A DNA stretch of 64,000 nucleotides, from NCBI GenBank assembly GCA_029258915.1, contig JAPDJU010000012.1:53149-117148 (forward strand), given 5' to 3'. Numbering within the stretch: the stretch's first letter is position 1; every line of letters begins with the position of its first letter. Shown here in pieces: positions 1-64,000 of the stretch. The notes under the pieces are model-generated. The model was given only the letters and a program-made list of their open reading frames with translations. It was not told where the DNA came from and did not search any database. Source of the stretch: Thermoproteota archaeon (lineage in GTDB: Archaea; Thermoproteota; Thermoprotei_A; EX4484-217-1). The position numbers and the translations under genes were made by a program.

Positions 1-627
1 AAGAAAGCTATTGAAGCAGGTGCTGACGGGATCTCTGCTATAAACTCTTTTGGCCCAGTACTCGCTCTAGACCTAAGCACACCATTGCCAGACTATATGC
101 TTAAAGGACTACCTGTTATGGGTGGACCTGACGGTACAGGATGGCTTTCAGGATCAGCTCTAAAATACTTGGCCTTAAAAATAGTTTTTGACCTGTATAA
201 GGCTATGCCCAATGTTCCAATGTTAGGTGTTGGAGGTATTTCTACCGGGCGTGACGCTATGGAAATGATTATGGTAGGAGCTAATGCTGTTCAAGTATGT
301 ACAGCAGCGATACTTTACGGGCTAAACATATTTAGCAAAATAGTTAAACAGCTAAAGGCCCTTATGGAGAAAATGGGTTTCGATAGCATTAAAGAACTTA
401 GAGGATATACTCACAAAATATGGAAGAAAAGATATATTAGATATATTTCAACGCCTCCAAAATATTATCCTGAAAAATGTACTGGATGTAAGTTATGTGA
501 AATAAGCTGTCCATATGATGCAATAGTTGTTGTTAACGGTAAAGCAGTACTTTACAAGGACAAATGTTTTGGATGTGGAGTTTGTGTCACAAGATGTAGA
601 TTTGGAGCTCTAGAAATAGAATGGTAA
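1..627 (+). CDS. Dihydroorotate/dihydropyrimidine dehydrogenase-like flavoprotein with C-terminal 2x[4Fe-4S] domain (PreA-like), 5' truncated by the window
   Basis: Frame 1 is open from base 1 (KKAIEAGADGISAINSFGP). FMN barrel motifs G-x-SG, GVGGI and GANAVQVCTA. C-terminal CxxCxxCxxxCP and CxxCxxCxxxC ferredoxin motifs. Confidence 0.85.
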   Translation, partial: KKAIEAGADGISAINSFGPVLALDLSTPLPDYMLKGLPVMGGPDGTGWLSGSALKYLALKIVFDLYKAMPNVPMLGVGGISTGRDAMEMIMVGANAVQVCTAAILYGLNIFSKIVKQLKALMEKMGFDSIKELRGYTHKIWKKRYIRYISTPPKYYPEKCTGCKLCEISCPYDAIVVVNGKAVLYKDKCFGCGVCVTRCRFGALEIEW

Positions 628-710
628 AATAAATTATTTTTCTTTTAACCATAGTTCTTTTAAAAACCTTATTTATATTAAATAATATTTTAAAGTTCTA
701 GGTTTAGCCA

Positions 711-764
711 ATGAATAAACTATTATTGCCTGAAGGAACTAAAGTCTTACTCTTAGGTAATGAG
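711..764 (+). pseudogene. 5' remnant (18 codons) of an indolepyruvate:ferredoxin oxidoreductase alpha-subunit-like gene, cut by the IS
   Basis: ATG at 711 reads MNKLLLPEGTKVLLLGNE, matching the IorA-type N-terminus (...LLLGNEAIARG). It stops abruptly at the GC-rich IS end. Confidence 0.6.
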
Positions 765-912
765 GGTTCCTACCTACGTAGGCATTTATAGACCTACGTA
801 GATGTTCATCGCCCCTTGTCTTCCCTGTGCCCTCCTACGGAGGTCTACCTCCCTCGGCGAACATGGGTGCATCGAGCCTCATAGACCTCGCTGCTTCATC
901 AGTCTCAATACC
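765..912 (-). ncRNA. Candidate structured omega-RNA/end-derived RNA scaffold transcribed away from tnpB
   Basis: GC-rich non-coding tract with hairpins (CCTCC-TAC-GGAGG 831-843; palindrome CCTACGTAGG 773-782). The minus strand carries TGATGA/CGATGA box-C-like words. Minus-strand TATA (TTATATAG 943-936) lies about 25 nt upstream. Confidence 0.45.
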
Positions 913-935
913 TGAATGTTCAAATAAGCGTTGTT

Positions 936-945
936 CTATATAAGT
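936..945. promoter_or_regulatory. Probable bidirectional TATA box
   Basis: CTATATAAG lies about 20-27 nt upstream of ATG 964 on the plus strand and about 25 nt upstream of the GC-rich tract on the minus strand. Confidence 0.45.
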
Positions 946-963
946 ATTTTGGTGTTTAGAAGT

Positions 964-1116
964 ATGGGTATAATCCACGTTAAGATAGACGATAGGTTAG
1001 AGCTGGAGTTTAGAAAGAGAGTTCTAGAAGTCAAGGGGGTTAAGAAGAGGGCATTAACGGAGGCGGTCGAGGAGGCGATAAGGCTGTGGCTAGAAAAACA
1101 CAGAGGGAATACGTAG
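964..1116 (+). CDS. Small ribbon-helix-helix DNA-binding protein inside the IS
   Basis: MGIIHVKIDDRLELEFRK...ALTEAVEEAIRLWL: alternating beta strand followed by two helices. ATG 964 is preferred over TTG 931. Confidence 0.7.
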   Translation: MGIIHVKIDDRLELEFRKRVLEVKGVKKRALTEAVEEAIRLWLEKHRGNT

Positions 1117-2113
1117 CCGTAAATGGAAAGTTGCTGATTACGGACAAGGTAGCTGAAGGGAAGTTGCTACATGCTATGAGGCTGTTCAGAGATGCCGTTA
1201 AAATGGCTCACCACCTGATTAAGGTGAGGCTGGATTGGAATAATGCTGAGAGGAGGTTAACTTCATACATTTCTAATGCACATTATGCCCATTCGGCGTA
1301 GCAAAAGGCTAAACTATGGGGGAAGCGACCTTACCTGAGATTGAGGAAGAAGATTCTTTTCAGCGTCGGCAAAACGGCTGAAAAAGGAAATAGAAACATC
1401 AGGCTAATCCCGTCAGATAAGTGCTTCATTATTAGGATAAAGATCCCACATGCCGATGGAAAGCATGAATGGATTTATGCCAAAGCCATATTCGGTGAGA
1501 GGTACCTACCGCTACTAAAAGAATTATCTGGTGAGAATATCAGTTATGGAGACGAGATAGGGGAAGATTACAGAATCCACGTATATGTACCAGTTGAGTT
1601 GTACTGTAAGCATTTGGGCAAGAAGATAGAGAGGAGAGGTAGGTCTTCCCACATCGCTGGATTTGACTTGAACAGCGACAGGATAAATATGGTCATAATC
1701 AACGATAGTGGAGAGTTGCTGGACGTTAAGGTAAAACACTTCCCAGAGGTTACTCAACATGGCTTCCCCAAGGAGAAAGCTAGAGATATTAGGCTTAAAG
1801 CCCTGTCGGAGCTAATAGATTATGCATGCTATCATAATGTTGAGTATTTTGTATTTGAGAGATTAGGGAAGAGAAAGAAAAAGAAGACTAGTAACAGAAA
1901 TGTTAATAGAAAGCTAAGTAAGTTTCCTAAGAAGCAATTGCTTACTCATGCTAAGGTAATGGTAATGAAAAGGGTAAGAAGTTTTGCGAGGTAAACCCAG
2001 CGTACTCATCTCAAGATGCTGAATTAATAGCTAAAAAACTAAGACTCGATACTCATACAACATCAGCATACATACTAGCATATAGATACCTAAAGTCTAC
2101 AAACCCCTATTAA
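1086..2113 (+). pseudogene. tnpB: TnpB-like RuvC nuclease, disrupted by an in-frame TAG (1299-1301) and a frameshift near 1970-1990
   Basis: ORFs 1086-1301 and 1341-1994 are in the same frame. RuvC-I is GFDLNSDRINMVII and RuvC-II is VFERL. The shifted frame gives EVNPAYSS...LDTHTTSAYILA (RuvC-III), ending TAA 2111-2113. Confidence 0.85.
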
Positions 2114-2154
2114 TACCTATAAAAAATGAACAGTTACGCTAGGCCATACCAGCG

Positions 2155-2859
2155 GGGTTTAAAAATGGCAGAGATTTGAGGCTTAGACTACGATTATTGG
2201 TGCTAAGTTTTGGTCTGAGCATTCGAGGAAAAGAATAGAGAACACTCTTGGCATTGAAGCTTATAATAACTGCGGATTAGCTGAAGCTTGTGGACCTGAG
2301 ATTGCGGTTGAAACACCTGAACATAAGGGATTAATGCATGTTTGGCAGATCGCTTCTACATAGAAGTTATTGATCCTAAAACAGGTGAAAATGTTGATGA
2401 GAGAGGGAGGAGAACTAGTAATAACAACATTGCAGAGAGAAGCCATGCCCCTAATAAGATGTAGGACAGGCGATATAGTTAAACTGATAGTCTATGTTTG
2501 CGGCTTAAGACCGGGTCATCCTTTAATCTCCTGAATTAAGGGCAGAGTAGATGATATGGTTAAAGTTAAAGGTGTAGGATTATACCCTGAAAGCGTGGAA
2601 AGAATAGTTATGAAATATCATGAACTGTGACCTGACTATCTAATAATGTTAACAGGTTACGACAGAGTAAAAGTGCTTGCAGAGGCAAAGAAGAATATAA
2701 CGCAAAAGAGAATAAGTGGCATAGTGGAGGAAATTAGGAGAAAGTTAAAAAGAAGAAATATTCATTAGAATAAGTGTTAAAGTAGTTAAACAAGGTAAAA
2801 TAGACGAAATTAGAGGAGCAGGTAAGGTAAAAAGGATTCTAGACTTAAGGAAGTTATAA
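2155..2859 (+). pseudogene. paaK: Phenylacetate-CoA ligase, 3' half, with frameshifts and stops
   Basis: Pieced translation: IIGAKFWSEHSRKRIE..AYNNCGLAEACGP..YIEVIDPKTGE..GELVITTLQREAMPLIRCRTGD..KGRVDDMVKVKGV..GKVKRILDLRKL*. These are hallmark PaaK motifs. Confidence 0.85.
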
Positions 2860-2865
2860 TGCAAG

Positions 2866-3297
2866 GTGTTTTTCATGGCGAGAAGAAAATACGGATTATT
2901 AACTGAAGAACAATATGAAGTACTTAAACTTAGAATTCAAGGGCTTACACAAAAGAAAATAGCTGAAATACTTAAAACATCAAGGGAAAATGTTGCCGTA
3001 GTTGAGAGAAGAGCTAAAAGAAACATAAGGCTAGCTGAAGAAACACTAAAAGCGTACAAAGAACTCTTGGCTATAACTAAAGTTGAAATTAAGGAAGGAA
3101 CACACTTAGTTGACGTACCAAGGATAGTTATCAACGCAGCAGATAAGGTAGGTGTGAAATTAAGAGCTAACTTTACCCGAATATATGATGAAATAAGGTT
3201 TAAAGCAGGAGAATGTGTAAAAGGCACCCATGTGGTTAAACCTATAGTAATTCTCATATATAGAAACGGGGATGTTGAAGTTTTAAAATGCTATTAG
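2866..3297 (+). CDS. tfx: Tfx family DNA-binding protein
   Basis: LTEEQYEVLKLRIQGLTQKKIAEILKTSRENVAVVERRA HTH, followed by the typical Tfx C-terminal domain. Confidence 0.85.
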   Translation: MFFMARRKYGLLTEEQYEVLKLRIQGLTQKKIAEILKTSRENVAVVERRAKRNIRLAEETLKAYKELLAITKVEIKEGTHLVDVPRIVINAADKVGVKLRANFTRIYDEIRFKAGECVKGTHVVKPIVILIYRNGDVEVLKCY

Positions 3298-4016
3298 ATT
3301 TCTTCAGAGACACACCATCTTTTAAGCTTCAAAATCTTAGCTGCACCAGCGCATGTAACACCATAAAGTATGGTTTTTTCCTTGAACGGCATGATTTCAT
3401 GTAAGGTATCATTAACTATCATACTACCTGTCGCTAACACTATGTCTGCCCATGAAGAAACTTCGACATTTCTTAAATAGCTTTCCACCAAGATCCCGAA
3501 TTTTATTTTTCCAATATTCTTTTCACACATATCCGTAACTCTAACCTTAAAGTACTTAGACAGTGTTTTTACAAGAGCCGGTTGATACCCTATGATACCT
3601 ACTTTAGGTTTACCGTAAATCTGTCTAATATATTCTGCGAGTTTTTCAGCACATATCCATGGACCGCTGTTTCTACAGTGTCTCGTATTTTTAATTAAAC
3701 CTAAATACTTCATTACCGCGTTTAGTGAGGCTATAAATAATGCTCTTTCCTTATTTGATGTTAAACTTAGATTAATAATATCCCTTAGCCTACCATAGAA
3801 GTTCGAAGGTTCATCAGTAAAGGCTTGTCCTACATCATCTCTAAACACTGCTTCAACAAGGACTTCCTCTCCTCTAACGAGAGCAAACTCTTTATCTAAA
3901 AGTTTTCCTATAGCCTCTTCCTTACTTAAAGGCCTGATCTTAATTGCTATGTTTTCTTCTTCTAAACCATGCTTTCTAATTATTTCACCAAACGTTCTAC
4001 GTAAAACATTGAACAT
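3294..4016 (-). CDS. DUF364/Rossmann-like domain protein (putative metal/pterin binding)
   Basis: GQAFTD, ERALFIASLNAV, KVGIIGYQP, ADIVLATGSMIVNDT and YGVTCAG motifs. Confidence 0.75.
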   Translation of the reverse strand: MFNVLRRTFGEIIRKHGLEEENIAIKIRPLSKEEAIGKLLDKEFALVRGEEVLVEAVFRDDVGQAFTDEPSNFYGRLRDIINLSLTSNKERALFIASLNAVMKYLGLIKNTRHCRNSGPWICAEKLAEYIRQIYGKPKVGIIGYQPALVKTLSKYFKVRVTDMCEKNIGKIKFGILVESYLRNVEVSSWADIVLATGSMIVNDTLHEIMPFKEKTILYGVTCAGAAKILKLKRWCVSEEI

Positions 4017-4042
4017 TACATTAGTACCTCTTCAAGGAAAAA

Positions 4043-4297
4043 CTACCTAGCACCTGTCTCTTTAACTATCCTGTCAACTATTTTCTCTAAACTTAAGGCT
4101 TCCTTTACAGTATTGAATTTAATGAGAAAAATTTTGTCTCCATATAAAACTCTAAATACATCATATGCTTTACCAGACCCTTTTGGAGAATTAAACCTGT
4201 ATATGTCCAGTAATTTTATTTCATGTTTCTTAAGCTCTGTTCTTATTTTTTCCACTAATTTAACCATAACTACAACACCTTCGACATCTGATGCCAT
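4043..4297 (-). CDS. Hypothetical protein
   Basis: 84-aa ORF co-oriented with the DUF364 gene, with typical composition. Confidence 0.55.
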   Translation of the reverse strand: MASDVEGVVVMVKLVEKIRTELKKHEIKLLDIYRFNSPKGSGKAYDVFRVLYGDKIFLIKFNTVKEALSLEKIVDRIVKETGAR

Positions 4298-4392
4298 TAT
4301 ACTGTAAACTGATTTTTAAACATATTTTAAAGTAGCTTCCTTAAGTTTAATGCATAGCATATTTAACCAACTTAAATATAGGTTATAGTTAG

Positions 4393-5391
4393 ATGATAGC
4401 TATGAAGGAAATTTATAGGAAATGGTATGAGCAAGTAATTAAGGAGTTAGAAGTAATGAATGGTATAAGATGGAGAAAGCTGGGAAAAACGCCGAGAGCC
4501 ATATTAATCTCAGGCATGGGTGGCTCGGGTATTGTTGGAGACTACGTTCAAACATTAGCCAGTAAGAGGGTTGAAGTACCTATTTTCGTAGTTAAAGATT
4601 ATAAAATACCGATGTGGGTTAGCAGTGATGATCTTACCATAGTAATTAGCTACTCTGGAAATACAAGAGAAACCATAAGATGTTACCGAGAAGCATTAAA
4701 GGCTAGAGCACAAGTAGTTGTTATAACTTCTAATGGTCTTCTTAAAGAATACGCCAAGAAGGATAATATACCGTTAATACCAGTAATTCAGGGTCTTGTA
4801 CCTAGAGCTTCACTACCTTCAATGCTTATTGCATGCTTATATGTTTTAGAGAAATTCGGCCTACCCGTAGTAAGTAGGGATGAAATTCATGAATCCATAC
4901 ATGTTTTAAAGGAAATTCACGAAAATGAATTACTAAGTATAGCTGATAAAATCATTGGTAAAATCCCTGTAATTATAACGGTGACCGACTATTCTCCACT
5001 TGCCTGGAGGTTTAAAAATGAGCTTAATGAGAATTCAAAAATGCCGGCTAAAGTTGAAATTATACCGGAATGGGCACATAACGATATTGTAGGATGGGAA
5101 GCACCATATAATATAGAAAAATATATTGTACTAATGCTGAAACCTAGGATACCTACTGACGAATTATCTTTGCAAATGCTGAACTATGCTAAAAAATACT
5201 TTGAAAAACAAGGTTTAAACGTTATTGGAATAGAGATTGCTGGCAAATCGCTACTAGCCCAACTACTATATGGTAGTTTAATTGCGGGACTAATTTCAGT
5301 AATTGTCGCTGAAAAAAGAGGTATAAGTCCTATAACAACGGAAAGCATTAACGAATATAAGAACTACATTGTAAAATATTTTACCATATGA
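4393..5391 (+). CDS. Bifunctional phosphoglucose/phosphomannose isomerase
   Basis: SIS motifs GMGGSG and SYSGNTRET, PRAS, and C-terminal NENSK and PEWAHN. Confidence 0.92.
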   Translation: MIAMKEIYRKWYEQVIKELEVMNGIRWRKLGKTPRAILISGMGGSGIVGDYVQTLASKRVEVPIFVVKDYKIPMWVSSDDLTIVISYSGNTRETIRCYREALKARAQVVVITSNGLLKEYAKKDNIPLIPVIQGLVPRASLPSMLIACLYVLEKFGLPVVSRDEIHESIHVLKEIHENELLSIADKIIGKIPVIITVTDYSPLAWRFKNELNENSKMPAKVEIIPEWAHNDIVGWEAPYNIEKYIVLMLKPRIPTDELSLQMLNYAKKYFEKQGLNVIGIEIAGKSLLAQLLYGSLIAGLISVIVAEKRGISPITTESINEYKNYIVKYFTI

Positions 5392-5423
5392 TTTTTTATT
5401 GTTAATTAAGTTAAAAAATTGTT

Positions 5424-6305
5424 TTACTTGATATATTTCCTTAATTCCTCAACAACTCTCATGAATTTCTTTACTCTGCTAACGTCTACAGGGTTTTGGG
5501 TTATACCATTTACTTTAAAATAAGTTCCTACAATAGCTCCGTCAGCATGTTTTAAAAACATCTTAACATTGCTTAAGTTTACACCACTACCTAAGATTAC
5601 TGGCCTTTCCGGAACCGCTTTTTTAACTTCAACAACGTCTTCTACTTTAGGTGGCACGCCTGTCATAGTACCTGATACTATAAGTGCGTCTGCCATATAG
5701 AAATCACACCATATTGCATGAGTTCTTAAGTTTATTCCTGGAAACATTACTGCATGTTTCTTACATACATCAGTAAAAATTCTAATATCCTCAGCATAAA
5801 GCATTTTCCTTACTCTTAAAAGTTCAGCTGCACATCCGTGATCAAATTCTCCAGTATCCCAAACTAAAGCCCCCGTCAAAAGACATACTCTTATGAACCT
5901 AGCTCCAGCAGCTTTAGCAATGGCTAAAGTAACTCTACCACCATTGTGAATAACATTAATACCTACAGGTACATTTGAAAACTTAACTACCTCTCTAGCA
6001 GCTACGGCTTGAACAGCAATTTCCTCTGGAGGAACATCTTTACCTACATAGTACGGTAAATCCCACATATTCTCGACAATAAGACCGTCAACACCACCCT
6101 CAATAAGTGCTGAAGCCTCCTTTAAAGCAAAATCAATAACGTTGTCTATTGGCTCACCTTCATATGCTGGTGCCCCTGGAAGAGGAAGTAAATGAACCAT
6201 ACCTATTATGGGCTTACTAACACCGAAAAGTTCTTCTAAAGAACTTAATCTCTTGCTATAGAATCTATTAGCCCATTTAACCTTAAACTTAGACATGCTG
6301 TTCAC
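5424..6305 (-). CDS. BtpA/SgcQ family TIM-barrel protein
   Basis: IGMVHLLPLPGAP, GVDGLIVEN, DVCKKHA and DGAIVGT motifs. Confidence 0.9.
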   Translation of the reverse strand: MNSMSKFKVKWANRFYSKRLSSLEELFGVSKPIIGMVHLLPLPGAPAYEGEPIDNVIDFALKEASALIEGGVDGLIVENMWDLPYYVGKDVPPEEIAVQAVAAREVVKFSNVPVGINVIHNGGRVTLAIAKAAGARFIRVCLLTGALVWDTGEFDHGCAAELLRVRKMLYAEDIRIFTDVCKKHAVMFPGINLRTHAIWCDFYMADALIVSGTMTGVPPKVEDVVEVKKAVPERPVILGSGVNLSNVKMFLKHADGAIVGTYFKVNGITQNPVDVSRVKKFMRVVEELRKYIK

Positions 6306-6479
6306 CTATGAATACTAAGAAGACATGGGGAATATAAATATCGAACAATAAAGCAATTACATAAGGTTAAAATCAACCTAGAATTATGGCTCAATATGAG
6401 CCAGCAGCTTATAAATAAAATATGCCATACACGCTGTTATTGGCACCTACACCATACAATATGGTGCTCATGCATATAA

Positions 6480-6508
6480 AGGTATAACTCTATATACTAG
6501 TTATACCT
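6480..6508. promoter_or_regulatory. Perfect 10-bp inverted repeat upstream of the RHH/protease pair (candidate operator)
   Basis: AGGTATAACT-N9-AGTTATACCT, next to a TATA-like CATATAAA and 23 nt before the start at 6532. Confidence 0.6.
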
Positions 6509-6531
6509 AGTATACTATATGGTGCATACAC

Positions 6532-6927
6532 TTGAGGAATGTTATTGTTGTTAAAAATGTTGATAAGAATTTATATAGGAGATTGAAAAGTACTGCCTCT
6601 CTTAAAGGCTATACTATTGGTGAAGCGTTAAATGAAGCCATTAAACTATGGTTAATGTTAAATGAGGCGATAAGTAGAGATTATTTAGACTATTTAACGT
6701 GTAGAGAAAGAAGCGAAGAAAAGCTTAAAGAGATCAATGAAAAATATTGTAAGAAATGTAAAGGAAAGTACGTAGTTGTTTGCGATGGTATTTTCATTGG
6801 AATATTTGATAATGAGAAAGAAGCGTTAAATAGTGCATGCAAATCTAAGGCAAGAGAATGTATCGTAGCTAAGTTGGGCGAACCCATTAAAGAAGAGAAA
6901 GTGGAATTTGGCATGGGTGTTCTCTAA
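6532..6927 (+). CDS. RHH-like N-terminus fused to a DUF5678-like domain
   Basis: VIVVKNVDKNLYRRLK..A..KGYTIGEALNEAIKLWL (RHH-like), then KGKYVVVCDG..GIFDNEKEAL (DUF5678-like). Confidence 0.6.
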   Translation: MRNVIVVKNVDKNLYRRLKSTASLKGYTIGEALNEAIKLWLMLNEAISRDYLDYLTCRERSEEKLKEINEKYCKKCKGKYVVVCDGIFIGIFDNEKEALNSACKSKARECIVAKLGEPIKEEKVEFGMGVL

Positions 6928-7308
6928 TTGAAGTTCAAGTACAATGAAAATGTTAAGCCTCCAATACCTAAGATGAAGGTTAAAATATGGACTCCGAAAA
7001 TAAAGGACTACGAATTAGAATTAGTGGTAGATACAGGTTTTAGTGGTGGCATACTTATACCTTATCGCCTATATGATGAATTAAAGTTAGCCTTAGTTGA
7101 AGTGCCAAGTAGGTACTTTGGAATCTTACCTGTAGGAATACCTATAATGCTACATACGGCTCTAACGGAGGCAAGCATAGAAAAGCTTAAATTCAAAGTA
7201 CACGTTCATTCACATCCATTAATAAATAAGAAGCTAGCTGGAAGAGAATTACTAAACCAATTGAAAATACTACTTAACGGGCCGAAAAGAGAGCTAGAAA
7301 TTCTATAA
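6928..7308 (+). CDS. Clan AA (retropepsin-like) aspartic protease, AF_0612-like
   Basis: LVVDTGFSG catalytic motif and C-terminal LAGRELL. The gene abuts the upstream gene. Confidence 0.85.
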   Translation: MKFKYNENVKPPIPKMKVKIWTPKIKDYELELVVDTGFSGGILIPYRLYDELKLALVEVPSRYFGILPVGIPIMLHTALTEASIEKLKFKVHVHSHPLINKKLAGRELLNQLKILLNGPKRELEIL

Positions 7309-8250
7309 GGTTTCAGCTAAACTCTCGTAACCATATGCTCTTAAGAACTTCTTTAATTCATAAAGTCTAGGCAGATATCTTGCACCATGTCCTTGACACT
7401 TCCATGCTGCTAAAGCACTAGCAAGAATTAAAGCTTCTCTAAAGGATAAACGCTTAAGAAACCCTGCGATAAACCCTGCGTCAAAAGCGTCCCCTGCACC
7501 TGTTGTATCAATAACCTTTACATTGAATGTCGGTACTTTTACTTTGAACCTCGAAGTTATCGCTTCAGCTCCTTTCTTGCCCATTTTAACAACTATGATT
7601 TCTGAATATTTTTCTAGAAAAGTCTCGATATCGCTTTTACTATCCCTAAATAGTATCTTGAACTCTTTAAGGTTTAGAAACGTACAAGAGATTTTCCCGA
7701 TAATTTTTGAAAGCTTTGAAGCACCGTAATTGGCGAGGGGTTCGCAAATATCAATAAATATCTTAACGTTACTTCTCCTAGCTAAGCTAATAACCTCGAG
7801 TGCGGCACTTCTTTGTGGTTCTTCTAGAAGTGCATAACCTGAAATGAAAACTATCTTCGAGGAAATAACGTAGTCCTTCTTAACGTCTTTAGGGCTTAAG
7901 AGTTTATTTGCTCCTCTAAAACCCATTATTGTTCTCTCACCATCTCCTGTAACAGCAATAGACATTATGCCTGAAAACTCGTCTTTCCAGATGATGCTAG
8001 ATAAGTCAATATTTTCCTTAATAAGCTCATCATATAGGAACTTACCTACAATGTCCTTACCTAAAGTGCCAACAAAACCTACTTTAAATCCTAACCTAGC
8101 TAAAGCAGTAGCAACATTTGCTGCTGCTCCACCTGAAGAAATAACCATTTTTGAAGCAGTAGACTCACTACCTAAACTTGGAAGAGTATCTACGTAGTAT
8201 AGTATGTCTAAGTTTATGTCGCCTAAACATATTACGTCAAATTTTTTCAA
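7303..8250 (-). CDS. PfkB/ribokinase family carbohydrate or nucleoside kinase
   Basis: GGAAANVA, VKMGKKGA and DTTGAGDAF signatures. Confidence 0.93.
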   Translation of the reverse strand: MKKFDVICLGDINLDILYYVDTLPSLGSESTASKMVISSGGAAANVATALARLGFKVGFVGTLGKDIVGKFLYDELIKENIDLSSIIWKDEFSGIMSIAVTGDGERTIMGFRGANKLLSPKDVKKDYVISSKIVFISGYALLEEPQRSAALEVISLARRSNVKIFIDICEPLANYGASKLSKIIGKISCTFLNLKEFKILFRDSKSDIETFLEKYSEIIVVKMGKKGAEAITSRFKVKVPTFNVKVIDTTGAGDAFDAGFIAGFLKRLSFREALILASALAAWKCQGHGARYLPRLYELKKFLRAYGYESLAETL

Positions 8251-8335
8251 AACAATATACCCTATTAGAATATATTCACCTTAATATTCAAAAAATTCTT
8301 TTTCCTCTAAACATATGGTAAAGTGAGGTTAAAAC

Positions 8336-9580
8336 ATGAGCTTTATTAACCTTGTAGATCGTGCAGTTGAAGAGAACAAGGAATTCTGTGTTAATGTTTT
8401 AAAGAAACTAATTTCAATACCTACAGTTAATCCTCCTGGAGAAAAATATGAGGAAATATCCAATTACCTAGCCGAAGTTCTCGAGAAAATAGGCTTAAAA
8501 GTCAAAGTAATTAAAGTCCCTAAGGATGTTGTGGAAAAGTATTATCCGCAATACGCTGATTATCCCAGGTTTATTGTATTAGCAGAGCTAGGTAAAGGAG
8601 AACCAATAGTACATTTCAGTGGACACTACGATGTCGTCCCTGCAGGTAGTGGCTGGACTAAAAACCCATTCAAACCTACTGTTGAGGAAGGTAAGCTTTA
8701 CGGCCGTGGAGCTTCGGATATGAAAGGAGGTATAGCATCAATAATATTAACTGCAAAAGTAATTTCTGAGCTTAAAGCCGATTTAAAAGGTAAAATAGAA
8801 CTATCATTTACTCCAGATGAAGAGACAGGCGGTCAAACAGGTGTAGGCTATTTAGTTGAACAAGGTATTGTTAAACCAAACTACGCTATTATCGCTGAGC
8901 CCAGCGGTTTAAATAGTATTTGGATCGGTAATAAAGGTGCAGTATGGATTACTGTAGAGGTTTTCGGAAAACAAGCTCACGGAAGTACTCCATGGCTTGG
9001 AGTTAATGCTTTCGAAAAAATGGTTGAACTAGCTCATAGAATGGTTAGGGAGCTTAAACCGAAAATAGAAGCTAAAACAAGTAAATACGATTACGGTGTA
9101 CCTGAAGGTGCAAAAGCAACTATAAACATTGGAGGAGAAGTCAAAGGAGGGGCTAAGGTAAATATTGTTCCAGGATACTTCTCATTCAGTATAGATAGAA
9201 GAACAATACCTGAAGAAACAGCTGATGAGGCAGCAAGAGAAATAGTAGAGTTCATAAACAATGTTACAAAAGAAATACCGGATCTCAAAGTAAATGTTAA
9301 AATAATGTCGAAATTTAATGCAACAGTATCTGAACCGACAACAGAACTAGTAAAAACAGCAGTTGAATCTGTAAAAGAAGTCCTAGGTATAGAACCTAAA
9401 ACAACAGTTTGCATTGGGGGATTAGATACAAGGTATTTCCAAGAAAAAGGAATACAAGCAATAACCTACGGACCCGGCGTCCCATCAACAGCCCACATGG
9501 CAGATGAGTACATTGAAATAGAAGATATGGTTAAGGCAGCTAAAATTTATTGTAGAATAATAGTTGGTCTCCTTAAATAG
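8336..9580 (+). CDS. M20 family metallo-amidohydrolase (ArgE/DapE-like)
   Basis: GHYDVVP, GRGASDMKGG, DEETGG, AEPS and AHMADEY motifs. Confidence 0.9.
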   Translation: MSFINLVDRAVEENKEFCVNVLKKLISIPTVNPPGEKYEEISNYLAEVLEKIGLKVKVIKVPKDVVEKYYPQYADYPRFIVLAELGKGEPIVHFSGHYDVVPAGSGWTKNPFKPTVEEGKLYGRGASDMKGGIASIILTAKVISELKADLKGKIELSFTPDEETGGQTGVGYLVEQGIVKPNYAIIAEPSGLNSIWIGNKGAVWITVEVFGKQAHGSTPWLGVNAFEKMVELAHRMVRELKPKIEAKTSKYDYGVPEGAKATINIGGEVKGGAKVNIVPGYFSFSIDRRTIPEETADEAAREIVEFINNVTKEIPDLKVNVKIMSKFNATVSEPTTELVKTAVESVKEVLGIEPKTTVCIGGLDTRYFQEKGIQAITYGPGVPSTAHMADEYIEIEDMVKAAKIYCRIIVGLLK

Positions 9581-9648
9581 CTCAATTCCTTCTATTTTCG
9601 CCAAACTATTATAAATAGGTAAACGTTATAGTCTTACATTCTGTAGTA

Positions 9649-9674
9649 AGTAACTGGCAGTACCACCAGTTACT
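9649..9674. promoter_or_regulatory. Inverted repeat at the start of the AAA ATPase gene
   Basis: AGTAACTGG-N8-CCAGTTACT immediately before GTG 9676. Confidence 0.5.
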
Positions 9675-9675
9675 G

Positions 9676-10788
9676 GTGATTTTAATGTTATTTGACATAG
9701 CACCTAAAACTAAAAGAGAAGATCTATACGACTTTGAACATGAACTCGGAGAACTTCATAGGTCGATAGAACATAGTAGGTTAATCGCTATTTTAGCGCC
9801 GAGAAGATATGGAAAAAGCAGTTTACTTAAAGTATTTCTAGGTGAAACAAGACATCTCCATATTTTCTTAGATTTAAGGAAAATAGTAATAGACTATGGT
9901 AGAGCCAGTATTAGGGCATTCTATGAATGTTTATCAGATGAACTAACAGGTTTCATATGTAAGTACGAGAATATAGGCGATAAACTCGTAAAAGCACTTA
10001 AACACGTGAAAGGAGTATCGATTTCAGGATTTTCCGTAAGTTTATCTTGGAGTAGAAAGTCAAGAGCAAACATAGCAACTTTATTCGAGAAAGTAAATGA
10101 AATAGCCGAGAAACATAATGTGAAAGTTATCCTAGCTTTAGATGAAGTTCAGGAGTTAAGAAATATAATTAATGTTCCAATGCTACTAGCCTATATTTAT
10201 GATAATTTAAGAAATATAGTTACGATAATCACGGGTTCTGAAGTGGGTTTAGTTTATGATGTGTTGAAACTTGAAGACCCGGAATCACCCCTGTATGGTA
10301 GAGTTGTTAAGGAAATTAGGCTTAGAAAACTAAGCTACACTGAAGCCTACGAGTTCCTAAGGATGGGCTTTAAACAGTTAAACGTAGAGTTTAGCGAGGA
10401 ACTACTAGATAAGATAATAAGCGAAGTGGATGGAATTATTGGATGGCTAACTTACTACGGATGGTTCATAACACAACACAGAGCTATAGACATAGAGGAA
10501 ATTAAGAGAAAAGCGGCAACACAAGCAGCAGTTGAAATCAAAAGATTTCTTGAAAGAAGTAGAAGTAGGGAAAGATACTACAATATACTTAAAGCCATAA
10601 GTTCTGGCATTAAGAGATGGAGCGATATTAAAAGATTTCTAGAGGCCAAGGAGGGTATGGAAATAGACGATTCAACGTTTAATAAATTACTTAAAACACT
10701 AATTAAATTTAGCTTTGTAAGAAAAGCCGATGAAAACTATGCGTTTAACGACCCTCTTTTAGAATATGCGGTAAAATACTTACTATAA
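9676..10788 (+). CDS. Archaeal AAA ATPase (ATPase_2 family) with C-terminal winged helix
   Basis: LFDIAPK, Walker A APRRYGKSS, Walker B LALDEVQ, TGSEVG, SPLYGR, GWLTYYG and DPLL. Confidence 0.9.
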   Translation: MILMLFDIAPKTKREDLYDFEHELGELHRSIEHSRLIAILAPRRYGKSSLLKVFLGETRHLHIFLDLRKIVIDYGRASIRAFYECLSDELTGFICKYENIGDKLVKALKHVKGVSISGFSVSLSWSRKSRANIATLFEKVNEIAEKHNVKVILALDEVQELRNIINVPMLLAYIYDNLRNIVTIITGSEVGLVYDVLKLEDPESPLYGRVVKEIRLRKLSYTEAYEFLRMGFKQLNVEFSEELLDKIISEVDGIIGWLTYYGWFITQHRAIDIEEIKRKAATQAAVEIKRFLERSRSRERYYNILKAISSGIKRWSDIKRFLEAKEGMEIDDSTFNKLLKTLIKFSFVRKADENYAFNDPLLEYAVKYLL

Positions 10789-10931
10789 CGTTTTTAACGC
10801 TAAATTTCTAATACCATGTACATAATGTATTTTACAACATATTCTTGAGGCATTATGAGGAATTTAAGTAAAAAAATATATACTCCTAAATTACTAACCT
10901 TAAAGAAACATGATCTAATGGGTGATAAGTA

Positions 10932-11753
10932 GTGGGTAAAGAACCCACGATATTAGTAACGAACGATGATGGAGTTTATAGCCCTGGTCTTAAGCTACTT
11001 TATGAAGCTGTTAAGGATTTAGGTAGGGTTTTTATTGTTGCTCCAGAAGTTCCTAAAAGTGCTAGTGGTTTAGGGTTAACTCTGCATAAGCCTCTTAGAA
11101 TTATAAAGTTAATATTAGACGATATGGTTGTCTATGCAGTTAACGGTACTCCAAGTGATATTATACATCTATCATTACATGTTATAGCTAAAAAGATAGA
11201 TCTCGTGGTTTCAGGTGTGAACATAGGGGATAATACGAGTATTCAAGTTATTCTTTCATCGGGGACTATTGGTGCTGCTGCGCAAGCTGCTTTAGAAGGA
11301 ATCCCGGCTATAGCCTTTTCTATTGCTGTTCCATCAGCTGAAGAACTAGAAACCAATTTTGAACTTCAAAACTTAATTAAGCGAATAGTTAGAGTCTTTG
11401 TTAAGAAAATTATTGAACGGGGTTATCCTAAAGGCATTGACGTTATTAACGTAAACTTCCCAGCTGAAATGAAAAAGAATGTTAAGGTTAAAATTGCTAA
11501 AGCAGCTAAACTAAGATTCACAGAATATGTTGAAAGAAGAGTTGATCCTAGAGGTAAAGAGTATTATTGGCTTTACGGACATCCTAAAAAACCAGAACCA
11601 AATACCGATATCTACGTTGTCTTTGTTGAAAAGAACATTGCAGTAACGCCTCTGAAGTTGGATTTAAACATTTCAGTAATAAGTGAGGAGTTCATAAGCT
11701 TTGTTAACAATATAGGGTTATTTTTAAGTCATTATTTTAATAACTTCTTATAG
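10932..11753 (+). CDS. surE: 5'/3'-nucleotidase SurE
   Basis: ILVTNDDG, GTPSD, SGVNIGDN and SGTIGAA. Confidence 0.95.
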   Translation: MGKEPTILVTNDDGVYSPGLKLLYEAVKDLGRVFIVAPEVPKSASGLGLTLHKPLRIIKLILDDMVVYAVNGTPSDIIHLSLHVIAKKIDLVVSGVNIGDNTSIQVILSSGTIGAAAQAALEGIPAIAFSIAVPSAEELETNFELQNLIKRIVRVFVKKIIERGYPKGIDVINVNFPAEMKKNVKVKIAKAAKLRFTEYVERRVDPRGKEYYWLYGHPKKPEPNTDIYVVFVEKNIAVTPLKLDLNISVISEEFISFVNNIGLFLSHYFNNFL

Positions 11754-12200
11754 TATTTTTCTAATAGCATATTGGAGCATAGGGTCCGTAATTATATAGC
11801 CTTCTTTAAACTTAACTATAAACCCAATGTCAATAAGGTTTCTTATAAGTTTAATCAGTATTGATGAACTTATTTCCTTAGTTTCTAGCATTTCAAGATT
11901 TCTTTTTACCTTACTCTATGAGCAATAATTTAATGTAATACTATACAAAGATATTCACGTACCGTTGTCTAGCTTGTTCACTTATTTTGAGGAAGTTATT
12001 TAATTTTTCTCATTTAACGTTAAATCAACTATTCTCTTTTTAACACTGCATTTTGAAGCTAAAGTTCCGGAGTATGTTAACTAGCCATTAATGTCATTTA
12101 ACCTATTTACTAAGTCTTTGACAACTTCTACGGGTTGTTTTACGTTTAGCTGTTTAAATCCTTTAATAATGTAGTCTAAGGATTATTCTTCGCTTAAGTT
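11748..12200 (-). pseudogene. C-terminal remnant of a third archaeal AAA ATPase paralog
   Basis: The minus strand reads LSEE*SLDYIIKGFKQLNV...NDING*LTYSG and SKVKRNLEMLETKEISSSILIKLIRNLIDIGFIVK..YIITDPMLQYAIRKIL*. Both align with the C-terminus of 9676-10788. In-frame stops are present. Confidence 0.75.
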
Positions 12201-12375
12201 TTAATCATAACATGAGAATAATTTACTTTATGAGTTATTGAAGCTGCATTGTTTCTCAACTTAAAAGGATTTAAACGCCATTTTAAGTTGCGGAAAAGCA
12301 TTGCTAGTAAATTACGTGTAAAAGTGTTTTCAACTAATTAATAATGTCAGATATTAAAGTCTTCTTATTGCTCTT

Positions 12376-12843
12376 TCATTCTCTTTCTGCAGATAGCGAA
12401 GTTATTATTTCTAATGTTCCAGCAGAGAATATAACTGATACTGGTTCTTTTACGCTTATCTTACTCTTTTCTAATGTTTCTCCGGGTGCTAAGGTGTATG
12501 GAAGAGGGTCTTCTTTAAGAACTTCATATGTTCCATCTTCGTAAAGTATTACTATTCCCGTTATTGTCACTGGTTCCACATAATTATTTGTTATACTTAT
12601 GGTTAAGCGTACTCCTCTATAATTCCATGTTCCTTCAACAGCTTTAGCTATGTTTATTGCCTTAATTCTTACTTCATAAGTTCTTCTTAGTGTTTCTATT
12701 TGTTCTTGTTGGGCTCGTAGTCCAAAGTCTATTAGTATGTATGCAATAATGATAGAGCTCACTATGAATAGAATTGCTATTATGCCTCCGACGGCTTTAC
12801 GTAACTTCTCCTGAGGCTTCAACATAGAAGTATCCTCCAGCAT
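12376..12843 (-). CDS. Archaeal type IV pilin-like protein
   Basis: Class III signal-like RKA|VGGIIAILFIV hydrophobic helix, then a beta-rich domain (ITNNYVEPVTITGI). The true start is probably downstream of the track start. Confidence 0.6.
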   Translation of the reverse strand: MLEDTSMLKPQEKLRKAVGGIIAILFIVSSIIIAYILIDFGLRAQQEQIETLRRTYEVRIKAINIAKAVEGTWNYRGVRLTISITNNYVEPVTITGIVILYEDGTYEVLKEDPLPYTLAPGETLEKSKISVKEPVSVIFSAGTLEIITSLSAERE

Positions 12844-13234
12844 AAACTATTTTAACGTAAACTATGTCTCCTGAATCAAGTGTGATAGGGCTTGTTATGG
12901 AGATTTCTTCTACAGCGTATTTGTCTAGGTTTAATGTTGTTTCGTAAGCTAATGTATCATTTACATATATGGCGTTTACTTCTACAGGAAAGGAACCAGT
13001 AGCTACGACTATACTGATGCTACGTGTGCTTGAATATCCATGAACCAGGAGAATTGTTAATTGCTGCTTTGACCTTATTTCTTCAGCTAATAATTCTTGC
13101 GATATTCTTTGTTGGTAAAATGTTGATTTATAGTAAAGATATAGGTAAAGCGCTGTACCTATGGAAACAACTATTAGGAGAAGCAGCATTGAAGCAACTA
13201 TTTCGCTAATAGATAGCTTAAACTTATTTCTCAT
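12797..13234 (-). CDS. Archaeal type IV pilin-like protein
   Basis: K-L-S|ISEIVASMLLLLIVV class III signal-like N-terminus with Glu at +3. Confidence 0.7.
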   Translation of the reverse strand: MRNKFKLSISEIVASMLLLLIVVSIGTALYLYLYYKSTFYQQRISQELLAEEIRSKQQLTILLVHGYSSTRSISIVVATGSFPVEVNAIYVNDTLAYETTLNLDKYAVEEISITSPITLDSGDIVYVKIVYAGGYFYVEASGEVT

Positions 13235-13536
13235 TATGTTTCCCGTTTCAAGAAGTAACTATGACTACTTCGGGTTTTAAGTTTTAATACGTTACACGTT
13301 TCATTTAAAAACTTTACTCTTCCTGAAACTCTTTATGATATTGAATCTAATAATTCGTGATATTTCTTTCTTCTTAAGCTCTTTAATTTTAGCGCTAAAT
13401 AATTATAATGTTTACAGTATTCTCTGAAGTAAGCATTAGCACTAGGTATATATTTGGTTATATTATTTTTTGAAACATTGTTAGTTAGGCTTATTTTATG
13501 GTTAAAGAAAAGTACGTGCTTTTCCTCATTATTAGG

Positions 13537-15537
13537 TTATTGTATTTTTATGTCCCACTTTATTCCTATGATTTCTTCTTCTTTCCATAGAAATCTTTGC
13601 CAATATTCTTTAGCTGCTTCTACACCTTCTTTGATTAATTTTTCATACCATTTCTCTGCTCCATATTCTTTAGCTGCTAAGGTAAAGTAGTCTATTATTC
13701 TCTTACTTTCCCAGAAAACTGGTTTATAACCTGCTTTCTTATCATATTCTACTATTCTTCTTAAAAGTTCTTTATTGTGTTCATCCATGTTTACCTCTAT
13801 TCCATAGGCTTCTTCTATGAGTTTAGGCAGTATTTTTTCTCCCCATCCTCTATGGAACCTGCATAGTCCTCCTTCTTCAGAGTATAACTCCTTAAAAGCT
13901 CTTCTAATCGCTTTTACTGCTAAATCTTCAGGCTCCATAAATATTCCATGATAGTATGTTAGATATTTCCCTATTATCGGTAATGGCATTATATTTCCAG
14001 GACCCCAATACATTGCCGGTGTTAAGCTTCCATCAGGGCCGAACGGTACGTAGATTGCTATATCTTCGAATTTGAGATTTTCTCTTCTAACGTTTTCTTC
14101 AAACATTTCATCTAATTTTTTAGCTGCTCTTCTAATACCTTCACCAATTACCTTATAAGCTTCTCCTGCTCCAAAAGCTAGCTTCCAAGCTATTGTTTTA
14201 ACAATTTCCGCATTATGTTGAGACAGCTCTTTAACCTTAGTTAAGTCATAGTATAGTTTATGATCAAAGTATGGTTTGCTCTTCAATCCTAAAGCTTCAA
14301 CAGGTATTAGGTTTCTATGAACTGCTTCTAAAATCCATGAAACTGTATTTCCGAATTCTATGGCATCATAACCCATAGCATCTATTACGTCTACTACTTC
14401 AACTGCTACATCTAAGTCTAAAACACCTGTATTAGCTGTACTTGCACAGTATGGTTCATAGTCTATTTTATATCCTTTATACATTTTCTTACAAACAGCA
14501 ACACATGGTTCGTCACATGTCCTCCAAAGTCTCTTAGCAATACTTAACTCATTAAATGGTTTAACATAAACCTCATTAATAACTTCCTTGAAGAACTTCT
14601 TTCTTTCCTCTTCACTCCAATAAATATATGACCAATTAAATGTCGGGTTTAAGCCGTTATAGTATGCATAGTTATTTCCGAATGTACCTCCGGATTTTGT
14701 TTTGGGATCATATCTATACTTTACTGTAGCATTCATTAATACAGTGTTCATAGGGTTACCTAATAGTTTTTGAAATACATTGTTAAGTACTTTAAAGTTT
14801 GAAAGATCCGTTTTCGGAAACTTATGTTTTTTAACGTAGCTTCCTCCATAAACTATAGCTGCAACCTTATGTGCTCTATAAAGTACTGATCCTGGCCCTC
14901 CTCTTGCAGAATACTCTACGGGCTTACCTTTGAAGTTAAAGTCTCTCGAAGCATAAGACATTAGTGCACCATTCCTCGTATATACTGATGCAGGACCTAC
15001 AGTTATTATTCTTACAGGAACTTTACCGTAGAAATCGCTATAGTTGTCTACAATATAGTGTGCCAACGCAAAGCCACCGCATGACTCTTTATACTTCTTA
15101 AATATTTCTATAAGTTTTTCCTCAGCCAAATGTTCAAAACGTATTTTAATTTCTCCTGAAGGCTCAGATTTCATAAGAATTATTGCTGGTTCCTTAGCTT
15201 TACCTTCTATTGCAGCATAGTCTACGCCTAAATATCTGAAAACATATGCTGCGCCGCCCATGCTTGATAGGAAGAAGCCGCCCCATAATGGTGATCTAAA
15301 AGTGAAAACTAGCCTTCTTGTACCTGAAATTTCACTCCAGCTTAAAAGACCTGCCCCGAGACATAGCACATTATGTTCATCAAATATTGAATAATCGTAG
15401 CTCCTATATTTTACAAGATGGCAGTGAAGACCCCAACTCACTGGTCCAATTATGCTTCCATTCGTATCTTCTATGTGAAAAGTTTCTTTTGAAACATTAA
15501 TTACTAAGGCTTTACCTACCATAGTATTGACCTTCAA
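13537..15537 (-). CDS. gor: Glyceraldehyde-3-phosphate:ferredoxin oxidoreductase (W/Mo-pterin AOR family)
   Basis: FRSPLWGG..SSMGGA, ARGGPGSVL, KYRYDPK..GGTFG, CDEPCVAVCKK, DAMGYDAIEFG, MYWGPGN and CRFHRGW are GAPOR-typical motifs. Confidence 0.92.
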   Translation of the reverse strand: MKVNTMVGKALVINVSKETFHIEDTNGSIIGPVSWGLHCHLVKYRSYDYSIFDEHNVLCLGAGLLSWSEISGTRRLVFTFRSPLWGGFFLSSMGGAAYVFRYLGVDYAAIEGKAKEPAIILMKSEPSGEIKIRFEHLAEEKLIEIFKKYKESCGGFALAHYIVDNYSDFYGKVPVRIITVGPASVYTRNGALMSYASRDFNFKGKPVEYSARGGPGSVLYRAHKVAAIVYGGSYVKKHKFPKTDLSNFKVLNNVFQKLLGNPMNTVLMNATVKYRYDPKTKSGGTFGNNYAYYNGLNPTFNWSYIYWSEEERKKFFKEVINEVYVKPFNELSIAKRLWRTCDEPCVAVCKKMYKGYKIDYEPYCASTANTGVLDLDVAVEVVDVIDAMGYDAIEFGNTVSWILEAVHRNLIPVEALGLKSKPYFDHKLYYDLTKVKELSQHNAEIVKTIAWKLAFGAGEAYKVIGEGIRRAAKKLDEMFEENVRRENLKFEDIAIYVPFGPDGSLTPAMYWGPGNIMPLPIIGKYLTYYHGIFMEPEDLAVKAIRRAFKELYSEEGGLCRFHRGWGEKILPKLIEEAYGIEVNMDEHNKELLRRIVEYDKKAGYKPVFWESKRIIDYFTLAAKEYGAEKWYEKLIKEGVEAAKEYWQRFLWKEEEIIGIKWDIKIQ

Positions 15538-15628
15538 AACTTTTTATACTACTTTTATAGCGGCGCTTTATTATGTTTTTCCGAAAAAGACTAAGTAAGT
15601 TTAACTTTAGGTTACCGTATATACTTTA

Positions 15629-16495
15629 GTGGGGTCGTATATGATTGGTCGAAAAACTCTAATCTACTTTTTAACTGCAATATTAATTATGGTGTTGATA
15701 TTGACATACATTACTCTACTCAAAAAACCTACTGAAACTACTATGCAAGTAGAAGCAACTTATTCTCTTAAACCTATACCCTACGTTGAAATTTACGTGC
15801 TAAACGATAACTATGAGTATGATGATTTTCTTAGCGACTGGGGTGTTTCATTCCTCATTAAAACACCTAACAACACTTTCCTATTTGATACTGGTCCAAG
15901 CGCTTACACCTTACTTTACAACGCTGAAAAATTGGGTCTAAATCTAAGTAATGTAGAGTTCATAGTTATTTCCCATAGTCATGGAGACCACACCGGTGGT
16001 TTAGAAGGCCTAGGGCGGATACTTAGAGGAAGAAAAGTTTACATACCTTCAGGTGCAGGTTATGGTTTATCTTCATGGATAGAGAATTTAGGTTTTGAAG
16101 TAGTTAAAGTCAATGAAACAACGGTTATTGCCCCGGGAGCTGCTATCATTGGAGAGCTATATGGTCCACCTTGGGAGCAAGCTCTCGCTATTTACGTTGA
16201 AAATAAGGGGCTCATTATACTTACTGGCTGTAGTCACCCAGGTGTTGAGAATATTGTTGAGAAAGCTACTAAGGAATTAAACATTAAACCATACTTGGTG
16301 ATTGGCGGTTTCCACTTAGCCGGAGCTTCGGAAAGTAGAATAAGAAACACTATAAGTAAACTACTAGCTTTAGGAGTTAAGAAGATATGCCCAATACATT
16401 GTAGCGGAGATAGAATTAGAGAAATTTTAGCTAACAATTACCCCGAAGTTTACGGAGATGGGCATGTAGGTTTAGTTTTGAAAATAAGTAAATAA
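15629..16495 (+). CDS. MBL-fold metallo-hydrolase with N-terminal membrane anchor
   Basis: FLFDTG, SHSHGDHTGG, EQAL, TGCSHPG, GGFHL and HCSG, plus a hydrophobic N-terminal helix. Confidence 0.88.
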   Translation: MGSYMIGRKTLIYFLTAILIMVLILTYITLLKKPTETTMQVEATYSLKPIPYVEIYVLNDNYEYDDFLSDWGVSFLIKTPNNTFLFDTGPSAYTLLYNAEKLGLNLSNVEFIVISHSHGDHTGGLEGLGRILRGRKVYIPSGAGYGLSSWIENLGFEVVKVNETTVIAPGAAIIGELYGPPWEQALAIYVENKGLIILTGCSHPGVENIVEKATKELNIKPYLVIGGFHLAGASESRIRNTISKLLALGVKKICPIHCSGDRIREILANNYPEVYGDGHVGLVLKISK

Positions 16496-16504
16496 GTAAA
16501 AAAG

Positions 16505-16732
16505 CTACCATTTAGCTTGCCTAAACCCTCCTCTCATACCCCACTTTTTTCCTCTTCCTCTACCCTTATCCACTCTTATAATTGTTGGTGCTCCACATTT
16601 AGGACATTGCATTGGCCTAGGGGTTCCGTAAGGGACTGTAAACTGGTATCCGCAGCTTAAACATTTAAAGACCCTATATCCTCCTGGAGGACCATGGTAT
16701 CCCACAGGTTCCGCCTCAAAACTGCGGTCCAC
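16505..16732 (-). CDS. Small zinc-ribbon protein with G/R-rich tail
   Basis: FKCLSCG..VPYGTPRPMQCPKCG followed by GRGRGKKWGMRGG. Confidence 0.75.
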   Translation of the reverse strand: MDRSFEAEPVGYHGPPGGYRVFKCLSCGYQFTVPYGTPRPMQCPKCGAPTIIRVDKGRGRGKKWGMRGGFRQAKW

Positions 16733-17063
16733 TTTTCCTCCGCTTAACTATTTCCCTAAGCTCCTTAATTCGTTCCTCGACACTTTTCAGCTCGTCTTGC
16801 AGGTCTCTTAAGTCTTCCTCTAATGCTTTCTTATAGTCTTCAAGCATTGCTAATTCTTCTTCAGGCGTCATAGGAGGTGGTGGAGGCATAAAGTACGGCA
16901 TCGGTGGGTATGGTGGATACTGTGGTGTTGGCTGCGTTTGCTGTTGTGTCTGTTGCTGCTGCGTAGGCGGCTGATACGGGTAGGGTTGAGGATAATACGG
17001 CATTGGTGGGGGCATGTATCTCCAAAATCTCCTATACCATCTAAACCATGACATACTGTTCAC
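16716..17063 (-). CDS. DUF5320-like protein: P/Y/Q-rich region plus coiled coil
   Basis: PYYPQPYPYQPPTQQQQTQQQ.. then TPEEELAMLEDYKKALEEDL..LKSVEERIKEL. Confidence 0.75.
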   Translation of the reverse strand: MNSMSWFRWYRRFWRYMPPPMPYYPQPYPYQPPTQQQQTQQQTQPTPQYPPYPPMPYFMPPPPPMTPEEELAMLEDYKKALEEDLRDLQDELKSVEERIKELREIVKRRKSGPQF

Positions 17064-17095
17064 CGTGTTATATTGATGCTTCCTTCTATTTCTTC

Positions 17096-17302
17096 CTATT
17101 TAGTAACGGCTTGCTCTAGAGACTTAGTTATTGCTTCGAAAGCTTTTCTCCAAGCATCTAGAGCTACTCTATATGCTTCAATATAAAACATCCAGTAATA
17201 GGGGTATATCATCCACTGAAACGCTGTAGCCATTAGGTACATTGGGTCATAGGGTAGGGGATATGTTGGGGTATATGGTGGATACCAGTACCACCAATAC
17301 AT
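17096..17302 (-). CDS. Small Y/W/P-rich hypothetical protein
   Basis: 68-aa ORF inside a tightly packed operon, with a GGGG SD-like sequence upstream. Confidence 0.7.
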   Translation of the reverse strand: MYWWYWYPPYTPTYPLPYDPMYLMATAFQWMIYPYYWMFYIEAYRVALDAWRKAFEAITKSLEQAVTK

Positions 17303-17308
17303 CCCCTA

Positions 17309-17593
17309 TCACCACCACGGGTAGATTCCAGGATAGGGAAATGAGTAGTATGTTGGGAACCAATAGTATGACGACGGATAGTATGGATATCCATATAGTG
17401 GATAGTACCATCTAAAGCCCCAAGGCCATCCGAAAAGCCACCAGCAAGCTCCTCTACCAAAGTACCATCCAGGTCTTTGCCATGGTGGAAGATAGCTGAA
17501 TGGTCCTCTACCAGGCCATGGCCCTGTCCAACCCCATCTCCAACCTCCTCTACCCCATCCACCTCTCCAACCAAACCATGGTGCCCAAGCCAT
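17309..17593 (-). CDS. Small W/G/Y/P-rich low-complexity protein
   Basis: GWRGGWGRGGW..GPWPGRGPFSYLPPWQRPGW.., with a GGTGA SD upstream. First gene of the operon. Confidence 0.75.
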   Translation of the reverse strand: MAWAPWFGWRGGWGRGGWRWGWTGPWPGRGPFSYLPPWQRPGWYFGRGACWWLFGWPWGFRWYYPLYGYPYYPSSYYWFPTYYSFPYPGIYPWW

Positions 17594-17631
17594 ATTTTCA
17601 CCATTTAAAGTAGAGGTTCTGGGAGAATATA

Positions 17632-17655
17632 AATTTTGTGCATTTGCACAAAATT
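17632..17655. promoter_or_regulatory. Perfect palindromic operator between divergent genes
   Basis: AATTTTGTGCA-TT-TGCACAAAATT (11-bp arms), abutting the minus-strand TATA (TTTATATT) of the small-protein operon. Confidence 0.7.
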
Positions 17656-17712
17656 ATTGAAAAACATAATTTACGGGTAACACTAATTTTCTAGCATAGT
17701 AGAGGAGTATCT

Positions 17713-18915
17713 ATGAAACAGTATGGTGAAACGTGGGCTAGTATTATATTGTTAATTGCTGCCGGCTTTATAGGAACTTTAGGTTTTAGATCATCCATAC
17801 CCGTAATTGCTTTTTTAGGTAGAGACGTTTTACAATTATCAGCATTCCTAGTTTCGTTCTTTTACCCAGGATATATGGTTTCGAGAGCATTATCTTCAAT
17901 AACTCTAGGATATATTGTAGATAGAGCTCCAAGGGTAATATATTTAGTGCCTTTATTTGCTGCTGTTTTCGCGCTAACCATATACTGCTATGTTTACGCA
18001 GATAACTGGGTATTTATAGTACTGCTCCGTATGGTTCAGGGGTTCTTAGGTGGATGTATATGGCCTCTAGTACAATATTTGGTAGCTCAAATTTCACCTC
18101 AAAATCTGAAGGGCAGAATATTATCAGTCTATTTTGCTCTAGGCTCCGCGGGTATTCTTCTAGGTAATGTGGTTTACGCTACAATTGTAGATTATCCTTT
18201 AAGCCGTAAATTAGCTATTTCGACATCGTTTTTCCTAGTAGCAGCGCTGTTTATGCTTACAGCCATATACCTTACTAGGCAAAGGATTGTTTATTATAGG
18301 CGAAGAGAGCAGAGAAGCAGGATTAGTTTTGAACGTCCAGTACTTTATGTCGTCTTTTCAGGTTTCCTCTTAGCTTTATGTGTTGCTTTTGCATTTGGAG
18401 ACATAGTTTATATTTATGTTTCAGAAGTGCTATCATTAACGAGATCTGATACTGCTTTACTTTTAGCTTTTTGTAGCGGTTTAAGTATTTGCTTTAGCTA
18501 CATTATAAGCTGGTTTGCAGATAGGGGGTATGAAAGAGAAACACTAGCCTTAACTTACATTCTGGTAGCTGCTTCCATACCGCTAATATCTATCGGAAGC
18601 ATATACATACTTCCATTAGGCTTGACCTTAGCTCTAATATCTATTAGAGTTTTTCATCCTCTTTCAAGGAGGTACATAGCTTTACATTGCTCAATGCCGG
18701 CCACAGGGATTGGAGCCGTAAATATGGCTACGAATCTGGGAATATCCCTGGGGCTAATAGTTTTCAGTAGAACATATGATTATCTTGAAAATATTAGAAC
18801 AATATTTTTAGGTTTAAAAATAAATTACGCGCCATATGTGCTTCTAATATTTGCTATTCTACTAATAGTACTCGCGATTAAACTTTTAACAGCTAAGAGG
18901 ATAGGAAATGTTTAG
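17713..18915 (+). CDS. MFS transporter
   Basis: About 12 hydrophobic segments, GYIVDR, LLRMVQG and WFADRG motifs. Confidence 0.88.
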   Translation: MKQYGETWASIILLIAAGFIGTLGFRSSIPVIAFLGRDVLQLSAFLVSFFYPGYMVSRALSSITLGYIVDRAPRVIYLVPLFAAVFALTIYCYVYADNWVFIVLLRMVQGFLGGCIWPLVQYLVAQISPQNLKGRILSVYFALGSAGILLGNVVYATIVDYPLSRKLAISTSFFLVAALFMLTAIYLTRQRIVYYRRREQRSRISFERPVLYVVFSGFLLALCVAFAFGDIVYIYVSEVLSLTRSDTALLLAFCSGLSICFSYIISWFADRGYERETLALTYILVAASIPLISIGSIYILPLGLTLALISIRVFHPLSRRYIALHCSMPATGIGAVNMATNLGISLGLIVFSRTYDYLENIRTIFLGLKINYAPYVLLIFAILLIVLAIKLLTAKRIGNV

Positions 18916-18961
18916 CGAAGAATTAATTATTTTTAAGAGATTAAGACGTAATTAATAGTAA

Positions 18962-19285
18962 TTAACCTACTATCATTATTGGTCTTCTCTCTATAATAGC
19001 TTGCACTAGTTTTCTACGTCCACTACTTAAAGTCCTCCATAAAGTCCCTCTAGAAACACCCATTCTCTTAGCGGCTTCCTCTTGAGTAAGTCCCTCGAAA
19101 TAAACGAGCCTCATAGCTTCAACTTCATCAGGTGTAAGCTTTAGAGGCTCATTATTTATGGGATTACCTGCTTCGTCAAAAGGTATAAACGTTAGCTTAA
19201 ATGGAGGAAAGCCTATTGTTCTAGGCTTAGGTGGTCTGCCTGGACCTCTTCTACACCATCCCCAGCGCCAACCTCTGCGGTGCAT
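18962..19285 (-). CDS. DUF134 (UPF0251) HTH DNA-binding protein
   Basis: GRPPKPR..LTPDEVEAMRLVYFEGLTQEEAAKRMGVSRGTLWR..GRRKL. The start is taken at ATG 19285. Confidence 0.9.
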   Translation of the reverse strand: MHRRGWRWGWCRRGPGRPPKPRTIGFPPFKLTFIPFDEAGNPINNEPLKLTPDEVEAMRLVYFEGLTQEEAAKRMGVSRGTLWRTLSSGRRKLVQAIIERRPIMIVG

Positions 19286-19460
19286 GATAAAAACCCCATT
19301 CAAGGTATAACATTGTTTAAGCACATATTAATATTTGGGGGAGCTATTGAAGCTTAAGCTTTAAATAAGCATTACAGACCCTAATCTACTTATAATGCTG
19401 AGAATTTAATCATGTATTTTAGGTATTGTTTAAACTTTTCTAAGTAAACTATTTCTCAGG

Positions 19461-20852
19461 GTGAGCTATTTTATGGTGAATTTCGACATTCTAATAAAGA
19501 ACGGTTTAGTTGTCACAATGGATTCTAAAAGAAGAGTTATTGAGAAAGGATATGTCGCTATTGTTGGCGACAGAATTGCCGAAGTCGGTAAAGATTCTTT
19601 GGATAAGTCTGCTGAGAAAGTTATTGATGCTAAAGGAGCTATTGTAATGCCGGGAATTATATGTGGTCACACACACCTATACGGTATTTTGCTTAGAGGC
19701 TCTCCATGGTTCGCCAAAATAGAACCTCCAACAGACTTCATCCAGAACCTTCATCGTATATGGTGGGCTATGGATGAAATAATGAACTACGATGATGCCT
19801 ATGCTAGCGCATTAGCAGCATCCTTTGAAATGATGAAGTCTGGTGTAACACTTTTTGCAGACACGTTTTCAGGACCTAATGCTATTGAAGGTGTTCTAGA
19901 TAGAATAGAGGAAGCTGTTAAAAAAGTGGGTATTAGGGGAATTATAGCTTTTGAGGCAACTGAAAGGCATAGTAAAGAAGAGGGCGAAAGGGGGATAAAA
20001 GAAAACATTAGATTTATTGAGAGAGTTAGAAGGGAGAAAGACCCATTAGTCACAGGGATGATAAGTATTCATGCATCATTTACTGTTACAAACTGGTTAC
20101 TAAAGTGGGCTAGAGAACTAGCCAATAAGTATGAAGTACCTATAACACTACATACATCAGAGGGTCTAGTAGACCCGTACCATAACCTTGAAAGATATGG
20201 TATGAGGACTTTCGAAAGATTATATAGGGTAGGTCTTCTAGGACCTGATGTTGTAGCTGTTCATGCTGTCCATGTTATTGATGATGAGTTAAAACTTATA
20301 GCTAAGACAGGAACAAAAATAGCACATAATCCACTAAGTAATATGCTTAATGCCGTAGGAGCACCGCCAATACATAAAATGTTAGAAATGGGTATAACAG
20401 TAACAATAGGTAATGATGGATACATTTTTGATCCCTTCGAAAACATTAGAGGAGCATATTTGCTAGCTAAAGTAGCATTCAGAGATCCAAGACTAATAAC
20501 GCCTTTAGAAGCAATAGAAATGGCAACAATAAACGGGGCAAAAGCTTATGGATTAGAAGATAAGCTTGGATCCTTAGAGCCAGGTAAGAGAGCAGACATA
20601 ATAATTGTAATGCCTGAACTCATGCCAACGCCGTTAAATGCAGAAACAGTTTACGGACACTTAGTAAATACCATAGATGGCGATGATGTAAAAACGGTAA
20701 TAGTTAACGGAAAGATCATTATGGAAAACAGGAAATCATTAACAATATCTGAAGAAGAAGTAAATAAGATATCACAAGAAATTGCAGCAAAATTCTGGAA
20801 AAGACTACTAAGCAAGGGAGAACACCAGTTAGACATAGTTAGACTGGAGTAA
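19461..20852 (+). CDS. ssnA: SsnA-like amidohydrolase (purine ring opening)
   Basis: CGHTHLYG, PPTDFIQNL..IWWAMD, FEATER..GIKENIRFI, HASFTV, HTSEG and HNPLSNM follow the SsnA pattern. Confidence 0.75.
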   Translation: MSYFMVNFDILIKNGLVVTMDSKRRVIEKGYVAIVGDRIAEVGKDSLDKSAEKVIDAKGAIVMPGIICGHTHLYGILLRGSPWFAKIEPPTDFIQNLHRIWWAMDEIMNYDDAYASALAASFEMMKSGVTLFADTFSGPNAIEGVLDRIEEAVKKVGIRGIIAFEATERHSKEEGERGIKENIRFIERVRREKDPLVTGMISIHASFTVTNWLLKWARELANKYEVPITLHTSEGLVDPYHNLERYGMRTFERLYRVGLLGPDVVAVHAVHVIDDELKLIAKTGTKIAHNPLSNMLNAVGAPPIHKMLEMGITVTIGNDGYIFDPFENIRGAYLLAKVAFRDPRLITPLEAIEMATINGAKAYGLEDKLGSLEPGKRADIIIVMPELMPTPLNAETVYGHLVNTIDGDDVKTVIVNGKIIMENRKSLTISEEEVNKISQEIAAKFWKRLLSKGEHQLDIVRLE

Positions 20853-20960
20853 GAAAAATAGTTAAATGAAAACTTATTTTTTACATTTTCATACATTACT
20901 TTGGCTTTTCTAAGGAAAAGTAGAAATATTTTTCCTAATTTTATATTAACGGTGTTAATA

Positions 20961-21230
20961 GTGAAGGTACGTGTAGGATTTTATGGTAGAGCCAGAGACA
21001 TTGTTGGTGAGGATAAAGCTTTCATAGAATTAAACGTTAAAGAAGGAATTTCAGTAAAGGATTTGTTAAATATCGTAGCAGAAAGGGTTAGCGAAAAACT
21101 TGTTAGAAGATTCCTAAACAAAAGTATAATATTAACCATTGTTGTAAACGGTACTCCTATTAATGACTTAAATTATAAACTTACGAATAATTCTATGGTA
21201 ACATTTATACCGCCAAGCCAAGGAGGGTAA
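20961..21230 (+). CDS. MoaD/SAMP ubiquitin-like sulfur carrier
   Basis: VKVRVGFYG..VNG..FIPPSQGG with C-terminal di-glycine. GTG 20961 is the preferred start. Confidence 0.85.
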   Translation: MKVRVGFYGRARDIVGEDKAFIELNVKEGISVKDLLNIVAERVSEKLVRRFLNKSIILTIVVNGTPINDLNYKLTNNSMVTFIPPSQGG

Positions 21231-21274
21231 AGATCATATTAGTATGTTTTGAAAATCTCTAAGCTTATTTCTCA

Positions 21275-21484
21275 CTAGCCACCAGAAGCCACAGGCATAA
21301 TTATATATTCCCCATTCTCTTCAAGTATATCATCTTCTACGAGTGGGAGTTCATCTTTAAGTACAATAACATCCTCAACAGTATGGCCTAGTTTATGAAT
21401 TAAATCTATTACCCTAGCATTGTCATCTAATGTTATCTCTAAAACTTTGTTTTCTCTTAGAAGTTTGGCTTTAACTTTGATCAT
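21275..21484 (-). CDS. ThiS/TtuB-like ubiquitin-like sulfur carrier
   Basis: Ends in PVASGG. The ATG overlaps the ttuA stop (ATGA). Confidence 0.85.
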   Translation of the reverse strand: MIKVKAKLLRENKVLEITLDDNARVIDLIHKLGHTVEDVIVLKDELPLVEDDILEENGEYIIMPVASGG

Positions 21485-22428
21485 TTCTTTAACACCTTCT
21501 CCATAGCTGATTTTATTTTGCAGAAAGAACATATTTTACCTGTAGTTGGCATACCACATATCTTACATTCTTTAAACTTTTTCTCACTTAAGTAATGTGA
21601 GTAAAGTATTGGATTTATTTTTTCAAGAAACATTCTAGCAAATGTTATTTTAAGCCCTGGAACATTTTCTTCAAGGACATTGCTCGTTTTTCTTATATAT
21701 TCATGAAATGTTCTTAGCCTGGCATATGGGCATACATTGTAGTTAAACGGTAATTTTCTGAGCATAGCGTATAGTAATGTTTCTTTCTCTGAAATATAGG
21801 CCAACGGTTTCACCTTAGCTACAAATTTAAATTCGGAAGGACTATAAATCGATATCTTGGCTAAATTATCTACTCTACCAGAATATAGGCTAGAGAAAAT
21901 GTAGTAAACCATGTCATCTAAGTTGTGGCCTGTGGCTATGGCATTAGCTCCTATTTCTAAAGCATACTTATTCATAATGTATCTCTTGATTGTTCCGCAA
22001 ATACTGCATATAGGTTTTTTGATGCCTGCTTTCCTTCTATATTTAGCAATATCATCTATTGAAAATCCATATTTATTTTTAAGTTCTATGACCTTATACT
22101 TAATATTAAGCATTTCATAGTTTTTTAGAGCTTTTTCAACGCTTTCAACAGAATACTTTCTAATACCCAAATCTATAGTTAAGCCTATGATTTCGAAGTT
22201 AAATTCCTTAGAAACTTTATGGAGCAAATGCAAAAGTGTAACACTATCCTTACCTCCTGAAACAGCTACAACAACTTTATCCATGTTTTTAAATAACTTG
22301 TTCTTAGAAATTATTTTGCTAAACCTTTTCTCTACATACTCTACGAAGTGTTTAGAGCATAAACTAAGTTTGGCATATCTAAGCTTAGTAATAGCTTTAT
22401 TACTGCAAAAACTACACTTAACGGACAT
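21481..22428 (-). CDS. ttuA: tRNA 2-thiolation enzyme TtuA/NcsA (TIGR00269-like)
   Basis: N-terminal CxxC..CxxH, PP-loop SGGKDS, CSICG, GHNLDD and C-terminal CxxC..CxxC. Confidence 0.9.
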   Translation of the reverse strand: MSVKCSFCSNKAITKLRYAKLSLCSKHFVEYVEKRFSKIISKNKLFKNMDKVVVAVSGGKDSVTLLHLLHKVSKEFNFEIIGLTIDLGIRKYSVESVEKALKNYEMLNIKYKVIELKNKYGFSIDDIAKYRRKAGIKKPICSICGTIKRYIMNKYALEIGANAIATGHNLDDMVYYIFSSLYSGRVDNLAKISIYSPSEFKFVAKVKPLAYISEKETLLYAMLRKLPFNYNVCPYARLRTFHEYIRKTSNVLEENVPGLKITFARMFLEKINPILYSHYLSEKKFKECKICGMPTTGKICSFCKIKSAMEKVLKK

Positions 22429-22646
22429 TTCTAAATACCTTTCTTCTAATCAAGAACCTTTCTAAGGGACTTAACTTAAATATTTAAAGTATTATGATAT
22501 AAGGATTCTCTAAAATTTAATGATTTCTTATGTACTCCAACATATTTGTTGCATATATTCTCTTATTTCATATGTAAATAAGTATGTTTTACATAAATTT
22601 TAATATGATAAAATATATTTATTTTACACCAGTTATGGTGTAGTAT

Positions 22647-23603
22647 ATGAGGAAGGTTGTGTTATTATCTCTTGTATTAGCCATATTGCTAATACTTGCA
22701 TGTCCTACTTTGTTGTTTAGTACTAAGTCTTCGGTTAATATGGCTGTCGAATTTAACAATCATGCTTCTGCTGTTTGGATTGCTTTAGAAAAGGGTTATT
22801 TTAACGATGAAGGAGTAGATGTTAAAACTCTAGAAACTTTTATAACAGGTCTTGAACTTTCGGCAGCGTTAGATAGAGGAGATATTCAAGTTGCATGGGC
22901 GTGCTTAGGTCCTTTAGTTATAGCTTATTCTAAAGGTGTTCCTATAAAGATCGTAGCTATGGCGCATGCTCATGGTTACGTTTTAGTGGCTAAACCAGAA
23001 TTGGAGACTATTTATGACTTGGAAAATAAAACTATTGCTTGTTGTGGAAAGGGCTCTCCAGTCTATTTACTAGTAAAGTTAGTAATTGAAAGATATGGTT
23101 TAAAGAATGTAAAAATAGTTTACATGAAACCTCCTATAGCTATGGCTTCTTTAATTTCAGGGAAAATAGATGCCGCAGCGTTACCTGAACACTATGCTTC
23201 ATTAGTTATTAGTAAAGGTTTTAAACTGCTAGTTAGAAGTCAGGATCTTTGGGGTAAATGGCCTGGCAGTTTCTTAGCTGTTAGAGAAGAATTGTTAAAG
23301 AAAAACCCTGAGCTTGTTAAGAAACTAATTAAGGTTACTATTAGAGCCACAGCGTTCATAAATGAAAACATAAGCGAAGCCGCTAAGATAGTTTCTTCTA
23401 AACTTAAGATACCTTATGAAGTGTGTTTAAAGTCTATGGAAAACCTAGAGTACTCTAATACCGTAGATGTTTTAGAGATTCAAAAATACCTGGACCTGAT
23501 GTACAAGTATGGCTGCATAGACAGAAGAATAAATGCCAACGAAATCTTAGATTTAACCATACTAAACGAAGTTATTTCTAAAACGAATAAAACTTCCTCC
23601 TAG
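22647..23603 (+). CDS. ABC substrate-binding protein, SsuA/NitT/NMT1 type
   Basis: Signal helix, ALEKGYF..EG, GDIQVA and GKIDAAALPE. Confidence 0.85.
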   Translation: MRKVVLLSLVLAILLILACPTLLFSTKSSVNMAVEFNNHASAVWIALEKGYFNDEGVDVKTLETFITGLELSAALDRGDIQVAWACLGPLVIAYSKGVPIKIVAMAHAHGYVLVAKPELETIYDLENKTIACCGKGSPVYLLVKLVIERYGLKNVKIVYMKPPIAMASLISGKIDAAALPEHYASLVISKGFKLLVRSQDLWGKWPGSFLAVREELLKKNPELVKKLIKVTIRATAFINENISEAAKIVSSKLKIPYEVCLKSMENLEYSNTVDVLEIQKYLDLMYKYGCIDRRINANEILDLTILNEVISKTNKTSS

Positions 23604-23614
23604 GTGGAAAAACA

Positions 23615-24397
23615 ATGTTTATTAGCGGACATAGTTCTGTAAAGGTTTTAGAAAGAACAGTCTCATATATTTTGATAGCGTTAGCGACATGTTTATGGGA
23701 GCTTATATCTAGATCTGGAGTAGTATCTATAGCTCTTTTTCCTCCACCTTCAACGGTTTTCTTTAAGTTGTATTTAATGGTTGTTTCTGGTATTTTGTTG
23801 CAGGAATATTTTACTACCCTATATCGTGTTTTAGTAGGTTTTCTTTCAGGTGCAATATTGGGCATGGTATTTGGTGTTTTAATTGCTTATTCACGTATTG
23901 CATCAAGTACTCTTTATCCTATAATAGCTATGTTTTCAGTAACGCCTACTTTGGCTTTAGTGCCTCTATTAATAATCTGGATTGGGTTAAATGATATGTT
24001 AGCCATAGCAGCTGTATTTCTATGCTCATTTATACCCTTAGCTTACAATACTATTTCAGGTATTAGACATATAGATCCTGAAGTTGTTGATGTTGCCAAA
24101 ACCCTTGGGGCATCAAGATTAGAACTTTTAGCTAAAATACTGCTTCCACAGGCTCTTCCATCAATATTTTCTGCTTTAAAACTTGAAGCAGCTATGGCAT
24201 GGAAAACATGTTTTGTAGCAGAGTTTATAGCTTTAAGCTCAGGTTTAGGAAGACTAATGATAGAAGCATTAAATACTCTTAGTGTTGACGAAATGATAGC
24301 GCTGCTTTTTATTTTAGCTTTATCATCATATGGTTTTGTTAGGTTTTTTGAAGAACTTGAAAAAAGCTTCTTAGCAAAATGGGGATATAGGGTGTAG
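23615..24397 (+). CDS. ABC permease, SsuC/NitT type
   Basis: LWELISR..FPPPSTV, TLYRVLVG and EAA-like AKTLGAS. Confidence 0.88.
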   Translation: MFISGHSSVKVLERTVSYILIALATCLWELISRSGVVSIALFPPPSTVFFKLYLMVVSGILLQEYFTTLYRVLVGFLSGAILGMVFGVLIAYSRIASSTLYPIIAMFSVTPTLALVPLLIIWIGLNDMLAIAAVFLCSFIPLAYNTISGIRHIDPEVVDVAKTLGASRLELLAKILLPQALPSIFSALKLEAAMAWKTCFVAEFIALSSGLGRLMIEALNTLSVDEMIALLFILALSSYGFVRFFEELEKSFLAKWGYRV

Positions 24398-24402
24398 AAT
24401 CT

Positions 24403-25440
24403 ATGACAGAGATAGAGATAGTTAACGTTAGAAACTATGCTCTTAAAAACGTTAATCTGGAATTCAAAGATAAAGAGTTCAGTATAATTTTAGGGCCAAG
24501 CGGTGCTGGTAAAACAACACTGCTTAAAGTAATTGCCGGAGTTGTAAAGTATAAAGGCCATGTGTATTTTAACGGTAAATGTGTTGATAATGTGTTTCCA
24601 GGAGAACGTAAAGTTGGCTATGTTCCTCAAAGCCTTGCACTTTTCAATCACATGACTGTATGGGATAATGTAGCTTTCGGGCTTAAAGTAAGAGGAATAA
24701 GCGAAAAAATAGTGCATGAAAAAGTAGGATACACACTTAAGCTAATGGACATTTATCACCTACGTAATAAATATCCTTTAAAACTAAGTGGGGGTGAACG
24801 TCAGAGAGTTGCTATAGCAAGAGCATTAGCTATAGAACCTGAAATACTTTTACTTGATGAGCCATTTTCTAACTTGCATGTTAGCTTAAAACTAGAGTTA
24901 CTTTCTAAAATTATTAGTATAAGCAAGGAAAAGGGACTTAATGTAATAATTGCTACCCATAACCTGGATTACACCGAAATGCTTAATGAAAGAACAGTAG
25001 TACTGAATGATGGAAAAGTAGTTTATGATGGTTTGTTTAAAGATCTTCTATTAGGAAAGGAAATTTTAGACATACTCCCTATAGTCTCGTTACATGTAGA
25101 CAGTATAGAACCTTTAACTAATGGGTTATCTTTAGCTAGAATAGGTAACCTTAAAATAATAGTTCCTTGGGAAAGAGAAAGCAATAACGTAAGAGCGATT
25201 ATAATACCTTCAGATAAAATAGTTCTGTCTAATATTCCTCAAAGAGTACAGGCAAATACGTATCCTGCTCTAGTAAGAGATATACACATGGTAAATAGCT
25301 GGGTAAATTTATCATTAGAAATTAAAGATATGCTTTTAGAAATCAAAGTTCCATATAGTAGTATTAGAGGGTTTAAGAACCTTAAGAAGGGAGCAATAGT
25401 TTACATCAAATTCCCTATAAGGCATATTAGAGTAATATAG
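24403..25440 (+). CDS. ABC ATP-binding protein with C-terminal TOBE-like region
   Basis: GPSGAGKT, LSGGERQR, LLLDEP and a long beta-rich C-terminus. Confidence 0.9.
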   Translation: MTEIEIVNVRNYALKNVNLEFKDKEFSIILGPSGAGKTTLLKVIAGVVKYKGHVYFNGKCVDNVFPGERKVGYVPQSLALFNHMTVWDNVAFGLKVRGISEKIVHEKVGYTLKLMDIYHLRNKYPLKLSGGERQRVAIARALAIEPEILLLDEPFSNLHVSLKLELLSKIISISKEKGLNVIIATHNLDYTEMLNERTVVLNDGKVVYDGLFKDLLLGKEILDILPIVSLHVDSIEPLTNGLSLARIGNLKIIVPWERESNNVRAIIIPSDKIVLSNIPQRVQANTYPALVRDIHMVNSWVNLSLEIKDMLLEIKVPYSSIRGFKNLKKGAIVYIKFPIRHIRVI

Positions 25441-25474
25441 TTTTATAGTTAAAGTAATCAGAGGTATGTCCTTA

Positions 25475-26515
25475 TTATTTTTTCTTAAGCTTCTTAATGA
25501 TTTTCTCAAACTCTATGGTCTTACTTGGTTTTTCAGGCAATAATCCTTTAGGTTTAAACATTAATATTAGTATTAAGATTATTCCGAAAAATATGTAGCT
25601 TAAATAATTAACATCAAATGGAGCTACTATGTAATGTTTATATTGCATTATAAGCCTTTCGGTTAAAACATAGATAAAAGAGCCTAGTGCAGCACCTATG
25701 TTATTTCCTACTCCACCTATAATTATCATAACCCATATTATGAATGTTCTTAACGGCATAAAGTCGTCTGCATGAACCGATCTTACATAAAGAGCATAAA
25801 GTACTCCAGCAATACCAGCTATAGCTGAACCTAAAACTAAGATTTTCGTTCTAACCTTTACTACGTCTTTACCATAAGATTCAGCTGCTATCTCATTATC
25901 TCTAATAGCCCTAATGAGCCTGCCTAAAGGTGATCTAGTAAGTTTCTCAACAAAACCCCATGTAGATAAAGCAATACCCAGCATTATGAATACTTGAACA
26001 AATTCCTTAACATTTACAGGGATCCATGCAAAAACATCAGGTACGGAAACACCTAAAGTACCGCAAATCAGTGGGTCATAGTTCCTAGCAACAATCCTCA
26101 ACAGTTCACCAGAAGCTAAAAGAGTTATTCCCAAATACGTTTCTTTAAGTCTTATAGCAGGGTATGAAGCTACGTAACCTAATAATCCTCCTACAATACA
26201 TCCAGCTAATAGCATTGTAACAAATATTAACACTGAAAGCAGCGGGTTTTCTGCAAGGTACTTAGTTACTTCTGAAGCATAAAGAACATTAAAACTGCAA
26301 TAATTTTCAGACGATAAACCTATAATGATTAGTAATAGTCTTGTAATTACTGCTCCAGTTATAAAAGCTCCTCCAGCAAAGAACAATACTTTTCCGAAAT
26401 TAGGGATTCCAGTATAGCCGTACTCTAAATTAAGGCTTATAGATAACATAAGGTATATTGAAAAGAAAGCTGTAAGATCTATTACGAAACGTATTGGATC
26501 AGCAATACCTATCAT
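25475..26515 (-). CDS. livM: Branched-chain amino acid ABC permease
   Basis: GYTGIPNFG, SPLGRLIRAIRDNEIAA and IIGGVGN. Confidence 0.88.
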   Translation of the reverse strand: MIGIADPIRFVIDLTAFFSIYLMLSISLNLEYGYTGIPNFGKVLFFAGGAFITGAVITRLLLIIIGLSSENYCSFNVLYASEVTKYLAENPLLSVLIFVTMLLAGCIVGGLLGYVASYPAIRLKETYLGITLLASGELLRIVARNYDPLICGTLGVSVPDVFAWIPVNVKEFVQVFIMLGIALSTWGFVEKLTRSPLGRLIRAIRDNEIAAESYGKDVVKVRTKILVLGSAIAGIAGVLYALYVRSVHADDFMPLRTFIIWVMIIIGGVGNNIGAALGSFIYVLTERLIMQYKHYIVAPFDVNYLSYIFFGIILILILMFKPKGLLPEKPSKTIEFEKIIKKLKKK

Positions 26516-27471
26516 TGTTTTCTAGTCCTCTTGACGGTTTTTAGCAGTTTAGATATTTTTTCAAGTTTTATTTTTGAAGCTAAACCTTCAGGCACAATAA
26601 GCAAGGTAATTATTAGAATAATAAAAGATATAGCCGGTCTAAAAGCCGTTGAGATATTAAGTGGCGGTTTAGATAAGAAATATATTCCTATGATTTCAGC
26701 GAAACCAACAGCATAACCACCAAGCATTGCACCATATATACTTAAAAATCCTCCTAAAATTGATGATGCAAAGGTTCTCAATAACATGTACCACCCAACT
26801 TCAGGTCCTGCCGTTATTCTGAAAGGTAAGAAAGCTCCTGCTATTCCTGCAAGACCACCAGCTAGAAACCATGATATAGCATATACTTTGTTTACGTTAA
26901 CACCTAAAACTTCAGCTAAATTTGGATTCTCAATAGCAGCCCTCATTGCTATACCAAATTTTGTTTTTGTTAGAAGAATGTAGAATGAAAATATTAAGAA
27001 TATAGATAGTGCTGACGAAATAATAAATAAATAAGGAAGTGATAACGTGCCTAAAGTTATCGTATAGTCTCTAAATAGAAACCCTCTAGAGATGACTTTG
27101 TAAGTTTCTGAAAGTATATCTGCATAGACGTGTAGTGATGATCTTAGGACAACTTCTAAGGCTATTGATGCTATCATTAAACCTATTATCCCTGTACCCC
27201 TATCAGCTAGCGGTTTAAAGATAAATAAATATGATAATAAAGCTATTGTACCTGATATTAGGAATGCGAGTGGAATGCTAAGGTAAGGGCTAATTTTGAG
27301 ATAAGTATACATAAAATACGCAACATAGGTTCCTATAGTTGCCAAATCTCCATGAGCAAAATTAGGTATTCTTAGGGTAATGTAGGTTAAAGTGAGACCT
27401 ACAGCTAACAGTACTAATAGGTTCCCAAATATCATAGCATCTATGAGTAATGTTGTTTCTGCCGTTTTCAA
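26512..27471 (-). CDS. livH: Branched-chain amino acid ABC permease
   Basis: GLTLTY..PNFAHG, TKFGIAMRA and LAEVLGVN. Confidence 0.88.
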   Translation of the reverse strand: MKTAETTLLIDAMIFGNLLVLLAVGLTLTYITLRIPNFAHGDLATIGTYVAYFMYTYLKISPYLSIPLAFLISGTIALLSYLFIFKPLADRGTGIIGLMIASIALEVVLRSSLHVYADILSETYKVISRGFLFRDYTITLGTLSLPYLFIISSALSIFLIFSFYILLTKTKFGIAMRAAIENPNLAEVLGVNVNKVYAISWFLAGGLAGIAGAFLPFRITAGPEVGWYMLLRTFASSILGGFLSIYGAMLGGYAVGFAEIIGIYFLSKPPLNISTAFRPAISFIILIITLLIVPEGLASKIKLEKISKLLKTVKRTRKQ

Positions 27472-27606
27472 CCACCGCGCTATTTAATTGCTGGAAATTT
27501 TTGAAATTTAAATTTTAAATATGTTTCTAATAGGTTTACTAAGGAAACCTATATATAGTTCTTCTTTCAATTCCTATAAACTAAAATACAAAATCTGCAA
27601 TGATAG

Positions 27607-28857
27607 GTGAATAGTGTAATGCAAAAATATCTAGTTTACATAGTAGTTTCATTAATAATCGGTTTAATTGTGGGTTCCGGTGTAACATTTGCTCTCGCAG
27701 GTGTAGCAGCTCCACAACAACCAGCATTACCGTCAGAAGTGCCAATAGGTGCATTACTGCCACTTTCAGGGGTGCTTTCGTCTTTTGGTGAAAAGTGGAA
27801 GCATAGTTTAGAATTAGCTGAAGAAGATATTAACGCATATGTATCTAAGCTTGGTCTAAATGTTAAATTTAAAATATATGTTGAGGATACAAAAACATCT
27901 CCTGAGGGAGCATTAGCAGCTTTACAAACGCTTTCAGCTAAAGGAATAAAGCTTGTTGTAGGTCCTGCTGCAAGCTCAGAAGTTGCAGCTATAAAGTCTC
28001 ATGCTGATGCTAATAAAATAGTTATATTTAGTCCATCTTCAACAGCCCCACAGTTAGCTATAAAGGATGACTACATATTTAGAGCTGTAACATCGGACGT
28101 ATATCAAGGCAAGGCTTTAGCCAGACTAATGTGGGAAAAAGGCGTTAGAAAAGTAGTCATAATGTATAGAGGAGATGACTGGGGTGTAGGATTATTTAAT
28201 GTAGTTAAAGCAAGGTTTGAAGAACTAGGAGGTCAAATAGAAGGAGTAAGATATGATCCTGAAGCACCGGAATTATCCACCGAGGTCAGAAGAGTTTCAG
28301 ACTATGTTAAGGAATTTGGTGCCGACGAAGAAACAGGAGTCCTATTTATATCTTTTGAAGACGATGGATTAAACATATTATCTCTTGCTAAAGAAGACCC
28401 CATTCTAACTAAGGTTAAATGGTTTGGAACAGATGGGATAGCCTATTCAACTAAAATAGCTAAACAAGTAGGTGATGTTGTTGAAAGTCTTGGAGTATTA
28501 GCAACAGTTTATTTACCTGAAGAATCCCCGAAGAAAGAACAGTTTAAGGAAAGATATAAGGAAAGATACGGTATAGAGCCGGATCCATATACTTATAACA
28601 TATATGATGCGGCTTGGATATTGGCATTAGCTGTTCTTGAAGCAGGAAAGTACGATGGTGAGGTTGTCGCTAAAGTTCTTCCAGAAATAGCATCAAGATA
28701 TTTCGGAGTTTCAGGATGGGTTCTTCTCGACAAAACAGGCGATAGAGTAGGAGAGAGATATGTAATAACAACTGTTGTAAGTGAAAATGGAGAGTTTGTT
28801 TGGAAAGATGTAGGCGTATACATAAGTCCTCTTGACAAAGTGGAGTTGTCGACGTAA
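27607..28857 (+). CDS. livK: Branched-chain amino acid ABC substrate-binding protein
   Basis: IGALLPLSG, EDTKTSP, SPSSTAP and YDAAW, with an N-terminal anchor. Confidence 0.85.
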   Translation: MNSVMQKYLVYIVVSLIIGLIVGSGVTFALAGVAAPQQPALPSEVPIGALLPLSGVLSSFGEKWKHSLELAEEDINAYVSKLGLNVKFKIYVEDTKTSPEGALAALQTLSAKGIKLVVGPAASSEVAAIKSHADANKIVIFSPSSTAPQLAIKDDYIFRAVTSDVYQGKALARLMWEKGVRKVVIMYRGDDWGVGLFNVVKARFEELGGQIEGVRYDPEAPELSTEVRRVSDYVKEFGADEETGVLFISFEDDGLNILSLAKEDPILTKVKWFGTDGIAYSTKIAKQVGDVVESLGVLATVYLPEESPKKEQFKERYKERYGIEPDPYTYNIYDAAWILALAVLEAGKYDGEVVAKVLPEIASRYFGVSGWVLLDKTGDRVGERYVITTVVSENGEFVWKDVGVYISPLDKVELST

Positions 28858-28922
28858 AGCAAATATACTATCTCTACATTTTTCATCTATCCCAAAATAC
28901 TGGAAAATAAATGGGATAGGTA

Positions 28923-29681
28923 ATGAGGGATCTGCTAAAAACCGAGAATGTAAAGAAGAAGTTCGGAGGGGTAATAGCACTTAATGGAGTTTCTGCTAGT
29001 GTAAAGAAACGTACTTTAACTATGATTATAGGTCCTAATGGTAGCGGCAAAACAACGTTAATCAACGTGATTTCAGGGATATATAAACCTGATGAAGGTA
29101 AAGTTGAGTATAATGGACTAGATATTACAGGTAAACCACCGCATGAAATATATAAAATGGGGATTGTTAGAACATTCCAAATACCCTTACTATTTACAAA
29201 CTTAACAGTTTTAGAAAACTTACTTGTAGCCGCCAGGATAAATGAGGGTGAAAGATTCTTAAACGCTATTTTTAAAACTAAATGGCTTAAACGAGAGGAA
29301 GAACTCGTAGAAAAAGCCTATAGAATACTTGAACTTTTAAACTTAGACCACCTATGGAATCAACCTGTTTTCAAACTAAGTGGAGGCCAAATGAAGCTTA
29401 TTGAAATAGGAAGAGCATTAATGAGTAATCCACGATTAGTTCTAATGGATGAACCTATTGCAGGTGTCAATCCTAAACTCGCACATGAAATATTTGACCA
29501 CATAGTTCAGTTAAAGAATAAACTGAGTTTATCCTTCTTAATAGTTGAACATAGGTTAGATGTAGCACTTAGATATGTTAACTACGTTTATGCTATGCAC
29601 AGAGGTAAGATAGTGGCTGAAGGAAAACCCGAAGAAGTACTTGAAAACCCTGAAGTTTCAAAAGCTTACTTAGGCGAATAA
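28923..29681 (+). CDS. livG: Branched-chain amino acid ABC ATPase
   Basis: KFGGVIAL, GPNGSGKT, RTFQ and C-terminal AYLGE. Confidence 0.9.
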   Translation: MRDLLKTENVKKKFGGVIALNGVSASVKKRTLTMIIGPNGSGKTTLINVISGIYKPDEGKVEYNGLDITGKPPHEIYKMGIVRTFQIPLLFTNLTVLENLLVAARINEGERFLNAIFKTKWLKREEELVEKAYRILELLNLDHLWNQPVFKLSGGQMKLIEIGRALMSNPRLVLMDEPIAGVNPKLAHEIFDHIVQLKNKLSLSFLIVEHRLDVALRYVNYVYAMHRGKIVAEGKPEEVLENPEVSKAYLGE

Positions 29682-29683
29682 AC

Positions 29684-30397
29684 ATGCCAAGTAGCATAAT
29701 TGCTCTTAACGACGTAAATGCAGGTTATGGGAAATTTCAGGTACTATTCGGAGTATCCATGGCGGCAGATTATAGGGAAATAACAGTTATTGTCGGACCG
29801 AATGGTAGCGGAAAATCAACATTGTTAAGAACTATATTTGGGCTTACGTCAATATACAGTGGTGAAGTAATATTTAAGAATATCAATATAACATCAAAGA
29901 AACCTCATGAAATAGCTAAACTGGGTATAGCCTATTTACCTCAACTTGAAAACGTTTTCCTAAACCTTACAGTCAAGGAGAACATACTATTAGCGACATA
30001 TATTCATGAGGGAGAAACCATGGATATCGAAGAAGCGATAGGCCTTTTTCCGCAGCTTAAAGCATTATTTGAAAGAAAAGCTTCAACGCTAAGTGGTGGA
30101 GAAAGGCAAATGCTAGCAATGACAATGGCCCTCCTTAGAAAACCATCGTTAATGCTTTTAGACGAACCAACGGCAAATATGGCACCTAAAATAGCTAAAT
30201 TAATATTTGAAAAAATAATTGAGCTAAAAGAAAACTATAACATCCCTGTTATTCTCGTTGAGCAAAACGCTAAAAAAGCTCTTGAAATAGGTGATAAAGC
30301 ATATCTCCTTGTAGCTGGAAGAAAAATATTCGAAGGATTACCGCAAGAACTTCTTGAAAAACCCGACCTAACGAAAGTTTATTTGGGTATAGATTAA
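29684..30397 (+). CDS. livF: Branched-chain amino acid ABC ATPase
   Basis: AGYG, GPNGSGKS, LSGGERQML and VEQN. Confidence 0.9.
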   Translation: MPSSIIALNDVNAGYGKFQVLFGVSMAADYREITVIVGPNGSGKSTLLRTIFGLTSIYSGEVIFKNINITSKKPHEIAKLGIAYLPQLENVFLNLTVKENILLATYIHEGETMDIEEAIGLFPQLKALFERKASTLSGGERQMLAMTMALLRKPSLMLLDEPTANMAPKIAKLIFEKIIELKENYNIPVILVEQNAKKALEIGDKAYLLVAGRKIFEGLPQELLEKPDLTKVYLGID

Positions 30398-30457
30398 GAA
30401 TTTAAAAATCGGATTTTATATTTTAAATTTAGAATTTCAGTTAGGTAATGCTATAAC

Positions 30458-31234
30458 ATGGTTACTGCTGAATATAAGGAACGTATAAGAGAACTTTATG
30501 ATAAAATAGCGCCAGAATATGATATATCAAGCAAACTTTACATAACTAGAATTATGGAGCGTTGCGAGGAAAAAGTAATTTATAAAATACTTAGGAATAA
30601 AAGTTTTCCAAAAAGCTTAGATATAGGCTCTGGAACGGGAAGATACATTCCCTTACTTTCCAAAATATCAAAATATATTGTAGCCTTAGACTTCAGCTTA
30701 AACATGCTTCAAATACTAAAGAAAAAACATAGACACTGCAAAAATTTAGACATAATATGTGCAGATGCTGAACATCCTCCCTTTAGAGAGAAAACATTTG
30801 ACTTTATATTTTCAACTTTAACATTTGACCATATACCAAACTTTGAACTCATGCTAGAAGAAATATTTAGATTATTGAAAAACGAGAGAATGTTTATTGT
30901 ATCATCATTTAACGAAAAATTATTAGAAAGATATAGGAGAAATCATGGCATACCGGAAAACACCATAGACTTTGAAACAGAAAATGTACCCAAAACCTAC
31001 ATTTATGAGAAAGGCCATACGCCTGAAGAATTAACTCCTATATTTAAAAAGATAGGATTCAAGAATATAATAGTTATTAGCTGCTGCTTATGGCCGGTAC
31101 TTTTAAGCATACTACCTAAGGGAATTAGAAGTAAAGTGCTAAGAGTATATGGTCCATTAATAGATAAGGTGCTTCGTTTATTCCGCTCGTTTAGAGAAAA
31201 CGCTCTTCTCTATATTTACCTGGTTAAAGCTTAA
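30458..31234 (+). CDS. Class I SAM-dependent methyltransferase
   Basis: LDIGSGTG, LDFSLNML, ADAEHPPF and FDFIFS. Confidence 0.88.
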   Translation: MVTAEYKERIRELYDKIAPEYDISSKLYITRIMERCEEKVIYKILRNKSFPKSLDIGSGTGRYIPLLSKISKYIVALDFSLNMLQILKKKHRHCKNLDIICADAEHPPFREKTFDFIFSTLTFDHIPNFELMLEEIFRLLKNERMFIVSSFNEKLLERYRRNHGIPENTIDFETENVPKTYIYEKGHTPEELTPIFKKIGFKNIIVISCCLWPVLLSILPKGIRSKVLRVYGPLIDKVLRLFRSFRENALLYIYLVKA

Positions 31235-31277
31235 AGACTGGTTTCCTATAATACAAGTTATGGTATAAGAATGCGGT

Positions 31278-32324
31278 TTGATAGTAATGTATAAGAAAAT
31301 AGCTATTGTTGGTGCAGGTTCTGCTGGTGCTTTTCTGGCTTCCCTCCTTTCTCAAGCTGGAGCAAATGTTAATATCTATGAGAAATCTAGGAAAATAGGA
31401 TGTTTTTGTGCTTGGGGAACTATAGAATCTGAGCTTAAAAACTTACTTAAATATGTTGGTTTAAACTTTGAAGACTACATTTTATCTAAAGTTAAGAGAA
31501 TTATTGTTGACGATATAGAACTTAAGGTAACAAACCTCGTAACTTTCAATAAACCTAAGCTAATATATGATCTAATTAAAGGTTTAAGGGTTTTAAGAGT
31601 AGAAGCAACTAAGGAGATTGCTGGAAAATACGACTTAGTAATAGATGCTACAGGTTATAAAAGAAGCCTTTTACCAAAACTGAAGAATGATCTCTTAACA
31701 CCAACTATTGAATATGTTATTAGAACCAAAGACCTTGATGAAAATACGATATACATTAAGTTCGGTAAAATAGGTTATGCGTGGATATTTCCTATGGGTG
31801 ATGGTTATTGGCATATAGGCGCAGGAGATATCATAGTTAATCCTATATTGCTTGTTAAGAAAATATTTAAGAAATTCAATATTAAGGGTAAGGTAACATG
31901 TTCATGTGAAAGCTATATACGGTCTAAACCTCCAGCATATTGTAAGCCCATGGTTTACCGTAATATAGTTGGATGCGGTGAAAGTGTGGGTACAGTTTTC
32001 CCAATAACTGGTGAGGGAATAGCTCACTCCATGAAATGTTCTTTAATCCTCTTTAACCACATATTAAATGATGGATATTTGAAAAAATATGAAGAAGCTG
32101 TTATAAAGGAGTTTAAATGGTTTAACTCCATATTTAAACTTACATGGCTCTTAACTGGGTCCAGATTTAAACTTGTTTTACCTCTTTTGAAAAGCTCGCT
32201 GTCAATATTAAAATACGCTAAAAGATTTGGTGCTAAACCAGCTGCTGTTGTCAGAGCACTAGCTAAATTATTATTAAGAAGAAAAAATTTAGCTAAATAT
32301 GAATTATTGGAAGCTCCTTTATAG
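31278..32324 (+). CDS. Geranylgeranyl-reductase-like FAD oxidoreductase
   Basis: IVGAGSAG, IDATG, GYAWIFP and GESVG..PITGEGI. Confidence 0.8.
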   Translation: MIVMYKKIAIVGAGSAGAFLASLLSQAGANVNIYEKSRKIGCFCAWGTIESELKNLLKYVGLNFEDYILSKVKRIIVDDIELKVTNLVTFNKPKLIYDLIKGLRVLRVEATKEIAGKYDLVIDATGYKRSLLPKLKNDLLTPTIEYVIRTKDLDENTIYIKFGKIGYAWIFPMGDGYWHIGAGDIIVNPILLVKKIFKKFNIKGKVTCSCESYIRSKPPAYCKPMVYRNIVGCGESVGTVFPITGEGIAHSMKCSLILFNHILNDGYLKKYEEAVIKEFKWFNSIFKLTWLLTGSRFKLVLPLLKSSLSILKYAKRFGAKPAAVVRALAKLLLRRKNLAKYELLEAPL

Positions 32325-32748
32325 ATCTCATGACAAGTGATGTACTTGTCGATAAGACGCCTTCTATTTGCCCTAAAATGTCCAGTATTCTAGCTAATCC
32401 CTCATTGTCTGTGGCATAAACTTTAGCTACCGCAGAATATTCTCCTGTAATATCATATAGTTCTACTACTTCCTTAATTTTAGAAATTTTTTCTAAAGCT
32501 TCATTATGCTTTTTAGGATCAGTCTTAATAAACACATAGGCTCTAATATTAAAACCTAATTTAGCAGGATCAACTATAGCAATAATGGATTTAATGTACC
32601 CTAGTTCCTTTAACCTTTTTACTCTAAGATGAACAGTTGAGGGACTAACATCGACTTCTTTAGCTATTTCAGCATATGTTAAATCAGCGTTCTTTTGTAA
32701 TATATTCAGAATTCTCTTATCAAGGTCATCGATAATATATTTAGCCAA
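32293..32748 (-). CDS. Lrp/AsnC family transcriptional regulator
   Basis: IDDLDKRILNILQKNA..EIAKEV..VHLRVKRL..G.I and YDITGEY. Confidence 0.92.
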   Translation of the reverse strand: MAKYIIDDLDKRILNILQKNADLTYAEIAKEVDVSPSTVHLRVKRLKELGYIKSIIAIVDPAKLGFNIRAYVFIKTDPKKHNEALEKISKIKEVVELYDITGEYSAVAKVYATDNEGLARILDILGQIEGVLSTSTSLVMRSIKELPIIHI

Positions 32749-32939
32749 ATCTAACCACCAAGTAGAAAATTTGCAATACTAATAAATATAATTTCTCAAA
32801 ATATTGAAAATAGAAAATTAGAAAAATAGTTGATTCTATTTTTAATAGATTAACTTAACTATTGGCAAAAGTAGTTAAGAATACTTTAAATACACCTTAA
32901 AATAAATGAAATATTGTTCGAAACACTATGGTGTAGCTT

Positions 32940-33512
32940 ATGCAGTATTTGAGTACTTGGAAAATAATGTTTCCTGTCATACTCTTAGTTATAGGAATTA
33001 TTATAGGATTGCTTATAGGCTATATGCTGCTAACTCAATGTTACGGTGCTTTAAATGAAACATTAGATAGCGTAAAGGAGATTACTGAAGAATATGAAAA
33101 ACTAGGCTATAGTTATAAACTATCATTGATTCTTGACGCTATAGAGCTTGCTCAATGGAATTCTCTATCAGCTGCTCATACATTAAGCCTTAAGCTTATC
33201 ATGCAGGAAATTAATGTAACCCCATATGATGTAAAACCTGAACTTTACGTTTTAAGAGTAAAGGAAATACTGAGTGATAGAATAAACATGTTTAAAAACG
33301 TAAAACCACCAGAACATGTGAAAGAAGAACATCTAAAGATACTAGTGCTGCTAAATCAGCTAAGTGATGAAGTTGAAGACCTATACAAAGTTTCTATAAA
33401 GGTAACTTTAGAACCAGAAGATATAAGCGACGCTAAGAAAATTGTAAATGAAATACTTGACATCACAGGGGAAATAAGAAAAGAAATAGAATATATAACT
33501 TCTAATCTCTAA
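32940..33512 (+). CDS. Membrane-anchored helical hypothetical protein
   Basis: N-terminal transmembrane helix followed by an acidic helical domain. Confidence 0.65.
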   Translation: MQYLSTWKIMFPVILLVIGIIIGLLIGYMLLTQCYGALNETLDSVKEITEEYEKLGYSYKLSLILDAIELAQWNSLSAAHTLSLKLIMQEINVTPYDVKPELYVLRVKEILSDRINMFKNVKPPEHVKEEHLKILVLLNQLSDEVEDLYKVSIKVTLEPEDISDAKKIVNEILDITGEIRKEIEYITSNL

Positions 33513-33547
33513 ATTAACAGCTAAGTTTTCAATAAAAATATTTAAGA

Positions 33548-34621
33548 TTATGTTTTAGGTTCTCCCATGGTCATGGACATAACTGCCTTCTGCACATGTA
33601 GCCTATTTTCTGCTTCTTCAAAGTACAGAGATTTCTTGTATGCATCTAAAACTTCATCTGTTACTTCCTGACCTCTATCTGCTGGTCCACAGTGCATGTA
33701 ATATGGTTTTCCAGTTTCTTCTAGAAGATCTAATGTTACTATCCAGTTCTTGAACTTATTTTGATATGCTTTAGCTCCTTCCTTATCTACAACTTCATTA
33801 TATGGTGGGAAAAACCTTCTGGGACTCCATGCTTTCGGATATACGAACGTAGCCCCTTCAAAAGCTTCCTTCATATCGTGAGTTACTGTTAGGCTTCCAC
33901 CGTACTGGTCAACTAGTTCCTTGGCTTTCCTCATTACTTCATCCATTAGCTCAAATCCTGGTGGATGAGCTATAACAACTTCTGCTCCAAACATGGCAGC
34001 AATTAATGTTACACTTTGAGGTACAGCTAAAGGTTTAAGCCCGCCAGAATACGCATAGCTTACTACAAACTTTTTGCCTCTTAAATCTTTAGGCCATCCA
34101 AGAGCTTCTAAAGCTGCCATAATGTCCGCTAGCGCTTGGAACGGATGATATACATCATCTTCCATGTTAAGTACCGGTATTGTAGCCCATTTAGCAAACT
34201 CGTTAATAACCCTGTGACCTCTGCCAATAATCCACTTTGCTGCATCACCGTATATTCTAATAGCTATTGCGTTACCATACCTGCTAAGAACTCTTGCAAC
34301 ATCACCAATAGCCTCTGTTTTGTAGGGTATCATATCTTCAGGCAGAGTTGGTGTGTAGACATCTTGTGGGCTAAGGAAGTGTGCATGGCCGCCTAGCTGG
34401 AACATGCCTGCTTCAAAACTATTTCTTGTCCTCAACGATCTGTTATAGAATAGCATAAACAATGTTTTACCTTGTAAATAGGGTGTTGGCATACCCTTAG
34501 AAAACTTCTCTTTAAGATCTTTAGCTGCCTCAATAACCTTTTTTACTTCCTCTTGTGTATAGTCTATGTTCTTTAGCCAATCTCTACCTTTAAAATATCC
34601 CACATACCAGGGTGTGCTCAA
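33548..34621 (-). CDS. YgeW-like (knotted-type) carbamoyltransferase, paralog 2
   Basis: RSLRTR carbamoyl-P motif, HPFQ, YAYSGGLKPLAVPQS (compare YgeW WAYSPSYGKPLSVPQG), YPKAW and HCGP. TTG start with GAGGTGA SD. Confidence 0.85.
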   Translation of the reverse strand: MSTPWYVGYFKGRDWLKNIDYTQEEVKKVIEAAKDLKEKFSKGMPTPYLQGKTLFMLFYNRSLRTRNSFEAGMFQLGGHAHFLSPQDVYTPTLPEDMIPYKTEAIGDVARVLSRYGNAIAIRIYGDAAKWIIGRGHRVINEFAKWATIPVLNMEDDVYHPFQALADIMAALEALGWPKDLRGKKFVVSYAYSGGLKPLAVPQSVTLIAAMFGAEVVIAHPPGFELMDEVMRKAKELVDQYGGSLTVTHDMKEAFEGATFVYPKAWSPRRFFPPYNEVVDKEGAKAYQNKFKNWIVTLDLLEETGKPYYMHCGPADRGQEVTDEVLDAYKKSLYFEEAENRLHVQKAVMSMTMGEPKT

Positions 34622-34813
34622 AGCTTTTCACCTCGGAGGGGACACTAAGGTATAGTATTTAAGAGTATTAAAATTCTATTATAAACCTAAACATAACTTC
34701 TAAATTAGAAACGGTAACGTATTTTTAAATGGTTTATAATAAAAAAGGAGGCCATGGAATACATGGTTAAGTAAGAAAATAAAGTCTATTACAGTTATTC
34801 TTTCTTCTTACCT

Positions 34814-35857
34814 CTAAACTAAGCCACCCATGGTTAATACGAGGATAGCGGCTTTAGTGAATAAATTGTTTTCTGCCTGTTCGTAAATTACAGATCTCGA
34901 AGAGTCCATTACAGCATCGTCTGCTTCATAGTCTCTAAGGACTGGAAGCACATGAGTTATTATGCCATGGTCGTCCATTAAATCAAGGTCTTCAACTTTA
35001 AGCCTCCAGTCACGATATTTCTTATATATCTCTAACTCCTCCTTACCGAAAGCTGCAGCTCCAAGTTCAGCAAGTTTTCTTGAACACCAGCTTCTTGGAA
35101 ATACAACATGGGCTCCTTGAAGTGCTTCCCTATAGTCGTTAACAAATTCTACTGAGCCTCCGCTTTCTTTAGCATTTTGTTTAGCCCATTCAATATATTT
35201 TTCTGGAAGCTCAAAGCCTGGTGGATGAGCTATAACAACATCCATACCGAACCTTGTTGCTATAAGCATGTCCGCGTTAATACTGCAATATCCTCTGATT
35301 ATTGGAGCATAAGCCCACATAATAACGAATTTTTTACCTTCCACATTACCTAGTTTTTCCTCTACAGTCATAATGTCTCCAAGTGCTTGGGTTGGATGTT
35401 CCTGATCATCAGCCATGTTAATAACTGGTACTCTTGCATGTTTAGCAAATTCTCTGATAACTTTATGTCCTTCACCATACTTATAGTCTATTGCCTTGTC
35501 TAAAATTCTAATACCTACACCATTGCCAAATATTTCGTACATTTTAGCGAGGTCTTTTAGTGCTTCACCCTCCTTAACTCTAGTCATTCTAGCTTCAACA
35601 TACTGTGCGTGACCTCCAAGCAGTGTCATTGCCGTTTCAAAAGCAGCCCTAGTTCTAGTTGATGGCGCATAAAATAACATTATGAAAGTTTTCTTTTCAA
35701 GATAATTAGGTAACCCCTTGGCCCCTCTGTAATAATACAGTCTTTTAAGTTCTTGAGCCAGTTCGATAGCCGCCCTTAGTTCCTCTATAGTCCATTCTTG
35801 CGTAGTTACTAGGTCTTTACCAACAAGATCTGAAATTGTAGATTTAAGGAAAACCAT
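34814..35857 (-). CDS. YgeW-like carbamoyltransferase, paralog 1
   Basis: PSTRTR, HPTQ, MWAYAP, TRFGMDVVIAHPPGFEL, FPRSW and HVLP. Confidence 0.85.
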   Translation of the reverse strand: MVFLKSTISDLVGKDLVTTQEWTIEELRAAIELAQELKRLYYYRGAKGLPNYLEKKTFIMLFYAPSTRTRAAFETAMTLLGGHAQYVEARMTRVKEGEALKDLAKMYEIFGNGVGIRILDKAIDYKYGEGHKVIREFAKHARVPVINMADDQEHPTQALGDIMTVEEKLGNVEGKKFVIMWAYAPIIRGYCSINADMLIATRFGMDVVIAHPPGFELPEKYIEWAKQNAKESGGSVEFVNDYREALQGAHVVFPRSWCSRKLAELGAAAFGKEELEIYKKYRDWRLKVEDLDLMDDHGIITHVLPVLRDYEADDAVMDSSRSVIYEQAENNLFTKAAILVLTMGGLV

Positions 35858-36020
35858 TTTTCGGAAACACCTCTAATAAATAGATAGTATTAAAAACTTT
35901 ATAGGTATCGTAAGTTAGCTTGTTTGCCTTAGTATACGAGAATTCGCTGAGATATCTCAATGGGTAAGCAAAGGAGAGAAAACACATGGAAAAATTGGTT
36001 TTCATGAAGTAGTATAATTC

Positions 36021-37283
36021 TTAAGCATAACGCTCTCTTAAAGTTTTTTCGAAATCTTCAAGTTTAGGCTCTATTTTCGGTGCATCACCACTTACTTTCT
36101 TAACTATATCGGGATCCTTTAGACCATGCCCGGTTATCAGTACCACTACAGTATCTCCTCTATCTATAGTTCTCTCCTCCAGCAACTTCATGTACCCTGC
36201 TAAACTAGCTACACCCGAGGGCTCGGCAAATATTCCTTCGTACTTTGCAAGCATTTTCATAGCCTTAAGTATGAGTTCATCACTTACCTCTTCGGCTACA
36301 CCATTTGTTTCATGTAGCGCCTTTAAACCTCCATCATGATCCCAAGGATACGGATCTTCGAGACCTGTAGCTATTGTTTCAGGTTTAGGCCAAGGCTTTA
36401 CCTTAAATGCTTCAGCTTTCTCATTCCACGCTCTAACGAAAGGCGGATTTCCTGTAGACTGAATTGCAGCTAATTTAGGTAAGTTATCAATAAATCCTAG
36501 TTCCTTAAAGTCTCTAAACCCTTTCCAAACACTTGTAAGTAATGCAGCAGCACCTACAGGCACTATAACCCAGTCGGGAATATTCCAATTTAGCTGTTCA
36601 ACTACTTCATATGATATTGTTTTTGGCCCCTCAATTTGATACGGGTTGAAAGGTCCGAAGCTTGGACTAGGATACCATCCATACTTTTCATAAGTTAGCT
36701 TCATCATTTTCACCGTAGGATCTTCTTTGCCAAGTCCTTTAACTCTGAATACTTTAGCACCATAGAATAATAATTGTGCAACCTTACCGTAACCTGCTTC
36801 TTCAATTACAAAAGCATATGTTTCTAGGCCTGCTTTAGCACTGTAAGCAGCTAACGCTGCTGCAGCATTACCGCTCGAAGCAGTAACTGTAACTTTATAG
36901 CCGAACTCAACAGCCATACTAACTGCAACAGACATACCACGGTCTTTAAAGCTTCCAGTAGGATTTCTTGTCTCATCCTTTAAGTACAGGTTTTTAACCC
37001 TAAGTTCTTCAGCAAGCCTTTTCGCCTTAATTAGAGGTGTTCCCCCTTCACCTAAAGTTACTATGTTCTTATCTTCGCTTACAGGCATTAACTCCCTATA
37101 CCGCCACATGTAAAATCTTCTTTTCTCAAGAATATGCTTTGAAAACACTTCCTTTACTTTCTTATAATCGTAATATATGTCTAACCTACCTAAGTCCTTG
37201 TTTTCGCAAACAATAGGTTTCTGATCTAAGTAGTAGACTTTACCACATCTGCTGCATTTCAAGTATTTAACGTAGGAAACCAT
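36021..37283 (-). CDS. Threonine-synthase-like fold-type II PLP enzyme
   Basis: LGEGGTPL, NPTGSFKDRG, ASSGNA, EGPKT, EGIFAEPS and TGHGLKD. Confidence 0.88.
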   Translation of the reverse strand: MVSYVKYLKCSRCGKVYYLDQKPIVCENKDLGRLDIYYDYKKVKEVFSKHILEKRRFYMWRYRELMPVSEDKNIVTLGEGGTPLIKAKRLAEELRVKNLYLKDETRNPTGSFKDRGMSVAVSMAVEFGYKVTVTASSGNAAAALAAYSAKAGLETYAFVIEEAGYGKVAQLLFYGAKVFRVKGLGKEDPTVKMMKLTYEKYGWYPSPSFGPFNPYQIEGPKTISYEVVEQLNWNIPDWVIVPVGAAALLTSVWKGFRDFKELGFIDNLPKLAAIQSTGNPPFVRAWNEKAEAFKVKPWPKPETIATGLEDPYPWDHDGGLKALHETNGVAEEVSDELILKAMKMLAKYEGIFAEPSGVASLAGYMKLLEERTIDRGDTVVVLITGHGLKDPDIVKKVSGDAPKIEPKLEDFEKTLRERYA

Positions 37284-37459
37284 ATTTTACCCCAATATAG
37301 TAAACAAGCCGATGCTTATTATAATTGTTTTTAAAGGAATAATTAAATATAGACTGAAGAGGACCTGGTTAGAGGTTTTGCTGCATATTTAAATGAATAC
37401 TTATATACATCTTTATTTGAAACTATTTATTATACAAAATTCTTAGAGGATGTAAAATC

Positions 37460-38410
37460 ATGAGCGAGAATAAGGGTTTAGTTACAATAGCTTTAGGAGG
37501 CAATGCCTTCCTTCAAAAGGGTCAAAAAGGAACAGTTGAGGAACAGTGGGATAATGTTGTTAAAGCTATGAAGCAAGTAGCCGACATTATAGAAAGAGGT
37601 TATAGAGTGATTTTAACTCACGGTAATGGACCTCAAGTAGGTAATATTTTGGAGTGGATGGATGCTTTAAGGGAGAAAATACCGCCATTAACAATGGATT
37701 TTGCTAATGCAATGACTCAGGGATGGATAGGTTACATGATTCAGCAAGCACTAACAAATGAGCTTAGAAGAAGAGGTATAAATAGACATGTAGTTACCGT
37801 AGTAAACCGTGTTCTCGTAAGGAAGGATGACCCAGCATTCCAAAATCCAACAAAATATGTTGGTCCATATTACGATGAGGAAACTGCTAAGAGAATTGCT
37901 AGGGAGAAAGGGTGGGCTATGAAACCTGACCCTAGAGGTGGATGGAGAAGAGTTGTTCCATCACCCGACCCTGTAGGTAATGTAGAAATAGAAGCAATAA
38001 GAACTCTACTTATAAACGGATTCATAGTCGTAGCTTCAGGTGGTGGTGGAATACCAGTAATTGAAGAAAATAGAGAAATTAAGGGTGTTGAAGCAGTTAT
38101 TGATAAAGACCTTGCAGGTGAAAGGCTGGCTTCTCTTGTTAGAGCAGATTATTTCGTAATAGTAACAGATGTTGAAGGAGTCTACTTGCACTTTAGAACT
38201 CCGCAGCAAAAGCTTTTAAGAAAATTAACTATTAGTGAAGCAGAAAAACTATACAGAGAAGGCCACTTCCCCCCTGGAAGCATGGGTCCTAAAGTATTAG
38301 CAGCAATAAGGTTCATAAAGAATGGAGGGGAAAAAGCAGCAATAGGCCACCTATATAAGGCACTAGATATTTTAGAAGGAAGAGCAGGAACAACCATAGT
38401 ACCTGATTAG
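37460..38410 (+). CDS. arcC: Carbamate kinase
   Basis: [34 protein letters not shown] and GSMGPK. Confidence 0.96.
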
Positions 38411-38588
38411 CTATTCCTTTTTAACTATTTTAAAATAAAAACGTTTAAACAATTTTTAACTTTAAATACCCGATTACAAAAACCACTAGAAAAACAAAAT
38501 ATGCATTTTTATGGGATTGTTGGAAAGATTTTTATAGACGCATATGAGACTTTTCTATAGTCCCACTGTGTTTTGACCTGTACTTTGG

Positions 38589-40172
38589 GTGTTTTTGTTG
38601 AGCGAAGAGAAGCCATCGGCAGTGTTGATGAAAGAAATTACTAAGAGGTTCCCTGGCGTAGTTGCCTTAGACAATGTAACATTCGAGGTAAGGCGAGGTG
38701 AAATACATGGTCTTCTTGGAGAAAACGGTGCTGGAAAAACAACATTAATGAACATACTTTACGGCGTATATAGGGCTGACGAGGGAGAAATACTTATTAA
38801 CGGTAAGAGAGTCTCTATAAAATCTCCTAAAGACGCTATAAAGCTTGGAATAGGTATGGTTCCCCAACATTTCAAACTTGTTATGGCACATTCTGTTGTT
38901 GAGAATGTTATTTTAGGGTTGAAGGAGTTCGGATTAGTACTTAATCTTAAGGAAGCTTCTAGGAAAATTAGGGAATTAGCTGAACGATACGGTTTTAGAA
39001 TAGACCCTAAAGCTAAAATATGGCAACTATCTATGGGTGAAAGACAGTATGTGGAGCTTCTCAAAGCATTAATAAGAAACGCGAACATACTTATTCTCGA
39101 CGAACCTACAACAGTTCTTACACCTCAAGAAACAAGAGAGCTATTTAAAACTCTCAAGAAAATGAAAGAAGAAGGGAGATCAATAATATTTATAACACAT
39201 AAACTTGAGGAAGCATTAACAGTTTGCGATAGAATAACGGTCCTTAGAAGAGGACATGTAATAGGAACGGTTACCCCCCAGGAAGTTACGGAAGCAGACT
39301 TAGCAAAAATGATGGTTGGTAGGGAAGTTCTTTTCAGAATTAAGAGAGAACATAGAAAAGTTATTATTGAAACTCCAATACTTAAAGTTGAAAACTTAAA
39401 TGTTTTAAGCGATAAAGGTGTTTTAGCCGTAAAGAACGTTTCTTTCGAAGTTTATCCGGGTGAAATTTTCGGTATTGCAGGTATTGCTGGAAGCGGTCAA
39501 GAAGAGCTTGCAGAAGCTATTGCTGGTCTAAGAAAACCTTTAAGAGGTAAAATAATAATCGAGGGACAGGATGTAACCGAAGCCTCACCTAAAAAAATTT
39601 TTGAACTAGGTGTTGCATACATTCCAGAGGATAGAATTGGCGTTGGAATATTACCTAACTTAACAGTTTGGGAGAACATAGTTTTAAGACATCATAGATA
39701 TCCGCCTATGGCCAAGAATGTGTTCTTATTAGATTTCAATGAAATATACGGGTTCGTGAATAGGAGAATTAAAGAACTTAACGTAATAACATCAAGCATT
39801 TTTGCCCCTGCAAAAACACTTTCAGGTGGAAACATACAAAGACTCATCTTAGCTAGAGAGCTAGCTGAAAATCCCCGGAGAAAAACTAAACTTATAATTG
39901 CAGTTTATCCTACAAGAGGTCTTGACGTTGGAGCAACAGAATATGTTAGAAAAGTGCTTTTACGGCAAAGAGATAAAGGTATAGCTGTTCTTTTAATATC
40001 TGAAGACCTTGAAGAAATACTTATGTTAAGCGATAGAATAGCTGTAATCCATAATGGAGAAATTATGGGTATAGTTTCAGCCGAAGAAGCAAACATCGAA
40101 GAAATAGGGTTAATGATGGGTGGAGTGCTAAAGAAAACTTCTCAAAAGGTTAAAGAAAACCCTAAAACCTAA
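38589..40172 (+). CDS. Nucleoside/sugar-type ABC ATPase with two ABC domains
   Basis: KRFPGVVA, GENGAGKT, ILDEPT, LSGGNIQR and PTRGLDVGA. Confidence 0.92.
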   Translation: MFLLSEEKPSAVLMKEITKRFPGVVALDNVTFEVRRGEIHGLLGENGAGKTTLMNILYGVYRADEGEILINGKRVSIKSPKDAIKLGIGMVPQHFKLVMAHSVVENVILGLKEFGLVLNLKEASRKIRELAERYGFRIDPKAKIWQLSMGERQYVELLKALIRNANILILDEPTTVLTPQETRELFKTLKKMKEEGRSIIFITHKLEEALTVCDRITVLRRGHVIGTVTPQEVTEADLAKMMVGREVLFRIKREHRKVIIETPILKVENLNVLSDKGVLAVKNVSFEVYPGEIFGIAGIAGSGQEELAEAIAGLRKPLRGKIIIEGQDVTEASPKKIFELGVAYIPEDRIGVGILPNLTVWENIVLRHHRYPPMAKNVFLLDFNEIYGFVNRRIKELNVITSSIFAPAKTLSGGNIQRLILARELAENPRRKTKLIIAVYPTRGLDVGATEYVRKVLLRQRDKGIAVLLISEDLEEILMLSDRIAVIHNGEIMGIVSAEEANIEEIGLMMGGVLKKTSQKVKENPKT

Positions 40173-40189
40173 TCTCCATGCAGGTGTAA

Positions 40190-41353
40190 ATGATGGCTAT
40201 CAGGATCCCTGGAACAAAATATGCTGTGAAAGTTGAAAAAAGACTCATCGTAAGAAGAGAAATACCAGCAATAGTATCTATAGCATCAGCGATAGCCGGT
40301 ATTCTTTTAGGCGGTCTCATCTTTATAGCAGTAGGTATTTCGCCTATAGATGTTTATTCAAGAATAGGGAGAATAGCAATAAGTCCTACAGCACTTATGG
40401 GAGCTATCGAAATAGCTTTACCTATAATGTTTACATCCATGGCTTTAGTGCTCCCCTTTAGAATGGCGTTTTATAACATTGGTGGTGAAGGTCAGTTTGA
40501 AGTAGGAGCAATAGCTGCAATGATACCTGTAATATTTTATTGGAGCGGTATGGACCTACCGCAGTTTTTATATCTACCTATAATGTTTATGTTAGCATTC
40601 ATAGCTGGCGGTTTCTGGGGCCTTTTACCAGCATTCTTAAGAGCTAAATGGAGGGTAAACGAAATACTAGTGACATTAATGCTTAACACTATTTCACTAC
40701 AGTTAATATGGTGGCTTACAACGCCTGGAGGCCCATGGAATGAAGCAAATCCTGCATTTAAGGAAAGATATTTAGCTTATCTAAAAGAGTTAGGTGTCCA
40801 TTTAATACCAGGCTTTAAAGGAACACCTGTAATCCCTGAGTTTGCTAGGCTGCCTAGAATACCTGGTACATTAGTTAATTCAGGGATATTGGTGGCTATT
40901 ATTATAGCGGCAATACTGTACTTTATATGTACAAAAACGTTGCTAGGATATGAAGTTAGAGTTGTTGGTGATAGTGAGCGAGGAGCTATGTATGCTGGGA
41001 TAAATTATTTGAAATTAGTTTTAATAGTAATGTTCATAAGCGGAGGTCTTGCAGGGCTAGGAGGTTTTATAGGTATTACAGCGTTTCTACCTAAGCTATC
41101 GCCTGAAATAGGTGTTGCAGGTTACGGTTACGCTGGGATAATTGTTGCATGGCTTGCAAGGTTAAACCCAATAGCCTGTCTTCTTGTTTCATTTTTCTTT
41201 GGAATATTGACAAAGTCCGCTGATCTGTTACAGCAGGAACTAAAGATTTCAAGGTTTATTGCTGTAGGTTTTGAAGGACTGATATTCATACTCTTAGTCT
41301 TGGGCGATTTCTTTGTACACTACAAGGTAAGATTAATTAAAGTTAGGAGGTAA
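40190..41353 (+). CDS. Nucleoside-type ABC permease
   Basis: YNIGGEGQ, VNEILVTLMLN and SGGLAGL..GYGYAGI. Confidence 0.9.
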   Translation: MMAIRIPGTKYAVKVEKRLIVRREIPAIVSIASAIAGILLGGLIFIAVGISPIDVYSRIGRIAISPTALMGAIEIALPIMFTSMALVLPFRMAFYNIGGEGQFEVGAIAAMIPVIFYWSGMDLPQFLYLPIMFMLAFIAGGFWGLLPAFLRAKWRVNEILVTLMLNTISLQLIWWLTTPGGPWNEANPAFKERYLAYLKELGVHLIPGFKGTPVIPEFARLPRIPGTLVNSGILVAIIIAAILYFICTKTLLGYEVRVVGDSERGAMYAGINYLKLVLIVMFISGGLAGLGGFIGITAFLPKLSPEIGVAGYGYAGIIVAWLARLNPIACLLVSFFFGILTKSADLLQQELKISRFIAVGFEGLIFILLVLGDFFVHYKVRLIKVRR

Positions 41354-41358
41354 GTGCG

Positions 41359-42318
41359 ATGGTAGAACTAACTATGATAAATCAATTTCTAATAGGTGCA
41401 TTAACTGTCGGTACAATATACCTCATAGCAACGCTTGGTGAAGTCCTTGCAGAACGCTCCGGGATAGTCAACTTAGGGCTTGAAGGGCTTATGGAAGTCG
41501 GTGCCACGGTAGGTATTATAGTGGCTATTTTCACGGAGAATCCATGGCTAGGTTTTCTAACAGCATTCATTACTGCAGCTATTATCTCAGTTATACATGC
41601 TTTTGCATGTATAACACTAAAACTTAATCAGTTTGCAAGCGGGTTAGCATTATATATTTTCGGATTGGGTATCGGTATAACGTTTAGGGGATACGCTAGG
41701 GACGTAATGTTAGGGCCGAAAGAATTAATGAAAATACCTAAAATAAGACTATATCCTGTAAAAATACCGTTGCTAGGCGATTTACCCGTTATAGGTGCAT
41801 TATTTAGCTTAAATGTCATGGCTTATTTTGCAGTTATCTTAAGTATAGTGTTCTGGTTTATACTTTTCAGAACGAGAATAGGCTTAGACATTAGGTCTGT
41901 TGGAGAAAATCCTGCAGCAGCTGATGCGGCTGGAATAAATGTTTTTAGACTAAGATACATAGCGGTGATAATTGGCGGAGGTATGGCTGGTTTATCAGGT
42001 GCATATCTTATGCTAGCACATACGCCGCAGATTATGGGTGCTCCAATAATATTAGGAAGAGGATGGATAGCAATAGCGCTGGTAATATTCTCCTTCTGGA
42101 ATCCTTTAAGAGCACTTTTAGGTGCTTATTTATTTGGAGGTTTAGAAATAGCATATTTCTGGCTTCAAGGGATTGAAATATTTAAAGGAGTAATTCCACT
42201 ACTTAAAGCAGTACCTCACGTGTCAGCAATAATACTATTAACCATTATGTCCATTGAAGCGCTTAGAAGAAGAATAGGTGCCCCAGAAGCCCTCGGGAAA
42301 CCGTATTCTAGAGAATGA
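41359..42318 (+). CDS. Nucleoside-type ABC permease
   Basis: ERSGIVNLGLEG, GENPAAADAAG, GRGWIAIA and APEALGKPY. Confidence 0.9.
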   Translation: MVELTMINQFLIGALTVGTIYLIATLGEVLAERSGIVNLGLEGLMEVGATVGIIVAIFTENPWLGFLTAFITAAIISVIHAFACITLKLNQFASGLALYIFGLGIGITFRGYARDVMLGPKELMKIPKIRLYPVKIPLLGDLPVIGALFSLNVMAYFAVILSIVFWFILFRTRIGLDIRSVGENPAAADAAGINVFRLRYIAVIIGGGMAGLSGAYLMLAHTPQIMGAPIILGRGWIAIALVIFSFWNPLRALLGAYLFGGLEIAYFWLQGIEIFKGVIPLLKAVPHVSAIILLTIMSIEALRRRIGAPEALGKPYSRE

Positions 42319-42469
42319 GAGCACTTTTTATACGGCTAATTAAAAATATAGAATATTCCTTATGCTAACTCTGCTTGAGAATTTTACAACAACCCCTTTT
42401 GTAAAGATTTATAAGCTCATATGCAGAGTTTATGTTAGGGACTTCAAGCTCTAAATAGGTGTTTTATAC

Positions 42470-43828
42470 ATGGGTGAAGTCACTAGAAGAGACTTCCTTA
42501 AGGGGCTTATAGGAGGTCTCGTTGTAGGAGCAGCATTAGGTCTGGGAGGAGGTTATGCAGCAGCACCTAAAGGTGTAGTTACAGAGACAGTAACGAGAAC
42601 AGAAACAGTAACTGAAACAGTAACAGCGTCTCCCTCGCCGAGTCCTCCACCACCCGCTAAGAAAATTAAAGCAGGATTTATTTACGTAGGGCCGATAGGA
42701 GATTATGGATGGACATATGCACATAATTCTGGAAGACTTTACGTTGAAAAACAATTTGGAGGAACTGTGGAAACCGTATATATTGAAAGCGTTCCAGAAG
42801 CCGAAGCCTTACCTAAAATAGAGTCTTTAATTGCTGAAGGATGTAAGGTAATATTTACTACAAGCTTCGGCTTTATGGACCCAACACTTGAAGCTGCAAA
42901 GAAATATCCCGACGTATGGTTCTGGCATTGCTCCGGCTATAAACGATGGGATAATATGGGAACTTACTTCGCAGAACTATATCAACCATACTACTTATGC
43001 GGTTTAGTTGCTGGAGCCATATCACAAACGCTTAAGTTCGGCTATGTTGCAGCTTATCCTATACCTGAAGTTGTAAGACACATTAACAGCTGGGTTCTAG
43101 GAATATGGGAAGGATTATGGCGTAGATATAAACGTGGAGATCTAAGCTTAGATGATTTAAAGAAAGTAGAAGTACATGTTAAATGGTTGTACTCATGGTA
43201 TGATCCGCCAGCTGCAACCGATGCTGCGAGAAGCATGGTTGAAATGTACGATGCTGACGTACTAGCTTTTACAGAAGACTCGCCGGCAACATTACAGGTT
43301 GCTGAAGAATATCAGAAAGCAGGAAAGAAAGTTTGGAGCTATAGCCACTATAGTAACATGAGAGATTATGGTCCAACAGCCCATTTAATAGGACAATTAG
43401 TCGACTGGGGTTTAATGTACGAATACATTTTAGCATACTATCTTGCAGGGGTAGCTAGAAGTATGGACCTATGGTGGCTAATGGGTGATGGAGGAGATAT
43501 TAGAGAGGGATGGAGAAAGGGTAAAGGAGCCGCGTTCATATGGCTTGATGAATGGGGAGACTTGAAAGCAGAGCTTGCAGCTAAAGGAGTACCAGACTGG
43601 GCAATAGATCTACTACTTAAAAGAGAAACATTAATGAAAGAAAGATACTGGGATCCATGGAGTGGAAGCTTCTGGGCACCAATATTCAAGGAATTGACAG
43701 GCAAAGAAGGAATAGTTGACAGAGAAGGGAATGTAAGAATAAAGCCGGGAGAAGTAGCAGACCATGACCTATTATGGAGTATCGACTGGTTTGTATGGGG
43801 TCTAGCAGAACCTGTACCTAAGGGCTAA
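42470..43828 (+). CDS. BMP family (purine/nucleoside) substrate-binding protein with Tat signal and T/S/P linker
   Basis: TRRDFLK twin-arginine signal, VTETVTRTETVTETVTASPSPSPPPP linker, GFIYVGPIGDYGWTYAH, TSFGFM and IPEVVRHIN. Confidence 0.9.
   Translation: MGEVTRRDFLKGLIGGLVVGAALGLGGGYAAAPKGVVTETVTRTETVTETVTASPSPSPPPPAKKIKAGFIYVGPIGDYGWTYAHNSGRLYVEKQFGGTVETVYIESVPEAEALPKIESLIAEGCKVIFTTSFGFMDPTLEAAKKYPDVWFWHCSGYKRWDNMGTYFAELYQPYYLCGLVAGAISQTLKFGYVAAYPIPEVVRHINSWVLGIWEGLWRRYKRGDLSLDDLKKVEVHVKWLYSWYDPPAATDAARSMVEMYDADVLAFTEDSPATLQVAEEYQKAGKKVWSYSHYSNMRDYGPTAHLIGQLVDWGLMYEYILAYYLAGVARSMDLWWLMGDGGDIREGWRKGKGAAFIWLDEWGDLKAELAAKGVPDWAIDLLLKRETLMKERYWDPWSGSFWAPIFKELTGKEGIVDREGNVRIKPGEVADHDLLWSIDWFVWGLAEPVPKG
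42581..42626 (+). repeat. Short degenerate tandem repeat encoding the Thr-rich linker
   Basis: Repeated GA(A/G)ACAGTAAC units encode TETVT repeats. Confidence 0.6.
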
Positions 43829-43940
43829 AAAATAAAAACAATTTTTTCCCTTAATTTAAATTCCTGCTGAAGTTTTAAACTAAAGTTTATATATTTACTC
43901 TAAACATTATGCAATAGGGTATCTGAGAGGTAAAAATATA

Positions 43941-44225
43941 ATGGTTATTACACAGTGGGAATGGTTAGTAATTTTAGTATTCTTAGCGATACTCATCCTA
44001 TGGGGTCCTCAGAAGCTTCCTCAATTAGCTAGAGCCATAGGTCAGGCTAAGAGGGAATTCGAAAAGGCATCTAAAGGAATTGAGGAAGAGTTAAAACCTA
44101 AGGATAAAGAAGCAGTAGTAGATGAAAAGATAGTAGACTTAGCAAAAAGCTTAGGAATATCTACAGAAGGTAAAACTAGAGAGCAAATACTTAAAGAAAT
44201 CATGGAGAAAATGAAGAAAAAATAA
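43941..44225 (+). CDS. tatA: Twin-arginine translocase TatA
   Basis: EW..IL....LWGPQKLPQLARAIGQAKREFEKA. Confidence 0.92.
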   Translation: MVITQWEWLVILVFLAILILWGPQKLPQLARAIGQAKREFEKASKGIEEELKPKDKEAVVDEKIVDLAKSLGISTEGKTREQILKEIMEKMKKK

Positions 44226-44285
44226 AACAATACAGTATAGTAAAGGACTTAAAAAATAATAGAGAACTGTTTAGTCTAATAGTTA

Positions 44286-45197
44286 GTGATAATCATGGCT
44301 TCTGATGAAGAATTCGTTTTAACTAGAATGAGTATGGAGGAGCATCTTAAAGAGTTAAGATATAGGGTAAAGATATCGCTAATATCTGTGGCCGCAATAA
44401 CGTTAGCTTTAATGGTAGTACCTGCTGATCCAAATTTTTTAAGCAACCCATTTATTTTTTATAAGCCCTTAGTTTCAGTCATCCTTGATTACATAAGGGT
44501 TTACACATTACCTGAAGAAGTAGAGCTTGTAGGTATAAGGTTTTTAGCTCCAATAGAGCTATATCTTTTTTCATCTTTGATACTAGGAGTTATACTGAGC
44601 ATGCCAATAATAGCTTATGAAGCATATAAGTTCATAGACCCAGCACTTTATTCTCACGAGAAGAAGCTAATATATCCGTTTACACTTGCATTTACAACAT
44701 TATTTACTGTAGGGGCTCTTTTTGGATTATTCCTGGTTATACCGTTTCTATTAAAAGCATCCTTACTATTTTACGGAATTGTAGGAGCAGCACCATTGGT
44801 TTATGTGACAGATTTCTATAGCTTAGTACTGTACACAACGCTTCTTTCGGGACTTGCCTTTACATTCCCAGCTGTTTTTATTCTTTTAGTGAGATTAGGG
44901 TTTATAGATACATCAATAATAGAGGGTAAAAGATTACCATTCTACTTCGCAATATTCGTACTGACAGCAATAATAACACCAGATGGAGGCCCAATAGCGG
45001 ACTTCATTCTATTCTTACCAATAATCATACTGATGGAAATAGCGGTAAAAATAGCTAAGAAATATGAGAAAGAAAGGCAAATACCGAAAAGAAGCATATT
45101 TACAAAAGTAGTAGAGCCAATAAAATGCCCATACTGCGGACAAACAATACCGGGAAATACAACATTCTGCCCAAAATGCGGAAAATCAATAAGGTAA
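44286..45197 (+). CDS. tatC: Twin-arginine translocase TatC with C-terminal zinc ribbon
   Basis: EHLKELRYR, FIDPALYSHEK and AIITPD, then CPYCG..FCPKCG. Confidence 0.9.
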   Translation: MIIMASDEEFVLTRMSMEEHLKELRYRVKISLISVAAITLALMVVPADPNFLSNPFIFYKPLVSVILDYIRVYTLPEEVELVGIRFLAPIELYLFSSLILGVILSMPIIAYEAYKFIDPALYSHEKKLIYPFTLAFTTLFTVGALFGLFLVIPFLLKASLLFYGIVGAAPLVYVTDFYSLVLYTTLLSGLAFTFPAVFILLVRLGFIDTSIIEGKRLPFYFAIFVLTAIITPDGGPIADFILFLPIIILMEIAVKIAKKYEKERQIPKRSIFTKVVEPIKCPYCGQTIPGNTTFCPKCGKSIR

Positions 45198-45423
45198 TCT
45201 AAAGAAAATTCAACTTTGTTTTATTGTAGAACATGTAAGCTATAATTACTTCATTGGATGCTGTCGAATTTGAGGAGTTAAGGTAGTTGAGATTAGAGAT
45301 TGGAAAAGGAATGAAGTATATTAGGTTAGCTAAAGTACTTAATATTAATATGAAGCTTGTAATGCAGAGTCTGCCAGCAAGGTTAAGTCTTTACCTAGTA
45401 GTGTAGTTGATTGTTTTAAAGCC

Positions 45424-45642
45424 TTGCATAAGCTTATTGATGTTTTAAGTGGCGCACTACTTCATATTAAGAGCGGTAGGGTGGATGATGCAAGAGTAAC
45501 TTTGAGTAAGATCGGGTTGAAACAGTATAGGAGGCTTATTGAGAGTTTAGGTGATGAAAACATTGTTAAGGGGTATGGTAACATTGTTTTTCTTGCTAAA
45601 CAGCGTGAAACCTATTTAAGTGCCTTGGAGAGTCATGTTTAA
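45424..45642 (+). pseudogene. Probable gene remnant (3' fragment of an unidentified gene)
   Basis: Coding-like 72-aa ORF with a TTG start. The preceding 45250-45420 is coding-like but broken by stops. Confidence 0.3.
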
Positions 45643-45744
45643 AACTTAAAAGTATGTTGAAAGAGCTAGTTAATAAACTACTTTAGAATACTTTCTAATT
45701 TTTCTCTGAAATCTACTGAACATTACGGTTAGCTAAAAAAGTTT

Positions 45745-45768
45745 ATAGGTTACAGGGGTGTAACTTAT
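45745..45768. promoter_or_regulatory. Inverted repeat covering the SD and start of the second AAA ATPase
   Basis: ATAGGTTACA-GGGG-TGTAACTTAT (9 of 10 arm positions match). Confidence 0.5.
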
Positions 45769-46858
45769 GCTTTTCGATCCTAGACCTAAGGAGTGTAGAG
45801 CTGAATTATTTAATAGAGAGAAGGAGCTTAAGGTTCTTTCAAGATATATGGTTTCTGGTTCTCCTATTATTTTATGTTTAGGTATAAGGAGGGTGGGGAA
45901 AACATCGGTTTTAAAAGTGTTTCTTAGTGAAAGCAATCGCCCTTACATATACGTTGATGCTAGAAGGTTATCTGAGTTTGGGTATTCTAAGCAGGGTTTT
46001 TACAGGTTACTTTCGGAGGAGTTTACTAGAATCGGAGGCAGATTTGCTTTAATTACCGAGTATTTAAAGAATATAAAAGGAGTTAGCATAGCTGGTTACG
46101 GAGTGGAATTTAATTGGAAAAATAGGGAACTGTCTTTTTCATCTATTCTTACAAAAATGAATGAATATGCTGAAGACGGTAAGACAACATTTATTGTCGC
46201 TATCGATGAAGCTCAGGATCTTAGGTTCCTAAGAGGATATAGGAGGATAGATTTAGCACAAATTTTAGCATATAGTTATGATAATTTGAAGAGGGTAAAG
46301 TTTATTTTAGCAGGTTCTGAAGTAGGTCTACTATATAAATTTCTCGGATTTAATAGTCCTGCAAGCCCACTTTATGGTAGAGTAAGAGATGAAGTTGTAA
46401 TTGAAAGATTTAACAGAGAAAAATCAGTTAAGTTTTTAGAGGCAGGGTTTAAGGAAGCTAATGTAAAAGTGTCGAAGAACATAATTGAAAATGTTGTTGA
46501 AGTTCTTGACGGTATCCCTGGCTGGTTAACGTATTTCGGGTATAAGTTTATACAGTCAAGACGGTTAAATATGCTTGATCAGATAATTAGAGAAGCAGAG
46601 AATATAGCCTTAAATGAACTTAGGAAACTCAGAACATTCTCTCCTCTCTACATTCATATATTAAGAGCAGTATCATTAGGCTTTAACCGTTGGAGCACTA
46701 TTAGAAAAACCGTTGAAGCATGGACGGGAAGACATGTTCCATCAAAAACCTTGTACAGTCTTCTAAACAACCTAGTAGACATGAGCATATTAGCTAAGGT
46801 AAATGGCAAATACGTATTCCTCGATCCAATATATAGGAGAGCATCTAAAACCCTTTAA
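45767..46858 (+). CDS. Archaeal AAA ATPase (ATPase_2 family) with C-terminal winged helix
   Basis: MLFDPRPK, GIRRVGKTS, IDEAQ, GSEVG, SPLYGR, GWLTYFG and DPIY. Confidence 0.9.
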   Translation: MLFDPRPKECRAELFNREKELKVLSRYMVSGSPIILCLGIRRVGKTSVLKVFLSESNRPYIYVDARRLSEFGYSKQGFYRLLSEEFTRIGGRFALITEYLKNIKGVSIAGYGVEFNWKNRELSFSSILTKMNEYAEDGKTTFIVAIDEAQDLRFLRGYRRIDLAQILAYSYDNLKRVKFILAGSEVGLLYKFLGFNSPASPLYGRVRDEVVIERFNREKSVKFLEAGFKEANVKVSKNIIENVVEVLDGIPGWLTYFGYKFIQSRRLNMLDQIIREAENIALNELRKLRTFSPLYIHILRAVSLGFNRWSTIRKTVEAWTGRHVPSKTLYSLLNNLVDMSILAKVNGKYVFLDPIYRRASKTL

Positions 46859-46944
46859 CAAAAATAGGGAACACGGAAGCCAGGTGTAAAAAGTATGAGT
46901 AATACTTTACGCTTACTTAGCTCCATGATGTTTCACTCAAACAC

Positions 46945-48339
46945 TTACTCCACGGGCCAATGTATTATTGGCTTTATTCCCGTTCTTTCCACTACTTCAT
47001 GTCCTCTCTTCTCTGCTTTCTCAAGGATTTTCTCTTCACTTACTGTTAGTATTTTCCTGTTCTCCATTACTATTTTTCCGTCTATTATTACTGTTTCTAC
47101 GTCTTGCCCTTGAGCTGCGTAGACTAAGTGAGTTACAGGGTTTAGCATTGGTATTAGGTGTGGTTTCCAGTAGTCTATGATTATTATATCTGCTTTCTTA
47201 CCTACTTCTATTGACCCTATTTCCCTATCTAATCCTAGAGCTTTTGCACCATTTATTGTCGCCATTTCTATTACTTGTTCGGCTGTTATTGCTTTAGGAT
47301 CTCCATTTATTAGCGCTTGACCTAGTGCTGCTATTTTCATCTCCTCAACCATGTCGTAATTATCATTGCTTGGCCCTCCATCGCATCCTAATCCTACATT
47401 TACTCCTTCTCTAAGCATTTTAGCTACTGGTGTTAGCCCTGAGCCAAGCTTCATGTTACATGATGGGTTGTGGGCTACATGGGTTCCTGTTTTTGCAAGC
47501 AATTTTATTTCCTCATCAGTAACCCAAACTACATGTATTAAAACAACATTGGACCCAAGCATTCCTATGTAATTACAGAACTCTACTGGCCTCATTCTAA
47601 ACTCTTTCTTAAAATATCCTAGATCCTCCTTAGCTTCTGCTAAATGCATTGTTATCCCTATTTTCAGCTCTTTCGCCTTAGCTACTATTTCACGGTATGT
47701 TTCAATAGTGACAGCTCCAGGGGTTCTAGGTGCAAACCATACAAATATTCTACCATGTTTACCATGCCATTTCTGATACATGTGTAAAACCTCTTTCATA
47801 CCATACTCTTTAGTTTCAATAAGTCCTGAATGAATAATGCTTTTCTCTAAAGCATAACCAGGTGTGTCCATTACGTGTCTTCCGAGAACGCCTCTCATAC
47901 CTATTTGTTCAAGTGCTTCAGCAATACCTTCCATACCATATCTTCCTGAAAGACCTGCTTCAAGAAACGTTGTTGTCCCTGATTTCAGCATTTCAACCAT
48001 ACATAGTAGCGCACTTGTTTTACCATCTTCTTTAGTATAGTTTCCTTGAAGAGGCCAAACATAGTCTTTAAGCCAAGGTATTAACTTAACATACTGTGCC
48101 ATACCTCTAATCATAGCTTGAGCCATATGTACATGGAGATCTATAAGACCTGGCATAACTATTTTTCTTGAAGCGTCAATTACAATATCTGAATATTCCT
48201 TATATTCTCTGTCAAGTTTTTCCCTCTTACCAACAGCAACTATTCTATTGCCTTCGATAGCTATTGCTCCATCCCTGATAATCCTTCTATTTTTATCTAC
48301 TGTAATAAACCAGCCCCCTCTAATGTAAATATCCGCCAT
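46945..48339 (-). CDS. Amidohydrolase, nucleobase/nucleoside deaminase family (MTA/SAH or guanine-derivative type)
   Basis: DLHVH, HLAE, HNPSCNMKLGSG, GCDGGPSND and ATINGAKALG. Confidence 0.85.
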   Translation of the reverse strand: MADIYIRGGWFITVDKNRRIIRDGAIAIEGNRIVAVGKREKLDREYKEYSDIVIDASRKIVMPGLIDLHVHMAQAMIRGMAQYVKLIPWLKDYVWPLQGNYTKEDGKTSALLCMVEMLKSGTTTFLEAGLSGRYGMEGIAEALEQIGMRGVLGRHVMDTPGYALEKSIIHSGLIETKEYGMKEVLHMYQKWHGKHGRIFVWFAPRTPGAVTIETYREIVAKAKELKIGITMHLAEAKEDLGYFKKEFRMRPVEFCNYIGMLGSNVVLIHVVWVTDEEIKLLAKTGTHVAHNPSCNMKLGSGLTPVAKMLREGVNVGLGCDGGPSNDNYDMVEEMKIAALGQALINGDPKAITAEQVIEMATINGAKALGLDREIGSIEVGKKADIIIIDYWKPHLIPMLNPVTHLVYAAQGQDVETVIIDGKIVMENRKILTVSEEKILEKAEKRGHEVVERTGIKPIIHWPVE

Positions 48340-48660
48340 AATAAGAGACCACCAAGTAAAATAATTTAAGAAACATATGTAAAAGTAATGGTTAATTTAA
48401 ATTTCTAAAAGTAATATTTCATATCTTTGACTTCATAACTGTATTTATTATTTCATTAACACTTACTTTATTACCTAAGATTTAAGTAGAGCTTTTTAAC
48501 AACACAAGGTTCTCTTGGTGTTGAGGTTTAAACACGTCATTAAAAACTATATACTTTACACGCTGTGTTATGGTAATTTAGGGATGTGTATAAAGCTAAT
48601 ATAGTTGATAACATATTTAGTCTACAAAAAGGTTGTTCAAAACTTAATTTCTAAACCAAG

Positions 48661-50460
48661 GTGTATTACATAATGTATATTAGTGAACTTAATGCTGGGA
48701 TTATGCGGGAACTTGTTTTAACAGCTTTAGGTAAATTAAAAGCTGATTTAGTTTTGAAAAATGCTTCTCTAGTTAACGTTTACACTTCTGAAGTTATTGA
48801 AAACATAAGTATTGGTATAAAAAATGGTAGAATCGCATATGTTGGTGAAAACATTAAACATTTAATAGGTTCTTCAACTCAGGTTATTGATGTTAAAGGA
48901 ATGTATGTTACCCCTGGTTTCATGGATTCTCATATTCATATTGAAAGTAGTATGTTAACTCCATTAGGATTTTCTGAAGCCGTACTACCTCATGGTACAA
49001 CAGCTGTTTTCGTGGATCCTCATGAAATAGCTAATGTTCTGGGTGTTAAAGGTGTTGAGTTTTTCATTAAAGAAGCATTGGAAGCCCCAATCAGAATTTT
49101 TATAAATGTTCCATCATGTGTTCCATCAACACCGGAGGATACCACTGGAGCCATCTTAGGATATAAGGAAGTTGAACATTTGCTTAAAAACCCGTATACC
49201 ATAGGGTTAGCTGAGGTAATGGATTTCTATGGTGTTTTAGCTTTAAGAGAAGATATTATTAGGAAAATTGAAGCTGCACATAAGTTAGGTAAGGTCGTGG
49301 ACGGACATGCACCAAGCCTTTCAGGTAAGTATCTTCAAGCATATATCGCTGCAGGAATATCCTCAGACCATGAGAGTATAAAAGCTGAAGAAGTTATTGA
49401 AAAAGCTAGGTTAGGAATGTATGTTATGCTTAGAGAAGGCAGTGCATGGAGAGATTTAGCTAAAACTGTAAAAGCAATTACTGAGGGAAAGATAGATACA
49501 CGAATGCTACTTTTAGCAAGTGATGATAGGAATCCTTATAATATAGTTCATGAAGGTCATATGGACTATCTTATTAGAAAAATTATTAGCCTCGGTGTAG
49601 ATCCTATTAAAGCTATTCAAATGGCAACGTTGAACATAGCTTTAAGGTTTAAAGTGGATGACCATTTAGGGGGAATAGCGCCGGGCAAATTAGCTGATAT
49701 GGTTGTTCTAGATAGTTTAGATAAGGTTAATGTAAAAATGGTTTTCATAGATGGTAAACTTTTAGCTAAAGAAGGTAAGCCATTATGGCATGTACCTGAA
49801 GGTTACAAAGCGCCTAAACACCTTTATGAAACAATTAATATTAAAAGAAAAATTTCTCCTGAAGACTTCAAAATAAAAGCTCCAATAGTAGAAGGCTCTG
49901 TTAAAGTTAAGGTTATAGGTATAGTTCCTGAAAAAGCTGTAACTAAAAAACTTATAATGAATATACATGTTAAAAACGGGTATGTGCTGTCTGAAATTAA
50001 AAGAGATATTTTAAAAATTGCAATGATTGAAAGGTATAGCGGTAATGGACGTGTAGGTGTGGGGTTAGTTCACGGATTCGGATTTAAATATGGAGCATTA
50101 GCCTCATCAATAGCTCACGATAGCCATAACATATTAATTGTCGGTGTAAGTGAAAAAGACATGGCAACTGCTGCTAATAAGGTAATAGAAATCGGTGGTG
50201 GAATAGTCTTCGCCGCCGACGGGAAAATAAGAGCAGCTGTAGAACTTCCTATTGCAGGCATTTTAAGTGACAAACCTGTGAAAGAAGTTGTAGAAGAATT
50301 AGAGAAACTAACTTTAGAAACAAAGAAAGCCGGCTCTAAACTTAGTGAACCATACATGACGCTTTCAATTTTAGGTTTAATTGTTATTCCAGAGTTAAGA
50401 ATAACTGATAAAGGATTATTTGATGTGGTAAATAATAAATTTACAAGTTTATTTGCATAA
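48661..50460 (+). CDS. ade: Adenine deaminase
   Basis: DSHIHIESS, DPHEIANV, PSCVP, DGHAP, SDHE, REGS, SDD and AHDSHN. Confidence 0.95.
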   Translation: MYYIMYISELNAGIMRELVLTALGKLKADLVLKNASLVNVYTSEVIENISIGIKNGRIAYVGENIKHLIGSSTQVIDVKGMYVTPGFMDSHIHIESSMLTPLGFSEAVLPHGTTAVFVDPHEIANVLGVKGVEFFIKEALEAPIRIFINVPSCVPSTPEDTTGAILGYKEVEHLLKNPYTIGLAEVMDFYGVLALREDIIRKIEAAHKLGKVVDGHAPSLSGKYLQAYIAAGISSDHESIKAEEVIEKARLGMYVMLREGSAWRDLAKTVKAITEGKIDTRMLLLASDDRNPYNIVHEGHMDYLIRKIISLGVDPIKAIQMATLNIALRFKVDDHLGGIAPGKLADMVVLDSLDKVNVKMVFIDGKLLAKEGKPLWHVPEGYKAPKHLYETINIKRKISPEDFKIKAPIVEGSVKVKVIGIVPEKAVTKKLIMNIHVKNGYVLSEIKRDILKIAMIERYSGNGRVGVGLVHGFGFKYGALASSIAHDSHNILIVGVSEKDMATAANKVIEIGGGIVFAADGKIRAAVELPIAGILSDKPVKEVVEELEKLTLETKKAGSKLSEPYMTLSILGLIVIPELRITDKGLFDVVNNKFTSLFA

Positions 50461-50474
50461 ACGGTGGTTAATCT

Positions 50475-51833
50475 ATGCTATTAGACTTAAAAATAGTTAA
50501 TGCTAAAATAGCTACTATTAGCGGTATTTACGAAGGGGCCATAGGTGTTTCTAAGGGTAAGATAAAAGCTATAGTTAAGAACGGAGATGTGTTGAAAGCT
50601 GAAAAACAAATAGATGCTAAAGGAAAACTTATTTTGCCAGGAGCTATAGACGTCCATGCACACATATATGACCCTAAATTTGTTCATAGAGAAGATTTTG
50701 AACATGGAACATTAGCTGCTATTTTTGGAGGAGTAACTACGGTTATAATTATGCCTTTAGACACTCACATAGACAATGTTAACATACTTAAGCACTATAT
50801 TGAGGTTGGTGAAAGAGAATCTTACACGGATTTCTCAATTCAAGGAGGCTTCGTTAAATCAGATAACATTTCCAATGTTGAAGAATTAGCTAAAAATGGT
50901 GTTAAAGCATTTAAAATGTTCACATGTAAACCATATATGGCTTCAGATTACGTATTTATTAGAATGCTTGAGTTAACTAGGAAACTGGACATTTTAATTA
51001 CAGTTCATGCTGAAGATGAAGCTATTTTAGAGCACAGTATTAGAAAGGCTTTAGAAACTGGACGGAAAGACCCAATAATACATCATATTTCAAGACCTCC
51101 TTTAGCTGAAAAAGCAGCTATAGAAAAACTTCTTACATACCTTGAATATATAAGTGGAAACATGCATTTATGCCATATTACGACAAGCTATGCTGTAAAA
51201 GCTATTGAAGAAGGGAAAAGGAAAGGATTAAACATATCTGCCGAAGTATGTACACATCATCTATTATTTACATATAATGATGCTGAAAAATGGGGTCCCT
51301 ATTTAAAAATGAACCCGCCGCTAAGATCAAGAGAACATGTAGAAGCCTTATGGAAGGGACTACAAAATGGAGTAATAGATACTGTAACCACAGATCATGC
51401 ACCAGGAAGCAGGGATGAAAAGGAAGTAGGATGGGAAGATATATGGAGGGCATGGGGTGGCGTTGCTGGAGTAGAAACTTTATTGCCAATAATGTTTACC
51501 TATGGTTTTAAGCGTAATATTTTAAGCTTAGAAGATATTATAAGGCTCTTATCTTTTAATCCCGCTAAGATATTTGGCTTACAGTTTAAAGGAGATATTA
51601 AGCCAGGTTTAGATGCTGATCTTCTAATAGTAGATCCCGGTTTTGCTAAGAAAGTTAAAGCCGAAGATTTACACTATAAGAATCCGTGGACACCTTATGA
51701 AGGTTTAAATCTTTATGGTTGGCCTGAAGTAGTTATCCTCAGAGGTAATGTTATCATTGAAAACAGTGAGCTTATAGAAGTTAAAGGTTTAGGCAGATTT
51801 ATTAAAGCAGCTAATGCATTTTCGAGAATATGA
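50475..51833 (+). CDS. Cyclic amidohydrolase (allantoinase/hydantoinase-like)
   Basis: DVHAH, GGVTT, AFKMF, VHAE, HLCH, KMNPPLR, TDHAP and AWGG. Confidence 0.85.
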   Translation: MLLDLKIVNAKIATISGIYEGAIGVSKGKIKAIVKNGDVLKAEKQIDAKGKLILPGAIDVHAHIYDPKFVHREDFEHGTLAAIFGGVTTVIIMPLDTHIDNVNILKHYIEVGERESYTDFSIQGGFVKSDNISNVEELAKNGVKAFKMFTCKPYMASDYVFIRMLELTRKLDILITVHAEDEAILEHSIRKALETGRKDPIIHHISRPPLAEKAAIEKLLTYLEYISGNMHLCHITTSYAVKAIEEGKRKGLNISAEVCTHHLLFTYNDAEKWGPYLKMNPPLRSREHVEALWKGLQNGVIDTVTTDHAPGSRDEKEVGWEDIWRAWGGVAGVETLLPIMFTYGFKRNILSLEDIIRLLSFNPAKIFGLQFKGDIKPGLDADLLIVDPGFAKKVKAEDLHYKNPWTPYEGLNLYGWPEVVILRGNVIIENSELIEVKGLGRFIKAANAFSRI

Positions 51834-51896
51834 GATTACTTGATGTGTTTATTAAAAAATATTTTATAGTTTGTTTGCAATTACTAACTGTTTGAG

Positions 51897-53072
51897 GTGT
51901 ATTGTTTAATGTTCTCTATAAGGTTTAGTCTACCAACAAAAATTGTTTTCGAAATAGGTTCTATATCTAGAGTTGGTTATGAGGTTGAAGGTTTAGGCAA
52001 GAAAGCGCTCATCGTTATAACAAGAGGAGGGTCGATGATAAAATTTGGTTACTTAGGTAATGTAAGGTTAAGCCTTGAAGCTAGAGGTATAAAATATGCT
52101 GTATACAATAATATCTCTTCTAATCCTAAAGCCGATGAAGTAGAAAAAGGAGTTGAATTTGCTGAAAAAGAGAAATGTGATTTTATCATAGGCTTAGGAG
52201 GCGGTAGCGCTATAGACGCTGCAAAAGCCATTGCTGCAACCCTTGCTTCAGGAAAACCTTTCATAAAATATCTTAGAAAGGAAAAAGAAATCTCAGCAGC
52301 ATACCCTATAGTAGCAATACCTACAACACATGGTACAGGTAGTGAAGTAGATAAATATGCCGTAGTAACCGATACCGAGAGAAAAGCAAAAATATCAATA
52401 ATTAGCTGCTACATCTATCCTAAGGTAGCAATATTAGATCCTGAAACAACAGTTACCTTACCTCCGCAGTTAACAGCTGCAACAGCTTTTGACGCATTAT
52501 CTCATGCTTTAGAAGCATATGTTAATAGAAGTACAAATAGTCTTGCAAGAATGTTTGCTGCAGAAGCTATCAAAAATATAGCTGAAAATATAGAACATGC
52601 AGTAAAACATGGAGTAAACATAACAATTAGAACTAAACTATTATGGGCAAGTATGTTAGCCGGGTTAGCAATAGACCTTGTAAGAACAGCTTTATGTCAT
52701 GCAATGGAACATCCCCTAAGTGCCTTCTATGGTCATGTACACCACGGTTTAGGATTATCAATACTCTTACCTGCATGGATCAAGTACACTTTAGAATCAG
52801 CTAAGAAAGATTTTGCAGAAATAGCGGAAATTATAGGGTTAAAAACAGAAGAATTAACTATAGAACAAGCAGCACAATCAGTGTATAACTACATTGTAGA
52901 TTTACGTAGAACCATAGGTTTAGACTTTAAACTTAGAGATCTAGGCGTTAAAGTAAAAGATGTAGATGCTATGGTCGAAAACGCCTTCACATATATGAAA
53001 CCCTTAATAGAAAACAATCCAAGAATACCTACAAGAGAGGAAATGAAGAATATCTATATGGAAGCATATTAG
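51897..53072 (+). CDS. Iron-containing alcohol dehydrogenase
   Basis: GLGGGSAIDAAK, PTTHGTGSE, DALSHALE, HAMEH and HGL. Confidence 0.92.
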   Translation: MYCLMFSIRFSLPTKIVFEIGSISRVGYEVEGLGKKALIVITRGGSMIKFGYLGNVRLSLEARGIKYAVYNNISSNPKADEVEKGVEFAEKEKCDFIIGLGGGSAIDAAKAIAATLASGKPFIKYLRKEKEISAAYPIVAIPTTHGTGSEVDKYAVVTDTERKAKISIISCYIYPKVAILDPETTVTLPPQLTAATAFDALSHALEAYVNRSTNSLARMFAAEAIKNIAENIEHAVKHGVNITIRTKLLWASMLAGLAIDLVRTALCHAMEHPLSAFYGHVHHGLGLSILLPAWIKYTLESAKKDFAEIAEIIGLKTEELTIEQAAQSVYNYIVDLRRTIGLDFKLRDLGVKVKDVDAMVENAFTYMKPLIENNPRIPTREEMKNIYMEAY

Positions 53073-53108
53073 TAATGAAAATATCTTCATTTAAGCGAAG
53101 CGGTTTAA

Positions 53109-53858
53109 ATGTATGAACAAAAGTTACTTACAACGAAAGCTACTAAATGGATTGCATTAGCTGGTAGTATTATATCTTCTATCGAAAATGCCTATGAAAT
53201 TCTAAGCATCAATAATACATATGTTGACAGTGTTTTTTATCAGTATGATGAATGGGTTCCCGGAAGCGAAATAGTAATTTCAGTAAGAGAATATGAGGGG
53301 AAAATAAAGGACTTTAAAGAACTACTTAACATTGATGAAAGCCTAGCAAAACCAATACTGACTAGCAGAGCATCACCTAACGCCACATATCACTGGAAGA
53401 CACTGTATAATAGAGTTTTAGAAATTTTCTTCAATAACATTGTGGATTATTTAAAATCAAAAACAATTATAACGAATTCTAAACGCACGGAATACATGTT
53501 AATAGTGTCTAAGAGAGGAGAAGGTGTAATCTTACAGGGAGATGTAAACAAGATAAGAATACCTAGAGTAAAGGCATGGCTAATGGCTCACACTCATCCA
53601 AGCCCTTACAGTTTCTTTTCAGCTAAGGATATTGAGACTACTAGAGATCTTTTTGCAAATCAAGGGCTTTTAAGTGCTGTGGTTACTTCAATATCTACCT
53701 GTGTACTTTATAGATGCAGTGACATGGATGTCAGTGATTATGAAAATCTTATAATTGTAGAACGTAAATTAGCTAAAGGCAAAATAGGTGATGCTCTAAA
53801 GGTAATGGGTAAATTAAAAAATGTCAAACTTATAGTTAAAGGGTTACCGGGTTTATAA
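53109..53858 (+). CDS. Protein with C-terminal JAB/MPN+ (JAMM) metalloprotease-like motif
   Basis: E(YML)...HTHPSPYSFFSAKD matches H-x-H-x7-S-x2-D. Confidence 0.6.
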   Translation: MYEQKLLTTKATKWIALAGSIISSIENAYEILSINNTYVDSVFYQYDEWVPGSEIVISVREYEGKIKDFKELLNIDESLAKPILTSRASPNATYHWKTLYNRVLEIFFNNIVDYLKSKTIITNSKRTEYMLIVSKRGEGVILQGDVNKIRIPRVKAWLMAHTHPSPYSFFSAKDIETTRDLFANQGLLSAVVTSISTCVLYRCSDMDVSDYENLIIVERKLAKGKIGDALKVMGKLKNVKLIVKGLPGL

Positions 53859-54629
53859 TGTGCTTAATGGTATAACTATTAGTCCTGCTTTCGGATGCTT
53901 TAATATTTTAACCTTAACTCCATAAGTTTTAGCGATATTTTCTTCTGTTAGAACATCTTGAGGTTTACCTATTGCTATGATTTTGCCTTCATGTAATAGT
54001 ACGAGTTTATCGGAGAAAATGGATGCTAACCTTAAATCATGCATGGTCATTACAGTCAATATGTTCTTAGTTTTACTTATCCTCCTTAAGATGCTGAGCA
54101 CCTCTAATTGATATTTTAAGTCTAAATGTACTGTAGGTTCATCTACAAGCAGTATTTTTGCTTGATGTGCAATAAGCTTAGCCATAATTATTCTTTGCAA
54201 TTCGCCATCGCTTAATTCCTCCATTTTTCTTTCAACAAGGTGTTTTGCATTAACCATTGTTAATGCTTCTTCAACTACAGCCAGATCTTCTTCAGTTTCC
54301 CATAGTCCTTTAGAATATGGGTATCTGCTTGTAAGTAAGAAATCTAAAACTGTTAAGTTAAAGCCTTTTGGAACTTCAAATAGTGAGTGAGCAAGTATTT
54401 TAGCTAATTCCTTATTGCTAATACTCCATAATTCACGGCCATTTAAGTATATAACTCCTTTATGCGGTTTTAAAAGCTTAGCTATGCATTTTAGAAGTGT
54501 TGTTTTACCCGCACCATTAGGGCCAATAATACCTACCATTTCTCCTTCTCTAAATTCTACTGAGACATTTTTTAATGCTTGTATTGAATCATAGTTAAAA
54601 CTTAAACTTGAAATCTTTATTTTAACCAT
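53853..54629 (-). CDS. Cobalamin/Fe-chelate ABC ATPase
   Basis: GPNGAGKT, LSDGELQR, DEPTVHLD and MHDL. Confidence 0.9.
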   Translation of the reverse strand: MVKIKISSLSFNYDSIQALKNVSVEFREGEMVGIIGPNGAGKTTLLKCIAKLLKPHKGVIYLNGRELWSISNKELAKILAHSLFEVPKGFNLTVLDFLLTSRYPYSKGLWETEEDLAVVEEALTMVNAKHLVERKMEELSDGELQRIIMAKLIAHQAKILLVDEPTVHLDLKYQLEVLSILRRISKTKNILTVMTMHDLRLASIFSDKLVLLHEGKIIAIGKPQDVLTEENIAKTYGVKVKILKHPKAGLIVIPLSTL

Positions 54630-54633
54630 GCTC

Positions 54634-55698
54634 CTAACCTCTCATTTTCTTTAACAGGAGATATATGAAGAATGGTGCACCAATAATGCTCATTAAAGCC
54701 CCTACAGGTAATTCACCTAATCCTAGTTGTATGGAGAAATACCTGACAATAATATCAGAGAAGCATAGAAGAGACCCTCCTATGAGAGCTGATGATGGTA
54801 TAAGAACTCTATGGTCGTTACCTACAATTAGCCTTGAAATATGGGGGACAACTAAACCTATAAACCCTATGAGACCTGAAACAGAAACTGCTACACCTGT
54901 AAGAAACGAAGTAGTTAGTATTGCTATATATCTTAGTACTTTAGGATTATAGCCTAGTTGGGAAGCATGTTCATCACCGAAAATTAGGGTGTTTAGTTTC
55001 TTAGAAATAACTAACGCAATGATAAAACCTACGGTAAATGATGTTGAAACTATGAAAACATGAGTTAAGACAATGTTCGAAAAACTTCCAAGTAGTAATA
55101 TGAGAAATGGTATGTTAAGTTTGAATTGGACAATGAAAGCGAGTAGTTGTGAAACTCCAGCAAACATAGCGGAAACAGCTATTCCAGCAAGAATTAGGCT
55201 TAAAGGTGTACCTCCAAGAAACTCAGAAATAGTCATAGTTACGAGTAATGCTGTTAGAGCTCCAGCAAACGATATTAACATTATGGCTGCAGAAGACATG
55301 TGAATTTTAGGGGAAATTATCAAGGAAATACAGAGAAACATTAAAGCACCCGAAGATAAGCCTAAAAGGAAAGGTTCTGCTAAAGGATTTCTAGTTGTTG
55401 TCTGTATGAGTACACCTGAAACTGCTAAGGAAGAACCAACCAAAATAGCAACCATAGTTCTTGAAAAACGTATACCTAAAACAACTTTCCCTAAAGAGCC
55501 CAAATCATAATTTGTAATACCTAGTTTAGATAGAAGAGCTAGTAAAACATCAATAAAACTTATATGTACAGACCCTACGGATAATGATAAGATAAAGACT
55601 GAAAAAGTAACTACTGTAAGTAAAGCTATTTTAATTACTATACGTTTTAATTTCAACCTATATTTAACATGAAGTCTATCAACACTATTATTTGTCAT
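54634..55698 (-). CDS. FecCD/BtuC family ABC permease
   Basis: RNPLAEPFLLG.SSGA, GLIGFIGLVVPH and GAPFF. Confidence 0.92.
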   Translation of the reverse strand: MTNNSVDRLHVKYRLKLKRIVIKIALLTVVTFSVFILSLSVGSVHISFIDVLLALLSKLGITNYDLGSLGKVVLGIRFSRTMVAILVGSSLAVSGVLIQTTTRNPLAEPFLLGLSSGALMFLCISLIISPKIHMSSAAIMLISFAGALTALLVTMTISEFLGGTPLSLILAGIAVSAMFAGVSQLLAFIVQFKLNIPFLILLLGSFSNIVLTHVFIVSTSFTVGFIIALVISKKLNTLIFGDEHASQLGYNPKVLRYIAILTTSFLTGVAVSVSGLIGFIGLVVPHISRLIVGNDHRVLIPSSALIGGSLLCFSDIIVRYFSIQLGLGELPVGALMSIIGAPFFIYLLLKKMRG

Positions 55699-55706
55699 TA
55701 AAGGTC

Positions 55707-56771
55707 TTAGCCTCCCATAGAGACAACATCGGGTCTTTTTTGTTCACCAAATATGTCTGAGTGAAGAATTTTAGCAAGTAGGAGAACAGCCTTAGCTACT
55801 CTAGGTCCGGGTCTACTTACGATATCATCTGCTTCACCAATTAATACGTAAACTTTGCCATTTTTAACAGCCGATGTTTCTGAAAGTTCAGAATTAACTA
55901 TTTCATTAATTACTGCTTTAGCGTCCTCAGTAGTACCCATGACTAGAGCAATAATCACTTCAGGGTCAGCACTAATTACCTCCTCTAAGCTAAGCTGTAT
56001 CCATCCATAATATTTTTCAGCAATATTTATACCGCCAGCTTTACGTATGATGTCATTAAGGAACTTACCAGAACCTACAGTCCATAATCCTAGTGATGGC
56101 GGACCTAACAGTACAAGAGTTTTCACCTTACCTGCTTCTTTCAGTTTTTCCTCTATGGCAATTAGCTGCACACTTATATTTTGGACAAGCTTTGCACCAT
56201 TATCTTCAACATTAAACACCTTAGTTACCAACATAATATCTAGTAGAATATCTTCTACAGTTGCTGCTGCTCCCCCCCTAATGAAAATCACGTTTAAACC
56301 TAGCTCCTCAAATTTGTCCTTGAACTTCATATGGGCATCGGAATCAGCTATGATAATGTCTGGAGCGAGTGCAACTATTTTTTCTAAATCAGGCGACCAG
56401 AACCCACCTATATCCTCTATAACACCTTTGTCTTTAAGCTCAATAACTTCTGGCGGGTAGTCGGAAAATGAGTCAACAGCGACAACCTTACTTCCCAAGT
56501 TGAGTGAGAAAAGTATTTCAGTTATAGACGGTGATAGCGAGATCACTCTTAGAGGTTCACTGCTTACTACTACTTGCCTACCTAGAGCATCAACAATCGT
56601 TAGAGGATAGATTTTTGGTGGAATTGTTTGAGTTAGAGTCTCGGTGACTGTGGTTGTGTAGGTTATAGTAACTGTAGCTGGAGTTAAAGCATGCCAGTAT
56701 AAGGTTAAGCTTCCTCCTAAGAGCAACACTATGAATATTGCAATAATCACGGATATGTTTTTAAGTCGCAT
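55707..56771 (-). CDS. BtuF-like substrate-binding protein (probably cobalamin)
   Basis: YPLTIVDALGR, RVISLSPSITEILF, SDYPP and SRPGPR, with an N-terminal anchor and Thr-rich linker. Confidence 0.8.
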   Translation of the reverse strand: MRLKNISVIIAIFIVLLLGGSLTLYWHALTPATVTITYTTTVTETLTQTIPPKIYPLTIVDALGRQVVVSSEPLRVISLSPSITEILFSLNLGSKVVAVDSFSDYPPEVIELKDKGVIEDIGGFWSPDLEKIVALAPDIIIADSDAHMKFKDKFEELGLNVIFIRGGAAATVEDILLDIMLVTKVFNVEDNGAKLVQNISVQLIAIEEKLKEAGKVKTLVLLGPPSLGLWTVGSGKFLNDIIRKAGGINIAEKYYGWIQLSLEEVISADPEVIIALVMGTTEDAKAVINEIVNSELSETSAVKNGKVYVLIGEADDIVSRPGPRVAKAVLLLAKILHSDIFGEQKRPDVVSMGG

Positions 56772-56794
56772 ATTTGGATACCCTATCCAAATAT
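56770..56794. promoter_or_regulatory. Perfect 11-bp inverted repeat over the btuF-like start/SD
   Basis: ATATTTGGATA-CCC-TATCCAAATAT. On the minus strand the loop holds GGGT and the arm runs into the ATG. Confidence 0.65.
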
Positions 56795-56877
56795 ATTATA
56801 TTCTGCCTTTAAAAATGTATTTGATTAAAATAGTCAATAATTGCTATATTGTGTAGTGAAGTAGGAACAACAAGTTT

Positions 56878-57870
56878 CTATCTATTTTTATAACAAGGAG
56901 AAGTTGTTTGGTATGTAGAATCATGGTATATTATTCTACCATTAAAGCCCTTTATTACTTCTTTTAGGTTTCTATCTAGATTTACACCCTTATCAAGCAT
57001 AATTAAAGGTTTTAAACCTATATCGTTAACTATAACTAAGAACTTAAAAACATCTAACCTAATGCCTCTATCGCCGTCTATTGATTTTATTTTCTTTACA
57101 GCATACTTTGTACCATTAATAGTCACGGTTACTATTTTATGTTCAATACCTGAAATACCAATAATCCTTTCCTCTTTTAAATTCAGAGTCTTAAGTTTAT
57201 CCTCAGTCCCTTTTGTTAAAAGAACTGCCAATTTAACGTATGTTTTTAAATACATAAGCCCTCTTCTGGAAATTTTAAAAATGCCTTTAACTCTCCTATC
57301 GTAATGAATGGTTTCAACCACAATTAGCTTTTTCTTAACGAGTTCTTCTAAGTATCTGGAAAGTCTAGGAGTATTGGTTCCTAAAATATTTAGCAAACGT
57401 GTTCGAGTTACGCCTTTTACCGAGGATTTAAGAATCTTAGCATAAATATCGTACTTACATACTTGGTTATTGCTAATGCCGGGCGGTATAGAAATATTAT
57501 TATCAAGTTTAACATTGTCTTCTTTTAAAGCCTTTTCTTTCAGTAAATAATCTAAATCCTTAAATGCCTCTAAGACTTCATAACCATATCGTGTTGTATG
57601 AAACATTTTTTTATTAGATGAAGTTTGTTTTAACATTCCCTTATTTAACATGGAGTTAATATATCTATATGCCTGCGTGTAGTTTAAGTTTGACTCACGC
57701 ATAATTTTTGTTATTGAAGCACCTTTAGCGCATGTATTTAATATGCATGTTACTATTTCTAAACGGCTTCTCCTTCTTCCATTATATGATACCATGATAG
57801 AATTGCATCTCACTAAGACCCTATTTACTGGAACATTATTAAATATTCCTAAGCTATAACAGTAAACCAT
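56878..57870 (-). CDS. Tandem winged-helix (HTH_45-like) regulator with an extra C-terminal domain
   Basis: RRSRLEIVTCIL..ITKIMRESNLNY..Y and a second KYDIYAKIL..TRTRL..RYLEEL repeat. Confidence 0.75.
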   Translation of the reverse strand: MVYCYSLGIFNNVPVNRVLVRCNSIMVSYNGRRRSRLEIVTCILNTCAKGASITKIMRESNLNYTQAYRYINSMLNKGMLKQTSSNKKMFHTTRYGYEVLEAFKDLDYLLKEKALKEDNVKLDNNISIPPGISNNQVCKYDIYAKILKSSVKGVTRTRLLNILGTNTPRLSRYLEELVKKKLIVVETIHYDRRVKGIFKISRRGLMYLKTYVKLAVLLTKGTEDKLKTLNLKEERIIGISGIEHKIVTVTINGTKYAVKKIKSIDGDRGIRLDVFKFLVIVNDIGLKPLIMLDKGVNLDRNLKEVIKGFNGRIIYHDSTYQTTSPCYKNR

Positions 57871-57936
57871 AACACGAATTCAATAAAATTTTTACAGACT
57901 TTAATATTTAAATTCTAGTTAGCAGTTTTCTCTAAC

Positions 57937-58938
57937 ATGATGATACCTATGTTTGAGAGAATAGTGTCAAGCCATGTTGGAAGTTTTCCTTTAAAACATA
58001 GCCGTGAAAACATTGTTAGATCGTTTAGAGATATGATCGACGTAGGTATAGATATTCCTCCATTCCCCCAAATGAGAAGCTTTATAGAAATGTATCTTAA
58101 GCCATTAGAGAACGCAGGGCTAATTAAAGCTATTGATCAAAGATATCTTACAAGTGAGAAAGCGTTGTTAAATGCTAAGATGGCTGAAATCGAAATTGAG
58201 GAGGCTACAATAATTTCTAAAGAAGCTGAAAAATTCGATATTCAAATACTTAGAGCTCCAATAACAGGTCCCTTTACATTGGCTTTGAGTATATATTTAA
58301 CTAAAGGCGAGAGCCTTTCGGCGACAGCATTAGCTCGGAAAAATATTGTGCTTACCTTTTTCAAGGAATATGTTAAGTCTATTGTTAAGAAAATGGTTAG
58401 TTTAAATTATAAGTTTATTGTGATAGATGACCCCATGTTGGCTAATGTTATAGGTAAGAGAATTATACTTTATGGATATAGCGAAGAAGAAATAATAGAC
58501 CTTTACAATGAAATATTTAAAGAAGCTGCAGACAGAATTACAGGAATACATGTCTGCGGTAGGCTTTCACCGAAATTAGTGAACATTTTAGCACAAATAA
58601 GTAGGTTAAATGTGCTAAACCATGAGTTTAAAGATAGCCCTGAAAACATGGCAGTTTTTTCTAAAGGACTGTTAGAAAAATATGATAAAATACTTAGCCC
58701 TGGTATAGTTAGTTCAAGGAATTTAGAAATTGAAAGTTTTGAGGAAACATATGGTCTTTTAAGGAATTTAATTAGCAAATTCGGTGATAGGGTAAATATT
58801 GTAACAGCTGATTGCGGATTTAAAGCATTAAAAATGCCAAACATCTCATATGAGAAAGCATATAATGTAGCTATAAGAAAACTTAAGCTCATAGTTGAAG
58901 CTGTAAGTAAAGCAAATAAGGAATTAACACCAGTTTAA
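57937..58938 (+). CDS. Core-domain-only (folate-independent) methionine synthase-like protein
   Basis: HVGSFP, TGPFTLA, IDDP and Zn ligands HVC..E..DCG. At 333 aa it lacks the MetE N-terminal barrel. Confidence 0.8.
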   Translation: MMIPMFERIVSSHVGSFPLKHSRENIVRSFRDMIDVGIDIPPFPQMRSFIEMYLKPLENAGLIKAIDQRYLTSEKALLNAKMAEIEIEEATIISKEAEKFDIQILRAPITGPFTLALSIYLTKGESLSATALARKNIVLTFFKEYVKSIVKKMVSLNYKFIVIDDPMLANVIGKRIILYGYSEEEIIDLYNEIFKEAADRITGIHVCGRLSPKLVNILAQISRLNVLNHEFKDSPENMAVFSKGLLEKYDKILSPGIVSSRNLEIESFEETYGLLRNLISKFGDRVNIVTADCGFKALKMPNISYEKAYNVAIRKLKLIVEAVSKANKELTPV

Positions 58939-58963
58939 CAAACAATGTAGTTAGGTTATTAAC

Positions 58964-59947
58964 ATGAGGGTGAAAGAACAGCTAAGACCATTTACGTTTA
59001 ACCGAGAACAGAAGATGTTTAAGATAGGTAACGTGGTTTTCGGGGGAGCACCTGGTGAAAGACCTGTAGTTCTTGTTGGTAGCCTTTTCTTCTTAGGCGA
59101 TAAAGCAGTTTCAAATCATAAGAAAGGAGTTTTTGATAAAAGTAAGACTAGAGAGAAAATAGATTTCGCTGAGAGAATAGCTGAAGGATATAATTTACAG
59201 TTTGCAATAGATTTAGTGGCGTACTCTCCTAAAGCAGCTGAAAAATATGTACAGTTTGTATGTGAAGTATCTAACGCTCCACTATTTCTTGATGGAATAG
59301 AGGAAGCTGTAAGGATAAGAATGTATAAAATATCTAATGAACTAGGTCTAGTTAGCAGGGTCATAGGAAATGCAATATATGTTCATAGCGGAGATGAAGA
59401 GTTAAAAGCATTAAAAGAAAACAAAATAGAAGCAGCTGTTTTAATGGCCTTTGACATAGCAAACCCTGCTGAAAGTCTAACACCAAATGACAAACTCAGA
59501 ATATTAAATAATGAGCTTTTACCTAAAGCTGAAAAAGCAGGATTAAGAAAACCGCTAGTTGATGTTGTAGTTTTAGACCCTGCATCGATTGCTATGAATG
59601 GACCCGCTATTTTAAAGATAAAGTCGGAGACAGGGTTACCGACCGGATGCGCACCAGCTAATGCGTTAGGTAGTGTTTCTAGGAAAAAATTTGGTGTTGA
59701 AGAGGCAATAGGCATTCATGCTGGTTCAGCTGCTTATCTACAATTTTTCGCATCAGATTTCATATTTTATGGTCCATTAAAAAGAATAAAGGATATAGCG
59801 CCAGCTGTTTCAATTATAGATTCTTATTTAGGCTATTTAGCAAAGCTTGAAGGAGTGAAAATACCTAGAGAACATCCATTCTATAAGGTTCTTAAGAAAG
59901 TACAAAAAGCGTTTACAGGGATAACTGCTTGGCAACCTATAACATAA
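58964..59947 (+). CDS. MtrH-family pterin:corrinoid methyltransferase
   Basis: F..EQK...IGNV.FGGAPGERP.VLVGSLF, GVFDK, PLFLD, PLVD, GLPTGCAPAN and DFIFYGP. Confidence 0.88.
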   Translation: MRVKEQLRPFTFNREQKMFKIGNVVFGGAPGERPVVLVGSLFFLGDKAVSNHKKGVFDKSKTREKIDFAERIAEGYNLQFAIDLVAYSPKAAEKYVQFVCEVSNAPLFLDGIEEAVRIRMYKISNELGLVSRVIGNAIYVHSGDEELKALKENKIEAAVLMAFDIANPAESLTPNDKLRILNNELLPKAEKAGLRKPLVDVVVLDPASIAMNGPAILKIKSETGLPTGCAPANALGSVSRKKFGVEEAIGIHAGSAAYLQFFASDFIFYGPLKRIKDIAPAVSIIDSYLGYLAKLEGVKIPREHPFYKVLKKVQKAFTGITAWQPIT

Positions 59948-60825
59948 GAGTAGTAGTTAATGAAAATAGATTGAAGAAGATAGCTGAAATTATTAGAGAT
60001 ATAGGTTTAAAAACAGTGTATGTTATTGAAGATAATGATCCTCAATTAAAGGCTTTAAAAGTAATCTATGAGAAAACAGGACATATAGGATATACTTGTC
60101 TATTAGCTGTAGCAAATGCGCTTATAAGTTATAAGCTTGCTGTTAAAGGTGAGAAGTATTGGACAGAGTTTTCGAAATACATGGCAAGAACAAGCCCAGA
60201 ATATAAAAGAGTTTTCGAAAACATTAAAGAATTCCTGGTTAAAACTAAGTTAAACGTTTTTGCATTAAATAGTAAAGTTAGTAGGCTTGACAAATTCTTG
60301 AAATCCCCTATAGCTGCTGAAATATATACAAGCCCTCAATTATATAAGCAGGACCTTGAAAAGCTAAGACACAGTATTGCTAAAGCGGTAAGCGCTGATC
60401 CTGACGCTAAAACCATAGTTTTCTCCGTAAAAATGTTCTACTATGCATATTGTTCTTCAACAGGTGAAAGACCAATGGTGCCTTACACAATACCGCTACC
60501 TGTAGATATAAGGATTGCTACTTTAACTATTTCATCAGGCATAATGGATGTGCCTAATATTGAAAGACTGAGAAATAAAGCATTATACTTGCTAGGAAGA
60601 AAAACTAACAATATAAGAAAAGTATGGTTTGAAGTTTCATCGCTGTCTGGAATCCCTTCCCTAAACATAGATTCTTTACTATGGCCTATAGGGGTATTTA
60701 TTACAAAGAATATACCGCAAAACATCTTAATTCATAAAACGTTAGAATATATGAAAAACATGGTTAAAAATGGAAGAGTTCACGTAGTTGAGAACCTTAT
60801 TTTAGAACTTTTAAAGCATCACTAA
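59929..60825 (+). CDS. AGOG-type 8-oxoguanine N-glycosylase/DNA lyase
   Basis: DPQ, ANALISYKL..GEKYW..F, KTIVFSVKM, PVDIR and IPSLNIDSLLW. Confidence 0.88.
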   Translation: MATYNIRVVVNENRLKKIAEIIRDIGLKTVYVIEDNDPQLKALKVIYEKTGHIGYTCLLAVANALISYKLAVKGEKYWTEFSKYMARTSPEYKRVFENIKEFLVKTKLNVFALNSKVSRLDKFLKSPIAAEIYTSPQLYKQDLEKLRHSIAKAVSADPDAKTIVFSVKMFYYAYCSSTGERPMVPYTIPLPVDIRIATLTISSGIMDVPNIERLRNKALYLLGRKTNNIRKVWFEVSSLSGIPSLNIDSLLWPIGVFITKNIPQNILIHKTLEYMKNMVKNGRVHVVENLILELLKHH

Positions 60826-60847
60826 CTAAGCTTGAGATGATAAGAAA

Positions 60848-61657
60848 ATGAAATATAGCAAAGGAAATATAACTGTGGAACTTACTGCATTTCTAATACT
60901 TTGGTTTTTAGGTACAATAGTTTACTTAAGGGTTTTAAGCATAGTATTTACTGAAGTTTATGGGGTTTACGCTGTACCTTACTGGTTATTACTAATAATA
61001 GTGTTTTCTAAGCTATATAACGTAAAATTAAAGGAGCTTGGATTTAAGTATAAAGTAAAGGATTCATGGACTACCATATTTTACCCTATAATATTAAGTT
61101 TATTTTTACCACTAACAATAGCCCTATTTGGTACAATATTTAATGTAGTAGAATTTAATTTGCTTAAGAAAATCAGTTTATCAGAAATAGCATACACATT
61201 CATAGTGTACTTTATTTGGGCTTTTGGAGAAGAAGCTATATTTAGAGGATACATTTTTCATAGAATTTTAATGCAAGGATACAATGTCAAATATGCTATA
61301 TTTGTTAATGCAACTCTATTTACATTAGTTCATGCACTTAACATCGGATTTAATGTAGTAGCTTTCTTTCAACTTCTTATAGGTGGAATTCTTCTCTCGT
61401 TACTTGTTCTTTCTTCAGGATCACTGGTTTCCCCAACACTATTCCATAGTATGTGGAACTATATGTTAACATTGTTAGGTTTTCCTGTAAGTGGCAATAC
61501 TAGATATATACTCTTAAAAGCAAGTACTAAGAACTTTGAATTCATTTTTGGAGGATCGTTTGGACCTGAAGGAGGACTAGCAGGATTAGCTGTTATTATC
61601 TTAGGATTATATATAACTATGACCTTGTTTAAACATAAGGAAATTTTTAAAACTTAG
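60848..61657 (+). CDS. CPBP (Abi/CAAX) intramembrane metalloprotease
   Basis: EEAIFRG, FTLVH, HSMWN and GGSFGPEG. Confidence 0.88.
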   Translation: MKYSKGNITVELTAFLILWFLGTIVYLRVLSIVFTEVYGVYAVPYWLLLIIVFSKLYNVKLKELGFKYKVKDSWTTIFYPIILSLFLPLTIALFGTIFNVVEFNLLKKISLSEIAYTFIVYFIWAFGEEAIFRGYIFHRILMQGYNVKYAIFVNATLFTLVHALNIGFNVVAFFQLLIGGILLSLLVLSSGSLVSPTLFHSMWNYMLTLLGFPVSGNTRYILLKASTKNFEFIFGGSFGPEGGLAGLAVIILGLYITMTLFKHKEIFKT

Positions 61658-62471
61658 TTTCTACTAGTTTGTCACTATTTACATCGTATTCCCACAAACG
61701 TATTTCACCGTTTTTGAAAGCTTCACTGAACTTTCTTTCTTCTTTTAAATAGAAGTCTATAATTGTTGATGACACTATAGCTTTAAACCCGTCTTTACTG
61801 ACATGGTATAATTTATAATAGTTACTATATCTATTTATGGTCTCTCTTTCTGGCACTAAATACTTCATCGCAACGGTTATCAACTTATCTGTATTCATCA
61901 ATATGATTCCTATATTGAAGGCTGTCTTTACGTATTTTATACAGTCTTTTATTACTTTAACGATGTTTTCACCGCCCATATATTTCTTAGCAATAAGCAT
62001 TGAAGCAAGGTAAGAATCAGAGTATGTTTCCATAAGTTCCTCCTTACCTAGAATCTTAGCTATAGTGTTTTTATTTACAGAACCGTTATGTATAAACCAC
62101 ATATAGCCTAGGTTTTCAAGGTTTAAGAAGAATGGCTGTGTTGAGAAAAGGTTTATAGGTTCTTTTCTACTAGCCAACCGTACATGTATCATACCGAAAC
62201 ATGTATCATTTGAAGATAGAGGTTCTAATATGTAACTGTAGTTAGCTATAGGGTCATCATATATTGGTTTAAGAGATTTACCATGAAATATTTGGGCTAC
62301 CCCTTTGTTAAAACATATTATAGAATATCCCCATCCATGGTTATGGCTTTTAAATTTGCTTATACTAGACAAATATGGATCATTCTTACTTGAATTTATA
62401 AATGCTTTAAAGAATTTCTCTAAAGGAGTAAAGCTTCTTCTTTTAGCCTGAAAAATTATGAACCTGCACAT
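61647..62471 (-). CDS. Class II glutamine amidotransferase (YafJ/EgtC-like)
   Basis: N-terminal MCR, HGWG, HVRLAS, HNG and SDS. Confidence 0.88.
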   Translation of the reverse strand: MCRFIIFQAKRRSFTPLEKFFKAFINSSKNDPYLSSISKFKSHNHGWGYSIICFNKGVAQIFHGKSLKPIYDDPIANYSYILEPLSSNDTCFGMIHVRLASRKEPINLFSTQPFFLNLENLGYMWFIHNGSVNKNTIAKILGKEELMETYSDSYLASMLIAKKYMGGENIVKVIKDCIKYVKTAFNIGIILMNTDKLITVAMKYLVPERETINRYSNYYKLYHVSKDGFKAIVSSTIIDFYLKEERKFSEAFKNGEIRLWEYDVNSDKLVETKF

Positions 62472-62531
62472 CAGTTAGTATACGTTAGTTGTTCTGTTTT
62501 AAATAAGTTATGCTTGAATTGCCTCTGAAAG

Positions 62532-62744
62532 TTAGGTATGTTTATTTACTGCTCTACTCCTAGCTTGTTCACCGTTGTGTTTCTCTACTGTTTCTATGAG
62601 CCTTGATACCGTAAAGTATGCGTGTCTAATACTGCATAGATTGCACCATCTTTCGTCGAAACCTGGTTTTCTCATACAACGAGAGCATTCCTCATAAAGC
62701 TGGTTTTTAAATATTTTGAGCATTTCCAAAGTAATGTACGACAT
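62532..62744 (-). CDS. Small CxxC..CxxC hypothetical protein
   Basis: GAGGTG SD before ATG 62744, and CSRC..WCNLC. Confidence 0.6.
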   Translation of the reverse strand: MSYITLEMLKIFKNQLYEECSRCMRKPGFDERWCNLCSIRHAYFTVSRLIETVEKHNGEQARSRAVNKHT

Positions 62745-63012
62745 TGTCTTAGCACCTCTAGGCATTTTATAGTTTTGGCTAAAGTATATTTTAACTCTAA
62801 GGCTTATTACTTCGAACAGTCGAATATTAAAAGCATCCAATCGAAGTTTCACTGTTTTCTAGCTTGTTTTAGATTCATAGTAAAATACTAAACTACAGTT
62901 TAAACAGCGAAGACCAATCTATACATGTAAAGAAATATAAATGAGGTTTATGAGCTAAACATGTTTGAGAAATTAAAAATATGGAAAATTAAATCAAGGA
63001 AAAAATAGTGTT

Positions 63013-64000
63013 TTACTTGGAAATTCTCCTACCCATCATATTCTCTTTAATTAGTACATACGTTGGCGTGAACATTGATCTTAAGAAGTCTTTGGCATAG
63101 TACTTCAATATCTGTGAAGCTGGTACCGAAGCTGGTGGTTTGCCTTTTAGCTCACCTGTAATGTATAAGTGTCTTGTGTAGAAGTCCTTGAGTAGTTTAG
63201 CAGCTACAGGCGACAAGTAGATTACGGCGATAATGTTGGGTATGGTCATTAGACCGTTCATACAGTCGGAGAAGTCCCAGAATGTTTCAAACAGCTCTGG
63301 GCTTACAGCTGCAAACACTATTGGCGGCAGCCATGCAAATCTCCAGAGCCATCTAATTATCTTTTCGGGTATTAATTTTAGCTTATATGACCAGAAGTAC
63401 CACATACATTGTTCTCCGTAGAACTCCCATGTCAACATGGTTGTATATGCGAAGAGACCTAAAGCAACGCCTAGAAGTATTGGCGCATAAATACCATAGG
63501 CTCTATGGAAGGATTCGGCAGCTAACCCAGCTCCTGATAGGTCAGGTCTCTCCCATAGAGCACCTGTTAACTGGTCATGTATAACTGTTATGCTGCATAG
63601 AACTATAGTATCCATGAACACTTCGAATACACCGTAAAATCCTTGTCTACCAGGGTGGTCTGATTCTCCAAAAGCATAAGCTAATGGCGCGCTACCTAGA
63701 CCGGCCTCATTCGAGAACTGACCTCTAGCGAAACCGTATCTTATAGCCGAATACACTGTCCAGCCGGCTAAACCTCCAACAGCGGCTGCAGGTGTAAATG
63801 CGAACCTGAATATGTTTCCAATAACCTCTGGGAATCTGTACCAGTACATTGCGAATATTCCGAGGCCGAATATTATGTACCATGCGCTCATGAATGGTAT
63901 CAGAATGTATGCAGCTTCGGCAATTCTTCTAATGCCGCCTATGACTACTAAAGCTGTGAAGAAGGCCATGATCAGACCTACTGCTAATCTACCATAGAAT
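63013..64000 (-). CDS. Alanine/glycine:cation symporter (AGCS), 5' truncated by the window
   Basis: GGIRRIA, RGQFSNEAGLGS, EVFMDT, LFAYTT and NGLMTIPN. Confidence 0.92.
   Translation of the reverse strand, partial: FYGRLAVGLIMAFFTALVVIGGIRRIAEAAYILIPFMSAWYIIFGLGIFAMYWYRFPEVIGNIFRFAFTPAAAVGGLAGWTVYSAIRYGFARGQFSNEAGLGSAPLAYAFGESDHPGRQGFYGVFEVFMDTIVLCSITVIHDQLTGALWERPDLSGAGLAAESFHRAYGIYAPILLGVALGLFAYTTMLTWEFYGEQCMWYFWSYKLKLIPEKIIRWLWRFAWLPPIVFAAVSPELFETFWDFSDCMNGLMTIPNIIAVIYLSPVAAKLLKDFYTRHLYITGELKGKPPASVPASQILKYYAKDFLRSMFTPTYVLIKENMMGRRISK

Follow-up and report, generated by a model that had tools for sequence, protein, structure and literature searches.

A core MetE-type protein and an MtrH homologue as putative modules of a corrinoid-protein-dependent methionine synthase in a Thermoproteota archaeon

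We propose that two neighbouring genes in a 64,000-nt stretch of DNA from a vent archaeon of the Thermoproteota (the window) encode the two catalytic components of a methionine synthase that has four parts, depends on a corrinoid protein and can exchange its methyl-donor module, a reading that we consider probable from the sequences analysed here. In this system an MtrH-family enzyme would move a methyl group from a methyl-pterin to the Co(I) of a small stand-alone corrinoid protein, and a core MetE-type enzyme would activate homocysteine on its Zn site (H205, C207, E230 and C293) and take the methyl group from the methyl-Co(III) protein to give methionine. A RACo-type activase would reduce carrier that had been oxidised to Co(II), and a neighbouring BtuFCD-like importer would supply the cobamide, which the organism apparently cannot make. 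Throughout the family, homocysteine module and carrier would stay the same and the donor could be exchanged, being either MtrH (methyl-pterin) or an MttB-family enzyme (methylated amine). The proposal draws on the genes present, their linkage and phyletic distribution, the conserved residues and the fold.

The core gene lies at 57937-58938 on the plus strand, ends with a TAA stop codon at 58936-58938 as read directly from the sequence, and encodes a MetE-type Zn methyltransferase of 333 aa, assigned by Pfam Meth_synt_2, conserved residues and a fold model. Its match to Meth_synt_2 (PF01717) is only a marginal pass (22.1 bits, cut-off 21), and it scores far under the cut-offs of the NCBIfam methionine synthase models, namely 70.7 against 387, 64.7 against 258 for NF002119 (taken as the MesA-type model by its length and name) and 48.6 against 406 for the split-type model NF003317. 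Zn-ligand motifs are present as H205-V-C207, E230 and D292-C293-G294, and the four ligands H205, C207, E230 and C293 match those of T. maritima MetE in a comparison of the profile with PDB (E 4e-12, MetE C-domain). The homocysteine-binding triad consists of S16 (in GSFP), Q45 and D164 (in D-D/E-P), aligned to MetE and MesA-type proteins, and all seven residues (S16, Q45, D164, H205, C207, E230 and C293) are invariant among 33 members of the core family; Zn ligands and Ser/Gln/Asp residues align with those of MesA-type proteins in hhalign (99.9%). Q45 stands where MetE has Glu in the homocysteine site, and this Gln-for-Glu exchange, giving the Ser/Gln/Asp pattern, was reported for MesA and MesC by Price et al. 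(PMC7857596). The predicted model (pLDDT 95.3, pTM 0.93) has the (beta/alpha)8 barrel of MetE, and Foldseek ranked MetE structures first (TM ~0.70), then 3rpd and 1ypx, and then MtaA and UroD. We predict from these features that the core protein is a methyl-corrinoid-protein:homocysteine methyltransferase. That it instead methylates another thiol or nucleophile in a corrinoid-dependent reaction, and is not a methionine synthase, would fit the marginal Meth_synt_2 match, the failure to pass any curated methionine synthase model and the same fold of the MtaA-type thiol methyltransferases (4ay7, TM 0.63), but is very unlikely, given that the residues for the amino-acid end of homocysteine are invariant, that the best fold matches are MetE structures, that the genome offers no other candidate and that the distribution of the protein is complementary to that of split MetE, as described below.

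After a spacer of 25 nt (58939-58963, plus strand, by direct sequence reading), the ATG at 58964 opens the gene of a stand-alone MtrH/MtgA-family methyltransferase of 327 aa (58964-59947, plus strand), and the two genes are probably co-transcribed. The preliminary description of this locus, which had reported a 333-aa MetE barrel with intact Zn ligands 25 nt upstream of an MtrH homologue, was thus accurate in coordinates, residues and spacer. The PF02007 match spans profile positions 1-297 of 299 with 173.8 bits, which makes the protein a clear family member, and it stays below the cut-offs of the narrower models: 261.8 against 287 for the MtrH-family model, 176.2 against 550 for the MtgA model NF047990, and 159.5 against 271.4 for the mtrH equivalog TIGR01114, which describes the Mtr-complex subunit. 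Its nearest solved structures are 8z9u_B (deposited as an MtrH subunit, E 4e-47) and 6sj8 (E 1.5e-46), the methylcorrinoid:THF methyltransferase MtgA of D. hafniense, which is therefore among the two best PDB relatives; the MtrH of an Mtr complex, 9qtp, is a weaker relative (3.4e-34). It is the sole MtrH in the genome, and we predict that it acts as a methyl-pterin:corrinoid-protein methyltransferase. Either type of pterin could serve in its step, because an H4MPT-type Mch and a MetF/MetV reductase are both encoded in the genome.

The core protein is the only methionine-synthase candidate in this genome, which is 99.66% complete: it is the single PF01717 match genome-wide and the only MetE-like gene. 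Three other explanations of the pair were tried and rejected. A split-MetE N-terminal partner, which had been named earlier as a finding that would speak against the pair, was searched for, and PF08267 (Meth_synt_1) has no match at E <= 0.1 genome-wide; MetH or a split MetH was dismissed with S-methyl_trans, the MetH homocysteine domain, absent from the genome and Pterin_bind giving only a weak and unrelated match; and a remnant of the methanogen Mtr complex was dismissed with MtrA and MCR both absent, in line with the earlier view of the organism as a non-methanogen. SAH hydrolase is present, so that homocysteine is produced, and the genome search gave no HcyBio gene, through which homocysteine could be made de novo, so that the core enzyme may only recycle homocysteine. 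Profile matches also bear out the earlier statement that further mtr genes and corrinoid protein genes are absent from the window. Elsewhere, however, two stand-alone corrinoid proteins, each with a DxHxxG motif, are encoded in the genome (on contigs C3 and C9), together with CoFeSP (CdhD/CdhE) and a RACo activase, and further B12-binding matches comprise one B12-binding radical-SAM protein (by Pfam), three long open frames and one weak match. Neither corrinoid protein is linked to the pair in this genome, and nor is the RACo gene; the gene of the C3 protein adjoins a URO-D-like gene. Nevertheless, the C3 protein is the most likely carrier, because its type is the only B12-binding_2 (PF02607) corrinoid protein in three close relatives, and CoFeSP and the C9 protein are alternatives. 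In a tree of corrinoid proteins the architecture-specific clades are well supported, the deep nodes are weak, with support of only 58/67, and neither protein of this genome falls in the clade linked to core and MtrH.

A comparison of 151 genomes of the same class, 45 with the core protein and 106 without it, showed a close association of the proposed parts. Corrinoid protein was found in 44 of the 45 core genomes, RACo in 42, MtrH in 37, CdhD (CoFeSP) in 17 and MttB in 15, and none of these five occurs in any of the 106 core-less genomes, so that all are nested in the 45, although related genomes are not independent, so that such nested counts suggest more independent events than there were. 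Every one of the 37 MtrH genomes carries the core gene, and MtrH lies at most 10 kb from it in 20 of them (coordinates read by eye). Split MetE shows the reverse distribution, with 90 of 106 core-less genomes against 4 of 45 core genomes; overall, 41 genomes have the core protein only, 90 split MetE only, 4 both and 16 neither. The same kit seems to replace the usual methionine synthase across a group of heat-loving archaea. Moreover, six complete genomes of one contig each (G019, G032, G039, G052, G074 and G139) have a single corrinoid protein, located beside the core gene, and no MttB, and with these parts the only possible transfer is from methyl-pterin to homocysteine.

Gene neighbourhoods were compared at 80 related core loci with flanks of up to 6 kb, only 44 of which have at least 5 kb on both sides. 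Within the flanks we found a corrinoid protein gene at 38 loci, RACo at 37, MtrH at 22, MttB at 11 and any of these at 51, and the other 29 loci show no partner gene within flanks of this extent. Direct adjacency of core and MtrH (<200 bp) is rare (2/80). Hence, of the conservation that the preliminary description expected for the pair, linkage in the flanks and co-occurrence in genomes held and direct adjacency did not. The arrangement in the window recurs at locus L014 and in genome G014, and the close relatives L016-L018 and G004 have the order core-RACo-MtrH. The order MtrH, RACo, corrinoid protein/core is seen in Thermogladius (L031) and in G019, G139 and G002, with MTHFR added to this cluster at L022/G108, and other relatives have clusters of the type core-corrinoid protein-MttB. 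Thermogladius is cultured and has the full cluster (L031, L039), which makes the idea testable.

These comparisons bear on the carrier, for which the preliminary description had proposed none: it envisaged a two-enzyme shuttle on imported, possibly free cobalamin. Characterised core synthases do use free methylcobalamin in vitro (PMC7005905), the importer adjoins the pair and the window has no carrier gene, but the methylcobalamin Km of one characterised core enzyme is ~240 uM, a value that is unphysiological according to its authors (PMC7005905), and the two corrinoid proteins, CoFeSP and RACo of this genome, together with a carrier gene near core at almost half of the loci and the restriction of corrinoid proteins to core genomes, make a shuttle without a protein carrier extremely unlikely. 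The search for corrinoid proteins that had been suggested earlier found candidate carriers as well as the absence of MtrA, and what survives of the earlier idea is the logic of a disassembled MetH, with the pair belonging to one conserved MetH-like corrinoid methyl-transfer system.

The same chemistry could also run on CoFeSP, with the MtrH homologue serving as the methyl-pterin:CoFeSP methyltransferase of the Wood-Ljungdahl pathway. The genome has CdhD/CdhE, ACS, CooC/CooT and MetVF in a Wood-Ljungdahl cluster, and an AcsE-type methyltransferase is not evident in it, the one Pterin_bind match being weak (53.9 bits, in a 536-aa frame). Its RACo is of the high-scoring type found beside CdhDE in other genomes; CoFeSP is present in 3 of the 4 other sampled genomes of its family (f1) and in 8 of the 9 genomes of family f12, in all nine of which MtrH is unlinked to core; and in genome G008 CdhDE is directly followed by a second, weaker core-like gene. 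We nevertheless regard CoFeSP as an unlikely carrier for the pair. CdhD is missing from 28 of the 45 core genomes, and these still keep MtrH or MttB, a small corrinoid protein and RACo. Moreover, in 19 of the 20 cases of linkage the MtrH that accompanies small corrinoid proteins is of the window's type (Pfam 85-191 bits), whereas the other, high-scoring type (250-299 bits) is found mostly in genomes with CdhDE (10 of the 14 that have this type), and the pair is ~90 kb and one contig apart from the CoFeSP cluster.

We infer the substrates, the direction of methyl flow and the carrier used from these sequence data, and the direction might be the opposite one. In a catabolic hub, MttB- or URO-D-like enzymes would load corrinoid proteins from amines or other compounds, MtrH would run in the MtgA direction, to pterin, and the pterin-bound methyl would go to oxidation or acetyl-CoA synthesis; the core enzyme would then be a minor outlet and its adjacency to MtrH would reflect a shared carrier. 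MtrH could run in this direction here, since the genome encodes MttB (289 bits) and two URO-D-like proteins away from the window and has the Wood-Ljungdahl pathway, and the MtrH homologue is as near to the D. hafniense methylcorrinoid:THF methyltransferase as to any solved MtrH. Clusters of mtrH, mttB and corrinoid protein genes were so read in PMC9723716 and PMC7886697, the former describing methyl transfer from methyl-corrinoid to pterin in the MtgA direction for similar clusters of Culexarchaeia. However, the neighbour of MtrH in the window is a homocysteine enzyme and not a donor methyltransferase, and 22 core genomes with MtrH and without MttB have no donor enzyme to feed such a hub, apart from two URO-D-like cases. 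MTHFR lies inside the cluster at 4 of 80 loci, as expected if methyl-pterin is made for the system, and catabolism leaves the near-exclusion with split MetE unexplained. Hence both the catabolic loading and the oxidation or acetyl-CoA fate of the methyl group seem to us improbable as the main role of these genes.

The proposed methionine synthase has to be set against several known systems. The MesA or core-MetE proteins of methanogens, as described by Schroeder & Thauer 1999 (as cited in PMC7005905) and Price et al. 2021 (PMC7857596), are likewise single barrels of ~310-330 aa without a folate-binding domain and have the same HVCG...HEF...DCG Zn motif and Ser/Gln/Asp homocysteine triad, but profile-level identity to the core protein is 23%, and the core family forms a separate clade. 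A FastTree phylogeny of 95 relatives separates the core family, as one clade, from the NF004712-like and NF002119-like groups, and the few names found in neighbouring clades are Bathyarchaeota, Heimdallarchaeota, Methanofastidiosia and Nanoarchaeota; close members of the core family match no methionine synthase model at 1e-30. Its sequence places the core protein outside the curated MesA-type model, in a clade that keeps the residues for Zn and homocysteine. MesA occurs with MtrA and the Mtr complex in methanogens, whereas the core protein occurs in non-methanogens without MtrA or MCR, and its carrier would be a stand-alone corrinoid protein with its own RACo. MesB and MesC, described by Price et al. 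2021 and Deobald et al. 2020, are also core synthases of anaerobes, for which a corrinoid protein was predicted as the methyl source. Their organisms have the CoFeSP of the Wood-Ljungdahl pathway, as has the present genome and in contrast to most of the core family; moreover, the genes found clustered with the core gene are those for MtrH, RACo and a small corrinoid protein and not acsCD, and a position that is His in most MesC (Price et al. 2021, PMC7857596) is Cys in the core protein. The split MetE of thermophilic archaea has a catalytic protein similar in size and fold to the core protein (Price et al. 2021) and fills the same niche in sister lineages, but it needs a Meth_synt_1 partner, which the present genome lacks, and no B12.

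MetH and the split MetH/MtgBCDE of Phaeobacter and Ruegeria (PMC12478193) have the same four functions as the proposed system, namely a pterin methyltransferase, a B12 carrier, a homocysteine methyltransferase and reductive reactivation, and MtgBCDE also takes an MttB-family betaine methyltransferase as donor (PMC12478193), in parallel to the core-corrinoid protein-MttB clusters. However, no catalytic module is homologous: the homocysteine module is a MetE-type barrel here and S-methyl_trans/Bhmt there, the pterin module is MtrH-family here and Pterin_bind there, and reactivation is by ATP-dependent RACo here and by a SAM-dependent domain there. The proposed system is also archaeal, anaerobic and thermophilic, unlike those two. 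The MtgA-MtgB-MtgC and Mto-type systems (D. hafniense MtgA, 6sj8) likewise combine an MtrH-family enzyme, a small DxHxxG corrinoid protein and RamA/RACo, but they are catabolic and move methyl groups to pterin, whereas the constant partner here is a homocysteine-type Zn enzyme and most core genomes have no substrate-demethylating enzyme.

Core synthases were previously predicted to use corrinoid proteins (PMC7857596), and a passing remark in PMC7886697 notes CoP-MtrH genes co-localised with a metE homologue in "Ca. Methanomethylicus", with a possible anabolic role. Our literature search found no description of the cluster as a methionine synthase; Supplementary Figure S4 of PMC7886697 and S1 Table of Price et al. 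were outside its scope and may bear on novelty. We hold it possible, at a little under an even chance, that the core proteins are a fifth, unnamed family of core synthases and the hub of a plug-and-play corrinoid system of Thermoproteota, with one homocysteine module, one small corrinoid protein, one RACo and a swappable MtrH or MttB, which would have displaced split MetE in Desulfurococcales-like lineages. If this is true, the MttB version would be a B12-dependent analogue of betaine-homocysteine methyltransferase, and methionine supply in these hyperthermophiles would depend on imported cobamides. The proposed system would reveal through which chain of physiological donors a core methionine synthase receives its methyl group, supply the missing methionine synthase of the 41 of 45 sampled core genomes without split MetE, and represent a reinvention of the MetH function with non-homologous parts. 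It predicts a cobamide need for the methionine/SAM cycle in archaea of vents and hot springs, with consequences for cultivation and B12 cross-feeding, and it cautions that stand-alone pairs of mtrH and corrinoid genes in uncultured archaea may not always indicate methylotrophy or methanogenesis.

Upstream of the pair, the A/T-rich divergent intergenic region between a regulator and the core gene (57871-57936) contains TTTAATATTTAAA ~35 nt before the ATG, which on our own reading is a TATA-like candidate element, and an Rfam scan of the whole window gave no match, so no riboswitch or RNA gene. The regulator is a winged-helix protein of 330 aa (HTH_45/Sso10a-family/TrmB-like; 56878-57870, minus strand), located between the importer and the pair and divergent from the core gene. 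Beyond it, as described earlier, lies a BtuFCD-like importer transcribed divergently, with three genes on the minus strand: a Peripla_BP_2 substrate-binding protein of the BtuF/FecB class (55707-56771; PF01497 118 bits; BtuF equivalog 80.6 against 234), a BtuC-like FecCD-family permease (54634-55698; PF01032 266 bits; BtuC equivalog 192 against 334) and an ABC ATPase (53853-54629; PF00005 99.5 bits; corrinoid ABC ATPase model 190 against 537; BtuD equivalog 130.1 against 281). The three proteins meet the Pfam classes FecCD, Peripla_BP_2 and ABC_tran and are below the cut-off on every BtuC/F/D equivalog. Because CbiC and CobS were not found in the genome, a link of the importer to the corrinoid system is plausible, and from this and its context the importer plausibly carries cobamide. 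In the relatives G004 and G017 the family's corrinoid protein adjoins a second BtuF/FecCD/ABC importer, and at all five closest loci (L014-L018) the regulator is found in the same divergent position.

The pair lies on the plus strand of the window, where the frame of the core gene (57937–58938, 333 aa) is followed, 25 nt from its stop codon to the next ATG, by an MtrH-family frame (58964–59947, 327 aa). Divergent from the pair and upstream of it is the gene of a 330-aa winged-helix regulator (56878–57870), and beyond the regulator, also divergent, are the Peripla_BP_2 (55707–56771), FecCD (54634–55698) and ABC-ATPase (53853–54629) genes of an importer. On the other side, the longest frame of an AGOG-type 8-oxoguanine DNA glycosylase (59929–60825, plus strand) shares the last 19 nt of mtrH. 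Together with Sso10a-type and TrmB-type proteins, AGOG identifies the source as archaeal; the G+C content is ∼35%. The AGOG gene stands directly beside a stand-alone mtrH in several Desulfurococcales-like families (the window and the fetched loci L014, L016–L018, L022, L027, L049 and L106). Upstream of the importer, consecutive plus-strand genes at 48661–53072 encode an adenine deaminase that clears its equivalog model, an amidohydrolase resembling dihydroorotase/allantoinase/hydantoinase, and an iron alcohol dehydrogenase; these genes may act together in the salvage or degradation of purines or pyrimidines.

The core protein barely passes Pfam Meth_synt_2 (22.1 bits, cut-off 21) and falls below the cut-off of every curated NCBIfam methionine synthase model (70.7 against 387, 64.7 against 258 and 48.6 against 406). 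Despite these failed models it is, judged by its sequence and predicted fold, a MetE-type enzyme. Seven residues, S16, Q45, D164, H205, C207, E230 and C293, do not vary among 33 aligned members of the family, and the family profile, which matches T. maritima MetE in its C-terminal domain (E 4e-12), aligns GSFP, a Q for E, DEP, HxC, E and DCG with the homocysteine- and zinc-binding residues of MetE. Profile–profile comparison with MesA-type-like proteins, a set of eight at or near the model cut-off with three above it, again aligned these residues, with a probability of 99.9% and an identity of 23%. The AlphaFold model (pLDDT 95.3, pTM 0.93) matched, in order, MetE (TM ∼0.70), the core-type structures 3rpd and 1ypx, and MtaA and UroD. 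Because residues, profiles and fold are all MetE-type, the preliminary description was correct in reading this gene as a MetE-type barrel with zinc ligands. The family is small and distinct, with 159 matches at E <= 1e-3, of which 37 reach E <= 1e-30, among 1.84 billion cluster representatives; its closest members, at 1e-30, matched no methionine synthase model, and in a FastTree phylogeny of 95 relatives it formed its own clade, apart from groups nearing models NF002119 and NF004712. Those members that carry a taxon name belong to Desulfurococcaceae, Ignisphaera, Methanomethylicia and ‘Thermoprotei’. The second protein of the pair matches the MtrH family over its full length (173.8 bits) and scores below the cut-offs for true Mtr subunits (159.5 against 271.4) and MtgA (176.2 against 550). 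Its best solved relatives are 8z9u_B, deposited as MtrH, and a D. hafniense methylcorrinoid:tetrahydrofolate methyltransferase, the MtrH of the Mtr complex being more distant.

The window's genome (G000; 1.6 Mb, 15 contigs, 99.66% complete) is Desulfurococcales-like by its nearest named relatives. The core and MtrH genes are its sole PF01717 and PF02007 matches, and whole-genome searches, in part those proposed in the preliminary description, gave no other MetE-type gene, no MetH-type homocysteine domain, no Meth_synt_1, no MtrA and no MCR; hence the readings of a split MetE, which needs a separate Meth_synt_1 partner, and of a methanogen both fail and were rejected. The premise that a corrinoid carrier is lacking does not hold genome-wide, since two stand-alone B12-binding_2 plus B12-binding proteins, each with DxHxxG, are encoded on contigs C3 (210 aa) and C9 (234 aa), and a CdhD/CdhE corrinoid protein (CoFeSP) lies within a Wood–Ljungdahl cluster with ACS, CooC/CooT, HdrA/MvhD-like genes and MetV/MetF. 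One RACo-type activase, one MttB-family gene, Mch and SAH hydrolase are also present, and two URO-D-like genes adjoin the corrinoid proteins. CbiC and CobS were not found in the genome, which must therefore import complete cobamides, and this need gives the importer beside the pair a putative cobamide role. HcyBio was likewise not found in the genome, and thus the role of the core enzyme may lie in the SAM cycle and not in net methionine synthesis.

Several features of this genome were observed in passing. The cluster at C5:16.6–31 kb (L096) comprises CooT, CooC, CdhD, CdhE, a 733-aa ACS, MvhD/HdrA-like genes, MetV/MetF and a NiFe hydrogenase; Mch is encoded outside it, MCR is absent, and L096 DNA occurs in hydrothermal vent and sediment metagenomes, an acetogen-like or methyl-oxidising vent archaeon being possible. 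The C9 corrinoid protein is flanked on one side by a SAM-dependent methyltransferase gene and on the other by the URO-D-like gene, which has a frame of only 197 aa (L009:6526–7119), matches relatives in two separated pieces with a 550-nt gap to L009:7668, and may be frameshifted or mis-started. Adjoining the C3 corrinoid protein, here and in G004, G011 and G017 of the same class, is a conserved 352-aa protein (L010:8975–10033, minus strand) without a Pfam match or HxC zinc motif; it is grouped with URO-D-like proteins by language-model features and could be a substrate-specific corrinoid methyltransferase of a new kind. At C5:111473–113314 (L094:10474–12315) a VWA-domain protein beside a MoxR ATPase matches an intein-splicing model weakly, its 24.4 bits falling below the cut-off.

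Gene neighbourhoods were surveyed in one genome per species, giving 80 loci with the core gene, 44 of which have at least 5 kb on both sides. BLAST of the locus ORFs placed a corrinoid protein near the core gene in 38 loci, RACo in 37, MtrH in 22, MttB in 11 and MTHFR in 4, and Pfam scans of representative loci agreed with these calls. Three architectures recur: MtrH, RACo, corrinoid protein | core (two complete Thermogladius chromosomes, L031 and L039, and many Desulfurococcales MAGs; MTHFR adjoins MtrH in L022, L027 and L049); core, corrinoid protein and MttB, with or without RACo; and MtrH, core, URO-D-like and corrinoid protein. At least one of corrinoid protein, RACo, MtrH and MttB is linked to the core gene in 51 of 80 loci; direct adjacency to MtrH as tight as in the window (within 200 bp) occurs in only two and is therefore the exception. 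The divergent regulator is kept in the closest relatives, and the exact order of the window, importer included, recurs in L014 (70% identity) and in G014 of the same genus. L016–L018 and G004 have the order core–RACo–MtrH–AGOG, and the tight spacing in the window looks like local loss of an intervening RACo gene. In L100 (G004) and L102 (G017) the corrinoid protein of the family is divergently adjacent to a second Peripla_BP_2/FecCD/ABC importer, whose binding protein shares only 27% identity with that of the window; this is a second, independent link of the system to a B12-class importer.

The same 151 genomes of the class were screened for seven components. The core gene was present in 45, the B12-binding_2 corrinoid protein in 44, RACo in 42, MtrH in 37, CdhD in 17 and MttB in 15, and by comparison of handles all matches to the latter five fell within the 45 core-bearing genomes, with none in the other 106. 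By coordinates, the distance to the core gene is at most 10 kb for MtrH in 20 of 37 genomes and at most about 5 kb for the corrinoid protein in 25 of 44. Eight core-bearing genomes have no MtrH; seven carry MttB, beside core and corrinoid protein in six, and the eighth is itself a fragmentary match. Split MetE (PF08267) occurs in 94 genomes (90/106 core-less, 4/45 core-bearing), and 16 of 151 have neither type. Kinship among the core-bearing genomes means that these counts do not represent independent events; 6 of 16 sampled families show the pattern. In six complete genomes (G019, G032, G039, G052, G074 and G139), one corrinoid protein, RACo, MtrH and core form one cluster without MttB, and there methyl-pterin to homocysteine is the only transfer that the parts allow. 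These comparisons are strong evidence for what appears to be a separate family of core synthases, served by a carrier and an activase of its own and by a donor module that can be exchanged.

The best explanation of the pair is that it supplies two modules of a putative corrinoid-protein-dependent methionine synthase. The MtrH-family enzyme would pass the methyl group from a methyl-pterin to the small corrinoid protein, the core enzyme would move it to zinc-activated homocysteine, RACo would repair oxidised carrier and the importer would supply cobamide. The image of a ‘disassembled MetH’ is apt, because the logic of MetH would be followed with non-homologous parts, but the predicted system has four proteins and a protein-bound cofactor, not two enzymes shuttling free cobalamin. 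As to the carrier, the C3 protein falls into a well-supported clade (100/100) together with the corrinoid protein that G004, G011 and G014 each have as their only one, the protein found beside the second importer in G004 and G017; neither C3 nor C9 groups with core-linked carriers of other families, in a tree whose deep nodes are weak. CoFeSP is a real alternative carrier in this genome, being present here and in three of the four further members of family f1 in the sample; it is absent from 28 of the 45 core-bearing genomes. With MtrH in reverse, methyl groups could also pass from the carrier to the pterin pool, MttB, URO-D-like genes and the Wood–Ljungdahl pathway all being present.

Use of methylcorrinoids by core synthases in vitro is established, in the passages of PMC7005905, for a methanogen and Dehalococcoides, and because of the high Km for free methylcobalamin its authors proposed a corrinoid protein as true donor. 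MesA-D were defined by Price et al., whose predicted donors are MtrA or CoFeSP, and neither MtrH nor Desulfurococcales is mentioned in the abstract, section 6 and passages of their text (PMC7857596). No paper found in the literature searches assigns, in its main text, a methionine synthase role to the archaeal cluster; one sentence of Loh et al. notes that CoP–MtrH genes of ‘Ca. Methanomethylicus’ are co-localised with a metE homologue, possibly anabolic (PMC7886697). Similar mtrH–mttB–corrinoid clusters of Culexarchaeia are interpreted, in passages of PMC9723716, as quaternary-amine catabolism. The closest functional parallel is bacterial modular MtgBCDE, which couples betaine demethylation with methionine synthesis via one cobalamin protein but consists of MetH-type and Bhmt-type modules (PMC12478193).

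In-frame stops were seen in two kinds of gene in the screened genomes. Six otherwise full-length RACo matches have one each, TAA in five (G094:C9, G041:C1, G045:C2, G037:C51 and G108:C11) and TGA in one (G067:C7), which could be decay, recoding or assembly error. An in-frame TAG is a hallmark of pyrrolysine-type trimethylamine methyltransferases, and a single one occurs in the MttB-family gene at G128:C4:37292–38719, from a Thermoproteota genome, where it could alternatively be an error or mark a pseudogene.
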